Shown: positions 1-64,000 of the stretch, one piece after another | Layout: each line of letters starts with the position of its first letter | How positions within the stretch are numbered: position 1 is the stretch's first letter | Assembly (NCBI RefSeq): GCF_002113885.1 | Contig: NW_018408914.1 | Location: 256,731 to 320,730, forward strand | Direction of reading: 5' to 3' | Length of the DNA: 64,000 nucleotides | Source: Mizuhopecten yessoensis | Taxonomy: Eukaryota | Notes under the pieces: model-generated | What the model saw: the letters and a program-made list of their open reading frames with translations, nothing else | Database searches by the model: none | What the model was told of the DNA's origin: nothing | Position numbers and translations under genes: made by a program

Positions 1-511
1 ATTATAAAGTTGTACAACAAAATTAAACCTGCTACAATTAAATGGCGACACAATGACAACTTAAGTGATCAATCTAGTGTCAAAAAAGGTGAAATTTTTG
101 CCTTTTTTGGAGTGCAAGAATTACACATTAATACACATTTTCAAAATGGCCGCCAAATTGGTAATTTTTTTAAATTCTTGTAAAAAAAGTTCTACAAACA
201 ACAGGTATCTATTTTTTTGACATATTTTTCAGATGCGTGTTTGCTAATAAACTTGATAATAATTTATTAAGTATTACAAAAACCCAATACACCAGATCAA
301 AACAAGACTTGAACGTGATTGAAATTTCAGAAGAGTACATCCTTAAGATAAAGATTATGAATTTTAAAGAATCTTCGCATAAACATCAAAATCTTTACCC
401 AGTGTAAAATTGATGTAGTGAAATAATTAAAACTGTCAGTTTATGCAGACAATGTGTACCTGTCTGCCTTGCGTTTACATATGTTTACTGATAGCATTTC
501 TATCTCTCCAG

Positions 512-762
512 ACATTGAACAAGGATTTATGCCATGGTTGATGGACCAAGTTAAGGAACAATTACACAAGGCCCAACTCGGCAGAATGGTGCTAGATGGA
601 ATCCTACGGGAGGTGGTCAGCAAGCGTTTTGATCAATATGCCAAGTTAGATGAGAAATTGAGGGAAATGTTGGGAGACACATTAGAGATGGACAAAGGTG
701 GCAACAGCTCAAACAATGCCCCAGAGGAGGTACCAGCGCCAGCTGCAGCCACCACCACAGAG
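512..762 (+). CDS. RSPH3: Radial spoke head protein 3, penultimate coding exon (gene begins upstream of window)
   Basis: Translation DIEQGFMPWLMDQVKEQLHKAQLGRMVLDGILREVVSKR matches the recalled RSPH3 C-terminal motif (DIExGFxPWLMxxV...GRxVLDxxxREVVxKR); acceptor tctctccAG ends at 511 (phase 1), donor GAG|gtaggt at 762 (phase 0). Confidence 0.88.
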
Positions 763-1059
763 GTAGGTCACAGAGAGTAACTCATAGTACTACTGTATAC
801 TACCCTCTCCCATCAACAACAACCGACACAATTTTTTTTAAATCACAGCGTAATAAACTCTGAATTAATATAAATACTGAACCTCCCCTACCACCATCTC
901 CGCCACCCTACTACTGTATTTTATAATTGAGTACCTCTTGGGTTGGTGAAGTGTCATGTACTAAAAATGAACCTTTTGTCCCAGTATATATAGTTTTGAC
1001 TTATACTTAACATGAATCATATTGTCAAGGGAATAAATATCTTATGCATTACAAATAGA

Positions 1060-1480
1060 TGTCAGGTTTATCTGGCATCAATTAGTGGAGGCAGTTGTGA
1101 GATCTGTATGGCATCATTAATTGGAGGTACTTATCAGATCTATATGGCATCATTAATTGGAGGTACTTATCAGATCTATCTGGCATCATTAATTGGAGGT
1201 ACTTATCAGATCTGTCTGGCATCATTAATTGGAGGTACTTATCAGATCTATATGGCATCATTAATTGGAGGTACTTATCAGATCTGTCTAGCATCATTAC
1301 CTGGATGTGGTTATGAGATCTATCTGGCATCATAAACTTATGTTGTTATCAGATCTATCTGGCATCATTGTCTGGATGTAGTTATGAAATCTATCTGGCA
1401 TCATTACCTGGATGTAGTTATCAGATCTTTCTGGCATCATTAACTGGATGTAGTTAATAGGTTTGTCTGGCATCATTAAC
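1060..1480. repeat. 36-bp minisatellite (atggcatcattaattggaggtacttatcagatct-like), intronic
   Basis: Period 36 (1108, 1144...), degenerate at both edges. Confidence 0.9.
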
Positions 1481-2230
1481 TTGAGATTGTTGTCGGTTTA
1501 TCAGGCAACAGTAACTATTAATAGTAAAATATACAAAATTTAATCTGAAAGTTAATTTTTTGATTTAATTGTAAACAATTGTCGAGTTTTATTGAAAATA
1601 TTCCAATCTGAAATAATTTATTATTGTTCAACTGACATGGTTATTTACCAATAACATAGTTCTAAAAATATGATTTAATAATACTGTCAATATAGTAAAG
1701 TAGTGTTTCAATAAGTTTAAAACACAAGTGTTAAAATTCAGACGATAATATTTGCTGTTCTTTTTCAAGTATTCAACAAAATTTTATTACTGACACATTT
1801 TCTTTTTGGTCAATAGATTGAAAACAACCGTCAATATTTCTTACTTTTCAAACTTGAGAGGACAAAAGTGCAATTATAGAGGTTGATTAGGGACTGGCTT
1901 TTTATCTGCTGTTGTCGTAATTCAAATCACCACAAGGGATAATTGAAGAACCCCTAGTCCATACTTCTGTCATATGAAAATTAAAACATTATATGTGTGT
2001 GAATAAATTTCCCTGCAACTCAAGAACATAGTTATCAAGTTATTACGGGTGCAGGGAGATTTGATAGCAGTAGAATAGGCTCCCCTGACCAGGCCTGTGT
2101 ATTAGAGACCAGCGATCCCTGCAGGATAATATGACGGCGATGGTGCGCTTCAACAGCAAGTGTGAGTGATTATTCAGTACGGTGAGCTGCGTTTGTCAGC
2201 ACCCGCTCCAAGAGAAACGCCTCGCTCTGC

Positions 2231-2249
2231 CAGATGAGAAATTCCCATG
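2231..2249. promoter_or_regulatory. Candidate PTF1-J composite site (E-box CAGATG + N4 + ATTCCCATG RBPJ-type box)
   Basis: CAGATG-agaa-ATTCCCATG; the reverse strand reads CATGGGAA. GCAGGTG (2328) and CACGCG (2286) lie nearby in a locally GC-richer block. Confidence 0.35.
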
Positions 2250-3662
2250 ACTTGTCCCTCTGTTGGAAGGCAACAATACTCTCGGCACGCGGCTTCTTAA
2301 TTTTGACAACATCATTCCTTGTGTTAAGCAGGTGACTCTTTTTCCGCCTGAATGAATCCAGACATTTATCATGACAGTGAGGGGCTCACTACAGGAAAAC
2401 TCAAGTGGTTTATCAACAGGGCATTTAAATGTTGTGCAAATATATAATTGACAAGAATACACATGCTTTAGATTGAATGGTTGTAGAGAGTTATATAATT
2501 GATGATGAATGAATCTCTTTGAAGGAAATTCATCTGATGAATGTGGCAGGTCATACAGAAATAAAATACTTGAGCTAAAAAAAACTCTTGATAAAAATGC
2601 CCTTAATACCGTGCCTCAGTGATCACTTTCCCCGGGGTGCCACCTCTTTTTGTTGTAATGATCATTTTGTCTTTTCTATTTGACACAGTAGAATGGGTAA
2701 CAATACATGGTGTGAAAACAGAACTGTTGTATAGGATGGAGGGAGGGTGTGGGGGAGGGGTGAGTGTGGGGCGGTGAGAGGGTGCGGACGGGCAGGCAAC
2801 CCTAATTGGAGTATAACTAGTATTGGTTGTCCCTCTAAAACACCATGAATAGTAATAAGACATATTTCAGAAGACCACAGGCAGGAGTATCACACTGCTT
2901 ATGTCTGAATGTAACCAGCTTTCATAAAACTACATTTGTTGTTTCTTGGAGGATATTTTGGATTATTGAGAAATGTACCTGCTTGTTCCTGAATCAAAAA
3001 TTAAAAAGAAAAAAATCTGTTGGAGTTTAAATTCATGCTTTATTAATGATTTGTAGGCTAAAATTTGTCATTGTTTCAAAGAAATGATCTGTATTGATTG
3101 GATAAAGTGGAAAGTTGATGAAAACATTTGAAAGCTTAAACAAATTCTGAAGTAGTTAAAGTGTTACCACTGTATTACATTAGTTGCAGTTTTTTGATAA
3201 AACTTTCAGTAACAAACTGTTACCAGCTGGGGACAAAGTCTGAAGCTTGATGTGTGTTGATAGTCAGAGGTTTGACTCTCGGCATCTGGCAATTTCCATT
3301 AAACTCAAACCCATTTTCTTAAAATGATTGTATATAGAAAGTGTTGATTTCAGGAAAACCCTTGGTAGGATTATGGATTGTCTTTGTCAAAGAAGTTGTT
3401 ATATGTATAATAGATTAAAAGTAGTCAGAGTGCTATCTTCCTGAAGTCACCTATGTTCCTTAGGTTGTGAATTTTGATGTGATGAGATGATCAAAAAGCT
3501 AGCAGTAACATAAAAATAAATCCAATGTTCTGGGAATATAGCCGTACTATAGTCACACCAGTGGCAGTTCCAGCAGAGGGCAGTGTTAAGTAGAAACAAT
3601 ATGTTCTTGTGGGGAAATATTAATTAAATCTATGAAAAATAATATTTTGTTTTGTTTTTCAG

Positions 3663-3788
3663 GCTGAGAAACCAGTGGAACCAGCCGAAGAGCCTGCTGA
3701 ACAGAAAACAGATGAGAGTGGAGGGGGAGAGCAGCAGACAGAGGGGGGAGAAGGTGAAGAGGAGGACTCAGGGGAGCCCAAGGAATAA
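3663..3788 (+). CDS. RSPH3: RSPH3 terminal coding exon (acidic tail AEKPVEPAEEPAEQ...SGEPKE*)
   Basis: Strong acceptor ttttgtttttcAG (3661-3662), phase 0 matches the upstream donor, 41 E/G-rich codons then TAA 3786-3788; AATAAA downstream near 4230 and 4580. Confidence 0.8.
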   Translation, partial: AEKPVEPAEEPAEQKTDESGGGEQQTEGGEGEEEDSGEPKE

Positions 3789-4456
3789 ATACTAGTTAAA
3801 GAATAATTAAAATTTTATACATCTACCAACAGAAACATGGAAAAACCCAGTAAACTAACAAAGTGGTTCTTTTGTTTACAAACTATCGAACAACTCACAT
3901 TGAAACCAAAAGGAGGGCGGTGAAGAAGGAGACCATTGCCAGACATTCTGTGATATTTATTGTCCTCTTGTTCAGATTCTAATTTTTCTAATTCTACAGA
4001 AAACATTTATGATTCAAGTTTTAAGTTGTTGCCTAAATCTTAAAGAAATAACATTATTTCAGGAACAGATATCTTATTTAACAAAGATTCTCGTCAAGTC
4101 AGTATTACTGAGTGCTAGCCGTTATACTTACTCAATACCAACCTCTGTCATGTTATAATTACCATCTCTCATACTCCACACAAAAATATGTCAAAATATT
4201 TATTGCAAATTTGATTTTTGTTGGTATTAAATAAAATTAAGTAAACACAGAGCATTGGGCTAAAAGTCGGGAAAGATATACTGTATTGGAAGTTCATATG
4301 CAAATTCTACACGAGTGCAAATGAAATTTGTTGAATGTTGATAAACTTCTACTGTGTGTGCTGGAGGAAGCTCCAGGACACGTGATAAGTATCAGTTATT
4401 TCTAGTTATTCTTATTTTGCCAATGTGTCTATAGTCATATAAAGTACTGTGATTCC

Positions 4457-4573
4457 GGACCTGTATCATAAACCAAGCTTTAGGTTAGCACCGAAATAAC
4501 TGTAACATATGAATAGTCCGTCCTAGTAAGTCAGTGCTAACGTCAAGCTTGTCAGTTTTCTGGTATAGGATCC
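4457..4573. mobile_element. Small degenerate MITE
   Basis: Nested inverted repeats: ggacctgtatcataaa / tttctggtataggatcc and aagctttaggttagcac / gtgctaacgtcaagctt. Confidence 0.55.
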
Positions 4574-5159
4574 ATTTGTAAATAAATAAAGCATTACAAT
4601 TCATCCACAAATACATGAAGTGTAATCCCTGTTGACAGTGTACTAAGTAGCCTTATGGGTGAGGGAACTCCAGTGGTAAAACACAAAGAATCACTTGAAA
4701 TTTTAAAACAATATTTTGGGAAAATGTCTGTATTCATAAAAACCATATTGGTGATGATTAAAAGTTGAACCCTAGAGAGTTCCAATCCTAGAGGCCCGCT
4801 CCTGTTACATTACTCGTGTTGTTAACCTATAATACTGTGCTCATACTTTAATCTACACTACATATAATAGTTCATTGTTTTAATAAATTATGGGCCCATA
4901 TTGTTTTCAGTATTTGGGTTTCTTCATATTGCCTTTAGATCTATTTGAAAAAATACAACTTTATGGTGTAAATAAAATGTACCAACTATTTTCAAGAAAA
5001 TGAATAAAGAAATACAGACATTGATTATGTTGTTTCTGTGATGGGTGCTGGCTTGTCCCTGTGTTGAACACTTGTATGTGATTACTGTTAACACAATATA
5101 TATGGACTGAATATGATAATAATTATTTGGGACAGAATGTATCAGTAATTGATGTAATG

Positions 5160-5692
5160 TTTGAGGCTGACTTGATACATTATTAACCTGTTGTTGGAGA
5201 TTGACTGTATACATTATTAACCTGTTGTTGGAGTCTGACTCCAAGTCAGCCTCCAACAACAGGTCAATAATGTATAGAGTCAGCCTCCAACAACAGGTTA
5301 ATAATGTATAGGGTCAGACTCCAACAACAGGTCAATAATGTATAGAGTCAGACTCCAACAACAGATTAATAATGTATAAAGTCAGTCTCCAACAACAGGT
5401 TAATAATGTATAGGGTCAGCCTCCAACAACAGGTTAATAATGTATAGGGTCAGACTCCAACAACAGGTTAATAATGTATAGGGTCAGACTCCAACAACAG
5501 GTCAATAATGTATAGAGTCAGACTCCAACAACAGGTTAATAATGTATAGGGTCAGACTCCAACAACAGGTTAATAATGTATAGGGTCAGACTCCAACACC
5601 AGATTAATAATGTATAAAGTCAGTCTCCAACAACAGGTTAATAATGAATAGGGTCAGACTCCAACAACAGATTAATAATGTATAAAGTCAGA
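5160..5692. repeat. 34-bp minisatellite (ctccaacaacaggttaataatgtatagggtcaga) whose first ~2 units are inverted
   Basis: Period 34 from ~5250; 5160-5243 is the reverse complement of the unit. Confidence 0.92.
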
Positions 5693-6030
5693 AAAGAATT
5701 TCTTCCTGGTTTTCATCTTGTATTTACACTAGTATGGTATGTAGTCGGTTTTAAATTGAAAATACAATAGCTGTTGAGCTATTCCTTCCCCCGGGCATCT
5801 AGTTTGAAATGTACAATTTCTTAGATGTTTGGATACATAGTAGTGTGACATGTATGTAGTGTTGTGTGTCATTCCATTACTAATCACTCCATAGTATTGT
5901 ATGTGTCTTAAAACAAAAGGAAGCGGACACACTCTTATTGGCATTACCAGGTTTTTTTTGTTTTTTTTTATAAAACTGACATTAACTCGTTATTTTTTTT
6001 TAGTAGACTGATTATTTGCAATTAAATTGT

Positions 6031-6068
6031 ATTTAAGCATGGAATTAGATCTAAGTCCGTGATTTAAG
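6031..6068. mobile_element. 24-bp transposon-end relic with 7-bp TSD (putative P-superfamily excision footprint)
   Basis: atttaag-CATGGAATTAGATCTAAGTCCGTG-atttaag. Confidence 0.7.
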
Positions 6069-6189
6069 TTAAATCAATAACAAATTGATATGGTGTAGTT
6101 TTTTCCTGCACCCTGCTGTATCCTGTCCGATGAGCCTGTCACTCTCGCTCCGAATCATCTAATCCATACATTGACCCGTCCATTACTGG

Positions 6190-6425
6190 CTACAGGTGTC
6201 CACGTCGACGTTCGTAGCGGTCAATTTACCCCACCGGTCCGTTTGCGGGTTGGGTCACGTGCCGCGGTATTGACCACCAGTGACGATGTGTTCCGGCAAT
6301 GTAACACCTGAGGAACACCTGATACCTTGTCAATACGGACCGTCAACACCTTTTAAAGACCAGGCTGTTCCGACTGTTGACACACCCCCTCCTCCCATTC
6401 ACCAGCTATTTATTTTACAGCTGTT
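6190..6425. promoter_or_regulatory. E-box cluster, candidate PRDM13 enhancer
   Basis: CAGGTG 6193, CACGTG 6256, CACCTG 6305 and 6316, CAGCTG 6418 in a CpG-rich non-coding island. Confidence 0.35.
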
Positions 6426-6789
6426 CTGTGTAGAAAGTAAATTGTCTAAATAATGACACAAACTTCTTCAAATATTTTGTTAGATTGAAAAATTCAATTA
6501 TCCGACCGGTTTGAAGCGTCATAGAAACGATGGAACAATAACAGTTTTATTCTGTAATGAGAACTGTTATTGTATTTTACATTGCAGTACACTGAAATAG
6601 TTCTAAATTGAAAACATTTTGTGCGTTTTGTTACCTTGTGTACAATCCTTTTGCTTTATTTCTGGCAATAGATATTTAAACTCATATCAACAATTCTCCG
6701 CCATACATTTCTTACTTTTAATAACATGTGTCATTCCATATACCTTGGTAAGATTATGTACCCTGTGCATAAATATAACTTAGGTATCG

Positions 6790-7405
6790 TTTTAGCTCAC
6801 CTGGCCTGAAGGGCAAAGTAAAAGCTTATGCCGTGCCGCGACGTCCGTCGTCCGTCCGTCAGGCGCCAACTTTTTTCTTAAAACGACTTTTTCTCGATAA
6901 CAAATAGGCTTTGGGTGATGATATTAGGCCGTAGCATGTAGGGGTGAAGGGCTGCAAAATTAGTTCAGATGAATGACATTGGCCCACTTTCAAGGTCACT
7001 AGGGTCAAATATGGTAAAATGTTTAAACGACTTTTCAATAACTAAAAGGCCCAGGGTGATGCTGTTTGACTAATGGCATGCATGGATGAAGGACTACCAA
7101 GTATGTTTAAATGAATCACACTGACTCACTCTCAGTGAAATGTGTGAATTTATAAATTTATTTCTAAATAGCCGTAAGGCAAAAGGTCGTTCTATTTGGC
7201 TAATAGCATGGAGGGGTAAAGGGCTACCAAAGTTTAAAAAATATTTGAAACAATTTCATATTAAAAACCAAAAGGCATAGGGTGGTTATATTTGGCCTAT
7301 AACTTAATTCAGACAATTTTAATATATTTTTCCTTAATACACTTTTAAGGTTACTGGCGTGAAATTAATATCAGGTGAGCGATGCAGGCCCATTGGATCT
7401 CTTGT
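6790..7405 (+). mobile_element. Non-autonomous Helentron-associated element (HINE; DINE-1/pearl-like architecture)
   Basis: Starts ttttaGCTCACCTG, (GTCC)n microsatellite ~6843-6860, degenerate internal ~115-bp repeats, ends with sub-terminal inverted CAGGTGAGC (7372-7380) and a short hairpin before cttgt. Confidence 0.8.
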
Positions 7406-7734
7406 ATTACTAATTTATTACACGATCCCTGTGTTATGTTTGTACTAAAGCCAATTATACAATGGTTACAAAAAATGGGTATGTACAATGTAGCCTCTGT
7501 TATTATATGGACTACAGTAAAAGTATCCTAATAGCACAGACCAACCTCCTTATATCGACATTGTCTACGTGTTGGCAGCTGTTCTTCAAACGTAAAATAA
7601 CGGTTTAGACGAAGTATACTTGGTGCAATTAAATTACATCCGTGAGTGTTCCATACTGAATACCTGAAAGCATTGGTCTACAACTATCGTTACAAAGGGA
7701 CAATTCTTAAACTGGTTGAGGCCCACCATGAATG

Positions 7735-7811
7735 AGTGGGGATTGGGTAGTGGAGGGTTGTGGATAGTGGGGATTGGGTAGTGGAGGATTGTGGTAGTGG
7801 GGATTGGGTAC
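7735..7811. repeat. ~30-bp G-rich repeat, about 2.5 copies
   Basis: gtggggattgggta occurs three times. Confidence 0.75.
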
Positions 7812-7859
7812 ATAGTTTGTTTGTCATGGTCCTTTTTCAACAACTAAAATATTGACACT

Positions 7860-8560
7860 TTAGGTAGTATGACACTCCACCCAGTCTCTGAAATGTCATA
7901 ACCTGGACACGGTAGTACGATACAATAACCGGTCACTGAGATGTCATAACCTGGACACGGTAGTACGATACAACACCCGGTCACTAAATTGTCATAACCT
8001 TGACCCGGTAGTACGATGCAACACCCGGTCACTGAAGTGTCATAACCTGGACACGGTAGTACGATACAATAAGCGGTCACTGAGATGTCATAACCTGGAC
8101 ACGGCAGTACGATACAACAACCGGTCACTGAAATGTCATAACCTGGACACGGTAGTACGACACAACACCCGGTCACTAAATTGTCTTAACCTGGACACGG
8201 TAGTACGATGCAACACCCGGTCACTGAGATATCATAACCTGGACACGGTAGAACGATACAACACCCTGTCACTGAAATGTCATAACCTGCAAAAGGTAGC
8301 ATGACACTCCACCCGGTCACTGAATATAACATTCTGGACACGGTTGTATGACACTCCAACCGGTCACTGAAATGTCATTACCTGGACACGGTAGTACGAC
8401 ACAACACCCTGCCACTGAAATGTCATTACCTGGACACGGTAGTACGACACAACACCCTGTCACTGAAATGTCATAACCCGGACACGGTAGTATGACACTC
8501 TACCCGGTCACTGAGATGTCATAACCTGGACACGGTAGTATGACACTCCACCCAGTCACA
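7860..8560. repeat. 48-bp minisatellite (cacccggtcactgaaatgtcataacctggacacggtagtacgatacaa)
   Basis: Direct inspection; 16-aa periodicity in the overlapping ORF. Confidence 0.92.
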
Positions 8561-10489
8561 TTATTCTGACAACAGGCTATAGCATGAGAAGTCACCGAAA
8601 ATAAAGAGTAAGAAAGATGTCCCAAGTACGGCCGTGGGGGCAGCAACACTAGTTTGAATTTTCCACTGAGGAGGAGAAATTTTACAAAAAAAAACCGATC
8701 CTGCATATAGACCCAAGATTAGTCGCCTCGTACGATCAATCAGTTCCATTATTTCCCCGAACCTGTGCAGGTTGTACTGCACCGGTTTTGAAAGAGTGAG
8801 AATTGGGTTGAGGTTGATTAACGATAGTAAGGATCTTGAATAGGTTACGGTAGGAATGGGGAAGGGCTGTACCGGTTTATGATGATTCGGCAGTACCGAA
8901 CACGAATGGTTAGAGTTACAGTTCTGTGCGTGTAAATCGAGACAAGATAACGATAAGCGAAAGTGTCCATAGGCAGTTGACTGCAACATAACTTACCGAC
9001 AGTTCAAACACATCGCGAAAAATTACAAACAAGGTGGTAAGAGTCGCTATATAATGTCAAAAGTAATGGAACCGAAACGAAATAATGCCTCTCGTTGGTT
9101 ATTAGCAGAGAGTTGCTTAGGTGTCGGTGGTGATGATGGGAGTATTGGACCTTGTACAAACACTCAGATCATCGCACTCCGCTGGATTAACGAAGTAAAG
9201 AGTGAAATTTATCAACAGAACTGACACGACATCTCATTACTTCTGAATGGCCATTACTGTGTATTGTCTCCTAAACCACTCGACTTTTATAAAAACACAA
9301 CCATATGGTAAAAAGTGATAAAATTGTAAATAGTTGTCACTATAACCCTCAGCCTGCTTGGAGCCGAATGACTTTGTCAGGAATGTGAGCTAGATGGCCG
9401 TGTTGCATTGTGTATGACAATTAATTGATGAAAAGAACAGCTTTTTGGGTCTTAACCGTTGAGGTGATAGGAGAAAACGGTGAGAATCCCGGTGCAGTTT
9501 AACACATGCTAAAGTATGTAAAACAGCACACCATTCACCATTCGCCAACGCCTCCAATTAAAAACGTATAAAATTCTTCACTCCGAAGCAGGTAGTCAGG
9601 GAGAGCCGGTTTATTTGGAGCAATTCTTTAATAACCATAATGTTTCTTTTTCAAACAATAATGACGACCGACGTTGATACGAGATCCGCCTTTCTGCGCA
9701 TGTTGACGAAACAAACATGGCCACGTGCCAACGCGCGCTCACTGCACGCGCACATGTATCATTTTCGTGTAAATCTAGTTTCACTTGATGTTATTTAAAA
9801 TTGCAGAGTGATACGTCAACGCTAGAAGAACAGACTATGGTGTATGTAATTTGACCAACATCGACGTTCCGGGTGTATGCTTCGACAGAAATTCTAGACC
9901 GTTGATTCGGTAAAAAGATATTTTAGGGAAAGTCCACTGAAACGTTTATGACCAAAGTTCTAACTCTTTACGACCTAACCTAACAGTGTCTTTATTAATA
10001 TTCCAATAAACTAAGCGGTCAGACTCGATAGATTTGGGTGTCCTCGGTCCGTTTCATCTTGGTTGCGCGCTTTATATCCGGTGCATGGTACTTGATTTCT
10101 TTCAGACGCACTTCTCCGCACCGTTACACACCGATGGAGACACTAGTCTTTTGTTTTTTATTTGTCCACAATTAAACTGGTAGTTTTACGGAGATGAATA
10201 TCTTTATAATTTATCGTTGACGTTATTATGGCTTTGGCCTTATTTATGATTAGTTTTACGAACCGTAGCCAAATTTTTATTGTCATAAATGTGCAGTTTT
10301 TAATTTTGATTTTCAATTTTAAGAAAATTAAAGAAAGAAAGAAAACTAGCTTAATATCGAATTTGAAATGGATCTGACAGCAAAAGGTCCTGGCAATGTT
10401 AGGATAGGGAAGTAGTGTTTATTATAGCTGCTAATATCGATTGTGTTATACAAGTACAAGTGATCATGGCACGATAACGGCACATAACA

Positions 10490-11610
10490 TCCCATCCGCC
10501 TTCAGTACATTATCTCCCGGCCCGCTTCCGATACAAAATCTCCAGTCCGCCTTCATTACATAGTCTTCCGTCGGCCTTTAGTACATTATCAGCTGGCCCG
10601 CCTCTGGTACATCATCTCCCGGGCCGCCTCCTGTACATCATCTCCCGGTCGGCCTCCGGTACAAAGTCTCTTGTCCGTATCCGTTGCATAGTCTTCTGTC
10701 GGCCTTTAGTAGTACATAATCGCCCGTCCACCTCTGTTTCATAGTCTTCCGTCCACCTCCGCTTCATAGTTTCCTGTCCTTTTTCAGTATACATTAACAG
10801 CCGATCCGCCTCCGGTACATGATACCCTGGTCCGTCTCCAGCACATCGTCTCCCTGTCCGTAACCGGTACATAATCTCCCAGTCACATCCGGTACATTTG
10901 ATGTCTCTGTCCATCTCAAATACTTCATATCCCGGTGTGTCTCCGTCACTTCGCATAGCCGCCACTTCCATTACATCATCTGCTGGTCCGCCTCCGGTCT
11001 GTTATCTCCCGGTCCGCCTCCGGTACATCATCTGCTGGTCCGCCTCCGGTAAATAATCTCCCGGTCCGCCTCCGGTACATCATCTCCCGGTCCGCCTCTG
11101 GTACATCATCTCCCGGTCCGCCTCCAGTACATCATCCCCGGTACATCATCTCCGGTACATCATCTCCCGGTCCGCCTCCAGTACATCATCCCCGATTCGC
11201 GTCCGGTACATCATCTCCCGGTCCGGTACATCATCCCCGGTCCGCCTCCGGTACATCATCTCCCAGTCCGCCTCCGGTACATCAACTCTCGATCCGCCTC
11301 CAGTACATCATCCCCCGGTCCGCCTCCGGTACATCATCTCCCTGTCCGCCTCCGGTACATCAACTCTCGATCCGCCTCCGTTACATCATCTCCGGTACAT
11401 CATCTCCCGGTCTACCTCCGGTATATCATCTCCCGGTCCGCCTCCAGTACATCATCTCCCGGTCTACCTCCGGTACATCATCCCCCAGACTCATTTCGGT
11501 ACGTCATCTGCTGGTTAGCCTCAGTTATATCATTTGCCGATTTGCTTCTAGCACATCGCGTTCGCCTTCAATTCTGCCTCCGGTACATCATCTCTCTGTC
11601 CGCCTCCGAA
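10490..11610. repeat. 26-bp GC-rich minisatellite (ccggtacatcatctcccggtccgcct)
   Basis: Homogeneous core ~10980-11480 with strongly diverged flanking units. Confidence 0.9.
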
Positions 11611-14411
11611 ACGATTCCTGTACATAAGCTCTTGCTCGTATCCGGCACAGCACCTTCCAGTCAACCTTGTTGTCGTGTACTTTTACGCGTTTGACACAGC
11701 CACACAACCATTAGTAATCATTTATTTGTCGGCAAAAACAATTTAAATTTAACTTATTCAGACTGAAACAAAATTAAACGACTTTGTATATTATATTTGA
11801 ACTTTAGATAGTAGTTGAATTCACCGGATGGCACGTGCAGACTGATGTTTGCTGCCCGGGGGGTACTGATGACAATTGTACCTGGCCCGGGGCTACTGAC
11901 AATCCACGACCTACCCGGAATCACAGATGCACTCTATTCAATGTGTAAGTGGTATCTTACCGATAACCTGATCTAGACACACGCTTTGTAGTTAATCAGA
12001 TGTTCGTTTTGTTTCAGTTTATACCATAAATATAAAACCGCATAGTGCATACCCGGAAGTGATGACACAACTGATACGTTACTCGTACTCTAGACTTAAG
12101 GTTTACTCATCCGTCCTTACTGGGAGCCAGCAGGTAGCAGTTGGTCTTCAATTCATAGATATAATTTCAATATTTTTCACATCAAGATTGTCATGTAAAG
12201 ATTATCTAGTCCGGAAACGGTGTCTTAGACCGTTGCACAGAGCACAGCTGTAGTGGGTAAACAAATGGCGCTGTCATCACTCGGGCGCTAGTGTCACCTG
12301 AATTTATGTTTTCATTCAATTGAACATAACTTAAACGGAAAAGAGATTATATATATAAATTCTATTACAACATCTAAAGACCTGTTTGGTACAGCGATTG
12401 TATTCTATCGAATCATCAGTTGACAGTGGTGGTGGTGGTGGTGGTGGTGGCCTTTTAGACAATATATAAGATATGTCCAACATGAGGTGGCTTATAAGAC
12501 ACCATCTCTGCTGTTTTGTCTAAAGTCCTGTTGTGAAAGTCATTTTACAATCTAAGAATATATCTGTTGCTGATAGTTTCGCTACTTTTACACATTGTTT
12601 TGCCACGTGACATGACATACGTAATATTCTTAACCACGTGACATTAGCAGTAGCGTTTCTATAGTGACCACGTGACATATGCACTTCTTATTATTATTTT
12701 GCAGTATCATGAATTATCAATTTGGTAAAAACAAGTGTTAATAGCCCCCTGTAAAACTTTAAGTGTTATATTGTATATGTGATGACGTAAAGATGTCCGT
12801 ATCACTACGCGCGCGATATTGACTTAACGACTACATAGTGATACCGTCAGGGCGCATTTCGGACGGTGACTGGCTATGCCCGGGCTCATTTAAATATTCT
12901 AATTCGATGTCGATCAAACGTCATTCTAAAACAATAATGTCCAAATTTTCAAGTTTTTCTTTCTTGGGAAAATCGGCCGTTATATTTGATTGTATAGTTA
13001 GAGATATTGTTGAAAATTTGAGAAATCAAGCACTTGTATGAGGGAATTCCCAATTACCGGCATTCAGATCCTATAAAGACAAAGCAACATGGATTATTTT
13101 CACAAAAAACACAAAATGTGCAAATAACAGACACCGAAGTATGAAAAAAATAATTGATGATTCAAATATAAAAACTATAATATAACATACTATGTATAGC
13201 ATACTGAAAGAAACATTCCGCTTATATCTACCTGGATGGTCAAGTGTTTTGGGACTATTACATTACTAGTGTAGTACATAGCAATGCGATTGTGTTATAA
13301 AAGTGTGTAGAACTGTTAACTGTTTTATGTTTTATTGTGTCTAAAACACGCATTATATGACCTGATATTGAATGAAACTGTATTTTAATCTTCAAAACAG
13401 CTAATCTTTCCCTCCCCCACTTTTAAAAAAAATGCAGTTTTTTGTGTATAAAAAAAAAGCTCCTACCTAATCTCAGTTGTAAACTAGAATTGCTTCAGTG
13501 CCTATCACAAACACATTCGGAAATTGTAAGTTTTGAACGATATATCACATTTAGATGCGATTGGACTATAAATAAAGCATCAGCAAATATGATGTATTTG
13601 GAAACCGGGCTTTTTAAATTTTTAAAATGTAATAAAATAGAAAATGAAATGGTTTCCTGTTTAATAACAAATATACTTCATAAATAGCAGTTTGAAAATA
13701 AATTTTCTTTATTATTCACGCAATATCATATGTTTGTACATTATGTATATTTGCATATTAATCATGACAGATAATAAGTTCTGTTATTGTCACTTTCACA
13801 CGTACAACGCATAAGTTCACATGATGTGCGAGTCGTACATAGGCTCGAACACCATTCAATGGCTATGTCACTAGACGCTATATTAAGCGTAAGCCAAATG
13901 GTTAGAACTGCACTTTTATACGTATAATCATATAAATACATTTTTGAAAGTTTTTACATTCGTGCGATATTGTTTACGCATAGTCACAAATTAAGGGTTA
14001 AGATCATAAACAATCGCTCCGAAGATCTTGGAATATCAATAAAAAATAGATTAAAAAGAAAGAGTAATCAGTAAATTTCTAACGGTTGAAATGCATGTAG
14101 TTTTATTCTCAGACGTGATGGATGATTTCTGTAATATCAAAGAAACTTAAAGACTAGATTTGACATTAAGCTATAGAAGAGGCGATACGATCTAGCTTAG
14201 TTGTGACACATTGGACAATGTGCCACTTCTCAACAAATTATTACAAAACTATATGAATTGCATTAACAGCAGGATGAGCGACGATATTCAGATACTAATC
14301 ATCAGCGCATGCGTCGGCTCAGCAGTGTATCGCAGACCAAATACCGCGAAATGGAGAAAGTTTATATCGCCATGGTAACGCATCTATTGTCAAGACGGCG
14401 CACGGGCGGTT

Positions 14412-14423
14412 AAACAGCTGTTT
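14412..14423. promoter_or_regulatory. Palindromic E-box AAACAGCTGTTT in PRDM13 proximal promoter/5' region
   Basis: Perfect 12-bp palindrome ~120 bp upstream of the ATG in a CpG-rich stretch. Confidence 0.4.
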
Positions 14424-14537
14424 CGTATCGAAGTGTTCACAGACCAGCACGGATAAAAGCTCGCTCAACTGTCATAGCATTTCATTTTCACATTAAAAAT
14501 TACACCGGTACACATCCGTCAAGTTGGGTAACCGGGT

Positions 14538-14732
14538 ATGACAGAGTTGACTGATGGGAGACCTTCAGGGGGAGGGGAAACAAGGCGGAGTACCCCCGGG
14601 GACGGCAATTCGGGTGTGGCTGCATCCACCGATGTTCCAGCTCAGGTCACCGCTGGGCCATACCCCGGGGATTTCAGCCTTAATTTTACCAGAAATATAG
14701 GCGATTACTTAAAGGTGGAGTTTTTACTGGAG
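14538..14732 (+). CDS. PRDM13: PR domain zinc finger protein 13, coding exon 1
   Basis: GVAASTDVPAQVTAGPYPGDFSL resembles the start of the PRDM13 PR domain; donor GAG|gtacgt phase 0 (alternative in-frame donor AAG|gtggag at 14714). Confidence 0.8.
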
Positions 14733-14889
14733 GTACGTATATATTTTTAATTTATTTTCTTTCCAGTTTCACTTATTTTCAGAACAAAATACATTAACCA
14801 AATTTTATCAAAATTGTTTTCAATTGATTTGAAATATCAAAAATAAATCAAGAAAGATTTGATCAAAAAAATGTCGCAACGCATTTTAT

Positions 14890-16150
14890 GAATTTATTCA
14901 ATTTATTCAGTTAGTGTTTCTAAACTTGTAAATTCGAAGAAATTTAAGTGACGTATCATCTTTACAGAAACATACAAGAATATGTTTATATTTACAGAAA
15001 GATTAAAAATCGAGCAAAAAGGGTTTAGGGAAACGAAATATATATATATTTATAAAATAATAATTAATTATGTTTATAAAACAATACAGAAAAAATAACA
15101 CAAATAACGAAGTCTTCGTTTAGCATTAGCGCTTTCAGTGTTCACCAGTACATCAGACTCCTGGTTGCGATATTTGGAACATTTTGAACACAACACCACA
15201 AATGTAAACATAGTAAACAGGATATTTACATATGTACAAAAGTCACATTGGTCACAGGAGAATGAACAAACTGTCATATATCTGATCGGCGCTTACTTGC
15301 CTCTATCAGATACTTTCCAAGATTACATATTCTTTAGTATTCGGTGTATTAAGTAATTGAACAAGCTTATATACACTAGGGTAATTTCTATAGTAACATT
15401 TTAACTACTTCCGTCTTAAATCTGTATATCTTGTGCAAACTAAAACAAAATGAAACTCGTCTTCTATGTCATTAAGATTACACTTTGTACATAATCTATT
15501 AGTTCTAACAGTGCCAACATAACGCCCAGATTCAATGTTTAATTTGTGAGGTGACAGCCTAAGTCGAGCAATTTCTTTCATATAACCGATATTAACTGAT
15601 TTTGTTAGATACGATTGCAGTAAAATTGTATTGTTTAATTCTCTGTAAAGCATACCTTTAGATATACCTGTAGTTAAACTTAGTTAAAAAATGTCAAATA
15701 ATCTTGCCTTAATAATTAAAAAAGTGAAATTGTTTCCATTCTGAGTGTCCCAGATATATCCTAAGCCTAAACGATACAATTCATCTTTTATTTCACGGAT
15801 TCTTGATTATCAGCATATTTTCATAACAGGATTTCAAAATAAAGTGTTCGGTATTGAGCAATTTAAACCAATATTTAAATATTTTAAGTTTCCTTGTAAC
15901 ATGCAATGGATAACGGCCTAATTCGAAATATACCATCATATTCGGAGTGGATTCGTGCACACCTAGCAACCTTTTACAAAAATCTACAAGTAGTTTTTCG
16001 ATGTCGGGGCCTTTATGGAATCCCCATACTTCTGATCCGTAGTTGACTATACTACTGACATAAGTATCAAACACTACTAATTGAGTCTCAATATTAAAAT
16101 ACTGTTTTTTACATACACCCAATAATGCAAACAAAGCTTTTCCAACTTGA
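14890..16150 (-). mobile_element. 5'-truncated, decayed non-LTR retrotransposon (LINE) 3' end in PRDM13 intron 1
   Basis: ORF pieces 15793-16134 (YGSEVWG...FCKRLLGV...ELGRYPL) and 15405-15653 (RLRLSPHKLNIESGRY...CTKC...EDEFHFVLVC, C-terminal CCHC-type motif) with stops/frameshifts; repeated tgaataaat tail on the - strand near 14890-14910. Confidence 0.85.
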
Positions 16151-16859
16151 TAACTAAATCATCGGAGTTTTATTTACTAAGATAAAAAAGAGATTTGGCC
16201 GGGACCGGAGAAATACGTCGAGATAAACGGGGTCTCCGAGTTATAAGAGTTCGCGATAACGATAAAAACGTAAAAAAATCAATCATTGAAGATCTTACGG
16301 ACCACTTAAAACTTTCCTCCAGTGATGATTTAAACAAAACAAAAATCGTTTTGGTTCTTAACAGCAAATTAATCAAAGAACTGTGAAGGAATTCATAAGT
16401 TTGTCAACAATAGGCATCTGTATTGAACTAATTTCATCCACCACAAATATTGTATTTTAAGTCTAGTTATTGATAATTTTAATTGATACAATTAAAGATT
16501 TGTACACATGTCTGTACGCCTCGAACGAAACCCTACACAGATCTATATTACATCGTAAGATTAAATAAGGGAGCGTATCGTGCACATATATGCCAGCAGC
16601 TTAATACAATGTTTCGTCATCATATATAGGGAAAGTGATAACTTTGAACGCCGTCAAAGATTGATTTGTAAATAATACAGGGCGCCGTATAAATGGTGTA
16701 TATAATTAAATCAATTAAATTGATGAACGGATTGTAATATCATCTGTGATAAAAACAGAAGCAGAGACAGAGGAGTGTTGACAAAGCACCGTCTTATTGT
16801 ATACACTAGGTTAGCAGGCGACGAGGATTACTGCGATGCCAGTACTTTTAGTGTTAATT

Positions 16860-18400
16860 ACTGGAGTAAAAGGGACAATTCTGTCGTACAGTACCAGTAT
16901 AAGGGATGCTGATTGTGGGGGATCAAAGAGACAATCCTGTCTTACAGTAAACGTACTATTGATGTTAATTACGGGGGATGTAAGGGACAACCCTGTCTTA
17001 CAGTAAAATTACTATTGATGTAATTACGGGGGATGTAAGGGACACCCCTGTCTTACAGTAAAAGTACTATTGGTGTTAATTACGAGGGATGTAAGTGACA
17101 ACCCTGTCTTACAGTGAAAGTACTATTGATGTAATTACGGGGGATGTAAGGGACACCCCTGTCTTACAGTAAAAGTACTATTGGTGTTAATTACGAGGGA
17201 TGTAAGTGACAACCCTGTCTTACAGTGAAAGTACTATTGATGTAATTACGGGGGATGTAAGGGACAAACCTATCTTACAGTAAACGTACTATTGATGTTA
17301 ATTACGGGGGATGGAAGGGACAACCCTGTCTTACAGTAAAATTACTATTGATGTAATTACGGGGGATGTAAGGGACACCCCTGTCTTACAGTAAAAGTAC
17401 TATTGGTGTTAATTACGAGGGATGTAAGGGTCAACCCTGTCTTACAGTAAAAGTACTATTGGTGTTAATTACGAGGGATGTAAGGGTCAACCCTGTCTTA
17501 CAGTAAAAGTACTATTGGTGTTAATTACGAGGGATGTAAGTGACAACCCTGTCTTACAGTGAAAGTACTATTGATGTAATTACGGGGGATGTAAGGGACA
17601 CCCCTGTCTTACAGTAAAAGTACTATTGGTGTTAATTACGAGGGATGTAAGGGTCAACCCTGTCTTACAGTAAAAGTACTATTGGTGCTAATTAAGGGGG
17701 ATGTAAGGGACAACCCTGTCTTACAGTAGAAGTACTATTGATGTTAATTACGGGGGATGTAAGGGACAACCCTGTCTTACAGTAAAAGTACTATTGATGA
17801 CAATTACGGGGGATGTAAGGGACAACCCTATCTTATAGTAAAAGTACTATTGATGTAATTACGGGGGATGTAAGGGACAACCCTATCTTACAGTAAAAGT
17901 ACTATTGATGACAATTACGGGGGATGTAAGGGACAACCCTGTCTTACAGTAAAAGTACTATTGATGACAATTACGGGGGATGTAAGGGACAATCCTGTCT
18001 TACAGTAAAAGTACTATTGATGTCAATTACGAGGGATGTAAGGGACAACCCTATCTTATAGTAAAAGTACTATTGATGTAATTACGGGGGATGTAAGGGA
18101 CAAACCTATCTTACAGTAAAAGTACTATTGATGTTAATTACGGGGGATGTAAGGGACAACCCTGTCTTACAGTAAAAGTACTATTGGTGCTAATTAAGGG
18201 GGATGTAAGGGACAACCCTGTCTTACAGTAAAAGTACTATTGATGTCAATTACGAGGGATGTAAGGGACAACCCTGTCTTACAGTAAAAGTACTATTGAT
18301 GTTAATTAAGGGGAATGTAAGGGACAACCCTGTCGTAAAATTAAATTACTAATAGCGTTAATCAGGGGGACTCGAAGAGACAACCCTGGCGTACAGTAAC
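16860..18400. repeat. 55-56-bp minisatellite (taattacgggggatgtaagggacaaccctgtcttacagtaaaagtactattgatg)
   Basis: About 25 near-identical units with degenerate edges. Confidence 0.95.
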
Positions 18401-20626
18401 TTTACTAGTGCTGATAACGAGGATCTAATGAACAACCCTGTCATAGAATATCAGTACTAGTGATGTCAATGGCATTGCTCTAAGGGATACCTTCTCATAC
18501 AGTTATAGTACTATACAGTGGTACATTCGTACAGTGGTATTACTAGTAGTGTAATAATACTATAGAGATGGAGATGGAGTGTCCTAAAACACAGACCTGT
18601 CCTACTGTAGTATTACCAATGGTGTTATAATATTATAAATCGGGAGTGTCCTAAAAGACAGCCCTGTCGTACAATAGCTGTACTACGGGTATCAGGCACG
18701 GTCGCCCTGTCATTGTCAGAACGGTCCGATAGTGTCACCAATCCGCACTTTATTTGAAGGAATAAAACCTTAAACTTGTAATTACCGAGATCTCCGCCAC
18801 TCATACCCGACGTAAACATGGTAGTTTACTTGTTATAAAAACACTGGAGTACAAATTACCCTTGCTTGATTAGAAAATGGCATTTTTGACAAAATCGAAA
18901 GCTGGAGCTGTCACCGACATGACCTGAAAGTGGACAGTGAAGAGCCATCCAACGATGAAATGTACATTCGCGGTCGCGTGCTGGACGATGATTGGTTGAG
19001 ATCAAGTGGTCTCCGCCTTCCGTTGGCGCGTGCCGGTACAGAACATCGCCCAGATACCACATGTCACGCGCATGGAACAATATTTTGTTTTAATTCTAAG
19101 ATCTACACATCAGTATCAACCAACAATATAGCAGACGTTCACTGATTCATTTATAATGTTGTAAAGAGTGGTTGTCAGTTTTTATCATTGCGTTAATATT
19201 GATAGTGAAGTTTATTGTGTGGACAACATTGGCAGCTAACTTTTACGTCCTAATTTCTGTAAACAGTTAATAGTAAATTATTTGGTCTGATTTTAACCAT
19301 GACCTGTCAAACGTTATTCTATAAGAACATCCCGAGTTCTAAATCTTGTGATTTATGATGCAAAACTTGTGACCTTTTTTGTAATAAATCTCAAAATGGT
19401 ATGTAGGTTCTAAATGGTAGAAAATATTATTTGCATTCAAAAGCGTGTTATTAGGGATTTGTAGTTTATATTTGAACAATTTGCGATTTTTTATTCAAAA
19501 TATTGCGTTTACATTTGAAATCTTGTGAATCATCATATGATACAAACAATCTTGGAAAAAGGCGATGACCACGATCAGATTAGGCACAATTCCATATTAG
19601 ACAAACAACGCCAGTTTACTTTCATACAGAACATGGTTAATTAAGTGAGCAAGTAGAACAGTTCCAAATATATTTCACAAGATTTGAATATACACCACAC
19701 TGCTTTTTAATATGGTTTTACGAGATGTTCCGAACTTTTATATATCAAGATTCCGAATGTACAACACGAAATTGATACTAAATGAAAAAAATAGTGAGGA
19801 AATAAACCGCTTTACTAGGAAAAATAAGCACAATTTTAAGAAAATAAATTACAAGATTTCAAATTCACAAGCATTTTCTTCTTGATCGTTGGATCGCATT
19901 TTCAAATTAGGTAAACTTTGTAATTCAGTCGTTATAATTCCATATACTGATGAGTATACAGAAAGAACTACTAAGAAAACCCTTTACGCACTTGTCTCAA
20001 TGTAATGTTGTATAGGTCTCTGTTTTTATTTGTTAAAATGCCGAAAGGTGGTGACACCGCAGACTTAGAATCTGATTCCTTGGTGACAAGTAGATGGACG
20101 GGTAGTTACATGGCAGGTATCCTCTTCTTTGTACAAATGTCAACTCTACATCGGTTACTTTGTCGAGAGGTCGTTTGATACAGAAGGTTTTGGGTTACTT
20201 CAGATCCGTCCGGGATCAAGGGTTTCAAACCTCGCGCGTGTGGGGCTAAGCCCAAAGCCAAACACTCGAGCCCACCGGCCACGTATAGAGGTGGCTACTC
20301 TCTGTCTCGTGTTACGGCCACTGGTCCAGCCGGCAGGACTGGTCAAACAGTGCCGCTCTAACTCCCGTCTCCGGTCAATGGTCGGACAATAGTTCGGTGA
20401 AAATGACAATTTCACAAATCTCCGGAAGACAAACGATCTCAAGTGATGTCAAATACGGAGAATGTCGCCCAGTTACCGATAGGGTGTGGATTCATTTGTT
20501 ATATTGATGGATCAACTTTCATAAGGAAGAATCTTACAAATATTTACAGTAGGAAACCATTTAAATTTTATGTTATCTAAAAGTGTTTGTACTATTAATC
20601 AGTTTGTGTAACATTTTCATCACCAG

Positions 20627-20897
20627 GTGAGGTACAAGAATGACACGATCTGTCTCGATATTGAATCAACCAATGAGCGACTCCAAAAGATCGAATCATC
20701 CAATCAGTGGCTCAGTCACGTACAGCCGGCACGAGACCGACACGAGCAGAATTGTGAATTTTATCGTAATGAAAATGGAGAGATTTTACTTCGAACTTTA
20801 AAGAAGGTGGAGAGTGGAGAACAGCTACTAGCCTGGTACAGCGAACAGTTGGCACGAGAATTTGCCATTCCGTTTCTAGGACTTCACAATATACTTG
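20627..20897 (+). CDS. PRDM13: PRDM13 coding exon 2 (PR/SET domain)
   Basis: NQWLSHVQPARDRHEQN...GEILLRTLKKVESGEQLLAWYS is a PR-domain core; caccAG| phase-0 acceptor, G|gtgagt phase-1 donor. Confidence 0.93.
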
Positions 20898-21182
20898 GTG
20901 AGTTGAATATTTTAATACTCGCTACGTCACGCATGTATATTAAAATACAAGTTTAACATTTTATTCAGATTATAGTCTGCACATGTTTAATACAATAAGT
21001 TAAAAAAAATCAATTGCAAAATTGAACAGAACGGGTTGAACGAAAGTTTTACCAAGTTAGTAAGTCCTCTTTGTCGTACGATTATCGTACACAGAATATA
21101 TAAATCTTATACAAAAATCGAGTTGTTGTACTTAATTAGATTTAAAAGACACGATAGATTCCTATAATCACCGTAAGTATGT

Positions 21183-21215
<33 letters not shown>

Positions 21216-21499
21216 TAGCCTCTATTTTGTTTGTTAAAGTGGTTTTACGTCCTCAGTCTCAGTTTGTCTTTGTTCACGTCCTTATTACCCCAGTTATTGT
21301 CCTTAATTAGCGATGTACACTTCCTCTATCGTGGCCGTCGATTAGTTACTAATATAAGGTCTAATAGGATCACGTATTACGTATCAATTATATTGAGGTT
21401 GAATCAAGGTAAAATGCTGCTACAAATGGACAAAGCGTCATCTATGAAACACTTTGAATCCATTCGTTATACACAACGACACAACGACACAAACCCCCC

Positions 21500-22110
21500 C
21501 ACAAAAGTCATACATTAAATACCACACAATAAAATTACAATAGTCATACATACATCACCACACAATACAATCACAGTAGTCATACATACATTATACATAC
21601 ATAATTACCACCTAATAAAATCACAGTAGTCATGCATACATTATACATACATAATTACCATGTAATAAAATCACAGTATTCATGCATACATTATATATAC
21701 ATAATTACCACGTAATAAAATCATAGTATTCATGCATACATTACCACACAATACAATCACAATAGTCATACATACATAACCACACAATAAAATCACAGTA
21801 TTAATACGTACATTAAATACCACGCAATAAAATCATAATATTCATATATATATTAATTACCACACAATACAATCACAGTATTAATACGTACATTACCACG
21901 CAATAAAATCATAATATTCATACAAGCATAATTACACAATAAAAAATATAAAATTTACAAAATTTATACATACATTACCACACAATAAAATAACTTTATA
22001 TAAAAAAAAAACATCAACACACAATAAAATCACAATATTCTTGCATACATAACCACACAATAAAATAACACTATTTATACATACACTACTACATAATAAC
22101 TTACTATCAT
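21500..22110. repeat. Degenerate AT-rich ~35-45-bp repeat (cacacaataaaatcacagtagtcatacatacattac)
   Basis: Recurrent cacacaataaaat motif. Confidence 0.8.
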
Positions 22111-22378
22111 GCATATATATATATATATCATCTTTATTTCCTTCAAATTGGAGAGCATGATACAGTCCATTATCCAGTTTCGCTGATATACATGACATCG
22201 ATTCTTTACGATTACTGTGGAAATATGGTTATATTTCAAATTTATGTATCGCAAAACTGTAAAACAATTATATAGTAGGTCGACATCAAACTAAACGCTA
22301 CATAATGTTTTGATCGATCTTCTGTGTTATGCTTATTTTAGAACTTGATTGACTGAATATTTGTATTGTCTTACTTAG

Positions 22379-23472
22379 GTAACCAGCAATACGTGTGTGA
22401 CAGGTGTGGGCAAACGTACACACACCCCAACCCACTGAAGCTTCACCTGGTGACCCGCTGTAACAAGGGACTGACCACACCCACTAAATCGTCCAGTATG
22501 CCGGACAGGGACATTCTGTTCAGACCCTATCTTGAGTGCAGCTGTCCTAACAGTAAACCAGACCGAGTGCCACCAGTTCCTGGTCCCAGCCACACACATC
22601 GTCAACCTTATCACAGCCACTGCGTCACCAGGCCGCTGCAACATGTGACAACATTAAACAGATCCAGTGCAATTGGTCAGCAGCAACTTAAGCGTGTGTT
22701 TCCTTCCGAAAATCTTCGTCCAGTCAATCTATCATTGAAGGAATCGCATGGAAAATCGAAGATAACCTTCCACGAGAGTCCGTTCCTCCGGCCAATACAG
22801 ATTTTCAACCACGGTCAGCCTCAGGTGTTTCCCTTTTCAATGGGAACGATGACGTCACCACCGTACAGGTGCTGTGACGTATGGGCCCCATACAACGCCA
22901 TATTGTCCCATCACCATCACCACCAGCAACAACACTCAACTCTCTGGGCAGGTAGACAAACAAGTTCTCATGCGCAACAGTTAGCAAACAACAGACAAAG
23001 CAAATGCCGGGGCAAACAAACAGCTGTCAATCTTCCGGTTCCGGTTGCGATGCCGTCTGAAGCGGACGGAGAACCGTTGGACTTACTTCCGAAGTCATTT
23101 TTTGCAAATAAGTCAAAGAAAGGACACTATTGTATATATTGTGGGAAACTTTATTCACGAAAATATGGTCTTAAAATTCACCTGAGGACCCATACAGGCT
23201 ACAAACCATTGAAGTGTAAGGTTTGTTTGCGACCTTTCGGCGACCCCAGTAATTTGAATAAGCATATCCGTCTTCACGCACAAGGTGAGACACCATATCG
23301 CTGTGACTATTGCGGAAAAGTTCTTGTTCGGAGGCGAGATCTCGAGAGACATATCAAATCCCGCCATCCGAGTGCTACAGGGAGCAATTTTGTGATGTCA
23401 CGTGACTATTCAACAGATATAGACTCGCCATCAGCAAAACATGACAATGACCAGGAGATCGTGGTCGTGTAA
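22379..23472 (+). CDS. PRDM13: PRDM13 coding exon 3 (C2HC-type ZF1, poly-His linker, three C-terminal C2H2 fingers)
   Basis: CIYCGKLYSRKYGLKIHLRTHTGYKPLKCKVCLRPFGDPSNLNKHIRLH...CGKVLVRRRDLERHIKSRHP is the PRDM13 signature; acceptor ttacttAG| phase 1; joined CDS 195+271+1094=1560 nt = 519 aa. Confidence 0.97.
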
Positions 23473-23569
23473 AAGCGTGTCTTCTCCGGTGTTCTTCAGC
23501 TTTAACTTGACTTTTTGTGATAAACTGTCTCCATCCATATGGTATATATAAAGGTATCTCATTATCACT

Positions 23570-23935
23570 TGTATATGTTACTTGTCGAGTGCATACACGT
23601 ATCTATGTTACTTGTCACGTGTATACATAGGCGTATGTTACCGGTTATGTATCGTATTTTACCTGTTATGTGTATCACACATATATGTGTTACCTATCAC
23701 GTGCATACACGTACATGTATTTTACGTGTCATATGTATGCTACCTGTCACGTGTATATACACGTATGAATGTTAGTTATCACGTGTATACACGTGTGTTT
23801 GTTACCTGTCACGTGTATACACGTATGTATGTAACCTGTCACGTGTATACACGTATGTGTGTTACCTGTCACGTGTATATACGTATGTATGTAACATGTC
23901 ACGTGTATACACGTATGTGTATTACGTGTTACGGT
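23570..23935. repeat. 30-bp minisatellite in probable PRDM13 3' UTR (gttacctgtcacgtgtatacacgtatgtat)
   Basis: Period 30; core units contain the palindrome ACGTGTATACACGT. Confidence 0.88.
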
Positions 23936-24202
23936 TAAACACGTAAGAATGTTAGCCGAAAAGTATGCGTTGGTAGGATTATTGTCATACGTGAATATAT
24001 ATGAATAAATATTACCACTCAAATTATTGCTCCATTGTTTTTCCGTATCAGTCCTAATAGAACGCCAGTATTTCAATTGTTTTGTTCATGGACTTACAAA
24101 AGTAATATTGAAAACCATGGTATACTGGTACTTATGACAACGAGTTACACAACTTGTTTTCATATTGGCCTAAACAGGAATGGCAACAGCTACTTATTTT
24201 AT

Positions 24203-24249
24203 ATTTTCGCACGGAATTAGATTAGATTTATCTAAGTCCGTGATTTTCG
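24203..24249. mobile_element. 33-bp transposon-end relic with 7-bp TSD (putative P-superfamily excision footprint)
   Basis: attttcg-CACGGAATTAGATTAGATTTATCTAAGTCCGTG-attttcg. Confidence 0.75.
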
Positions 24250-24329
24250 TGAATAGTCATTGATAAACAAAAATGTTTATATACACATTCATGTCTGCAT
24301 GTACCATTATAACAAAGGTGTATAATTAA

Positions 24330-24460
24330 ATAAATTGTAATGTTCGAAAACTGAGGAGCAATAAATATAATGTTCGAATACTGAGGAACAGTAAATTGTT
24401 ATGTTCGAATACTGACGAACAGTAAATTGTAATGTTGGAATACTGAGGAACAGTAAATTG
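24330..24460. repeat. ~31-bp repeat, 4 copies (taaattgtaatgttcgaatactgaggaacag)
   Basis: Direct inspection. Confidence 0.8.
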
Positions 24461-25345
24461 ACTACTGCTCGGCAAAAGATATTAGAAAGATGACTGTTGT
24501 ATGGTGTATACTCTAAGAAAAGTTATTTTGTTTGGTGAAAACCATTAGAAAAGTTACTGTGAGAAAATGTATTATACTATTTAAAAAGTAACCAATATTT
24601 GGTAACTATAAGAAAAGTTACAATGGTTCAGTAAAACTGTCAGAAAAAATGTTATTACTGATTCGTAAAATAATATGAGAACTAGATGATGTTTGAAGTC
24701 ATAAGTATGCACAGACTCCTGCTTTAATAAAAATGAAGCTTAACGCAAAGTTAAATGCAAAGTTTGACCAAAGTCAGTGATGAGTAAAATACAGGTCACG
24801 GTGACCTACATTCGATATTGGCGCATATCCTACGCCACATGAAACTTAACTTATTACTTACAAGATCCTAAAAAGAAAATTATCTGGCATTTCAAACCAC
24901 AAGTTCCGAAAAAACGCTATCGTCGGCAGTGACAGTAAGAACTGGGGAGTAAAGGTAAAATACTACATGTAGCTCTACCCATTGGCTCGGTCCATGTGAC
25001 GTGTCATGTGATGCAATGACTTAACTCCTGAAACTATAGTCCGGTTAAAATTATTTACAACATCTATCCTTTGATTCAAAAACAGTAGCATTTATTGTAG
25101 CTTTACTTTTGTACATGGAAAGCGTTAATAACGATAACACATACAAATGTGTCGTTCGTTTTACTGTACTTTGATTAAATTTACCATGCATCGATAAGAA
25201 TTAACGTGCATTTAAATAAAAAAAATTGATTGGCTTAATTTGGGAAACATAGAAATGCTCGACACAGCTGGCAGTTAATGTAAACCATCCACAGATCTGC
25301 CATTAAAAACTGGTCCACTTATTGACTGAATCCTGAGAGACAACA

Positions 25346-26436
25346 TTAATTGATTGAGTCCGTACTGGTTGTGGAGGTATTTGTACCTGTACTATCTCCT
25401 CTGTTCAGCGAGTTGTATACACTCTGGTGTGAGAGGTACCCCGCATGCGCGGAAACTGGTATGTGCGAGTTTGCAAAAGAAGCCAACATGGCGGGGTTGT
25501 GCATCATCCGGTTTGTCATGATTGGTGGTATTTGTCCAGGGTAGGGGAGAGGCATGGGGATAAACATACTGAGATCCCTCGCAGTTGGGTTACAGCCCAG
25601 GCGCTGAGCGAGGGACGTATGCGCCTGTGGGATGGATGGCGTCGGCATTTGAGCGCCCCCGGCGACGGTTACTGATATGCCTGCCGCGGCCAGACCTGGC
25701 TGGAACACAGTCAGGGTGTCCTCCGCCCTACCCCTCGCTATTGTCGTGGAGGCGGCCTGTACGGCACCAGAGAATGATTGTGATGACGCCGCTGGGGAAC
25801 TTCTCTGAATTTCTGGGTCGACTGGTGTGTTCACCGGGTTGCTACTCCTCGCGTGCAGATCGCCGTTTGTTTGATATGCATGGTTACCGACAATATGGTT
25901 GCTGTTGGTTTGGTAGTTCTTTGGTTGGTGGCTGTGTATTTGGGTTCCAGTTCTTTCGTTGACCTCTCGGCTGCCATCCCCCTGACTATTAACTAACGTG
26001 ATACTTTGGCATGGCTTGTTTAACTTGCAGGATGGTCCATGTATCGAATCACTTGAAGCATAACGTTTCCGTTTATTTGATGGACACGGCCATGATGGTT
26101 TATCTCCTTGAGTTGATGACGCGTTAGTCTCGGTCGGATTTGCCGCTTTGTTGGTTTGACTAGTTAGACGATCTGTAGGTGTACTGTCAATGGGTTCTTC
26201 CACATTCTTCTTTATAGCTGTACACTTCTGAGATGGCTCCGCGACCGACGAGCCTTTCTTGGGGGCTGTGGAGGCGGTGACTGTGATTGGACCGTCACCC
26301 GACATGGCGCCTGGCGACAATGTGATGTTCAGTGTGATGCTGGTCGTAGTAAGGTCCATCGGTGTGACGTCATCAATTTTGTGTTTATTGGAAACATCTC
26401 CGTCTTTAGATGTTGATTCTTCACACTGGATTTCAC
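25346..26436 (-). CDS. DUF3504/Crypton-derived protein, terminal coding exon (low-complexity S/T/P/N tail with PMDLT motif)
   Basis: Acceptor tttttgttctacAG| phase 1 runs in frame into the 337-aa ORF ending at 25346; AATAAA on the - strand near 25092. Confidence 0.8.
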
Positions 26437-26734
26437 CTGTAGAACAAAAACAAGTATTTTTGAGCTACTCTTTACTATTACCAAACCGAAAAAAGACCTG
26501 GCTCTTAAATGATCGATAAGCTATTATAAGATAGTATATTCATAAACCAAAATTGCGTAGACCAGATTAAAGACCTGTGCCTTTTGAATTTCGTGAAATT
26601 GGTCACTGTACATATCAAAATATGTAATTATTCCCTTAACTTGAAAGAGTTATTTAAATTTCAAATCATCAATAATCTCTCTGATGACTATATAAAGCCA
26701 TTCAAAAAGGTTTTACTATCAACTAGCTAACAAC

Positions 26735-26887
26735 CTGTGCTTGAGTCCTGGTATATCTGGATCCGCTTCAGCCAAGCTCCAAATCCTGCCAAACTTCCGG
26801 GATCAAGTGTTTTCAACATTTCCCGGAATTTGAACTTGGCGTCTTGGACTGCCGCCATTACGGAGACGCTCAACGTAGCAGGATTAC
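26735..26887 (-). CDS. DUF3504/Crypton-derived protein, internal 153-nt exon
   Basis: ttttaaAG|...ACAG|gttgtt; phase 1-1, open frame GNPATLSVSVMAAVQDAKFKFREMLKTLDPGSLAGFGAWLKRIQIYQDSST. Confidence 0.78.
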
Positions 26888-28139
26888 CTTTAAAATAATG
26901 AAATAATCAATTATGTAAGTGGACAAAAGATTCGTTTATATTTTACTGATTTTAAAGAAGTTGTGAAATAAAAACATTTTTTTTTTGCGATCATTTACAT
27001 TTCGACGATTGACAAAGTACATTTGGTATGAATTGTGAAATACTGATTTCTACAATATAACTACGATAAGCTAGTCTCCATTGGTTCTAGTGACAATACA
27101 TAGGAACGTTATCGTACAACATCGTACAACACACAATGTGTGTCATTCAACTTGTGCCATATCTTCAGACCTATATTAAGAAACCGTCCTTGATATCCAA
27201 CAGATTCTAAAGTTCTCAGAACGTCGGAAACGGGTTATCAGATAGCCGTCCCGATAACATCCGGGGCGAGGTGCGGTGAGTACAGAGACCCTTTCACCTC
27301 GCCACAAGTATATCCCCCTGACAGTATCTAAACCCTCCGAGCCACAAGGGGATGATATGCTGTGTTGTCCTATCGTCTAGATACCAGCTCGAAATACCAT
27401 CGTATAGCTATACGCTGTTCTTAAAAATTGTGTGCTTTTAAACATATCTGTAGCCATTATATCGATCGTGCTACTTATTCTCAATATTACATTATAATAT
27501 TATCAAACGCTTTGCAGTAAGAACAACCCGAGCTAATCGGACTACCGCAGCAGTGATCCGATTGAAAACACACATAATATTTGTAATAGAAATATACACA
27601 AAAATCTAAATTTCAGTGGTTTTAACATGCTCATCCACTTACGTAACAATCTATGCGAAATGTCTGATTGTCTGTGTCTAGATATATAACCTACAGTGGA
27701 CATTTAAAGATATTGTCTACTGGTAAATACTAAATAGCATTTCAGTTAAATAGCTGTACCCCTTTTCTTGCGTGCACCACTGGTGATAGGTTTGTGCAAA
27801 CTTTGGGTCAGAGAAAACTGTAAATAATGGTCCGTTTCAGAGATATTCACTGGGTAAAACATTTGCTATCTCGTTAAATACATGGTTATAAATGTGAACC
27901 TTTTAATATAGAACGATTGAGGTTTTTCGTTGGTTTTTGAACAAACAAAAAATTGTATTACAGGTTTCACTCGGCGTCCGGCTTAGGTTTGTATTTGAAA
28001 GAGATAAAGTTGTAAAGAAAAGAAAATGATATCGAGAAAAGGATTCAAGGAATGATTCACCTTTTCAAACGTATAAAACGTATTAAAAGACAATTGCAAT
28101 GGAGAGAGCCAAAATAATAAGACTGCAAGTCAAAGAATG

Positions 28140-28615
28140 TGAACATGATAAGATGTATTTCGTAAAGCTATAACATTTATTCAAACAGGTATCACTCGTC
28201 ACGTAAAGCTGTACCATTTAGTCAGACAGGTATCACTCGTCACGTAAAGCTATAACATTTAGTCAGACAAGTATCACTCGTCACGTAAAGCTATACCATT
28301 TAGTCAGACAGGTATAACTCGTCACGTAAAGCTATACCATTTAGTCAGAAAGGTATCACTCGTCACGTAAAGCTATACCATTTAGTCAGACAGGTACATG
28401 TATCACTCGTCACGTAAAGCTATACCATTTAGTCAGACAGGTTTCACTCGTCACGTAAAGCTATACCATTTAGTCAGACAGGTAACACTCGTCACGTAAA
28501 GCTATACTATTTAGTCAGACAGGTATCACTCGTCGCGTAAAGATATAACATTTAGTCAGAAAGGTATCACTCGTCGCGTAAAGATATAACATTTAGTCAG
28601 AAAAGTATCACTTTC
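28140..28615. repeat. 41-bp minisatellite (tcactcgtcacgtaaagctataccatttagtcagacaggta)
   Basis: Period 41 (28192, 28233...). Confidence 0.93.
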
Positions 28616-28624
28616 AACGTTTAA

Positions 28625-28990
28625 AGAGCGGGCTGAGAAACATACCCATGTGCTTAACTGGCACACTGGTGCTGGGGGCGGGCTGAGAAACATGTCCCTG
28701 TGCTTACCCGGCCCACTGGTGCTGAGGGCGGGCTGAGAAACATGGCCCTGTGCTAACCCAGCCCACTAGTGCTGATGGCGAGCTGAGAAACGTGTCCCTG
28801 TGCTTAGCCGGCACACCGGTACTGGGGCGGGCTGAGAAACATGTCCCTGTGCTTACCCGGCACACTGGTGCTAAGGGCGCGCTGATAAACATGCCCATGT
28901 GCTTACCCGGCACACTGGTGCTGAGGGCGGGCTAAGAAACATGTCCACGTGCTTACCCGGCACACTGGTGCTGAGGGCGGGCTGAGGTAC
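28625..28990. repeat. ~50-bp GC-rich minisatellite (gcgggctgagaaacatgtccctgtgcttacccggcacactggtgctgagg)
   Basis: Period ~50 (28628, 28678, 28728...). Confidence 0.92.
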
Positions 28991-29054
28991 ATGCACCTAT
29001 AAATCGTCTACTTACCCGGGACTTTTGCTCCTGTTGTGGGCGGTATGTACTTAC

Positions 29055-30639
29055 CCTGTGAATTGATGTTGAGGGTAGGCTGGGGAATATCCATGGGAGA
29101 TCGAGACCGCGTGTCACTACTAATAGAGATACTCCGGGAGAATGTTTTGGACTGTGAGACAGGAAGCTGTAACCGCTGTATCTTCAAGTCATCATCTTCT
29201 TCCTCCCGGGACCAGCTGTCGGGTAGGGTAGCGTTTGGACATTTTTCAACATATCCTGGCTCCTCCTTGATTCTGTTTAAACTTGAATTAAACAATGGCG
29301 TGCTTTTCTCACTTTCAGTTTTGAGTGATTCTCTAGCAGAATGGGAAAAAGACACAAACGCGTTAATGTTTCGGTCAGCTTCCGGTGACTGTGATATGTA
29401 AGTCAGTGTGTTGTGCGATGTGGGAGATCCGGATGAGGAGGGTAAGTGGGTCGTGTAGCTCTCGGACAGTAAGGACTCGGCCGGGGGGTTGAGCGCGGCA
29501 CGGGGGAGGCCCGTGATGTCGCGGATCATGCGGACAAGATCACTGAGTTTGTTAACGCCCATAGCGCATGTCCGATACCATGCCTGCACGGGGGACGGAT
29601 GGAGAGTTGTTATACCAAGATAAAATGGCGAGTTTTCGTGCTGCATATTTGGAGGTCGTTTTTGGCTGTAGAGTTTGTATATTCCGACTGGATCTCGCTC
29701 GGGTACCTCTGGTTGAGCCCATATACAAAGCTTCGTGTACGATGAACGACATTGCTCGGGCTTGGCAGATGTGGTGTTGGTGGTGTTTGCGGTAGTTGCT
29801 TGTGTGTTTGAAGAGGAGGTGGCGCCATCGATCTGACCACGGCTAAGGATAGGCTCATATAGAATATATTCCTTCCCGCTCTGGTCCGCCCGAAGTTTAA
29901 TATCGCCCCAGACTAGGTTCTTGTGGTCTATCGCCTTTCGCAAACGGAAGTGGACGATGAACATGAAACACATACTGTTAATGATAGACATTGGTGTGTA
30001 TGGTCCCATCTCCCGTGCGGTAAACAATTGGTTGACCTTGTCCAAAGTCACTTTGCCAAAGGGTTCATTGGGTTTTTTGCTGCCCTTACCAAGCTCTCGT
30101 AACCTCTGTTGCTTGTATTTGAGCGCGTGTCGTGTGTTTACGAAAACCACATCGCGGGTAACAGAGGCCTGGTAGCTCTTCATCTTCAGATACCGCTCCA
30201 CGCTACAAAGCATGCCCCTCAGACTGGCCGGCTCGTACTCATTCCCGTCGTGTTTTTTGACGATAGTGAAGAAGTTAGATAGATACCTGTCAAGTTCCAG
30301 GGGAGGAATCGTCTCCGGCGGTCGGGAATCGTTGAGAGATCTGAGATAGGCTATCAAAATCCGAATGTCCGTGTCAGTCTTACGTTGGGTATTCCGGTTT
30401 TCCATGTTGATGCCAAGGTCGTCTTCCGTATCCGGCCCTCCATAATCGGAATAGTTACCGATGCCAGAGCTACTGGGGTGAGCATGCTCCTTACGTGCAG
30501 AAATCCCAGACCATAAGCGATGGTTTTCTGTCATCACATTTTCTTCAGTAGAATCGTCTACCTGGTCCTCGTCGCTGTCTATCGCCAATGAGTCGTCGTC
30601 TGAGTCATTGTCTGTCCTACTTTCGTTGACTTTCTCCAT
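29055..30639 (-). CDS. KIAA1958/ZMYM/QRICH1-like DUF3504 (Crypton tyrosine-recombinase-derived) protein, first coding exon
   Basis: ENRNTQRKT...LDRYLSNFFTIVKKHDGNEYEPASLRGMLCSVERYL...LRELGKG...FRLRKAIDHKNLVWGDI...RDPVGIYKLYSQKRP...PFYLG...WYRTCAMGVNKL follows the Crypton-A/DUF3504 pattern; donor G|gtaagt phase 1; joined CDS 1585+153+1091=2829 nt = 942 aa. Confidence 0.88.
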
Positions 30640-31050
30640 TTCAACACATTTTCAAACAAATAAAAAAGAACCACTAATAGATGTTTAGTCGTCCTCGTCG
30701 TAATAGTGACAGCTCTTAAATGGTATCGTACAAGTACCAAAGGGGAGGTAAGTTAGAGAGATAACGTTTAGTGCCGATATTGGTCGTATTGACTGATAGC
30801 CCGCGGGTTATACAGATAAGGCGCTCCTGTACTGTATAATAACCTCAACACACGATAACAAATCCAGACCGTTGTATCAAATACATAAAAATTCTCTAAA
30901 AGTGTTTTTTTTCTTTTTTTCTCCTCTTAGGCAAATTATGAGCCAAGTACCAAATATGCGAACTAAATTAATATCTACATCATGTTAATTAGTACTGTAT
31001 CCTTCCCAATCAAACGATATGCTACAAAATCACAATATATAGTGACTCAG

Positions 31051-31295
31051 CTGAGCCCCTATTCATGAAACCGTTCTCCTGCTCAAGCATGGATCCTGTG
31101 CTCAAACCAACTTTCTTGTAACTCGATTAAATCATGTCAAACGATCAATACGTCAAATGTAAACATTGAAAACAGTATTTAAGTTTAAGTCTCAAAGAAA
31201 GACTTATTTATCAATTTATAACCAGAAGAAGAAATTAGGCTTGAGCACAAACTCCATGCTTAAGCATGAGAACGGTTTCATGAATACATGCCCTG
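31051..31295. mobile_element. MITE with ~65-bp imperfect TIRs, probably PIF/Harbinger-like
   Basis: tattcatgaaaccgttctc-tgct-aagcatgga...tgtgctcaa is inverted at the right end; CTG at both boundaries. Confidence 0.8.
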
Positions 31296-32944
31296 GTCGT
31301 ATGATTTCAGAATAGTTGAAATCTTCCACTGTAAGACACATCTAAAGCCTTGAACTGTTATGTGTGTATCTGATATATTTAGGTAGGACTGTCCAGTAGA
31401 CAGACCCATTCACACTGTGTGTCATTTCCAAGTTACGTGTGTGTTATCTAAAAAACATTGTAGTTACAACAGTTCGTCGGAACATTGTGGTTATCTGACG
31501 ACTTAACGAAGAAATAGGACTTCAAACTTTAAATGCTAACTCATGTCATTAGCATGTGACGTGTAACATGGGTTTGCCACCACATCAAATGTTATCATAT
31601 TTAATATAAGCTGCTGTAAACCATACATTAAAATGTTAAGAATTATTTCTGTTTGTAATAATATATTTTATTTCCTTTCATGTCTCTTGGACACCTGTTA
31701 GTTATGTGGCCCCGTCAGACCGTCCCCTGACCTGACCTCTTGGTCGGCGAGGGTGTGATATCTACAGATGACAGTATACTCACGGCACGATACTTATCGG
31801 AGAGGTCCTGATACGGGAACTCCCGAGAGCTTGTATCCTCTATATTAGGCCAGTATAACTCTTGAGATAGTACAGTCGTGGTTTCCTATCTATCCCCTAC
31901 TCGCTCCCTAGTAGTGCATACTAAATGTTGTTTCCTTTACAGTTTTTGTGTATTGGGGAATCTAACCCAATGTGATGCACTGACGTTCTGTTCTATTCCA
32001 CATGCACGTAATACGAAACGAACTACGTCCAGATACACGCGTTTTGTGAACGAAGGGAGGCAACTCGTACATGTTGTGTGCACAGCATTTATTCATCCAT
32101 TCGAGTAATGGGATTGAAAAACAGGCTAGGCCGATGTTGCATTCTGGATTTAAGTGTGTAACTTTGTTTAACAAAATCATACAAAGAATTTTAATTGGCT
32201 TAAAAAAGCATCTAAATGTGTATGCTTCATGCGTTTTAGACATACTTTATTATCTTTCTCGTGATAATTGATTAATTCACCAGGTAGAAAAGGCTAATTT
32301 GTGGAAATGGCACTTGTGAATGATGTATTAGATGTAGTTCTACTGTAAGTTTGAAAAATGTAATAAATCTAATGACTTGAAAAAGTATTATAGTTTTAAA
32401 ACGCTCATAATAATACTAGCTATTGTATGTTGAAATCATGTAATATACTGTATTAATTACTGCTTAGTCCACTTATCACATGACTTCAAGGAAAACCCAC
32501 TTTTCGATGTAATTTAGTTCGTTCAGAATAGATATTACTCAACGGAAACCTACACACACACACAAAAATGTTATAAAGAATAATGTTTTTTTTCTGTTTC
32601 GATTTGTCGGTAACAAATTTTATATTGAATTTTATAAAGTACATGTATAAAGGTTAAAATTGATATAGTAGGCCTATTTAGTTATGCACGTTTTCAACTG
32701 GTAAAACACTCATACAAATGACTGCCTATATATATTGTACTGTATAAATCAGCTGTTTTGTATGCATTTTGCATGAACAAATATTATTATTATTATTATT
32801 AGTAAAGCCAACAAAATTAGTCATTTACCCCCACCCACCACCCGCCCCTCCCAGATACGTAAATATAATAGATCTACGCCTCTGTCCCCCTACCCCAAAC
32901 AGAAATAAAAAAAAAAATCAATTTGTTTCAAAATTAAAAAGACA

Positions 32945-32989
32945 CTTCTAGCACGGACTTAGATAACTAATCTAATTCCGTGCTTCTAG
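32945..32989. mobile_element. 31-bp transposon-end relic with 7-bp TSD (putative P-superfamily excision footprint, opposite orientation)
   Basis: cttctag-CACGGACTTAGATAACTAATCTAATTCCGTG-cttctag. Confidence 0.75.
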
Positions 32990-33244
32990 TAGGCATAAGA
33001 TTCCTTTAATTGACACAAACATACTGAAATAACTTTAGTAGAGTACGTATATTTTTTAAACCTATATAATTTACGTTTTGAATAATCATCAAACCTTGCT
33101 TATGTGTTGTATATAGGCAACCGATGGTCTGCTGATATATGTTACTGGTCACTTCAGAGTGTGAATGGTCTAATAATGATACAGGTGATATCAACAGGTG
33201 AGGAGGCCTGACTGCGGGGCTAGATGTCATCATGACCGCAACTT

Positions 33245-33402
33245 TCACTGCGCATTCAACTTGCGCATATCAAACCAATATGGAAGACAGCGTTACGACA
33301 GGTGTCAGCTGAGACGGAGTATGAAAACAAAACTTTTTGGAAGTATTATGCTTTGATGTTGACTGTTTGTTGCATGGTTTCAACCTTTGATTTTCAAATG
33401 AG
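33245..33402 (+). promoter_or_regulatory. Candidate promoter and non-coding first exon of the downstream + strand gene
   Basis: Paired TGCGCA motifs at ~33250-33268, then donor-like GAG|gtaaac at 33402; acceptor tgtgtttcAG at 34354 precedes the ATG at 34446. Confidence 0.35.
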
Positions 33403-34445
33403 GTAAACAACAACATTTGTTATCGCTACAAATTCTTTATCCAACCGATGTTGGCTTTGTTATTGTTTCATTCATACGCATAGGAATTTGACTTAGTTGA
33501 CGAATACTGTAGTAGAGTAGACCCCACTGTAGTAATATTTCGGTTGGGATCAGTCTGCAACATATACCGAATTTCTGCATACTAACAAATCTTAAATAGA
33601 TTATAACAGCTTTCACTGCAGAATGTATCATTTCGTCAGGTTCCTCCTTTGTCGAATGCCAAAAGTCTTGGTCGGTTTTAACTGTTTAAGGGGTGTGTAT
33701 CATGGTATGAGGGTGTGTATTGCACTGGAAGTCATGTAGGCCTACTGTGTATGATCAGCATGCATAGGCTACGTAACAATTAACAACCGATTTATGTTGT
33801 CTGCGTGATGTTATTTGAATTAAATATCATTAAACTAATCGAATTATGCAACTTAAAATTGTTAAAACTGATTGTCTGCGGTCTGTAATAAGATTTGTTC
33901 AGTGTGTAAATGTCATTCCATTACAAGATGAACAAGATGACAAAAGAAGGGAAGTCGTCAGGTCTGTAGTTCAGCACATGCATAACAAGATATATGCGAT
34001 GTGTAAATATGTGAAATAATGTCTCTTGAAACTGCATGCTTGATCCAGTTTGTTGTTTATAGTGTTACTCTGTTACTTAGGTTTGACCAGTCAATCAAAA
34101 CATAATGAGGAATCAGTCACTCACTCAGATGATGTAATTGATGAACCAATAAGTTACCAGCTACAATTTCTTGGTTCTCTTGGCACACATTAATTTTCTG
34201 TATGACCTGGTATGCATACCGTATTAGGGATGTTTTGGACTTAGCAAAAAATTGATCGCTACTAAGGTTATGAGTATAAGGCTACTTCTTTTAATGTCTA
34301 TATATTACAAAATTTAACTTTCATAGTAGATTTTATTTGCATTATGTGTTTCAGTTCACAAATTCGCAGCAAGATTATGGAAGTGAGTTTCTGAGGTGTT
34401 CACATCGAACTTTTGACAGGGTTGTGATGTTTGTAGTACCATAAC

Positions 34446-34843
34446 ATGATGGACACTGGTCAAGTGGTACTTCAAGACCCTCCAAAGAGGGCACCTCCTC
34501 TAGGAAGCCCCACCCACACAGCAGTGGCAATGACCCACATCAGTAGTATTAACGGCATCCCGCCACCTCCAACGCATCCTCACAACAGCGACATTACTAC
34601 AGGCTCAACAATGTTTCCAGTGACAGCAGTGATTCCAGCCAAACCAAAGAGAGCAGTGACAATAAACAACAATACAGTAATTGACAAATCATTACATCAG
34701 CAGGTGGGCCAATCTTCCCCTCAAACTCAGGGAAAGGATTCTGCTCCCTGTCGTCTGGAAAATCCATCTGTCCCCAGCACTCTAAAAAGTCATGGTCAGC
34801 CCATCACAACCAATGGCAATGTGCAACATGAACATCCCAAAAG
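34446..34843 (+). CDS. First coding exon of an unidentified protein (P/T/S-rich disordered N-terminus)
   Basis: 132 open codons in a GC-richer island, ending at a perfect AG|gtaagt donor (phase 2); no recognisable domain. Confidence 0.7.
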
Positions 34844-35099
34844 GTAAGTACATACGTACTGAGTTATTAGTTTGTACTTTCAGATAGTATTTATTAATGA
34901 GGAATTAGAAGTACTAAGAGTATTAACAGGTAGATGAGGCCCAATTTCCTCTTCAGGCCTACATGTTTTCACAACAGCATAGTAATACTGGTACACCATT
35001 TGGTTCCTAATGTATTACTAAATAGTATATATTTATATAATATGGCATCTTTATTTGATGTAGTGGAAATGAAGCTTGTTTTAGAATATGAATGTTGAG

Positions 35100-35585
35100 G
35101 GTTGATATTATGGCTGTATATCAAGCCAGTTGATATTATCGCTGTCTATTTATATAATTAGCCAGTATATATTTAGCCAGTAGATATTATGGCTGTCTAT
35201 TTAGCCAGTTGATATTATGGCTGTATATTTTGCCAGTTGATATTATGGCTGTCTATTTAGCCAGTATATATTATCGCTGTATATTTAGCCAGTATATATT
35301 ATCGCTGTATATTTAGCCAGTATATATTATCGCTGTATGTTTAGCCAGTATATATTATCGCTGTATATTTAGCCAGTAGATATTATCTCTGTATATTTAT
35401 ATAATTAGCCAGTAGATATTATGGCTGTCTATTTATATAATTAGCCAGTAGATATTATGGCTGTCTATTTAGCCAGTTGATATTATGGCTGTATATTTAG
35501 CCAGTTGATATTATGGCTGTCTATTTAGCCAGTATATATTATCGCTGTATATTTAGCCAGTAGATATTATCTCTGTATATTTATG
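35100..35585. repeat. 28-bp minisatellite (tttagccagtagatattatggctgtata)
   Basis: Period 28. Confidence 0.9.
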
Positions 35586-36399
35586 CTGTTTCGGATGTCC
35601 ACACTACATATACATATGACTGGCACATTTGAGACAGGAAATAAGTCATTATAATGTGGTGGTAAGTTGATCAGCTATCTGGACTAGCTCTTCAGTTACT
35701 AAGTGTGGATTGTTATGTAACTGAATGGGTAAAGTTCATTCAGAATGAAATCAGATTATGACTCAATTCTCCACATCATTTGAATGAAATATTAATAGCT
35801 ACTTTCCATTAAAAAGAAAGGAGTAAAAATGTCCCAGTCAAAATTTTGTGCAGATTGTCCTTGATGCTAATAATATGAGTATTGAACTCCAGTCTCCCAT
35901 TATAGCACATTTGTAATGTATTTCCATATAGTGTTAATGTCTGCTTTTTAAAGTGAGACAAAAGTAAGTAAGAAATTCTCTTAAACACAAATTCATGTTT
36001 AATAAAAATAATTGCAAATACTTTGAAAGCTACAGGAAGACTTCCTTACACAACAGGTCTACCAGTGTAACATCCAGAAAGCTGTTGTAGAGGAGAGATA
36101 CTGATCAGGCTTATAGACCCTTTAAACAGGCTGTACTTTATTTACATTTAAAGTGGTGAACTATCTTGGTGGCAGTTGGTACCATCCCTCTGTACACAGA
36201 ACACTAACTGCTACTTGTGCTGATTGATACACAATCATTGCTGTCTAGGAATTACCTTATATATACAGGATTGTAAATTTCACAGCCACTAACATAAATA
36301 CATGTAGGTCAACGCTGAAGTACATATTATACCTACTGCTATTGATGATTACGAGGCACTTTTAATCAAACTTGTTGCTGTTTACCTTTTTTCCCCTGG

Positions 36400-37990
36400 T
36401 AAAAGCAACAACTGGTATGTTTAATACCAGGTATGCATCAAAACAAATTATATATTTATAATAACGTATTACCTGGAAAATACAATACACATATATATAT
36501 ATGTCTGTGATAAGTACCTGGAGAGAAACAGACATATTACGTATCTGGTAGAAAACAGTTACGCATAGGTTTAACACCTGGTAGGAGTCATTACACATAG
36601 GCTTAGCATCAGGTAGGAAACAATACGCATATGTTTAACACCAGGGTAGGAGACAATACACCTATGTTAGCATCAGGTAGGAGACATTACATAGGTTTAC
36701 CATCTGGTGGAAAACAATACATAGGTTTAACACCTGGTAGGAGACAATACACAAGGTAGGAGACAATACACATAGGTTTAACACCTGGTAGGAGACAATA
36801 CATAGGTTTAACACCTGGTAGAAGACAATATGTTTAACACCGGGTAGGAGACAACACACATAGGTTTTACACCGGGTCGGAGACAATACACATATGTTTA
36901 ACACCAGGTAGGAGACAACACACATATGTTTAACACCGGGTCGGAGACAATACACATATGTTTAACACCTGGTAGGAAACAATACATAGGTTTAACACCT
37001 GGTAGAAGACAATATGTTTAACTCCGGGTAGGAGACACCACACATAGGTTTAACACCGGGTCGGAGACAATACACATAGGTTTAACACCAGGGTAGGAAA
37101 CAATACATAGGTTTAACACCTGGTAGAAGACAATATGTTTAACACCGGGTAGGAGACAATACACATAGGTTTAACACCAGGGAAGGAGACAATACACATA
37201 GGTTTAACACCAGGTAGGAGACAACAAATGGGTTTAATACCAGGTAGGAGACAATACATATAGGTTTAACACCGGGTCGGAGACAATACACATAGGTTTA
37301 ACATCAGGGTAGGAGACAATACACATAGGTTTAACACCAGGTAGGAGACAATACATGGGTTTAATACCAGGTAGGAGACAATACATATAGGTTTAACACC
37401 GGGTCGGAGACAATACACATAGGTTAAACACCTGGCAGAGACAATACACATAGGTTTAACATCTGGTAGGGGACAATACACATAGGTTAAACACCTGGCA
37501 GAGACAATACACATGTTTAACACCTGGTAGGGGACAATACACATAGGTTAAACGCCTGGCAGAGTCAATACACATGTTTAACACCTGGTAGGAGACAATA
37601 CACATAGGTTTAACACCTGGCAGAGACAATACACATAGGTTTAGCACTTGGTAGGAGACAATACACATAGGTTTAACACCTGGTAGGAAACAATACATAG
37701 GTTAAACACCTGGTAGGAAACAATTCAGTATACACATAGGTTTGACACCTGGTAGCAGACAATACACATAGGTTTGACACCTGGTAGCAGACAATACACA
37801 TAGGTTTAACACCTGTAATGAGGCTACACATATTTTAGCACCTGGTAGGAAGCAGTACACATGTTTAACAGCTGGTGGGAGGCAATATTCATGTTAAAAC
37901 TCTGTAAGAGACAATTTACATGTAGGTTAGAACCTGTGGGACTAGGAGGTGATACACATATATAAGCACCTAGTAGGAGGCAAAACACAT
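36400..37990. repeat. ~30-33-bp minisatellite (acacataggtttaacacctggtaggagacaat)
   Basis: Dozens of units with degenerate edges. Confidence 0.93.
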
Positions 37991-39067
37991 GTTTAAAATT
38001 AATAGCAGATAAGAGACCATGCACATATTTACAAGGTAGTACCTTATAGGAGGCAATATTAAATGATAAAGATTTAGGATTGAAATATCTCACCTAAAAG
38101 GACAGAATTTGGGGGTAACAAAAGTGTTGATTGCCAATGTATTTGATCCCAAGTTATGTTCCCGAGGTTGGGATATAAATTCTGTCCTACATACTTCATT
38201 GATGGTTGAGTTATTTTCTTACATCACTTACCAATTCATTTGATTGTGATGTATAGCCACCATCTTTTGGCAAAATACCGATTTTTAGGACTCGGAGTTT
38301 GAAGTCCTTAAGTAATGTCTTTCCTATGGGACTCAATAACTTTTTGAAGACCCACTCTATCTCTTCATAATGGGACTCATCCAAAGTTTGGAAAGGTGTT
38401 CAGGACTCACCTTGTTTTAATACACAGCAATAGATATAGATAAGATACTGGAAAGTTCTAGGAAAATAGTTCAGAATGACCTAAAAGTTGTTGAGACATG
38501 AACATGCAGACTTCATTGTTTTTGCATTGTGATGTCGACGTCATGCCCATCTAGGATAGATCTTCTTATACATGACTTCTTATCATGGAAAAAAACTCTC
38601 GCCATGTATGTAAGAAACATGTTTAATACCTGTACCTGTGTCTAGTAGGTAGATACCTTTATTGATAACTTTGACTGCCTGTATCAGATAGAAGTGTCAT
38701 TATTAATTATTTTTTCAGCCCCTGCCATTAGTGGAGGGGCCATTTAGTGTTTGTGATATCTTGATTACACTTTGTATTTAGCACCATTGCTACGTAACAT
38801 TATACGGGTCCAACACTTAACTTCCTTTGTAAATACATCTGAAAGACTTCTATACCAATGTATCAAATGTAGGTCACTGTGATCTAGATGTTCTGCTCAA
38901 CTGATTTTTAATTTGGTAATATTTTGAATTAAGCTGCATCATAAACAGGAATGAGGACAAAGATGCATGTACATTTACATTTTACAAATATTTTCTGGTA
39001 CAGTACTTCATGTATTTGATAGATACGGCCTTATTAATTCCTTTTGTAACTTGTAATTGTTCTGTAG

Positions 39068-39224
39068 AAGCCTGGTCTCTAGTGCCAGTGACAGTGCTGT
39101 GCTCGGAAGCTCTCTCTCTATTGGGGTACAGGTGGGCAGTTTCTACGCTGCCCTGGCCATGATGGACACAGAGCAAGTATCAGCCTCCTCATCAGTCTCA
39201 CCACAAGTTGTAGATATTCTATGA
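39068..39224 (+). CDS. Candidate alternative/terminal exon continuing the 34446 exon
   Basis: ttgttctgtAG| acceptor; the phase-2 frame is open for 51 codons (RSLVSSASDSAVLG...MMDTEQV...DIL*) in a GC-richer island. Confidence 0.3.
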
Positions 39225-39890
39225 TTGTATCTCTGAGGTTACACATGAACAATTATCTGATTATTCAAGATTTTGGTTCACTGTTCAGGGCCATTAATGT
39301 AAACCAAAGTGTTATCAATATCCTATATTTGGCAGATTTGAACAATTAAACTAGCCCAATTTATGTTTCCAATGTAAGTTCTAATTTCGCAAGCCCTTGC
39401 ATACAATGTAGTGTAGTTATACAACCCTACTGTGCAAGTGTGTATTCAACACTGATTTTTTTTTTTTAAATAAACATGTCGTACTTTTCGAAAATGAATG
39501 CTATTGTTCAAGGGTACCTAAGAAATACAAGTTGGTGCAAGTGTGGTGAAAGTATTGTCCATGGCTTTGATTCTTTCATAAGTTTATTGATATTCCTTTC
39601 CATTTGGCATTTCCTTTTTTCACCTTTGTAGAATTTTTGTTTTAAGTTCAATTTCCTTGGTAACATGGCTACTACCTGTATGTTGTATTGGTATGGTGTT
39701 TCTCTGGTGTTACTAGTTTCCTGTAGACTATCCTTTCTTACTTATTTATTTCATACAGTTATAAGGATCCTGTGATTTCATGTACAGGTCTCACCTGGCA
39801 TTGTATGTTTTCTGTCATAAGTACACTGTACCATTGAGAAAATTATCGGTATTGACTATAAGATTAAGTTTACCAAGTATTAACAAGCCT

Positions 39891-40429
39891 TGAAGGATCC
39901 CTGTACCATAGTCATAAACTGTAAATAAGGATTGGAAACCGTGTTTTCCAGTATGACTATAGCTTTGATAAATCAGTTCTGAAAAGAAAACCATAACCTG
40001 CAGGACTTTTAGGATAAAAGTTAAAGATGAAAATAAATATAATAAAAATTACTGCGGGTCTTGAGCTGGATTCAAATCCTGAACTTCAGACTGCTGAACT
40101 CGTGCTCGAACCAAATGAGCTACCTGGTCAATAGAAGTGTCCTGGCCCAGTTGTTCTATAAGTATATCCAATAGGAAGTTTAAGGGAGGCTACTGCATAT
40201 AGGAAAAACCACAGTGCTACGGGACAGGGATCCTTAAGGAAGTTAAAGGGAGGTTACTGCATATAGGAAAAACCAAAGTGCTACGGGACAGGGATCCTAA
40301 AGGAAGTTAAAGGGAGGTTACTGCATATAGGAAAAACCACAGTGCTACGGGACAGGGATCCTTAAGGAAGTTAAAGGGAGGTTACTGCATATAGGAAAAA
40401 CCACAGTGCAACGGGACAGGAATCCTTAA
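39891..40429. mobile_element. Non-autonomous TIR element with TTAA-type ends (Kolobok-like), right end amplified as 4 x 64-bp tandem
   Basis: Left tgaa-GGATCCCTGTACCATAG (39895-39911) vs right CTACGGGACAGGGATCC-ttaa (40217-40237), 15/17 inverted match; right ends at 40233, 40297, 40361, 40425. Confidence 0.65.
40056..40129 (-). pseudogene. Degenerate tRNA-derived sequence (SINE head or tRNA pseudogene)
   Basis: A-box-like TAGCTCATTTGG (40122-40111) and B-box-like GGATTTGAATCC (40079-40068) at tRNA-like spacing; stems imperfect. Confidence 0.55.
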
Positions 40430-41136
40430 GGATGCTTTAACATTATTCAATAAACAAGACTAAGTTATAAATATTAGTCATGAATAACAATACTCTTAAG
40501 TTCTTTTGCAAATTTTTATAAATTTAGCAAATCAAAATCACTAGGTTAAAAGATAAACTTGTAAGGGGTACACTATACATTTGTATACATGCTGAAGTTT
40601 TTTCAATTTACTGGATGTGAAATTCTTGATATGTTTCCAAAATACATTCTCATGTATTGCTTACCTTTGTATGTTCAATGTGGTACTTTAATTGGTATAC
40701 ATTTTCTGATAAAGCAAACATCTACATGATTAGGTTTATGTCTTATTTCATTATGGAAACTATTTTTTCATTGTTGTTTTCATAATGTCATTATCATTTG
40801 ATCTTAATCGGATTATTATTCCCACATCATCAATCCTTTGGGTTTTAGGAGTTATATTGTACACTCATTGTAAAAAGCTTGCATGTTGTGTCGAATTACA
40901 ATGTAAGCTCCAGTTCTATCAGTTGTTATAATACTTTTATTAGAACTAGGCGTATTAATTATATAAGGCAGCTATTATAATTATATAAGGCAGCTATGAG
41001 ATATAATTTTGGATTGCTTTGCTATTTGTTATAAACACAGAAGTCAGATATAAACATAAAATTTACATTTTTCTTTCCTTTAAACAGCTTCTTAATGATA
41101 ATAGGAATTAAATTACTTTTCACAACAAAGGTAGAC

Positions 41137-41248
41137 TATTCTAGGCTTGTTCAGTGTCTTTAAGGGTTGGACTAGATAATACATTAGTCTGTTATTCTAG
41201 GCTTGTTCAGTGTCTTTAAGGGTTGGACTGGATAATACATTAGTCTGT
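41137..41248. repeat. Direct duplication of ~56 bp
   Basis: tattctaggcttgttcagtgtctttaagggttggact-gataatacattagtctgt twice. Confidence 0.85.
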
Positions 41249-42834
41249 AGATGGATAGACTGATAACTGAAGCGTACTCAGAATTGACTGCTAAATCGTT
41301 CATGTAAAGGAGTACACTTCAGTCACTGATCTATCAATTAATAGACCAATTTATTTTCTTGTTCAATCCTGGTAATTTCAAAATTAAAAAAGAAAACTGC
41401 AAAAACAATTAACAGGTACATTGATTTTTAAGTTGACTAATCAGGGGCCATATTTCATTTTCAGTTCTCCATGTTGCTATGCATGTTCTTATTTTTGTGG
41501 TGTGTCATTTAGTCTAGACTGAGTAAACAAAATGAAGTTGTTGTGAAAGGTAGCATTATATTATGTATATATGTTGTCAGGTGTTTGGTATTGCTGTTTG
41601 TATTTCTACTGAATAAGACGTATCTGTGCATAATATATAAAAGTCTAGCTTGTTATATAGGTTGCCTCATTGTATATTTAGCTTATACTGCAAGGAAGTT
41701 TTAAAAATCAGCTGATTATATTATTGCATGTGCGATGTAAATAAATAAATCTGACTCAGGTCGGGAAGTATATGGTTACCTACATATTTAGGTAACTAAG
41801 GTGTGTTAAAACAAAAATATATATACCTGTTGGGGTCATGTCAGTTTTGTTTTGTACCAAGTAAGTGACATACTTATAAAAAAATCTTGTACAGGTCACA
41901 TGAGGTGACAATTTAAAAAAAAAAGAATCTAGATTAAACTTTACTTTTGTGAGATAGTTTTATACCAGGAAAAGCAATTCAAAATTGTGTATTACCAAAA
42001 AAATGAAAAAAAAATGTATCTTCACTTTTGTATTTATTGCATGTTATATATTTGTGGGAGCCTAGGAATTTGACAAAGTGAGTAATTGATCGTTTGTCTC
42101 ATATAATATATGGTTGTTTGGAGTCCCTGGTCATCAATAAGGAAATTGTTTGTGTCTGTAGAATTAAAGTCTTTTTACTTGTGTAGACAAAAAAGTTGAC
42201 AGTGACTGATGTTATATTAATGTATGTCCGGGAGTGATCCATATGATGTTACCGTATATAAGTAACTGGTGTAGGCAACAAAGTACCGGCACGCCACTAC
42301 AACGATTAACCTATATCGGTAATTAGTAACTATATCAGTAAATAGAAAATATCAAATCTTATTCATAAAATGTGGCATTTTTAGGGGCTAACCTCTAACA
42401 ATAATACGCATGTATGGACACATAGACCAGGACATGGAAAACATCAGCAAAAAACAATAGCGAAACTCAATTTTAACTAAGTTTTTTTTACAAACAACAA
42501 TAAACAATCTTCACTGATATTATTTACTAAATAAAATTTAAACAACTCAAATCTTTTTACAATCAGAAGAAAAACAAAACATGAACATTCATGTTCCTGC
42601 TGCATGTATACGTAGCAAAATAATAAAATATGCATGTGCCCTGCCCTTGTTTGTATGTTCCATGGAATATAATGTAGAATGTAACAGGTCATCATGTTGG
42701 ATACAGAACTGTTGATTTAAAAACACATGTACACCGAAGCGTGAAGTGCTGTGCTTTTACTGTATTTATAGTTTAGTTGGCAGACTGTCCCTCTAGTGTT
42801 TCAGATTAGGAGAATATTATACAACTCATTATAT

Positions 42835-43050
42835 TTATAGGTCATCTACTGGGGTGCTGTCTGCCATCTGTAAACTTTTAACATTTTGTAATTTTACTCA
42901 GATCCATTGGTAGAATTTATTCAAAACTTACCAGGAAAGATGCTGAGATGATGCAGGCGTGTCAAGTGTTGTTTTTTTTGGTTGGTCCAATATTCAAAAA
43001 GACCATCATGACTGCCATTTTCAAAAACACTTTTAAATCTTCTTGTCAAG
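42835..43050 (+). mobile_element. Decayed HINE/Helentron-like fragment
   Basis: tttataggtcatct...gtctgccatctgtaaacttttaacatttt 5' architecture similar in style to the 6790 element; comparable remnants near 24680-24830, 38710-38910 and 53540-53730. Confidence 0.4.
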
Positions 43051-43069
43051 TCACAATACTTTATTAACT

Positions 43070-43440
43070 TGACCATTATAGTGGACCGCTATAGCAATGG
43101 TCATCAGTACCCTGCTGTCAACAACTGACCGTTACATTTGTAATCGTTACCTAGACAATACCTAACCTGACCGTCATACAGTGGACATCACTGTAGTCAG
43201 TGGTCATCAATATACCTTGCTGTCAACAACTGACTGCTACATCTGTAATAGGTACCCAGACACAATACCTAATTAACTTGACCATTATAATGGACATCAC
43301 TGTAGTCAGTGGTCATCAGTACCTTGCTGTCAAGAACTGAACATTACATCTGTTATAGTTATCTAGACACATGAACAGTCACTGGTCATTAAAGGTGTGT
43401 TTTTATGTCTCATTTGACCATCATAGTGGACGTCATCGTC
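43070..43440. repeat. Degenerate ~100-bp tandem repeat, 3-4 copies
   Basis: Recurrent tgaccat-atagtggac...tggtcatca...ccttgctgtcaacaactgac. Confidence 0.75.
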
Positions 43441-44789
43441 ATACCTCACCGAAGATGTTGATGTCAGACATACCTGACTGACCACAGAGGTGTTTGTATG
43501 TCACCTCCAATATGACCCGGGGGTGGTCAACACTACTACAAATATGACCCGGGGATGGTCAACACTACTACCGAGTAGTAGTAAATATGTCATCAAACCC
43601 TGACATGCTCAACCAGTTTGTGCATTTAAATGCATGTAATAAATAGGTTGGTCAGCTTGTTTAGAGCTAATTAGCCTACCAGTACAGTTTAGCCTGTTTA
43701 TCCAGCCACGACTAGTTCAAGTGGCTAATTATATACATAATTACCAGATAATATTTTTGGGGCCAAAATCTTTTTTGTTAACTTAAATGATTTGCATACA
43801 GTTGTGAAGTTTGATTTACAGGCAGTTATAAAAGTTGATTCAGATATATTTGTAAGGAAAATGCTGATAATTAACATTCACAATAGTAAGGGTTGGTTCA
43901 CATAGAGTTTTAAAGGATGATTCATCTTAGCCCATTTGACAGGTTGGTTCTCATAAAGATTTGAAAGTTGATTCACTAAAGGTTGTAAAGATAGACATCC
44001 TGGAGCTGTGACTTAAAACATTTAAGTTAAGTATGAGATGTCAATGTGTGGGTGGTATTTTATGCACATTGTTAGTCAACCTCCTAATAAACTGATATAT
44101 CAAGTTGGTATGTAACTTTAAGGATTGAACCAAGTGTCATGGGCAAAGTTTTCCTGTGGACTCTTCAGATTTGAAGTTCACTATGTAAAAAACCAAAAGA
44201 GAACATGTTCATCTGCTTCAATGTATGGTCTGGCTATAAAGATTTTCAGTGTGGAGTTATAATGGTCTTCATGGTGGGAGTTAAATGGGACTTATAACAC
44301 TCTTCAAGGCAAAGCTGGAACAATTTTCAGCATGGGAGTTTTAATGAACTTCAAAATGGGGGTTATAATGATCTTCAAGGCAAGAATTATAACCATCTCA
44401 CGGGTAGGGAATGATAAGTGTGTATATGAATTTAACCCTAGCTTTAGTGTATTGATTAAGGATTTGCTACCTTACACATAAATACTTTTGTAACTGTTAT
44501 GAGAGTTATCCCCCTTACACATGTTCAGCATCACCTAATAGTTCTCTATTAAAGAAGTGTTATCTGTGTATTCTTGTGAAAAATTGAATGTGTCTTTACT
44601 GAACGCACCCATTAAACATATTTAACAGGTTTGTTAATATGGAGCTCTTTTGAATAAGGAGGTAAATGTGACTATTCGGAAGCTTTTATCCTTAAGTGCT
44701 ATGCATATTAGCCCTGTCTATAATGTTGGAATATGTGTCGACCCCTGAAACCTTGCTGTGCATAGTACAATTGTATTGGTATGTTAGTT

Positions 44790-45320
44790 TGACCCTATGT
44801 GAGCCCTTGCTGAGGTGTTGATATATACCTGTTTGAGCCCTTCAGAGTGCAGTGTTGGTTTGTGTTTGACTCTGAGCCCTGGCTGAGGTGTAGATATACA
44901 ATGTACCTGTTTGAGCCCAGCTGAGCCCTTCAGGATGCAGTGTTGGTTTGTGTTTGACCCTGAGCCCTGGCTGATGTGTTGATATATACAATGTACCTGT
45001 TTGAGTCCTGCTGAGCCCTTCAGGATGCAGTGTTGGTTTGTGTTTGACTCTGAGCCCTGGCTGATGTGTTGATATATACAATGTACCTGTTTGAGCCCTG
45101 CTGAGCCCTTCAGGCTGTAGTGTTTGTTCTTGTTTGAGCCTGAGCCCTGGCTGAGATATTGATATATATCTGTTTGAGCCCATGAGCCCTGGCTGTAGTG
45201 TTGATTCGGGTTTGACCCTGAGCCCTGGCTGAGATATATCTGGTTGAGCCCAAATTGAGCCCTTCAGGCTGTAGTGTTTGTTCTTGTTTGACCCTGAGCC
45301 CTAGCTGTAGTGTTGGTAGT
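44790..45320. repeat. ~93-bp composite repeat built from tgagccc sub-units
   Basis: 31-aa periodicity in the overlapping ORF; direct inspection. Confidence 0.85.
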
Positions 45321-45690
45321 ATACGATTGCTATCGTTATATGATGTTGGTATATGAAGTTTACCTGCTGACATTATTGGTGCCTAAATACACTGACTTAA
45401 TGTCCCACAACACCAAGTGTGTAACACAACCTTAACAAAGTGCTGAGGTAATTAGTTATCTATATGTTACAGTAAAGGTCAGACATATGTGAATTAATTA
45501 CATTATACATGTATAGGAATGAGTTGTGATCGATTGTACACGTTGTACACTAGTGCATTAGACCTCTACATGTATATGTATGTATATATATATGAAACTC
45601 TTTGAAAATTAGTGAACTATCAATTAAAGTTTCACATTTTGTTCATTTGAGGTTGATCGAGTAAATTAGGAACCGAGTATTTTATTGGTG

Positions 45691-46860
45691 GACTTAGCTG
45701 AGGATGGTATGTAAATGACAGACTTAGCTGAGGATGGTATGTAGATGACAGACTTAGCTGAGGATGGTATGTAGACGACAGGCTTAGCTGAGGATGGTAT
45801 GTAGACGACAGACTGAGCTGAGGATGGTATGGAGACGACAGACTTAGCTGAGGGTGGTATGTAGACAAAAGACTTAGCTGAGGATGGTATCTAGATGACA
45901 GACTTAGCTGAGTATGGTATGTAGACGACAGACTGAGCTGAGGATGGTATGGAGACGACAGACTTAGCTGAGGATTGTATGTAAATTCCAGACTTAGCTG
46001 AGGATGGTATCTAGATGACAGACTTAACTGAGGATGGTATGTAGATGACAGACGTAACTGAGGATGGTATGTAGATGGCAGACTTAGCTGAGGATGGTAA
46101 GTAGACGACAGACTTAGCTGAGGGTGGTATGTAGACAAAAGACTTAGCTGAGGATGGTATCTAGATGACAGACTTAGCTGAGTATGGTATGTAGACGACA
46201 GACTGAGCTGAGGATGGTATGGAGACGACAGACTTAGCTGAGGACGGTATGTAGATGACAGACTTGGCTGAGGATGGTATGTAGACGACAGGCTTAGCTG
46301 AGGATGGTATGTAAGTGACAGACTTAGCTGAGGATGGAATGTAGACGACAGACTTAGCTGGGGATGGTATGTAGATGACAGTCTTAGCTGAGGATGGTAT
46401 GTAGACGACAGGCTTAGCTGAGGATGGAATGTAGACGACAGACTTAGCTGAGGATTGTATGTAAATGACAGACTTAGCTGATGATGGTATGTAGATGACA
46501 GACTTGGCTGAGGATGGTATGTAGATGTCAGACTTAGCTGAGGATGGTATCTAGATGACAGACTTAACTGAGGATGGTATGTAGATGGCAGACTTAGCTG
46601 AGGATGGTAAGTAGACGACAGACTTAGCTGAGGATGGTGTGTAGATGACAGACTTAGCTGGGGATGGTATGTAGATGACAGTCTTAGCTGAGGATGGTAT
46701 GTTGATGACAGACTTAGCTGAGGATGGAATGTAGACGACAGACTTAGCTGAGGAGGGTATGTAGATGACAGACTTAACTGAGGATGGGATGTAGATGACA
46801 GACTTAGCTGAGGATGGTATGTTGATGACAGACTTAGCTGAGGATGGTATGTAGATGACA
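45691..46860. repeat. 30-bp minisatellite, 39 copies (gacttagctgaggatggtatgtagatgaca)
   Basis: Exact 30-bp phase throughout with no indels. Confidence 0.97.
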
Positions 46861-47415
46861 TTTACTGGTAGACCAACACTTGTTATGGTTGCAATTTAAG
46901 TCAGGATTAAACAATAGGAAATACAGTGTTAGTTTAAAAGGTCAGCCTTGGGTGTATCAGTTTAAATAGTTCAAAGTTGGGCACATTGGTCTAAAAGTGT
47001 TGAGGGTTTGGCATATATTAAGTTGGAAGTGTTGGTACAAAAGTTTTGAGAGTTCGGAGCATTAGTGTTAATTAAGGTATTAGAGTATGAATCAGAGATT
47101 AAATGTTATCATTTTAGGGATACAAATATAACGAGCTTATTGGAGTATTTTTAGCTATGCATGCATAATTGCATGTAGTTTTGTTGATTTATGTACAACA
47201 CTTAAATAGGATTTATCACATTTCTTCAAAAGGAAAGATTTCCTTGTATATACGTAATTAGTACAGTGGAGGGTGCATGGTGTTGTTCATGTCCTTGTGT
47301 TACAAGGGATGGAGTTTGTCATCCCATCTTGTGCACCATTCAGGAAGTTTTACATTATAGAAATAGCACCTGAATCATGCTGTTAAATAGTTCACTATTA
47401 AACTTTACAGGAAAA

Positions 47416-47471
47416 ATGTACGTCTTTGTTTTTCTCAAAAGTTTTATTTCATTCTCTACCGGAATGTTGCG
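47416..47471 (+). CDS. Candidate alternative first coding exon (MYVFVFLKSFISFSTGMLR)
   Basis: aaaaATG start, 56 nt open, perfect CG|gtaagt donor in phase 2, same as the 34446 exon. Confidence 0.4.
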
Positions 47472-48493
47472 GTAAGTACTCCTCGTCATTGATGTTTGGT
47501 TATCAGTTACGTTGATAGTTTTAACTCAGTGAGATCATCGTGACTAATTGATTCATACAGTTAAGTTTGTATGTTTTCATGAATGTCAGTTTTCAAATGA
47601 ATACATTGAAGGTGACTCAATCAGAATACAATTGGTAGTATCTGTGTAGTATACACTTGTTAATCTAGGCTAGTCACTTTCTCCTCCTCTTTCCTTTACT
47701 CATACACACAAATATTTCTCCCATTTAACATTACCCCTACCTCCACCACCAGGCTGGCTGGGAGGTGTGGGGGAAGTCAATGACAAGTGTTATAGTATAT
47801 AGTTACCACAAGTGCAGGTTAGGGGTCAAGTGGGCTCAAATAGCCTGCATACAACTTGTACCTCTACACTTTTAAATTGGTATTTATATTATCCATATAA
47901 TCTTGTTATGTCTGTATGATATATTGTAAGCTTTGTATAAAATAATATAAAAAGTTAATTTGAATATGCCGGGTCTCTACAATTCTGTCGGACATACATT
48001 GTTTTTTTTATCCACTTTTAGGAGTACTGATCCTTCCTAGAAATTTAGGGTTTCCAATAATGCCAAAGTGTTAAATCAATTAAAAAAATCGGTAGAAAAT
48101 ACTTGGTTTTTAGACAAAAATTGACAACAGTTTGAAAGTCTTCTGGAAAACCCTCTGAATTTCCATTCTTGATCTGCACCACTGATTTCAACCACACCCC
48201 ATCAATGTAGTGCTAGGGGCTCACCTTGTAAATTAAAGCTAGACAGCTGCTGTCTAATGCTGAAGGCATTCTTTTAGTTTAAGGTTTCATCAATATATAA
48301 AAAAAAAAGTATATACTTCTCATGGAAACTGGGACTAAACAGCGTCATATCCATATATAGAATTAATGAGGTTTGAGCTAAATATTGGTATGAAAACCCA
48401 GCTCAGTCCTAATCAAAAATCCCCTTCTTTAAATCAATTTTGATGGGACAGATGTATATAGATATAAATAAAGCAAAACACGAAGACTAGTAT

Positions 48494-48538
48494 AATCGGC
48501 TAGCGCTTTCCCCCATCTTGGGGCTCTTCAGGCGATTT
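48494..48538 (-). ncRNA. Minimal type I hammerhead ribozyme, mutated copy
   Basis: aaatcgc-CUGAAGA-GCCC-caagau-GGGG-GAAA-GCGC-UA-gccgauu; the stem II closing G-C pair is changed to G-G. Confidence 0.6.
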
Positions 48539-48688
48539 TTTATTTGTGACGTCATAAATGGAACTCATGTAATCTTTTTAAAACGTCACAATTTCTAGAT
48601 GTCCGCATTATGTGTACTTTGTTTATGACGTCATTATTTTTGACGTCTAAAGTATGTGTACTCCATTTATGACGTCACAAATAAATTT

Positions 48689-48734
48689 AAATCGCCTGAA
48701 GAGCCCCAAGAAGGGCGAAAGCGCTAGCCGATTT
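48689..48734 (+). ncRNA. Minimal type I hammerhead ribozyme (Penelope-type)
   Basis: aaatcgc-CUGAAGA(48696-48702)-GCCC-caagaa-GGGC-GAAA(48717-48720)-GCGC-UA^gccgauuu; intact core, 4-bp stem II, palindromic AGCGCU in place of stem III, stem I with one bulge. Confidence 0.8.
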
Positions 48735-49927
48735 TACTAGTCTTCGTGTTTTGCTGTATTTATATTTTTACCGTCACATGGACATTTAAAACTATTTATC
48801 GCTATATATATATATATATAGTCAGAATGTCCGCCAAAGTGTGTCTCAGAAAAAATGTCAGTATCAGGTTTGGTGGGCACTATGTTCACAGTTAGTATCA
48901 ACGATCTTTCCACCTATGTATGGAAAGTATGTGGACATGCTCAAGTATACAATAAAACAAAATTAAAGTACCCACCAGAGCCAGTGCACAGACCTTTCAT
49001 AGAGACACTATAATGGAGGATGTACTGACTTATCATAACCCAATCAAAAAGTTTGAAGTGGAGATATAGTCAGTTATATCGGACTACACCCAGGTCAGCC
49101 AGATTCAAATACAAGTGTAAGTGTTTGGAAACTTATAACTAAGACATCTTATCCAAAATACATTTTCTAATTATATATATAATATCATCATTGTTTTCAG
49201 TGATATGTTAATGAAGCTAATAGTCATTAGAGCTCAACCAATAGATGATGCCAGAAAATAGGACATGCTTGTTGTGACCTTTTAGGTATGATTGATTCTG
49301 TGGTCATCAGTGTAAAATAATAAAACTGGATGACAGCTGTATACCTGTATAGGTAAACCAGTGTGATAGCCTATACATACCTACCTAAGTGGCATAACAA
49401 GTTGACATACGACAAGACCAAGGCTATGTACAGAGACCTGCCACAGTGTAATCACCAAAAACCTAGCAGCTCCATATATATTGACTAGAGCTGGCCAAGG
49501 TGTACAGGTTATTGACATCTCACATACGTAAACAGCTATTGGATGTGGAAATGTTTACAACTTAACATACCATAGAAAATACTTAACCTAGTACACAACC
49601 AAGTACAGGTAAAAGTGAAGTTTTACTTGTGTTCTTGTAAAGACCAGAAATCAAAAACTATTCTGTGAAATTTTGTGGAAACCCCCTCGGCAAATCTGTT
49701 TATGTTGTCATATAGGGTTGATCAGATAGAGGAAGTTGAACTTTATTGTGTCTAGGAAGTTTAAAAAACGTGACGTCACAGTGTAAACCTACCAGTGGGT
49801 TCAGTCAGCTGTACACAAGGACCACGATCAGCTGGGGTTATTTTGGGACATCGGGAAAACACTTTGTGTGAGGAAGATCACGACAGTGTTGTGTATATTT
49901 TGAGAGGGAGCATTTATTAGCGTTCCG

Positions 49928-50010
49928 ATGCACAAACTGATGCCCGCCCTGACAATGCCATCTATAAACAACAACGACAAGTCTTGTGAGCTTTTCATTC
50001 TCTCTGTCAG
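49928..50010 (+). CDS. Candidate alternative first coding exon (MHKLMPALTMPSINNNDKSCELFILSV-R/S)
   Basis: 83 nt open from ATG to AG|gtaatt in phase 2; upstream TGACGTCA (49771) and two CAGCTG in a promoter-like island. Confidence 0.45.
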
Positions 50011-51552
50011 GTAATTATTACGTATCCATTTATTATGAGGAGTTAGCTATGAACACATTAGCTAGAGCATGCCTGTAAACACCTTTACAATGCTAATTTT
50101 CACATGTTTACCTCACAAATATTGTAACCGTTATGTAGGTAGTGATTTGAAATCTTCTGATGTCTTAATTTTTACCTGAAAAATGTGATGAAAATTTGTC
50201 TAGTTTATATGTTAACTTGTATTAAGATGTATTACAGTACGCTAATGGGTTACCTTTTCAATATCAAAACATTGTGGGGTGATAGAAAATCAACAAATCT
50301 CCTTCAAGTGTTTTGTTTACAATGAACTGTATTTAAAATCTTGCCAATTATAAAAGATCCAAATGTAAAACTTGTGTAGCAATTGTACTTTCAGTATCTA
50401 AATCTAGTACCAAATATCATATACAGCTTTTAACAAACGTGTAGAATTTTGTTGTCATTGAAGTTTTTTTTATCACAATAACAAAGAGGAGGATTAGTAT
50501 ACTATAACTTTCAAAACTTCTTTTTGTACATTTGAAAGTTTTCTTTAAATTGTTGGTAAAACCAGGTTAATTATAGAGATGTGGCATGATGAAATTTAGA
50601 TGGCATGTGTATATATTATTCATAACGTGATACCCAGTACACCGTTTATATACTAGGTAGGTTGTACTTTTAAAAAATTTAATTTCTTTGTCCTATATAT
50701 AAAACTTGCTGTCTAATTTGTCCATTATGAATTTCCAATGCGTGGCACAAATTACCAGTGTTTAACCGAAGAGTTGATTTTATATAAAATTTTAATACAA
50801 ACTTTAATGATTATCATGCATATTTGAAATAAGTAGATACTAGTTCTAGATGACATTTTTTTGTTACAGAGATTCTAAACAATTGACAATGGAAAGTTAT
50901 AATCTTAACAAAAGAATGCATTTTTTTTACAAGTATCTCTATCTTGATTGAATCAAAAAGATCTATGTATAAAATGCTCAATAAAACTTGCCCATTAATA
51001 TTCGCCTCTGTTAAGTAAACAGCCTTGATGCTATAATGTTTATGATCAGCTAGGGGCCCCTGTAGACATCTGAGGTATGTAACCAGTAGCCCGGGGTTAG
51101 GTGATTAAGTCAACTCAGAATCAATACTGTTGTCCTGTTGTCTGTCACAGCGTTGTCATCACTTACACCTCAGACGTTCTGTCAAAAGTTGAAAGATATT
51201 TTATTTTATTGTGGCACACAAAGAAATTGAAATATAATCACCCTGCAGTATTTAAGGCTGAACAGCAAACTGATTGATTAGATATTTTAGATAAAATTAA
51301 TACAAAAAATAAGTTTTACTTCCCTGTATTTCCTATAGAATATTTGAGTTCACTTGAAGTAATACAAATGTAATGCCTTTTCAACTGACGAGATCAGTAT
51401 GCTGTTTAAATATTATATACGATAAGTTTATTACATAAGAAAGGTTACATGTGCTGAAAAGGAAATTACAATAATTGAGTTCCTGTAATTTACTAATTAA
51501 GTTACTCAATAAACTGCAATTAATCATGACTTATAATTATATATGAGTTGGT

Positions 51553-51680
51553 GATGGGTTCCAGTATGAGTAGGATCATTTTGCTGGGTTCCAGTATGAG
51601 TAGGATCATTTTGATGGGTTCCAGTATGAGTAGGATCAGTTTGATGGCTTCCAGTATGAGTAGGATCATTTTGATGGGTT
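51553..51680. repeat. 30-bp repeat, ~4 copies (tgatgggttccagtatgagtaggatcattt)
   Basis: Direct inspection. Confidence 0.9.
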
Positions 51681-52949
51681 ATAATGGTAATTCTGAAGAA
51701 AGGTTTGAAAGGAAATGAAAATATAGGTGAAAAAGTAAAAGTTTGATTACGTTATTTAAGTTTCCGTGCATGTTCATGAATATATATGGAAGAAATGATA
51801 TCTATCATAGAATAATTCAACATAATTAAGAAAGCGTAGAAGTGGTTTCTAGCTTGAATGTTTGGAAAGGGCAGACTTTCTAGTATGGAAAACTGATACT
51901 GTTAATAACTCTGTCAATGTATACCACGACATGGTTTTTCTGGACGATTCTGTACATATTGACATAACATGGGAGAAAAGCTGATGATGTGGAATAGCAG
52001 GAAGTACAAATTATTTCATTGTCCGAGGATGTCTAGAGACTGAAGGGGAGAACACTCTAGGGTCTTGCGGTGACAGTGAGGCGAGGAGGGGGAGTGTGAG
52101 TGTGACTCAGGCACACAGAATTAGCCACTGGTATTTTTCTGGTGTTCGCCACCAATGTATTGGACAGGATCAATATCAGAGAGGGATGCTGTGCATGGCC
52201 TATATACTACATCACCCAGTTTAGTTCTCCTCCTGGTTCAGCTATATGTAGAACTCCTTTAGCCCCGGGTTAACGGAATGGAAATCACAATAATTCCGAA
52301 GCTCTGTGTGTTTCATGTGACTTCACTGTGTGTATCGTGTCGGAGACAGTTTGAGAAGCGAATCATCACATTTGGTATTTGAGTTTGATTTAGTTAGATA
52401 TGGTTTATGCAGTAACACTAGGACAAAGCTGGCGGTCCATTGGGAGGGAACCTTTTAAGCAGAAACTCAGGAGTCTAATTATCATGTTTGGAATTCGACG
52501 GTTTTAGGCATACATGCAATTCACCAATGGCGGCCTCACAATTTGTATGTTGATGGTAAAATTCAGTTCTGGATTGAGGCATTACGTGTGAAGTTTGAAA
52601 GAACATCGCAAGCATTCGTCCAGACGATTTTGTCACCACTCGTTTTATTGAACCATAATCGTAAGCACTGATAAGTTTAAAAGTTGAAATGTGTACAATA
52701 TGATTAAATAATCGTGTACTATATACAGCAGCTTGCCTGTCAATAGGTTAAAGTAGTGTTCACACCCAATTATCTAAAAGTAAGTATAGATGTCAAGCAT
52801 CATCACTGTGATGGACATCCAGCTGGCACGGTCTCATTGGAGGATATAATTGGTCCTTGCATGCCTTCTAAACTATTGTGCATCCTAGATCTTCACTGAA
52901 TCCTCTGTATGTTTCAATATTTGATCTGTTAGATGTTACGATTATAACT

Positions 52950-53171
52950 CAACCTACTGTGCATGTGTGCCACCCAACCTACTATACATGTGTGCCACCC
53001 AACCTTCTGTACATGTGTGCCACCCAACCTACTGTACATGTGTGCCACCCAACCTACTGTACATGTGTGCCATCCAACCTACTGTACATGTGGGCCACCC
53101 AACCTTCTGTACATGTGTGCCACCCAACCTACTGTACATGTGTGCCACCCAACCTACTGTACATGTGTGCC
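52950..53171. repeat. 25-bp minisatellite (aacctactgtacatgtgtgccaccc)
   Basis: Period 25, ~9 copies. Confidence 0.92.
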
Positions 53172-53919
53172 GGCTGAAAGTATGTTACAACTGTTACTTT
53201 GTTCTTTGGACCCATAGAATCAAACATTTCAATTACCAGCAGTATTATTGATCTTCATCTTCCAAGTTTCATAAATCACTCTTTGACATTCAGACGAGAA
53301 TTCTGCAATTAAGAATTTAGTCATAGAAATTGCTTTTTTGACAAATTTGATTAAGAGCACTGGAACATTAATATAATCATGTATGATACTGCTGGCATCA
53401 GTGTTTTGCATTGATTTAAAATGAAAACTGTAGAGACTTGGAGCTTAATTGTTGAACTGTTTGATAGGGATGACATCAATGTGGAGAAGGGATGGGAGCT
53501 AAGGGATTGGAGTGTCTTTAAGGAGTGATTGGAAAGATTTTATTATGTCCCCTCATTATTGGGGGGTACATATACTAAAATTAGGCTATCTGCCCGTATT
53601 TGTCTAGACTACTCCCCTTAAAGCAGCACTTTTAATGGATTTTAGAACACATCTTGCTGTTCACATGAACTAATTATGTAACTGCATGCATCTCCACCAT
53701 GCTAGTTCCATAATGAGTTGTGTCCCTTGGTTTGCTATCGAAGCCTTGTTGATTGGCTACTGTTCATTAAAGCTGACAGTGCAAGTAAAAAAGCTTTCAA
53801 TTGAGATAAAAAAAAAAAATCTTCTTTTTTCTGGTTTTGAGATCTTCCCCATCCCATAGTTTTTCCTTGCTTGGTAACGAGTATTGGTCTCGCTGGGTAT
53901 AAAAAGGGCATTACCTGGT

Positions 53920-54067
53920 AGTTATATCAACTTATATTAATCACTCTTGTTGGCTGAGATGGAAGTGTGGGGTGGGTGGGGGGAGGAAGCCTGAGTACCC
54001 GCAGAAAACTGATTGGGGAATTGAACCCTGCATGGCTGTATCAGTGCTTACTCACTACACCAACCAC
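53920..54067 (-). mobile_element. tRNA-derived SINE with V-domain-like core, internally deleted
   Basis: - strand: B-box gggttcaattccc, then ttttctgcgggtactcaggcttcctccc (V-SINE-like), tail cacttccatct...aacaagagtgattaatataagttgatataact. Confidence 0.7.
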
Positions 54068-54083
54068 CTATAGCTACCTATCA

Positions 54084-55272
54084 TATGTGTTATAACTGTT
54101 TTATATACTCTACATGTTATATAAAACAATTATAACACATATAGGGTATATAAAACAGTTATAACACATATAGGGTATATAAAACTGTTATAACACATAG
54201 AGTATATAAAACAGTTATAACACATAGAGTATATAAAACAGTTATAACACATAGGGTTTATAAAATAGTTATAACACATAGAGTATATAAAACAGTTATA
54301 ACACATAGGGTTTATAACTATTTTATAAACCCTATGGGTTATAACTGTTTTATATACTCTACATGTTATATAAAACAATTATAACCCATATAGGGTATAT
54401 AAAACAGTTGTAACACATATAGGGTATATAAAACTGTTATAACACATAGGGTATGTAAAACAGTTATAACACATATAGGGTATATAAAACTGTTGTAACA
54501 CATAGAGTATATAAAACAGTTATAACACATATAGGGTATATAAAACTGTTATAACACATATGGTATATAAAACTGTTATAACACATAGGGTATATAAAAC
54601 TTATAACACATAGGGTATATAAAACAGTTATAACACATAGGGTATATGAAACTGTTATAACACATAGGGTATATAAAACTGTTATAACACATATGGTATA
54701 TAAAACTGTTATAACACATAGGGTATATAAAACTGTTATAACACATAGGGTATATAAAACTTATAACACATAGGGTATATAAAACAGTTATAACACATAG
54801 GGTATATAAAACAGTTATGACACATAGGGTATATAAAACTTATAATACATAGGGTATATAAAAGAGTTATAACACATAGGGTATATAAAACTGTTATAAC
54901 ACATAGGGTATATAAAACTTATAACACATAGGGTATATAAAACAGTTATAACACATATGGTATATGAAACTGTTATAACACATAGGGTAAATAAAACAGT
55001 TATAACACATAGGTTAAAGGTATATAAAACAGTTATAACACATAGGGTATATAAAACTTATAACACATAGGGTATATAAAACAGTTATAACACATAGGAT
55101 ATATAAAACAGTTATAACACATAGGGTATATAAAACAGTTATAACACATAGGGTATATAAAACTGGTATAACACATAGGGTATATAAAACTGTTATAACA
55201 TGTAAGATATATAAAACTGTTATAACACATAGGGTATATAAAACTGTTATAACACATAGGGTATATAAAACT
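54084..55272. repeat. ~27-31-bp AT-rich minisatellite (gttataacacatagggtatataaaac) with inverted units near its left end
   Basis: Direct inspection; fold-back segments at ~54084-54141 and ~54333-54390. Confidence 0.93.
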
Positions 55273-55467
55273 GAACATTACTTTGTGGGTGTCATACAGT
55301 GATTGTTAGGTAGCCTCTGGGTAACAGACAAATATTTGGAAAAAAAAAGATGTAAACTACTATAATGTATAGAAGGGAAGGAACGGTGTAACCCTCTGGC
55401 GTCGGCCTTACATGGTTAGCTTCGCTGCTTGGTAGGTGGATGATTCGCCTTTATGAAGTCCCCAGAG

Positions 55468-55668
55468 TGGTCAGGTGATGCAGTGAATAGCACACTTGTT
55501 TCGCCAGTAAGGCCAGGGTTCAATTCCTTGATGGATGTGAAAAGGTGTGCTCGGGTCACAACAAATTTCTCCAGCTNCCCCCCTCCCTGTGCACTTCCAT
55601 CTGGGCAAACAAGAGTGGTTAATATAAGCTGATAAAACTTGTTTCATAATTGTTGTAAAGTAAATAAA
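55468..55668 (+). mobile_element. tRNA-derived SINE, same family as 53920-54067
   Basis: B-box gggttcaattcc ~55516; shared tail cacttccatct...aacaagagtggttaatataagctgataaaact; ends taaataaa; contains an ambiguous base (n) at 55577. Confidence 0.7.
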
Positions 55669-58600
55669 CAGGATTTTAAAGACTTCCCCGGTGGAGAAGG
55701 GGTGGAGAAGTCTGTAATGTGGGAAATTATATGAGCTATTTTATTGATATTAAGAATATTCAGATATGAAGTGTTATGAGGCAATATTCCAGATGGTAAA
55801 GTTGTGAGTGTACCTAAGTTGTTATAAGTTTGAGTTACTCCAGATGATTACTGTGTACCTTTTTTCTTCAAATTGATCTTGGGTAATTGCATTGCATGTT
55901 TGGGAAAAAAATATCAGTTTGATTTCAACTATTTTCCTGCTTTATTATTACTCCTGGAGAAGGATCGATCAGACAGCAGGGATGCCACCCTCCTTCATTA
56001 AGAACTGCATCTTGAGATGTAGAGCCTGTCAAGGATTCCCTTCGCATTTTAATTATATTAATGAAGATTTAAGGGGAGATAACTTCACTCAGCCAGCTAT
56101 ATAGGGATATTTATGATGCAATGATTACAACTTTGGAAGGGGATGTCCATTTGCTGGATTGAAGAAACCAATTTCTATGGCCAATTATGTGCAGCTTCTA
56201 TCTCGTTAATCCAATAAACCTAAGATTAAGTGTGGGGGTATGCGGGTAATTGGATTCTCCTATAGCTATAGGTGAAGGCTGACTATAGAATTGACCAGTG
56301 GTACAAGTGCAGCATTGCTCTGTAACAGAATGTTCTGATGTTGATAGGATTAGATATTGAGTTCCTCTACCACCGTGGCAACTTGTATGTCCCTCACTGT
56401 GTCCTTGAACAGCAGGAAAAGACCTGACTAATTGACATAATCTTTTATTCAGGTATTCAGGTATTCAGGTATAACTATTCTGTAAACCTGAGTCTAAGGT
56501 TTAGATCTAGATCAACCCCATTTACTGTCAATCATTACATTCTTGATTGGAATTTGCAGGATTCGTGTAGATTCATTTATAGGATTGTTCTGAAATGGCC
56601 TTAAAGTGACTTGAAGTTGACTTGATATGTCCCTCCTGTTATTAACTTCATGAGAAGTCTTTGAAATCGAAATTGCTTTGGAAAGTTTGGACCATCATAG
56701 ACCAGATTTTGTATAGCTCCCTTTTGTCAGTGCAGAGATACAGAGTTTCTGGGTGTTACAGTTTTCCTATCCTGTTACAAGTTCTTGCTGTGATCAAACA
56801 TACCTTGACCTTCCATCAGGACTGGGTCAAGATAGAGCATCTGTCTCAAATGTTTGTAGGTTTTGGGTTCAAATTCCTGTCTATACTTTCCATTTTCATT
56901 TCATTTTCGACTCGGACAAAGCCTATAAAAGCCCTATTTTTAAAGATTATTTTCCATTCCATCTATAATAATATTATTAATATTCATTTAAAACAGTACT
57001 TCTGTTTGCATGTGCAATCCCAAAAATATCCTTCAGTTTGATACCAGATATGTATGAATGTAAAAGGGATTTCTTATTCATTGAAATGAGCCCTTTGTTA
57101 TTCATAATTTATTCAAGAATGTGATGACTTAATTAGCTTTAATTTATGGAATAATTTAATACCGAGCACATTCTCTGTTGGTGGACTGATACAGTTACTT
57201 GTGACTGCCATCATGGACATTAAGGAGGGATTGTGAGTGAACCTGTCCTTATAATCTCGTATTGGAATGTACCATGTAAGTACCAGAACCCTGGAAGGAC
57301 CAGGTGGTATAGTCTGTGTAGCTACCACTGCCCACATAGTTAGGGCTATCCACAAAAAACCTGATACCAGTATAAAACACACAGCCACTTAGGTTTTGTG
57401 CTAACTTGTATTGTCACAGATGCGGCTGTAGAGATGTATACTACTGGTATCTGTCGGAATGTACCTATACGTACACACAGGTGCTGGCAGTGCGGCCTAA
57501 CAGTATATATCTATTAAGTTCTTACTTTTGTACAAAGGTATCTTTTAGATCCCTGCAGGGTCATCATGTTGCCATTTAGTGTATGTCGACAAAGATATGT
57601 AGAGGTGTTCAAATTGTACAAAAGTCCTGTTCTCACTTTATTTGCGGTATTAGCATAGTCATGTTCTATTAATACATACATATATCAGTAGCGTTACAGT
57701 TTTGGGGTATTTGTTTTGACCCTTCTCCCCATTCAGTCTGAATTAAGGAAGGAGCTCAAGGAGTGCGGAAATGAGGTTCTAAAATGTTAAAGGTTAAGCG
57801 CTAGCCCTTTCTTTCAGAAACCCTGGATGTGCCACTATATTCCTGCAGACACAGAGTCTCACATAGTCAAAAGTACCAAGGTCATTCAATACTAAGCCAT
57901 ATCCACGTAGTGATGTCTGTATCTGATAGTATTGACACAAAGGCAGGTGTTGGCTCTATATATCTGTAATATGTCACCAACTATATTGGTATCAAAAGAC
58001 ACTGCAGTGGGTACAGGAGCTGTTGAGAGGGGTATGTCTGTGGTAGAGAATACTAAGTCTGTTGAGTTGTAAGGTAGGGGGTGGGGGGGTGATATGATAT
58101 TATGTCTGTCACAGAGAAGACGGCACAGTCTGTTGATATTTTAACTCTACCATAACATTGCTGTGTATCCTACTATCTTATCAAAACACTCCCCGCAGGA
58201 CAGTATAGCATCTTATTGTGTGTTATCTTCTCTACCAGAGACAGACATATTGGTACGTTCATGTTCGTGTTCTAAACACACATAGCATTGTTTATTTTTC
58301 TGCTTCACCCTCCCTAACTTGCTACTGTATAATACCCTGCCTTTGTGTCAGTTGTCTTGTATCAGAACCTTCTCTGTACAACATGATTAATATGTTAATT
58401 CTAAGGTTTACTACTTAAAAAATCCGATAACAAACTTGCAGTGCATGATAGAAGTTTTTTCTGACATTATAGAAGATAACCTGATTTTTAACAATCAGTA
58501 AGTTGCCTGGCTGCTAGCCAGTGTTCAAGTCCTAGGATTGGTGTAGTGTAGGGCATTACAGTACTGCAGCTACTATGAACTGTTTTGGTCAGTTTTATAT

Positions 58601-59506
58601 TGTTAATTCCATGTCACTGACCAGGCGAAGGTAAAGTTTATTTCACTACCTGGTAATTGTTATCATACGAGGACATTGGCCTAGCTATGTGAGCAGGCCC
58701 AGTGAAGTGTACTTGTGTGGAGACCACTAACACCAGATTGGACTGTCATACATTTATGTGAAATGTTTTAAAGTTACCTGGGAAGAGTTTTCGTGAAATA
58801 TATATATTTTACCACGAACATGAGTGCAATTCTCAGCTTCAGGATTGGGTAAGTTATACAAAGGCTGGCTATAATATAATTAATACCGGGAATTTTATCA
58901 TATAACTGATGGAACAAAAGTTCAAAAACCTTTGTCATAAATGTATGTCAAATGGTGTATGTATATATAATTGCACTTCTTGGGGAAAGAAATCTATAAG
59001 GAACATGAAAGTATTAATATTTTACTGTATTTTGTGTAGGGAATGTTCATCAACACATATACATTGGTAGACAGCTTTTGTTTGAATGACTGTTGTATTT
59101 TCTGTAGTGGGTACTTGTATCTTTCATTAATGTGACATTCGTACCCGAATGGTACACATCCTGTTTGAACGATTTCCCATGGGAAACATTAAACTGATGA
59201 GATGGAAATTTATAGTCTTAAAACTGCATATTCATTGATATAAAGTCGCAATAGAATTTCAATGTCAATGTGTACAATGTGCAAAACAGGAAAACATGAA
59301 TTGACTTTTAAGCATCATATGAGATGGTGTATAATTTTAACGTTTGGAGGAGAATGATAGATAGGTGTTTTCAGTTTGGTAATGTCATGCTATCAATATG
59401 GTGCTCCCATACTTAACTGAATTGGAATAGATGGGCTAACCAGACATGAATATATTGGTAAGAGCTGAAGTGGGTCATAATCCTGTTGTGTATAACGAGG
59501 AAGATC

Positions 59507-61310
59507 CACCACAGGGTGTATGGTTAGGGGAGGGGATTGTACTGGAATGTATAGGTATAACACCATCTGGAGCAGCAGCACCACAGGGGGTATGGTTAGG
59601 GGAGGGGATTGTACTGGAATGTATAGGTATAGCACCATCTGGAGCAGCAGCACCACAGGGTGTATGGGTAGGGGAGGGGATTGTACTGGAATGTATAGGT
59701 ATAACACCATCTGGAGCAGCACCACCACAGGGTGTATGGTTAGGGGAGGGGATTGTACTGGAATATATAGGTATAACACCATCTGGAGCAGCAGCACCAC
59801 AGGGGGTATGGTTAGGGGAGGGGATTGTACTGGAATGTATAGGTATAACGCCATCTGGAGCAGCAGCACCACAGGGTGTATGGTTAGGGGGGGGGATTGT
59901 ACTGGAATGTATAGGTATAACACCATCTGGAGCAGCATCACCACAGGGTGTATGGTTAGGGGAGGGGTTTGTACTGGAATGTATAGGTATAACACCATCT
60001 GGAGCAGCATCACAGGGTGTATGGTTATGGGAGGGGATTGTACTGGAATGTATAGGTATAACACCATCTGGAGCAGCATCACCACAGGGAGGATGGTTAG
60101 GGGAGGGGATTGGACTGGAATGTATAGGTATAAAACCATCTGGAGCAGCAGCACCACAGGGGGGATGGTTAGGGGAGGGGATTGTACTGGAATGAATAGG
60201 TATAACACCATCTGGAGCAGAAGCACCACAGGGTGTATGGTTAGGGGAAGGGATTGCACTGGAATGTATAGGTATAACACCATCTTGAGCAGCAGCACCA
60301 CAGGGGGTATGGTTAGGGAAGGGGATTGTAATGGAATGTATAGGTATAACACCATCTGGAGCATCATCACAGGGTGTATGGTTATGGGATGGGATTGTAC
60401 TTGAATTTATAGGTATAACACCTTCTGGAGCAGCAGCATCACAGGGTGTATGGTTAGGGGAGGGGATTGTACTGGAATGAATAGGTATAACACCATCTGG
60501 AGCAGCATCCCCACAGGGTGTATGGTTAGGGGAGGGGATTGGACTGGAATGTATAGGTATAAAACCATCTGGAGCAGCAGCACCACAGGGGGTATGGTTA
60601 GGGAAGGGGATTGTAATGGAATGTATAGGTATAACACCATCTGGAGCAGCATCACCACAGGGTGTATGGTTAGGGGAGGGGTTTGTACTGGAATGTATAG
60701 GTATAACACCATCGGGAGCAGCAGCACCACAGGGGGTATGGATAGGGGAAGGGATTGTACTGGAATGTATAGGTATAAGACCATCTGGAGCAGCATCACC
60801 ACAGGGTGTATGGGTAGGGGAGGGGATTGTACTGGAATGTATAGGAATAACACCATCTGGAGCAGCATCACCACAGGGTGTATGGTTAGGGGGGGGGATT
60901 GTACTGGAATGTATAGGTATAAGACCATCTGGAGCAGCATCACCACAGGGCGTATGGTTAGGGGAGGGGATTGTACTGGAATGAATAGGTATAACACCAT
61001 CTGGAGCAGCAGCACCACAGGGTGTAGGGTTAGGGGAAGGGATTGTACTGGAATGTATAGGTATAAAACCATCTGGAGCAGCAGCACCACAGGGTGTATG
61101 GTTAGGGGAAGGGATTGCACTGGAATGTATAGGTATAACACCATCCGGAGCAGCAGCACCACAGGGTGTATGGTTAGGGAAGGGGATTGTAATGGAGTGT
61201 ATAGGTATAACACGATCTTGAGCAGCAGCACCACAGGGTGTATGGTTAGGGAAGGGGATTGTAATGGAATGTATAGGTATAACACCATCTGGAGCAGCAG
61301 CATCACAGGG
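59507..61310. repeat. 72-bp G-rich minisatellite, ~25 copies
   Basis: Unit ccacagggtgtatggttaggggaggggattgtactggaatgtataggtataacaccatctggagcagcagca; 24-aa periodicity in overlapping ORFs. Confidence 0.97.
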
Positions 61311-62263
61311 TTAAGTTAGGCTGTCAAATTAAACAATCAGTTAAAACAAACATTTATATAGTCCCAAGGGTAAAATATCACCACACTGACTGCGATGGGT
61401 CAGAGATCTAAGAGGAGCTCTTATTAAAACAGGTAACATGTACAACAAAGGGACGCCCTTGGGAAACTTATTTGATTTTAATTTATATATATCAACATTA
61501 CATCATAGTATAATATCTTGAATAAATAATTTAACTCTTGGATTTCTTCTAAACATTTTGAATTTTATTTGGTCAGAGTAAACAATCAGAAATGCAAATA
61601 TTAAAATTTGATCAGCAGAAAGGAATTTTGTATTTATAGTCTACCACAAGTTTCAGAAAAGAAAAAGTTTTTTGCCTAACCAAAAATCGATTATCTTTGA
61701 ATGCATATAAATCATAAAGCATACTGACAAATTCAACGTTCATTTGGAATGGCTGAGCATACATACCATATTTTGTGTAATATACCTTAATTGATTGCAA
61801 TTTGATAATAGTAATAATGCACTTTGTACAGACACCGCCCTTCTCTTGTAACCACAAACAACAAAGAATAAGTACTACCTATATATATATACAAGGATCA
61901 CTGAAGTACCGGACATCCTGGATAAGTCAGTCACTACACATCTTGTATTACTCATATTACTGGTATTATACAATGTGTAGATGAACCCTGACACTCCAGT
62001 ATTGTGTAGTGTATATATTATTAAGACATATAAAGACGAATTTGAAAAAGTATAAATTAGATATACTTGGATGTGCTTGTTTTGTAAAACCTCTGAGTAT
62101 ATGATGAAGATGCTTTGATGTAGATGAATGACTGTTTTTCTGATCCCAGAGAAGATTCATGTTGTGCGGTAATGTCCTCCTTACGTTTCATAAGAACTTC
62201 CACCTGGAAATCTTCAATTATTTTATGCAAATATATGTATCAACATAATTGGAACATTTTCTC

Positions 62264-64000
62264 TTACATGAGCTGGTATGATCTTCTTTAAAGTATGTAT
62301 TGATTGATGTTGGGAGATGTGTAAGATTGTCTGTGTCTACATACATCCCTATACACTGGTACTAGACAGTAGAGATGTGTAGGTCTGTCTGCAGCTGTAT
62401 ACCCCCTATACACTGGTATAAGACAGTAGAGATGTGTAGGTTTGTCCATCTGTATACCCCCTATACACTGGTACTAAACAGTAGAGATGTGTAGGTCTGT
62501 CTGCAGCTGTATACCCCCTATACACTGGTACTAAACAGTAGAGATGTGTAGGTCTGTCTGCAGCTGTATACCCCCTATACACTGGTATAAGACAGTAGAG
62601 ATGTGTAGGTTTGTCCATCTGTATACCCCCTATACACTGGTACTAAACAGTAGAGATGTGTAGGTCTGTCTATCTGTCTACCCCCTATACATTGGTATTA
62701 GACAGCAGAGATGTGTAGGTCTATCTGCAGCTGTATCCCCCCTATACACTGGTATTAGACAGGAGAGATGTGTAGGTCTGTCTATCTGTATACCCCCTAT
62801 ATACACTGGTACTAGACAGGAGAGATGTGTAGGTCTGTCTATCTGTATTCCCCCTATCCATTGGTATTAGACAGTAGAGATGTTACATGAGCTGGTATGA
62901 TCTTCTTTAAAGTATATTTTGATTGATGTTGGGAGATGTGTAAGATTGTCTGTGTCTACATACATCCCTATCAATGTTACTAGACAGTAGAGATGTGTAG
63001 GTCTATCTGCAGCTGTATACCCCCTATACACTGGTACTAGACAGGAGAGATGTGTAGGTCTGTCTATCTGTCTACCCCCTATACATTGGTATTAGACAGT
63101 AGAGATGTTACATGAGCTGGTATGATCTTCTTTAAAGTATATTTTGATTGATGTTGGGAGATGTGTAAGATTGTCTGTGTCTACATACATCCCTATCAAT
63201 GTTACTAGACAGTAGAGATGTGTAGGTCTATCTGCAGCTGTATCCCCCCTATACACTGGTATTAGACAGGAGAGATGTGTAGGTCTGTCTATCTGTCTAC
63301 CCCCTATACATTGGTATTAGACAGTAGAGATGTTACATGAGCTGGTATGATCTTCTTTAAAGTATGTATTGATTGATGTTGGGAGATGTGTAAGATTGTC
63401 TGTGTCTACATACATCCCTATACACTGGTACTAGACAGTAGAGATGCGTAGGTCTGTCTATCTGTATACCCCCTATACATTGGTATTGAGACAGTAGAGA
63501 TGTGTAGGTCTGTTTATCTGTATACCCCCTATACACTGGTAGTAGACAGTAGAGATGTGTAGGTTTGTCTATCTGTATTCCCCCTATACACACTGGTACT
63601 AGACAGTAGAGATGCGTAGGTCTGTCTATCTGTATACCCCCTTTATACACTGGAATTAGACAGTAGAGATGTGTATAGGTTTGTCTATCTGTATACCCCC
63701 TATATACTGGTACTAGACAGTAGAGATGTGTATGTCTGTCTGTCTGTATACCCCCTATACACACTGGTTCTAGACAGTAGAGATGTGTAGGTTTGTCCAT
63801 CTGTATACCCCCTATACACTGGTATAAGACAGTAGAGATGTGTAGGTTTGTCTATCTGTATTCCCCCTATACACACTGGTACTAGACAGTAGAGATGCGT
63901 AGGTCTGTCTATCTGTATACCCCCTTTATACACTGGAATTAGACAGTAGAGATGTGTATAGGTTTGTCTATCTGTATACCCCCTATATACACTGGTACTA
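62264..64000. repeat. ~55-58-bp minisatellite with a ~225-bp higher-order unit; continues past window end
   Basis: Unit tatacactggtactagacagtagagatgtgtaggtctgtctatctgtatacccc; the left-flank block ttacatgagctggtatgatcttc recurs at ~62264, 62883, 63108, 63333. Confidence 0.93.

Follow-up and report, generated by a model that had tools for sequence, protein, structure and literature searches.

The 64-kb stretch of DNA from the Yesso scallop Mizuhopecten yessoensis (scaffold NEDP02005587.1) analysed here (hereafter the window) contains a PRDM13-like, a Rabin8-like and a Crypton-derived gene, and three short structures built from the same two ends, each enclosed by a perfect 7-bp direct repeat. 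These structures (referred to as L1, L2 and L3, at 6031-6068, 24203-24249 and 32945-32989 respectively) are found near genes, one of them 8.5 kb upstream of the PRDM13-like gene and L2 0.7 kb past its stop codon, while L3 is in a divergent intergenic region, 2.3 kb upstream of the start codon of the Crypton-derived gene. An open reading frame at 29008-30639 is 100% identical to LOC110467324. Between the Rabin8-like and the Crypton-derived genes is a non-coding block (33158-33504) with 81% identity to Pecten maximus (positions 6787-7140 of its orthologous region, L001), which is probably a promoter or enhancer and which lies 170 bp from L3. Several other repeats occur in the window: a 30-bp tandem repeat of 7.4 copies just past the PRDM13-like stop codon (23732-23954), rich in CACGTG/TATACACG; a 31-bp tandem repeat of 4.2 copies (24331-24460) that may vary in copy number; and, at 54097-55241 and 35259-35518, extended arrays whose tandem units measure about 27 bp and 28 bp and which yield numerous false TIR/TSD pairs when scanned naively. 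There is also, on the upstream side of the Crypton-derived gene, a 207-bp element (31070-31276) with TIRs matching at 10/11 positions (ACCGTTCTCC...) and a perfect 8-bp duplication (TTCATGAA), which may be a hAT-type MITE.

The inserts at L1, L2 and L3 consist of only two slightly different ends of one element, A and B, joined head to head into a short imperfect palindrome. L1, on the plus strand, consists of two atttaag copies and, between them, a 24-bp insert (6038-6061) made of 13 nt of the A end and 13 nt of the B end with an AT microhomology in common, the A end carrying a CpG-to-TpG change (CATGG). L2, also on the plus strand, has identical copies of attttcg at 24203-24209 and 24243-24249, and between them a 33-bp insert (24210-24242) in which an A end of at most 18 nt (24210-24227) is followed by the reverse complement of a 15-nt B end (24228-24242). 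L3 is on the minus strand, with the element in the opposite orientation; here cttctag flanks a 31-bp insert (32952-32982) of 16 nt of A and 16 nt of B with one G in common, the commonest form genome-wide, and its reverse complement is L2 less two central bases. Three neighbouring copies therefore have three different junctions. Position 7 (A versus C) and the letters beyond position 13 set the A and B ends apart. At each locus the two copies of the target site duplication (TSD) are kept, with nothing but remnants of the element ends between them; the 7-bp repeats are perfect at all three, and the eighth base never matches, in keeping with the 7-8 bp duplicated by the P superfamily. The original prediction, which placed the same two ends inside perfect 7-bp repeats at 6031, 24203 and 32945, describes these loci correctly; its division of L2 into about 17 nt of A and about 16 nt of B is one of several equivalent readings, of which 18 + 15 fits the other variants best.

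The three loci are real rather than chance resemblances, because a 13-mer common to both ends (CAYGGAMTTAGAT) has exact matches in the window at the six ends of L1-L3 and nowhere else (about 0.008 matches are expected by our own estimate), and because a structural scan for a perfect 7-bp repeat, CA..TG termini and palindromic arms returned three structures in the real window against none in each of 30 Markov-simulated windows. All three are likewise present in locus L003 of assembly GCA_002113885.2, which lies wholly within the window. No further scar family of the same type was found in the 64 kb by the structural and TIR/TSD scans.

We placed Logan contigs from four individuals, each from a different study, on positions 23926-24525, a section that covers L2 only. 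In all four individuals a gap-free contig spans L2 and its flanks and the scar is unchanged, so that the L2 scar is shared by, and fixed across, these animals; where the original prediction had called for empty or full alleles, the four carry the scar allele alone and neither alternative. Over 24206-24245 the depth rises from 7-15 to 3,800-12,500, which is 550-1,100 times that of the single-copy flanks, and 170-198 contigs per individual are placed over L2. Summed contig word depth being a rough proxy for copy number, we take this as several hundred to about a thousand copies in the genome that are at least 88% like L2, a count that excludes shorter scars such as L1. Since the loose flanks of the other copies agree only to about 0.45, these copies lie in unrelated sequence contexts, and a larger repeat enclosing the palindrome was rejected on the same grounds. 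A second pile-up at 24366-24465 (8-10-fold, short contigs, three of the four individuals) corresponds to the 31-bp tandem repeat and is unrelated to the scars. In runs X2 and X16, contigs at 24228 come from another locus, where a scar copy is broken by 31 letters comprising a second B-type end, a 7-base spacer and an end of a CAGAGACGT family, a sequence unlike the A and B ends of L1-L3; scars from two families thus lie side by side there, or one within the other.

A very large genome-wide number had been predicted from the presence of three copies in about 27 kb, an extrapolation that does not hold because these three form a local cluster, about 100 times denser than the genome mean, from which about 0.1 copies would be expected per 64 kb against the three seen.

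The genome-wide copies differ from one another in a very particular way. Across the four individuals no substitution within 24210-24242 reaches 5% of depth, which means that an A end is always paired with a B end, and both CpGs of a copy are mostly intact genome-wide, L1 with its CATGG being one decayed example. Indels that reach 5% of depth all fall at 24224-24227, the exact centre of L2, and comprise minus 1, minus 2, minus 4, plus G and plus TG classes. Among these, the minus-2 class at 24226 is the 31-bp form of L3 and makes up about 44% of depth, and the minus-1 class at 24224 accounts for about 19%. The resulting lengths are 29, 31, 32, 33, 34 and 35 bp, with nothing longer at that share. 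Within the window and genome-wide alike, the junction varies between copies and the retained ends are constant.

With the longest form read as an 18-nt A end and a 17-nt B end, we tested the other forms as an A prefix joined to a B prefix. Nine of the ten forms are a prefix of the 18-nt A end joined to a prefix of the 17-nt B end with an overlap of 0-2 nt, a decomposition that is partly circular because A and B were read off the longest variant and any central deletion yields prefixes. The 35-bp form is 18 + 17; the 34-bp form is 18 + 17 with 1 nt in common; the 33-bp form (L2) is 18 + 15; the 32-bp form is 18 + 15 with 1 nt in common; the 31-bp form of L3 is 16 + 16 sharing a G, and a second 31-bp form is 18 + 14 with 1 nt in common; the 29-bp form is 18 + 13 and the 24-bp form (L1) 13 + 13, both with AT in common. 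The minus-1 class at 24224 fits this scheme only if three of its letters are left unexplained or a further parental subfamily is assumed. As the longest class with at least 5% of depth is 35 bp, the ends retained are at most 18 and 17 nt, measured against parental ends that are themselves deduced, and the predicted cap near 17 nt per end, like a long staggered cut, is consistent with the 29-35 bp classes, none of which holds more than about 17-18 nt of either end.

The flanks of the other copies also carry a consistent target site. A consensus was derived for each run from 49-57 left and 35-45 right contig ends, as consensus strings rather than per-position counts; in each of the four it reads ...TA GT(T/A)(T/A)AAC (TA-GTTTAAC) to the left of the element and GTAAAAC-TA to its right. 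G and C stand at TSD positions 1 and 7 on both sides of an otherwise A/T consensus, the other exceptions being single letters in two runs. Judging from these flanks, the target of the scar family is the 7-bp palindrome GTT-N-AAC, which has the palindromic GT...AC form of P-superfamily targets. The three TSDs in the window fit GTTNAAC loosely, at 2-4 of the six specified positions. That all three end in G, which had been noted at the outset, is a small-sample coincidence: G is the last TSD base in 11-17 contigs, compared with 49-57 contigs that have a different base there, C being the commonest. Among characterized elements, Drosophila 1360, a member of the P superfamily, has exactly this target, GTTNAAC, and a 7-bp TSD (Linheiro and Bergman, PMC3276498 Table 4), Galileo has the similar GTANTAC with a 7-bp TSD (PMC4168063; PMC3698922), and the P element itself has the target motif GTCCGGAC (PMC3276498).

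Taken with the arrangement of the ends, we consider it probable that the three loci are excision scars of a family of the P superfamily. A parent element was not found in the 64-kb window, either by searches for single ends with up to two mismatches and for shorter end motifs or among TIR pairs with 7/8-bp TSDs up to 6 kb apart (many matches of the latter being tandem-repeat artefacts), and Pfam scans of 20 open reading frames in the window returned no THAP or P-type transposase, an enzyme of this superfamily having an N-terminal THAP domain and a P-type RNase H fold with a GTP-binding insertion. Because neither parent nor transposase was recovered, it is on the target site and the geometry that the assignment to the P superfamily is based. 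The original reading of the loci as fossil P-type scars is thus upheld at its core, by the invariant arms and variable junction, the GTTNAAC target and the P-like architecture, and its part concerning a parent element with a THAP/P transposase was not borne out within the 64 kb.

That the transposase was not seen leaves some room for scars or mini-elements of another superfamily with 7-bp duplications, such as hAT, Mutator, Dada or one not yet described, the more so as targets of the GT..AC type also occur in hAT (hobo, GTNCGNAC; PMC3276498). Against this, GTTNAAC over exactly 7 bp is the motif of 1360, and Mutator duplicates 8-9 bp and forms flank hairpins, whose scars consist of a few bases from the flank instead of 15-18 nt from each element end (PMC5499845). 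We regard an origin from such a superfamily as very improbable. The hAT elements likewise make 8-9 bp duplications and flank hairpins, and leave a few flank-derived bases rather than 15-18 nt of element ends.

Another explanation is that nothing was excised, and that the 31-35 bp unit is a mobile "nano-MITE" that itself transposes in trans, each copy being a primary insertion with its own 7-bp duplication. MITEs are typically 50-800 bp long and can be mobilised in trans, and to our knowledge none near 24-35 bp has been described. The perfect TSDs at L1-L3 and the failure to find a parent in the window would suit such a unit, as would several hundred copies with near-identical arms, and the predominance of one 31-bp form is what amplification of a fixed mini-element would give; conserved arms with a variable centre are also expected of a young MITE family with several master copies. 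However, MITEs carry non-coding internal sequence between their TIRs, whereas the inserts here are 24-35 bp without internal sequence and far smaller than any described MITE; there are at least seven length classes, which differ at the exact centre only, and each of three neighbouring copies has its own junction. A single fixed-length mini-MITE, named in the original prediction as the outcome that would count against scars, is accordingly weakened by length variation confined to the junction, although the share of the one 31-bp form still speaks for it. Nor do these units contain the subterminal THAP sites that P-type transposases require. In addition, a DNA of 31-35 bp could not be expected to bend far enough for a single transpososome to take up both its ends, and strands excised at a 17-nt stagger would have no overlap at all (both points argued from PMC7776569). 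On balance we find a self-mobile unit rather unlikely. Were the 31-35 bp units mobile after all, they would be the smallest transposable elements known, consisting of two 15-18 nt ends moved by a P-like transposase, and would overturn the P-type need for subterminal THAP sites and for a duplex longer than twice the stagger; we hold this to be decidedly unlikely.

Under the preferred reading of excision scars, a P-superfamily cut-and-paste element (1360/Galileo-like, with a 7-bp GTT-N-AAC-like target) would have inserted at each site and later been excised, its enzyme presumably cutting, as Drosophila P transposase does, within the element, about 17-18 nt from each terminus on the non-transferred strand. 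What sets the fly enzyme apart is the 17-nt stagger of its cut (PMC7776569), so that the donor is left with 3' tails of 17 nt that are not complementary to each other. Each flank in the scallop would then keep the target duplication and a 3' tail consisting of the last 17-18 nt of the element, and end joining would trim these non-complementary tails by 0-5 nt, align them on 0-2 nt of microhomology and seal them, with a predicted product of 24-35 bp, an A end followed by a B end, that has an intact target copy on either side. By the same reasoning the scars should be inert and immobile, because an element shorter than twice the stagger would not be releasable as a duplex and one of at most 35 bp could not bend to synapse its ends.

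Junctions of this structure are documented in the repair of Drosophila P{wa}: between the two TSD copies stand no more than 17 nt of the left and no more than 17 nt of the right end, which meet at a microhomology of 0-3 nt or are separated by 1-2 added bases (PMC2895639). Of 68 independent P{wa} events, 14 gave one and the same junction with an AT microhomology (PMC2895639 Table 1), and a dominant scar form is therefore expected from independent excisions as well. The units could alternatively be extreme internal deletions left by interrupted gap repair, that is, synthesis-dependent strand annealing (SDSA) followed by end joining rather than direct joining of the tails; most wild-type P{wa} repair products in Drosophila arise by SDSA and end joining (PMC2895639), and internally deleted P elements are common. 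Such repair, however, spreads its breakpoints over hundreds of bases, while no class with at least 5% of depth exceeds 35 bp here, and retained ends that stop at 17-18 nt are the signature of joining at the tails themselves. We therefore give interrupted gap repair hardly any weight.

The local density of copies can be read in a similar light. The P element is documented to hop locally over 50-150 kb and to prefer promoters, and the cluster of three fits both habits; three different junctions within 27 kb may be the trail of a locally hopping element. The events are lineage-specific, because no scars of this kind occur in the orthologous segments from Pecten maximus (L001) and Argopecten irradians (L004). 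Only exons and a few conserved blocks of the window align with Pecten maximus, the flanks of L3 not being among them, and the intergenic DNA of the Pecten maximus and Argopecten irradians regions has no alignment to the window. Metagenome, viral and prokaryote genome collections yielded no match to the scar pattern. A survey of bivalve transposons that used 17 superfamily profiles including P obtained matches for 16 and lists no curated P family (PMC10294476).

Compared with known systems, the scallop scars are most similar to Drosophila P-element footprints, in which two target copies are kept and only the outermost 17 nt or less of each end is retained; the P{wa} ends are joined bluntly, on 0-3 nt of microhomology or with 1-2 nt added, a few junction types recurring (PMC2895639), and the scallop scars are alike in this. 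In contrast, the P{wa} junctions were made in the laboratory at a single locus, where 8 bp are duplicated, whereas the scallop scars are natural, mostly fixed or shared, spread over several hundred loci and flanked by 7 bp; their end sequences are unrelated, the host is a mollusc, and the retained A end may reach 18 nt. With 1360 (Hoppel) and Galileo they share the 7-bp duplication and the palindromic GTTNAAC or GTANTAC target, but the ends have no sequence similarity and the scallop family is known here without its transposase. We found no account in the literature of the donor cleavage geometry of 1360 or Galileo. Similar to MITEs such as BuT5, a P-element MITE of the Drosophila repleta group, the scallop units are non-coding and combine DNA-transposon ends and TSDs with high copy number; BuT5, however, is about 1 kb long with a subterminal THAP-binding sequence (PMC3698922), while the scallop units are 24-35 bp without internal sequence and vary at the junction only.

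The mechanism proposed for the scars is the textbook P-element footprint and is already known. What is new is a natural, genome-scale set of P-type footprints in a mollusc, from a lineage with 7-bp TSDs, and we found no paper in the literature that describes such a set. Cut-and-paste excision is normally invisible in genomes because the scars of most superfamilies are only a few bases long. P-type scars, at about 30 bp and with two recognisable ends, are long enough to count, date and map, and those of the scallop would record how often the family was excised and how far it hopped, as well as how the germ line of a lophotrochozoan joins non-complementary 3' tails. Repeat annotators will miss these units, which sit near genes. 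The scars further suggest that the 17-nt stagger of Drosophila P transposase is common to the mollusc 7-bp-TSD lineage; if so, this stagger may be old in the superfamily, which bears on the abilities of THAP9-type enzymes.

What the first reader, a model, noticed from the sequence alone, without database searches (positions are those of the whole stretch)
25346..30639. Probable domesticated Crypton tyrosine recombinase converted to a nuclear regulator, tail-to-tail with PRDM13
Seen: an intact, spliced 942-aa ORF whose DUF3504-like domain sits entirely in one 1585-nt exon, with no terminal repeats visible. The first recombinase Arg region survives (FRLRKAIDH), but the usual Lys hairpin (ERxTKT-like) is replaced by a T/S/N-rich insert, and the domain stops after MGVNKLSDLVRMIRDITGL, with no HxxR, GH or catalytic Tyr motif. 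Established: KCTD1, KIAA1958, ZMYM2/3/4 and QRICH1 derive from Crypton-A recombinases. Inference: this is a catalytically dead, host-co-opted copy lacking MYM fingers, BTB or Q-rich domains, so it may be a separate, lineage-specific domestication. Added motifs (IKEE SUMO consensus, PMDLT, basic NKRKR) fit a chromatin or corepressor role.
Basis: partly seen in the sequence, partly recalled or inferred. Interest (0 to 1): 0.8.

Follow-up and report, generated by a model that had tools for sequence, protein, structure and literature searches.

The report
Mollusc-wide domesticated Crypton recombinase gene
This scallop gene is a transposon recombinase that lost its cutting residues and became an ordinary single-copy host gene more than 500 million years ago; bivalves, snails and cephalopods all keep it, and it adds one more old Crypton domestication to the few already described.

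Summary
Window 25346-30639 (minus strand) carries an intact three-exon gene of 942 codons. A QRICH1-like N-domain plus DUF3504 (Pfam E 2e-17) lies wholly in exon 1.

Aligned with active-type Crypton recombinases, only the first Arg survives. The Lys hairpin, HxxR, His and Tyr are gone.

It is a host gene, not an element:
- It is single-copy in the 988-Mb genome (Mizuhopecten yessoensis). That genome also holds young Crypton families, 98-99% identical, with intact catalytic residues.
- Orthologues exist in scallops, oysters, pearl oyster, unionid, clams, Lottia, Lymnaea, octopus and cuttlefish. They form one clade (100% support) that mirrors the species tree, and all are catalytically dead.
- dN/dS against Pecten maximus is 0.03-0.04 in the domain.
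- The PRDM13-like neighbour, tail-to-tail, is conserved in scallop and oyster, and lies within three locus tags on the same chromosome in a unionid.

The AlphaFold model (pLDDT 84) best matches the QRICH1 DUF3504 (Z 17.8), then Cre (Z 12.5).

It is not the WOC/ZMYM/QRICH1 orthologue, because the scallop has that gene elsewhere. The best tree puts it apart from KIAA1958, but an AU test cannot exclude a sister relation (p 0.39).

Function is inferred only: a non-catalytic nuclear DNA- or factor-binding adaptor.

Verdict: a new member of a known kind.

The parts
29055..30639 (-). Exon 1 (1585 nt, aa 1-528 plus the first base of codon 529); start ATG at 30639-30637
   Evidence: ORF and splice donor read directly. 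Collinear with Pecten maximus exon 1 at 79% aa identity. 100% single copy in the genome.
30418..30639 (-). Acidic N-terminal tail, aa 1-74 (pI 4.05), poorly conserved outside scallops
30070..30417 (-). N-terminal four-helix domain (QRICH1-like / recombinase core-binding type), aa 75-190
   Evidence: Pfam PF25561 at E 6.6e-4 here and above its cut-off in relatives. Model pLDDT above 90; aligns to the Cre N-domain and to SAM-like integrase N-domains.
29485..30069 (-). Remnant of the recombinase catalytic domain (DUF3504), aa 191-385. First Arg kept in FRLRK (29923-29949). It ends with the helix MGVNKLSDLVRMIRDITGL (29506-29562).
   Evidence: Pfam PF12012 at E 2e-17 over aa 203-372. Catalytic columns read R T P E E - where active elements read R K H R H Y. 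Z 17.8 to the QRICH1 DUF3504. dN/dS 0.02-0.04.
29740..29853 (-). T/S/N-rich insert in place of the Lys beta-hairpin (aa about 263-300). The extra length is specific to scallops.
   Evidence: Alignment A1. pLDDT below 50. dN/dS 0.17-0.19.
29056..29484 (-). Fast-evolving linker, aa 386-528, containing RIKEEP (29257-29274)
   Evidence: dN/dS 0.42-0.70. Alignable only among scallops.
26888..29054 (-). Intron 1 (phase 1), with 41-nt and 50-nt minisatellites at 28062-29048
26735..26887 (-). Exon 2 (153 nt): conserved helical island AKFKFREMLKTLD...FGAWLKRIQIY (26751-26840)
   Evidence: Conserved from clams to cephalopods in alignment A2. Present in the P. maximus locus and in transcript L027.
26437..26734 (-). 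Intron 2 (phase 1)
25346..26436 (-). Exon 3 (1091 nt including the stop at 25346-25348). Mostly low-complexity tail with the conserved island SITLNITLSPGAMSGDGPITVTAST (26267-26341) and the basic patch NKRKR (26063-26077).
   Evidence: Unique in the genome. The island is also found in Pinctada, Lottia, Octopus and Acanthosepion. No Pfam family. dN/dS 0.29-0.38.
14538..23472 (+). Neighbour: PRDM13-like gene (exons 14538-14738, 20624-20899, 22375-23469), tail-to-tail
   Evidence: 100% identical to Mizuhopecten yessoensis 'PR domain zinc finger protein 13-like'. Same arrangement in Pecten maximus and Saccostrea echinata.
34446..34847 (+). Neighbour: first coding exon of a Sec2p/RAB3IP-like gene, head-to-head
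   Evidence: Syntenic with the P. maximus upstream gene.

Best explanation
The locus is the Yesso scallop orthologue of a single-copy host gene found across conchiferan molluscs (bivalves, gastropods, cephalopods). The gene arose by domestication of a CryptonA-type tyrosine recombinase before these classes split, more than about 500 million years ago. The transposon reading frame survives as one exon. It encodes the N-terminal helical domain and roughly the first two thirds of the catalytic domain. The Lys hairpin, HxxR, His and the nucleophilic Tyr are gone, so the protein cannot cut or join DNA. Two downstream exons add a long disordered tail with two conserved islands and a basic, NLS-like patch. 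SHOWN: gene structure, single copy, orthology, synteny, purifying selection, loss of the catalytic residues, and a Cre/QRICH1-like fold. INFERRED: the strongly conserved, basic (pI about 9.6) Cre-like clamp now serves as a non-catalytic binding module in the nucleus. It would bind DNA and/or a partner protein, as the QRICH1 DUF3504 binds SEPHS1 in the Zincore coregulator and the ZMYM3 DUF3504 binds RAP80. The tail would supply short docking motifs. It most likely represents a domestication separate from KCTD1, KIAA1958 and WOC/ZMYM/QRICH1.
For: Structure and frame. Domains: Pfam DUF3504 at E 2e-17 plus the QRICH1 N-domain. Catalytic loss: only the first Arg remains, and even that is Lys in Mya, Dreissena and Lottia; all 32 clade members lack K, H, R, H and Y, while the genome's own multi-copy elements read RKHRHY or RKTRHY. 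Single copy: exon 1 has one 100% hit and the next best is 38%; exon 3 is unique. Orthologues: Pecten maximus, Saccostrea (2 species), Pinctada, Mya, Dreissena, Octopus, Acanthosepion, and Sinanodonta, Lymnaea, Lottia. In the exhaustive search there is a score gap: orthologues score at least 228 bits and 46% identity, everything else at most 189 bits. Trees: the clade has support 100 and a stem of 0.6-1.0, with gastropod, cephalopod and bivalve branching as in the species tree. The domain sits in one exon in Lottia, Sinanodonta, Octopus and Saccostrea. Selection: dN/dS is 0.03-0.04 in the domain at dS 0.8-0.9. Synteny: PRDM13-like lies tail-to-tail in P. maximus and S. echinata; in Sinanodonta the two genes carry locus tags 028097 and 028100 on the same chromosome; the upstream Sec2p-like gene is shared with P. 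maximus. Fold: pLDDT 83.9; QRICH1 9hjt_H at Z 17.8 and rmsd 2.6 A over 158 residues; Cre at Z about 12.5 over 240-250 residues. The domain pI is 9.3-9.9 in most orthologues checked (8.5 in Dreissena), like active elements. Not WOC: a MYM finger plus a multi-exon, QRICH1-like DUF3504 lies at C2412 in the same genome. KIAA1958 of sharks forms a separate clade with 100% support. Known DUF3504 roles: PMC5358723 (RAP80 binding) and bioRxiv 10.64898/2026.10.26.761783 (SEPHS1 binding).
Against: There is no direct evidence of function, localisation or partners. Transcript evidence comes from a related scallop, not this species. An AU test does not reject a tree in which the mollusc clade and KIAA1958 are sisters (p 0.39), and the backbone of the trees is weakly supported, so independence of the domestication is likely but not proven. 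KCTD1's DUF3504 could not be put in the tree. The PRDM13 neighbour was not seen within 10 kb in Lottia or Octopus. Loss of the first Arg in some lineages, and of the Lys hairpin, removes residues that also contact DNA in true recombinases, so retained DNA binding is uncertain.
Confidence: 0.8

Rival explanations
1. Same domestication event as vertebrate KIAA1958. Under this reading, a single bilaterian-age exaptation was retained only in molluscs and jawed vertebrates and lost elsewhere.
For: Both are catalytically dead DUF3504 genes of unknown function with the domain in one exon. The AU test does not reject a sister relation (lnL difference 5.3, p 0.39). KIAA1958 scores fairly high against the mollusc domain (P0100, 138 bits).
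Against: The free FastTree and IQ-TREE trees place the two clades apart, each next to different active-type elements. Both sit on long stems, which pull towards each other in such tests. KIAA1958 still has alignable, degenerate sequence at the HxxR and Tyr columns (HSFY-F), whereas the mollusc gene has none. The architectures differ: the domain is C-terminal in KIAA1958 and N-terminal here. KIAA1958 is reported only from jawed vertebrates (PMC3212892), so many independent losses would be needed.
Confidence: 0.1
2. Divergent paralogue or orthologue of the WOC/ZMYM/QRICH1 family that lost its MYM fingers.
For: The best structural match is the QRICH1 DUF3504 (Z 17.8), with the same C-terminal truncation point. 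UniProt's automatic name is 'ZMYM2-like/QRICH1 C-terminal domain-containing protein'. There is a weak hit to Pfam's QRICH1 N-domain.
Against: Sequence similarity to QRICH1 is marginal (18 bits, E 0.008; 14-20% identity), against 150-190 bits to active-type Cryptons. The scallop has its own MYM-finger gene with a multi-exon DUF3504 that is close to QRICH1 in sequence. That gene falls elsewhere in the tree, though on a long branch. There are no MYM fingers in any orthologue.
Confidence: 0.04
3. A decaying or recently immobilised Crypton copy, mis-joined by chance to downstream open frames, rather than a functional gene.
For: The genome is rich in Crypton-like DUF3504 loci: at least 82 were scored out of 441 candidates, including young families. 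The domain lies in one intronless exon.
Against: The gene is single-copy, with orthologues in three mollusc classes and conserved flanking genes. dN/dS is 0.03 in the domain. Exons 2 and 3 are conserved as far as cephalopods. An intron-free transcript contig exists in a related species.
Confidence: 0.01

Closest known systems
QRICH1 DUF3504 domain (Zincore complex, PDB 9hjt/9hju)
   Same: Closest solved structure: Z 17.8, rmsd 2.6 A over 158 residues. Both are catalytically dead Cre-like modules that end right after the helix equivalent to MGVNKL..., and both have a preceding helical N-domain that Pfam recognises as PF25561. The QRICH1 domain is a protein-binding module of a transcription coregulator.
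   Different: Only 14-20% identical. QRICH1 has a small N-terminal helical fold described as a CARD, then a Q-rich region, and carries the domain at its C-terminus. It belongs to the WOC/ZMYM lineage, which the scallop has as a separate gene.
KIAA1958 (jawed vertebrates)
   Same: A dead DUF3504 gene of unknown function with the domain in one exon. Sequence similarity is moderate (P0100, 138 bits).
   Different: It forms a separate clade with 100% support in the free trees. The domain is C-terminal. It retains degenerate residues in the C-terminal catalytic part. It is reported only from gnathostomes. A sister relation is not formally rejected.
KCTD1 isoform b (vertebrates)
   Same: According to PMC3212892, an N-terminal DUF3504 confined to a single exon was joined by splicing to downstream host exons, and the event is of similar age (over 500 My).
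   Different: Downstream is a BTB/POZ domain, which is absent here. That insertion followed the vertebrate KCTD1/KCTD15 duplication, and KCTD1 keeps the conserved His. It was not available for the tree.
Active-type CryptonA elements, including two young families in the same genome (L002, L010)
   Same: 36-38% identical over both domains. These are the nearest sequence relatives outside the orthologue clade.
   Different: They keep R-K-H/T-R-H-Y, are intronless 2.1-2.5 kb units, and are present in many copies that are 98-99% identical.
Cre recombinase
   Same: Two-domain fold aligned over 240-250 residues, Z about 12.5.
   Different: 7-9% identity. The part carrying HxxR, Trp/His and Tyr, and the C-terminal exchange helix, is missing or disordered here.

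Membership tests
Active tyrosine recombinase / mobile Crypton | Catalytic set Arg-Lys-His-x-x-Arg-His/Trp-Tyr | tested here: not met
   Only the first Arg is present. The columns read R T P E E - against RKHRHY in active-type relatives.
Active tyrosine recombinase / mobile Crypton | Multiple dispersed, similar copies; intronless unit | tested here: not met
   One copy at 100% and the next at 38%. The gene has two introns and unique downstream exons.
DUF3504 (Pfam PF12012) domain family | Score above Pfam's gathering threshold over most of the profile | tested here: met
   64.2 bits against a cut-off of 29.7, covering profile positions 8-160 of 162.
DUF3504 (Pfam PF12012) domain family | Cre-like fold shared with a solved DUF3504 | tested here: met
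   Z 17.8 to QRICH1 9hjt_H and Z about 12.5 to Cre; model pLDDT 83.9.
Domesticated transposase-derived host gene | Single-copy orthologues whose tree follows the species tree | tested here: met
   A 32-row clade (24 rows in the reduced tree) with support 100 and gastropod, cephalopod and bivalve structure; 11 named mollusc species.
Domesticated transposase-derived host gene | Conserved genomic neighbourhood | tested here: met
   PRDM13-like lies tail-to-tail in P. maximus and S. echinata, and within three locus tags in Sinanodonta. The Sec2p-like upstream gene is shared with P. maximus. Not seen within 10 kb in Lottia or Octopus.
Domesticated transposase-derived host gene | Purifying selection | tested here: met
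   dN/dS is 0.03-0.04 in the domain and 0.19-0.23 over the whole gene, at dS 0.7-0.9, against P. maximus.
Domesticated transposase-derived host gene | Expression as a spliced mRNA | tested here: inconclusive
   An intron-free 3048-nt contig with the full coding sequence comes from a sequencing run of a related scallop. There are no RNA data for this species in the tools.
WOC/ZMYM/QRICH1 | MYM-type zinc fingers (WOC/ZMYM) or CARD plus Q-rich region (QRICH1), with a C-terminal DUF3504; one gene per invertebrate genome | tested here: not met
   No such domains occur in any orthologue. The scallop's MYM-finger gene with a QRICH1-like DUF3504 lies on another contig.
KIAA1958 | Orthology: sister position in the tree and shared architecture | tested here: inconclusive
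   The clades are separate in the free trees and the architecture differs, but the AU test does not reject a sister relation (p 0.39).
KCTD1 isoform b | BTB/POZ domain downstream of the DUF3504 exon | tested here: not met
   No BTB hit in exons 2 or 3, nor in the full-length orthologues.

The most novel reading that the evidence does not exclude
The protein could be a mollusc-specific, Zincore-like coregulator. In this reading its dead Cre-like clamp locks C2H2 zinc-finger transcription factors onto DNA, and the PRDM13-like neighbour, kept beside it for several hundred million years, is a client. The conserved tail-to-tail pairing would then reflect functional coupling rather than a bystander position in a regulatory block. 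Two hints point this way. The closest structure is the QRICH1 module of Zincore bound to a zinc-finger protein on DNA. And one protein of unknown species fuses a PR domain to a DUF3504 (P0064).
Probability: 0.06. Interest if true: 0.75.

Novelty: new member of a known kind. Interest (0 to 1): 0.45.

Why it matters
Crypton-derived DUF3504 genes (KCTD1, KIAA1958, ZMYM2/3/4, QRICH1, WOC) are a textbook case of recombinase domestication. So far they have been described almost only from vertebrates and from the bilaterian WOC lineage. This locus adds an old event, predating the split of bivalves, gastropods and cephalopods. It has an unusually clean signature: one exon of transposon origin, dN/dS of 0.03, and live relatives of the donor element still in the same genome.

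The mollusc gene and QRICH1 end their recombinase remnant at the same structural boundary despite very low sequence identity. That suggests the N-domain plus the first part of the catalytic domain is a self-standing binding module that evolution has reused more than once.

It also gives mollusc developmental genetics an uncharacterised, highly constrained nuclear-type gene beside PRDM13 to test. The automatic databases already label the domain, and further lineage-specific domestications were anticipated, so this is an extension rather than a surprise.

Tried and rejected
1. A second word-index protein search with alignment A1 returned exactly the same 40 proteins and added nothing.

2. A single-sequence AlphaFold run gave pLDDT 35 and was discarded. 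The alignment-based run was used instead.

3. The 'careful' IQ-TREE run on 77 rows, and the AU test on 77 rows under the mixture model, did not finish in the time allowed. The quick PMSF tree and an AU test on 40 rows under LG+G4 are reported instead. A first attempt with 153 rows also timed out, and FastTree was used there.

4. The Atlas feature search with exon 3 gave only low scores (0.84 or less) to disordered tails of nuclear factors. That is a lead at most.

5. Pfam finds nothing in exons 2 and 3.

6. The PR-domain/DUF3504 fusion P0064 could not be traced to a contig or a species.

7. Six unnamed members of the orthologue clade could not be assigned to species.

8. PMDLT as a CtBP-type motif was rejected, because it is not conserved among scallops.

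9. Complex prediction was not sent. The report does not claim a specific binding pair, and neighbourhood alone is not sufficient reason.

10. The joined 942-aa spliced model was never handed to any database or folding tool. Searches were done exon by exon, by reference. The exons were joined only inside scripts, for the frame check, dN/dS and local comparison with loci already fetched.

11. No human contig was fetched. Human QRICH1 appeared only as a PDB hit, and primate PRDM13 proteins only as rows. None of these was saved or searched further.

12. KCTD1's DUF3504 and a broad WOC/ZMYM sample could not be obtained for the tree.

Full report
WHAT IS THERE. On the minus strand of window 25346-30639 lies a three-exon gene. 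Exon 1 is 30639..29055, exon 2 is 26887..26735 and exon 3 is 26436..25346, all with canonical GT/AG sites and two phase-1 introns. Joined, they give 2829 nt: 942 codons with a single terminal stop. The Pecten maximus locus has the same three exons. A 3048-nt contig assembled from a sequencing run of a related scallop (L027) carries the full reading frame with both introns absent, so it is a spliced transcript. The joined model was used only inside scripts. All database and folding calls were made exon by exon, by reference.

DOMAINS AND CATALYTIC RESIDUES. Pfam places DUF3504 (PF12012) at aa 203-372: E 2e-17, 64 bits against a cut-off of 29.7, covering profile positions 8-160 of 162. A sub-threshold QRICH1 N-domain (PF25561) lies at aa 113-171. 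Both are in exon 1, and exons 2 and 3 match nothing. Two relatives from the protein search, P0037 and P0040, also match Pfam's Phage_integrase family. They carry the full recombinase signature GLRG ... TKTR ... NHSARK ... GH(K/R)N ... NNYS. Aligned to them, the scallop protein keeps only the first Arg (FRLRK). It replaces the Lys hairpin with a T/S/N-rich stretch and has nothing alignable after MGVNKLSDLVRMIRDITGL. I scored the six catalytic columns across 178 relatives. Every member of the orthologue group lacks Lys, His, the second Arg, His/Trp and Tyr. Mya, Dreissena and Lottia have even replaced the first Arg by Lys. The extra length of the T/S/N insert is specific to scallops. No terminal inverted or direct repeats bracket the exon or the gene.

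HOST GENE, NOT AN ELEMENT. The window comes from a 988-Mb genome. The neighbouring protein is 100% identical to a Mizuhopecten yessoensis entry, which identifies the species. Exon 1 has one 100% match in that genome and exon 3 is unique. The next best exon 1 matches are 36-38% identical and fall into repeat families. Those families are 2.1-2.5 kb units, 97.7-99.4% identical between copies, and they keep R-K-H/T-R-H-Y. So apparently live relatives of the donor element sit in the same genome as the dead, fixed copy.

ORTHOLOGUES. The word-index search found orthologues in Pecten maximus (79%), Saccostrea echinata and S. cucullata, Pinctada imbricata, Mya arenaria, Dreissena polymorpha, Octopus vulgaris and Acanthosepion pharaonis. 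The exhaustive HMMER search with the domain returned 2574 hits at E up to 0.001. It shows a clear gap: orthologue-grade hits score at least 228 bits and 46% identity, and everything else at most 189 bits and 40%. That search added Sinanodonta woodiana, Lymnaea stagnalis and Lottia gigantea.

TREES. In a FastTree tree of 153 rows and an IQ-TREE (LG+C20 PMSF, quick) tree of 77 rows, these sequences form one clade with support 100 and a long stem of 0.6-1.0. Inside it, gastropods, cephalopods and bivalves (Pteriomorphia against Unionida plus heterodonts) branch as in the species tree. In Lottia, Sinanodonta, Octopus and Saccostrea the domain is again one uninterrupted exon.

SELECTION. Against P. 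maximus, at dS 0.8-0.9, dN/dS is 0.03-0.04 for aa 75-385. It is about 0.02 in the two conserved blocks and 0.17-0.19 in the insert. It is 0.42-0.70 in the linker, 0.29-0.38 in exon 3, and 0.19-0.23 overall.

SYNTENY. The PRDM13-like gene occupies window 14538-23469 on the plus strand, with the stop codons about 1.9 kb apart. The same tail-to-tail arrangement is found in P. maximus and S. echinata. In Sinanodonta the two genes carry locus tags 028097 and 028100 on the same chromosome. The head-to-head Sec2p/RAB3IP-like gene (window 34446-34847) is shared with P. maximus. In Lottia and Octopus no PRDM13 lies within the 10 kb I could see.

FOLD. With a 62-sequence alignment, AlphaFold gives mean pLDDT 83.9, with 227 of 331 residues at 90 or more. 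Only the insert and the ends are uncertain. The best solved match is the DUF3504 of QRICH1 in the Zincore complex (9hjt_H): Foldseek E 2e-10; Z 17.8, rmsd 2.6 A over 158 residues. Cre recombinase follows at Z about 12.5 with 240-250 aligned residues spanning both domains. QRICH1 ends a few residues after the helix that matches MGVNKL.... So both proteins stop the recombinase remnant at the same structural boundary, before the helices that carry HxxR, Trp/His and Tyr. The domain is basic: pI 9.65 here and 9.3-9.9 in most orthologues (8.5 in Dreissena), like active elements at 9.2-9.4. The N-terminal 74 residues are acidic, pI 4.05.

THE TAIL. Beyond the domain only two islands are conserved across classes:
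- The exon 2 helix, AK..F..ML..LD....L..F..WLK..RI.
- ITLNITLSP.A..G.GPITVTAS in exon 3.
The rest is low-complexity. RIKEEP and the basic patch PCPSNKRKRYASSDS are conserved among the three scallops only. PMDLT is not conserved even there. The motif-based argument for a corepressor is therefore weak, although a basic NLS-like patch recurs in other orthologues.

RELATION TO KNOWN DOMESTICATED CRYPTONS. Kojima and Jurka (PMC3212892) describe four events: KCTD1, KIAA1958a, KIAA1958b/L and WOC/ZMYM/QRICH1. All lost the Tyr and the second Arg. They also mention a possible tunicate case. Neither that paper, nor a 2026 paper on DUF3504 elements (PMC13465315), nor a text search for DUF3504 with mollusc terms describes this gene.

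- WOC/ZMYM/QRICH1 is excluded. The scallop genome has a MYM finger at C2412:683463-683582, followed on the same strand by a multi-exon DUF3504 whose peptides closely resemble QRICH1. The window gene matches QRICH1 only at 18 bits.
- KCTD1b is excluded by architecture, since there is no BTB domain. It is also excluded by its vertebrate-specific origin. I could not obtain its sequence for the tree.
- KIAA1958 of sharks (P0100 and relatives) forms its own clade with 100% support, away from the mollusc clade in both trees. It keeps degenerate sequence at the C-terminal catalytic columns. But the backbone is poorly supported, and an AU test on 40 rows does not reject a sister relation (lnL difference 5.3, p 0.39). 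Independence from KIAA1958 therefore rests on the free tree, the different architecture and the disjoint taxon ranges, not on a significant test.

MECHANISM. Shown: the protein cannot act as a recombinase, yet selection holds its Cre-like two-domain module almost unchanged. Inferred: the module works as a binding device. Two precedents exist for DUF3504. The ZMYM3 DUF3504 region binds RAP80/ABRA1 (PMC5358723). The QRICH1 DUF3504 binds SEPHS1 in Zincore, a coregulator that engages zinc-finger factors on DNA (PDB 9hjt title; bioRxiv 10.64898/2026.10.26.761783 and PMC13538652). The basic charge of the domain allows DNA contact, but loss of the Lys hairpin makes that uncertain. I put about 0.5 on 'nuclear, non-catalytic DNA- and/or factor-binding adaptor' and about 0.9 on 'domesticated Crypton-derived host gene'.

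The most novel reading still open is that the protein is a Zincore-like partner of its zinc-finger neighbour PRDM13. A PR-domain/DUF3504 fusion protein of unknown origin (P0064) hints at this. I give it about 6%. Conserved microsynteny around a developmental transcription factor has a more ordinary explanation in shared regulatory landscapes.

VERDICT. The event is wider and older than proposed, since cephalopods are included. Separateness from KIAA1958 is likely but unproven, and the functional motifs are largely unsupported. It is a new member of a known kind. Databases already flag the domain automatically, and further lineage-specific domestications were expected, so interest is moderate.

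Noticed in passing
L002-L007, L009 (family 1) and L010-L012 (family 2); e.g. G000:C5510:483721-487542 and G000:C1190:113809-117630: The scallop genome holds two young Crypton-like families. Their units are 2.4-2.5 kb and 2.1 kb, and copies are 97.7-99.4% identical. Their open frames of about 640 and 506 aa keep the full R-K-H/T-R-H-Y set. At least 82 DUF3504 loci were scored out of 441 candidates.
   Followed up: partly
window about 29549-29695; L025 (G000:C2206:153780-157926) and L026 (G000:C4804:221529-225672): A piece of exon 1 about 144 nt long (aa 316-365) occurs at 88% nucleotide identity inside a dispersed repeat of more than 3 kb. The two repeat copies are 80% alike over 2.4 kb. This looks like a gene fragment captured by a mobile element.
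   Followed up: partly
window 28062-29048 (intron 1): Two adjoining minisatellites, with periods of 41 nt (28062-28688) and 50 nt (28578-29048), start only a few bases downstream of the exon 1 donor site.
   Followed up: no
G000:C2412 about 664000-683600, minus strand (L017-L019): This is the scallop's WOC/ZMYM-like gene. It has a MYM (zf-FCS) finger, then a DUF3504 split over several exons and very similar to QRICH1. More than one N-domain-like segment matched the profile.
   Followed up: partly
protein P0064 (UniParc UPI0006B0FD6F, species unknown): A 707-aa protein combines a PRDM-type PR domain with a QRICH1-like N-domain and a DUF3504. This is curious, given that the window gene sits beside PRDM13. 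It could be a real fusion or a merged gene model.
   Followed up: partly
proteins P0095 (Bufo), P0074 (Rana/Lithobates/Aquarana), P0057 (Sinanodonta), P0075 (Dreissena): Other catalytically dead DUF3504 clades are restricted to single lineages. One is a toad protein with a KRAB box plus DUF3504. Further unrecorded Crypton domestications are likely.
   Followed up: no
L014 about 17458-17460 (Pecten maximus locus): The P. maximus assembly changes reading frame in exon 3, so its annotated protein (837 aa) ends differently from the scallop transcript P0002 and from the window gene. This is either an assembly error or a real frameshift.
   Followed up: no
window 33198-33465: A non-coding or UTR block between the gene and the Sec2p-like neighbour is conserved with P. 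maximus (L014 6827-7095). It may be shared promoter or 5' UTR sequence of the divergent gene pair.
   Followed up: no
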